Below, piece by piece: positions 1-2,422 of a stretch of 2,422 nt of DNA (positions are counted from its first letter, which is position 1; every line of letters begins with the position of its first letter). The notes beneath the pieces are model-generated. The model made no database searches and was not told the DNA's origin. It worked only from the letters and a program-made list of their open reading frames with translations. Source of the DNA: a virus (Duplodnaviria; Heunggongvirae; Uroviricota; Caudoviricetes). Location: the IMG/VR virus record IMGVR_UViG_2703718840_000014; one strand, written 5' to 3'. The position numbers and the translations under genes are program-made.

Positions 1-97
1 AAAATAATCTCGGTGTGAGATGCTTTACGTCTTCCAAGCCCCCTTCCTTGCCGTAAATGGAAAGATACATCTAATTATAGAATTTATATGTTTTACC

Positions 98-673
98 CTA
101 CGGCAGTGCTGGCCATTCAATATCCTGTGCAGTTGACGTATCAACACGGTTCAGCAATACCCGATACTTTTTCCATGCTTCCAGCAACGAGATTTCTTCC
201 TCCGTTGCGATTTCCAGATCTGCAGCATCCTGAAGCGGCGCAATATGCTCACTGGCTACCTGCATCAGGTTGTTTTTTGTTTCTTCCGCCTCCCGGATCC
301 GGAACAGTTTTTCTGCTTCCGTATCCTTCACCCAGGCTGTGCCGTTCCACTTCTGAAACTCCCCTTCCGGCGATAACCAGGTAACATTTTCCGGTAACGG
401 ACCGAGTTCAGAAATAAATAACGCGTCGCCGGAAGCCACGTCATAAACCGTTTTACCCCGATGATCTTCAACGAGATGCCACGATGACTCATCACTGTTG
501 AAAACAGCCACGAAGCCAGCCGGAATATCTGGCGGTGCAATATAGGTACTGTTTGCTGGCAGACCTGTATGAGGCGGAATATATGCATCACCTTCACCAA
601 TAAATTCATTAGTTCCGGCCAGCAGATTATAAATTTTTATGGTCCGTGGTTGTTCACTCATTCTGAATGCCAT
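98..673 (-). CDS. tfa: Tail fibre assembly protein (lambda Tfa family, 191 aa)
   Basis: Translation [43 protein letters not shown]…[25 protein letters not shown] is recognisable as lambda/Rac-type Tfa. ATG at 673-671 overlaps the upstream stf stop (TAATG). GAGG lies 8 nt upstream of the ATG. TAG stop at 100-98. Confidence 0.9.
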
Positions 674-849
674 TATGCAAGCCTCACAATATAGTTAAAT
701 GCGATGTTTTTGACGGTGTTTTCCGCGTTACCAGCAGCGTTAACGGTGATGGTGTGTCCATGTGAACCAATCGCAACCGAGTGCGTATGCGCACCAATAC
801 CTACAGTATGTGCGTGTGCACCTGCGCTTGCAGCAGTACCCGATACGCA
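673..849 (-). pseudogene. stf: 3'-terminal remnant (~58 codons) of a side tail fibre gene (stf / T4 gp37-like distal tip with HxH motifs); no start codon or N-terminal body.
   Basis: Hand translation of the minus strand in the frame ending at the TAA (675-673) gives [58 protein letters not shown]. It carries three HxH motifs (HAH 816-808, HTH 789-781, HGH 762-754), characteristic of phage long-tail-fibre C-terminal tips. The stop overlaps the tfa start as TAATG. This frame differs from the H frame. Confidence 0.7.
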
Positions 850-1054
850 TGGCGGCTTTATACTGCCCGACGGAAATCCCCGCTTTCTGTGCAGCCAGCG
901 CCTGTCGGCTCAGCGACTGTTCAACGACTGCCGCTGTTTTTTTCGCATCACTTTCCGTACCGGAAAAATGACGCCTGACTCTGGCCATCTGCTCGTCAAA
1001 TCTGGCCGCATCCAGACTCAAATCAACGACCAGATCGCCTACCGGTTCAGCCAT
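740..1054 (-). pseudogene. H: Truncated tape-measure gene H: 70 authentic N-terminal codons (1054-845) followed by 34 out-of-frame codons read from stf-like DNA, then a stop.
   Basis: Translation [70 protein letters not shown] matches the lambda gpH N-terminus as I recall it. It then switches to Cys/Arg/Trp-rich nonsense ([34 protein letters not shown]) and stops at 742-740. Lambda gpH is about 850 aa. Strong Shine-Dalgarno AGGAGGAG (1068-1061) with a 6-nt spacer before the ATG at 1054-1052. Confidence 0.8.
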
Positions 1055-1481
1055 ACCGGACTCCTCCTGCGATCCCTTCTGATACTGTCATCAGCATTAC
1101 GTCATCCTCCGTCATGTCCGCCACATCCGGGGAAGTAGGGATAACTTCATTCCCGTCCGGGCCAAAGCGGACACCTCCGGCAAGCCCTGCCGCTTTCTGC
1201 ATCAGCACATCATCTTCAGGCTCTTCGTCAGCCTCGCGCCGGTTCAGCAGACTGAAATCCAGCGGATGCATATCCGGATCGCTGAAAAACAGGCTGAGCA
1301 CGGTGTACGTCAGCCCGGAAAAGTGCATATCCAGCAGAACATCATGAAAATAATGGGTACTGTAAAAGCGGTGCCAGTCGGCATACTCCGTGGATGACAT
1401 CCCGGCAAGCATGGCACGCCAGTCGGGTCGCCCCATCTCACGCGCCAGTTTCAGGGCAAAACTCAGCTCACCGTCGAACAC
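1047..1481 (-). CDS. T: T reading frame of the tail assembly chaperone; expected to be expressed only as the G-T fusion via the -1 frameshift (fusion spans 1047-1885).
   Basis: Translation (M/V)FDGELSFALKLAREMGRPDWRAMLAGMSSTEYADWHRFYSTHYFHDVLLD… matches what I recall of lambda gpT. The frame is -1 relative to G and overlaps the G 3' end. The first codon in the track is GTG, with no independent Shine-Dalgarno, as expected for a frameshift-only product. TGA stop at 1049-1047. Confidence 0.85.
   Translation of the reverse strand: MFDGELSFALKLAREMGRPDWRAMLAGMSSTEYADWHRFYSTHYFHDVLLDMHFSGLTYTVLSLFFSDPDMHPLDFSLLNRREADEEPEDDVLMQKAAGLAGGVRFGPDGNEVIPTSPDVADMTEDDVMLMTVSEGIAGGVRYG
1061..1068 (-). promoter_or_regulatory. 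Shine-Dalgarno sequence (AGGAGGAG) for H, embedded in the 3' end of the T frame
   Basis: Seen in sequence: minus strand reads gcAGGAGGAGtccggtATGGCTGA, with a 6-nt spacer. The H ATG (1054-1052) lies 5 nt upstream of the T stop (1049-1047), so the two genes overlap. Confidence 0.6.
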
Positions 1482-1885
1482 TTTCCCGCAGAAACAGGCT
1501 CTGCGGGCCCGGCGTCCTCTGTCTGTTCAGGGGCATTATTCACCACAAACTCATACATACCGGACAGCCGGTACACCACGTTTTCAGCATGAGAAATTGC
1601 CTCCGTGGGCCAGGTGGTAAGCACTTCCTGCTCAATCTGTTTAACGGCTTCATTCATGGACGGCAGCTTTGTCTTCTGCGGATGGTTATGCCACAGGGAC
1701 ATCGCCACCAGAAACGCGCCGGTTCTGATGGCGTCTTCCACAGTAAACTTCCGGTTGCTGTCTGACTCCGCCTGTTCTGCCTGCCGTTTCATCAGGGCGA
1801 GATGCTCAATACGCTGCAGGGCTGACAGTTCAGAAAGCGTGACGGTCACACCGTTATGTTCAAATGATTCGGTTTTCAGGAACAT
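1463..1885 (-). CDS. G: Tail assembly chaperone gpG (140 aa)
   Basis: Translation MFLKTESFEHNGVTVTLSELSALQRIEHLALMKRQAEQAESD…SAGKCSTVS is recognisable as lambda gpG. ATG at 1885-1883 is preceded by GGAGAG (1897-1892) with a 6-nt spacer. TGA stop at 1465-1463. Lies 15 nt downstream of the V stop. Confidence 0.9.
   Translation of the reverse strand: MFLKTESFEHNGVTVTLSELSALQRIEHLALMKRQAEQAESDSNRKFTVEDAIRTGAFLVAMSLWHNHPQKTKLPSMNEAVKQIEQEVLTTWPTEAISHAENVVYRLSGMYEFVVNNAPEQTEDAGPAEPVSAGKCSTVS
1481..1487 (-). promoter_or_regulatory. -1 programmed ribosomal frameshift slippery heptamer G GGA AAG (G frame), joining G to the T frame
   Basis: Seen in sequence: plus strand 1481-1487 is CTTTCCC, i.e. GGGAAAG on the minus strand, read as G-GGA-AAG (…A-G-K) in the G frame, 6 codons before the G stop. 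A -1 slip reads GGG-AAA then GTG-TTC-GAC… (V-F-D-G-E-L…), which is the T frame. Established knowledge: lambda G-T is the classic tail-chaperone frameshift. Confidence 0.8.
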
Positions 1886-1891
1886 CGCTGA

Positions 1892-1897
1892 CTCTCC
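1892..1897 (-). promoter_or_regulatory. Shine-Dalgarno sequence (GGAGAG) for G
   Basis: Seen in sequence: minus strand reads tccGGAGAGtcagcgATG, with a 6-nt spacer to the G start codon. Confidence 0.6.
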
Positions 1898-1900
1898 GGA

Positions 1901-2422
1901 TTAACTGGCGGTGACGGTAATTTCTGCAACCGCAGCAAGTTCACCATTACCGGATACAACCGGAATGTTGACCTTGCCTGCAGCAACACCTTTCACGGTG
2001 ATGGTCATACCACTGACCGACACGGTGGCTTTTGTTTTATCCGCAGACACCGCACGGAAGCTCTTGTCGGTTGCGCCTTCCGGCTGGAATGCCACGGTCA
2101 GCGTGGTGCTCTGCCCTTTCACCACCGAAGTGCTGGCAGGCGTCACGGTCATGCCGGTTGCCGCTGTTACCGTGCTGCGATCTTCTGCCATTGACGGACG
2201 TCCCACGTTGGTGACTTTCACCGTGCGGGTGATCACTTCCTTCGCCGTCACCGCTTTACCGATACTGCTGACCCAGCCACGGAACACATCGACCGTGCCG
2301 TTCGGGAAGCGGATTTTATAGGCACGGGTATCACCTTCATTAAACCACGCCAGCAGCGCCTGCTGCCCCTGCTCTCCGGGCATCCACGCCAGCGTGAAGC
2401 TGGTATTGATCTTACCCAGCAA
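1901..2422 (-). CDS. V: Major tail tube protein, lambda gpV-like; C-terminal ~173 codons including the C-terminal Ig-like domain. 5'-partial: N-terminus lies beyond the window end.
   Basis: ORF-track translation (…[56 protein letters not shown]…[18 protein letters not shown]) matches what I recall of lambda gpV. TAA stop at 1901-1903 on the minus strand. ORF is open to the window edge. Position immediately upstream of G fits lambda gene order. Confidence 0.9.

Follow-up and report, generated by a model that had tools for sequence, protein, structure and literature searches.

A 4-bp deletion joint between the tape-measure and side tail-fibre genes of a Qin-type cryptic prophage in Escherichia coli

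The window, by which we mean the whole 2,422-nucleotide stretch of DNA that was analysed, carries the tail genes V', G, T, H', stf', and tfaQ in this order, all of them on the minus strand. At its left end, a spacer (1..97) extends from the stop codon of pinQ, which lies just outside the window, to that of tfaQ; pinQ is annotated at 19410-20000 of the PSJ-12 locus, and base 1 of the window corresponds to 20001 there. The tfaQ gene (98..673, minus strand), which is intact according to both its ORF and its annotation, encodes a tail-fibre assembly protein of 191 amino acids. Next to it lie the last 57 codons and the stop codon of a side tail-fibre gene (stf', 673..846, minus strand) and then H' (843..1054, minus strand), a remnant of the tape-measure gene that consists of codons 1-70 plus two nucleotides of codon 71, is recognized by its match to lambda, and is a pseudogene in the PGAP annotation. 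The deletion joint is the 4-bp microhomology at 843..846 (ATAC, or GTAT on the coding strand), as delimited by three-way comparisons with AW1.7 and USMARC-50748, and a fused ORF of 104 amino acids (740..1054, minus strand) runs across it, joining H residues 1-70 to 34 out-of-frame residues encoded by stf DNA. Further to the right, the T reading frame (1047..1481, minus strand) and the intact G gene for a 140-amino acid tail assembly chaperone (1463..1885, minus strand) were both supported by ORF and annotation, and V' (1901..2406, minus strand) retains the last 167 codons and the stop codon of the major tail tube gene, which is cut in codon 79. The window closes with the first 16 nucleotides of the left end of IS3 (2407..2422, plus strand; TGATCTTACCCAGCAA), which are also present in the IS3 of PSJ-12.

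In phage lambda, T is expressed as a G-T fusion (gpGT) through a -1 frameshift at a GGGAAAG heptamer. This slippery heptamer was read from the sequence at 1487..1481 on the minus strand, and the features of a lambda-type tail module, i.e. the V-G-T-H order, near-identity to lambda, and the G-T heptamer, are all present in the window. The lambda frameshift heptamer, G, and T are conserved and intact though the tape measure that they chaperone is gone. The full-length tape-measure gene (853 codons), M-L-K-I-J, and a full stf gene were absent from the window, in which H is reduced to codons 1-70 and stf to codons 1060-1116.

Within tfaQ, position 544 of the window holds a single mismatch that makes the protein D44Y relative to the TfaQ of PSJ-12, AW1.7, and USMARC-50748. 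The exact Y44 protein was found on 23 contigs, and Y44 TfaQ was also observed beside full-length stf genes in other assemblies (4 loci). The only Rfam match in the window, to IS009 (RF02111; 132-330, minus strand, 221.7 bits), lies wholly within the tfaQ coding sequence and on its coding strand, and its probable cause is the conservation of tfa as coding sequence, not the presence of a separate RNA. At the other end, the window departs from PSJ-12 at 2407, and the join at 2406/2407 cuts V, which in its full form spans 21901-22641 of the PSJ-12 locus. In PSJ-12, the same IS3 16-mer (25554-25569 of the locus) lies 65 nucleotides upstream of the IS3 transposase start and 3.1 kb further right than in the window, between cspI and rzpQ. 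The V/IS3 join was not found in any complete E. coli genome searched, and the same IS3 end abuts, in the same orientation, codon 3 of G in two other draft assemblies (positions 1-130; one of them is GCA_902825625.1). The draft contigs break in the IS. The positions of these ends suggest either that nested deletions next to IS3 have eroded the tail genes or that IS3 has inserted repeatedly.

The 104-amino acid ORF, read from 1054 to 740, was identical to lambda gpH over its first 70 residues (70/70, ending in GQYKAAMR), after which it reads I where lambda has M71 and continues, through 34 unrelated residues in all, to a TAA stop at 742-740. At the DNA level, 843-2406 of the window matched lambda 10753-9190 with 98.7% identity and a dozen E. 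coli chromosomes with 100% identity, and all E. coli and lambda matches to this right part ended at 843. The second minus-strand frame (846..673) encodes 57 residues with three HxH motifs (HAH, HTH, and HGH) that match the C terminus of lambda Stf (orf-314 residues 248-314, E 1e-30), and its stop codon overlaps the tfa start codon as TAATG. This stf' stretch showed 100% identity to full-length stf genes at their 3' end, and 1-846 of the window matched the stf 3' end and tfaQ of intact Qin-type prophages, so that the left and right matches overlap by 4 bp, at 843-846. In H, GTAT spans codons 70/71 (C-GT AT-G), and in stf it starts codon 1060 (GTA T-CG). A previous, sequence-only reading of this DNA had proposed that H is truncated at codon 70 and fused out of frame to the 3' end of a tail-fibre gene whose HxH-bearing C terminus ends at the tfa start, with the joint somewhere within 841-850. 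All of these points were borne out, and the joint was narrowed to 843-846; the alignment to lambda and to prophages broke at the predicted place and resumed at the 3' end of stf, and the search for microhomology that it had recommended revealed the four shared base pairs. Natural variation of gpH past residue 70 was considered as well and was rejected, given that the H sequence runs on beyond 843 in lambda and in more than 3,000 E. coli genomes. The RefSeq/PGAP annotation labels stf' as a pseudogene "missing N-terminus" and H' as a pseudogene "missing C-terminus", and in line with this existing annotation we regard the out-of-frame H'::stf' ORF as a pseudogene.

An undeleted form of the same locus was found in strain USMARC-50748 (NZ_CP104117), where the gene order is Z-U-V-G-T-H-M-L-K-I-J-lom-stf-tfaQ-pinQ-ydfK-ynfT-ydfJ' and stf encodes 1116 amino acids. 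The window differed from it by 2 mismatches over 843-2406 and by 1 mismatch over 1-846, i.e. by 3 over 2,406 bp. The two GTAT copies are located at 5619-5622 and 17762-17765 of the USMARC-50748 locus, 12,143 bp apart; only GTAT is common to both sites, and no bases were inserted between them in the window. Both flanks are collinear with this one undeleted relative and meet at a short shared sequence that contains no filler DNA, and because both flanks match an undeleted relative, the question of chance does not apply to the junction. The deleted 12,143 bp comprise H codons 71-853, M, L, K, I, J, lom, and stf codons 1-1059. The sequence-only reading had anticipated the loss of about 780 codons of H, all of M, L, K, I, J, and lom, and most of stf, and exactly these are missing in comparison with USMARC-50748; in lambda coordinates the equivalent gap runs from about 10754 to about 21772 (~11.0 kb), against the roughly 10 kb that it had estimated. 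Strain AW1.7 (NZ_CP073624) showed the same breakpoints, with an interval of 13,480 bp owing to an IS2 in its J gene. Its stf allele differs from the window at 754, 778, 790, and 802, all of them synonymous third positions in the stf frame, and USMARC-50748 is identical to the window at these four sites. AW1.7 was accordingly rejected as the exact left parent in view of the four clustered synonymous differences, and USMARC-50748 fits better. Because the four differences are synonymous and USMARC-50748 matches exactly, stf' derives from a distinct, once-functional stf allele and shows no visible decay since, which speaks for a recent loss.

The chromosomal setting of the junction was provided by PSJ-12 and 23CRST024, two E. 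coli strains isolated from human faeces in Ecuador whose closed chromosomes matched 1-2406 of the window with one mismatch. In their annotation, the order is ydfJ'-ynfT-ydfK-pinQ-tfaQ-[stf' pseudogene]-[tape-measure pseudogene]-T-G-V-U-Z'-ynfO-ydfO-gnsB-...-cspI-...-rzpQ-rrrQ-...-relBE-...-dicB. The source of the window is almost certainly the draft contig LOOF01000027.1 (GCA_001576305.1), of which it would form the terminal 2.4 kb: this contig encodes the exact TfaQ, has a V' ORF of 173 codons at its end, shares the flank on the ydfJ side, and begins with bases that equal the last ones of the window, offset by one. The tfaQ-pinQ-ydfK-ynfT-ydfJ'-ydfI order is present in the source contig, in PSJ-12, and in 23CRST024, and the Qin end of K-12 is alike. 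The source contig ends in IS3, and the Qin cargo that surrounds the identical junction was read in PSJ-12, where it includes cspI, cspB, cspF, rzpQ, rrrQ, relBE, hokD, dicB, and ydfD. By these sequence matches, the window belongs to a cryptic lambdoid prophage of the Qin type that occupies the ydfJ locus of E. coli, and it forms the end of that prophage at which the tail genes lie. The decaying prophage that the sequence-only reading had offered as one of three alternatives proved to be the right one. The Qin prophage of PSJ-12 showed in addition a second deletion outside the window (23041-23617 of the locus), by which a Z fragment devoid of its N terminus adjoins ynfO, and it is devoid of all of the head and packaging genes (nohA to the 5' part of Z) that AW1.7 and USMARC-50748 carry.

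Judged from its flanks, the same scar is also present in a prophage remnant at att-lambda. In GCA_902825625.1 (CADEBP010000023.1; 1-4600), the junction tract was identical to 548-1883 of the window, with 0 mismatches, and its tfa showed 20 differing positions leftwards from window position 547. The flank beyond tfa contains a GGDEF gene, the att core, ybhB, bioABFCD, and uvrB, and the 15-bp lambda att core (GCTTTTTTATACTAA) lies at 3976-3990. Because the identity ends inside tfa, recombination between lambdoid prophages at the two loci is indicated, and the copy at att-lambda would most likely be the outcome of homologous exchange between them, the crossover lying in tfa. The presence of the same junction at att-lambda makes it uncertain that Qin was the locus in which the deletion originally occurred.

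The allele is rare in E. coli. Of 5,426 complete E. coli genomes, only 2 contained the whole of a query that spans the junction (760-930 of the window). The exact 104-amino acid product was called on about seven contigs from independent assemblies, and beyond the two closed genomes the exact fused ORF was present in at least four further independent drafts. The junction was absent from all of the 50,697 phage records searched, and hence the possibility raised by the sequence-only reading that intact phages might carry H residues 1-70 and a fibre tip in one continuous in-frame ORF found no counterpart: no phage record shows this arrangement, and the ORF is out of frame.

We consider it most probable, with a probability of roughly 0.9, that microhomology-mediated illegitimate recombination deleted the block between H' and stf' in a Qin-type prophage as a step in prophage decay. 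According to this proposal, a single illegitimate recombination event would have joined the two GTAT copies, which lie 12,143 bp apart, and in doing so would have removed everything from codon 71 to codon 853 of H, the M, L, K, I, J, and lom genes, and codons 1-1059 of stf. Replication slippage or another microhomology-mediated, RecA-independent way of joining ends appears the most likely pathway. The product would be the out-of-frame H'::stf' pseudogene, left between intact G/T and intact tfaQ. By our own calculation, a microhomology of at least 4 bp is expected in about 1.6% of random junctions, and the four base pairs observed here are suggestive, but not decisive, for the pathway. Lambda tail formation requires the tape measure, M, L, K, I, and J. 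Since all of these are lost, the prophage cannot build a tail, in agreement with the earlier claim that no functional tail is possible when the tape measure, the tip genes, and most of stf are absent. The deletion of the tape measure, tip complex, and fibres would thus constitute one decay step, and the event was presumably neutral rather than selected.

Several other origins of the junction were weighed against this proposal. An assembly chimera, in which two prophage fragments were wrongly joined in a short-read contig, would suit the position of the window at the very end of its draft contig, whose final 2.4 kb run into an IS3 repeat, and also the presence of several copies of lambdoid tail genes in E. 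coli (a median of 3 matching places per genome). Nevertheless, PSJ-12 and 23CRST024, two different isolates with complete chromosomes, both have the identical junction, the exact fused ORF recurs in the at least four independent drafts mentioned above, and an overlap of 4 bp is too short for misleading an assembler. The identical junction in the two closed genomes and the independent drafts, which bear indirectly on read support across the joint, thus excludes the misassembled contig that the sequence-only reading had entertained, and an assembly chimera retains a negligible probability. The deliberate construct that it had also listed is excluded because the carriers are natural isolates with the junction inside a chromosomal prophage. 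An invertase would be suggested by the fact that pinQ directly adjoins tfaQ, and in prophage e14 the active recombinase PinQ rearranges tail-fibre genes (PMC12529663); we counted both in favour of a deletion by PinQ or another Pin/Gin-type enzyme acting at crossover sites in H and stf. An enzyme of the Pin/Gin/Hin type should be betrayed by a crossover site of about 26 bp, containing the e14 repeat CCTTCTCCCAAACCAA, at each of the two breakpoints, and such a pair of sites was not found there. The e14 P-segment repeat was unmatched, at up to 3 mismatches, in the window and in 22 kb of the undeleted parent; the Pin crossover repeat was likewise not found in the 1..97 spacer; the core AAACCNNGGTTT matched at chance level, with 7 sites found versus 8.6 expected and none at 843-846; and the parents have just 4 bp in common at the joint. 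Deletion by an invertase is therefore exceedingly improbable. Insertion sequences have been active in this prophage, with IS3 abutting V in the window, an IS2 in J and an IS1 in pinQ of AW1.7, and two IS3 copies in 23CRST024. However, an insertion sequence could have made the deletion either next to a single copy or by recombination between two copies, and in both cases a copy of the element would remain at the joint. Instead, H is joined directly to stf, and comparison with AW1.7 and USMARC-50748 revealed no IS end there. This origin is, in consequence, highly unlikely.

A different view of the remnant is that the host has kept it, so that G/GT, the H' peptide, TfaQ, and PinQ form a domesticated module and the deletion was selected for its function. 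The G, T, tfaQ, and pinQ genes are indeed still intact, the identical 1.3-kb junction tract occurs at two prophage loci (Qin and att-lambda), and Pin and Stf genes of cryptic prophages can act in phage defence (PMC12529663), which was counted for this view. Against it, the junction is rare among complete genomes (2 of 5,426, as noted above), all copies are identical and thus carry no selection signal, and the tail of the fused ORF is out-of-frame sequence. Furthermore, V is cut by IS3 in the source of the window and G is cut in GCA_902825625.1, which looks like ongoing decay. Selection of the deletion for a host function is hence judged very doubtful indeed, and a related scenario, in which the 1.3-kb block G-T-H'::stf'-tfa(5') spreads between lambdoid remnants because the host retains it, tfaQ and pinQ included, as a domesticated module, is highly improbable too. 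If domestication were true, the chaperone or fibre-assembly parts might be reused in phage defence instead of being debris shuffled by homologous recombination.

Under the preferred explanation of a microhomology-mediated deletion, the window is a clean example of a cryptic prophage losing its tail genes in one step, for which both parents and the 4-bp joint are available. As deletion scars go, the junction is ordinary; the cryptic prophage that bears it is well known, and reference genomes in RefSeq already record both halves as pseudogenes. Its significance beyond bookkeeping is small. As a lineage marker, it could help to recognize a rare group of strains, and it indicates that the Qin remnants of different E. 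coli lineages have decayed through different deletions, H::stf here and nohA::stfQ in K-12.

Compared with known systems, the joint resembles the microhomology-mediated (illegitimate, RecA-independent) deletions of bacterial chromosomes and prophages in its clean junction at a short direct repeat, here of 4 bp, with no filler and no mobile-element end, and no feature sets it apart from them. The undeleted Qin-type prophages of USMARC-50748 and AW1.7 occupy the same locus, with flanks that are 99.9-100% identical and a TfaQ that is identical save for D44Y, but they still have the complete H-M-L-K-I-J-lom-stf block lost from the window, which measures 12,143 bp, or 13,480 bp in AW1.7, where it includes the IS2. 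With respect to phage lambda (NC_001416), the V-G-T-H(1-70) segment shows 98.7% DNA identity, the G-T slippery site is conserved, and the Stf C terminus and Tfa are homologous, although the stf tip in the window is devoid of one 9-residue, HxH-containing repeat that lambda possesses. The Qin prophage of K-12 (Kim; b1543-b1579 region) lies at the same site and has the same end, ydfJ'-ynfT-ydfK-pinQ-tfaQ, followed as here by a truncated stf, and it shares with PSJ-12 the cargo genes ynfO, ydfO, gnsB, cspI, rzpQ, rrrQ, cspB, cspF, relBE, and hokD. In contrast, Qin of K-12 MG1655 has suffered a different and larger deletion, by which a 963-bp stfQ abuts nohA (a Nu1 homologue) and V, G, T, and H are all gone, whereas in the junction-bearing Qin only 174 bp of stf remain, abutting H codon 70, and Z'-U-V-G-T survive.
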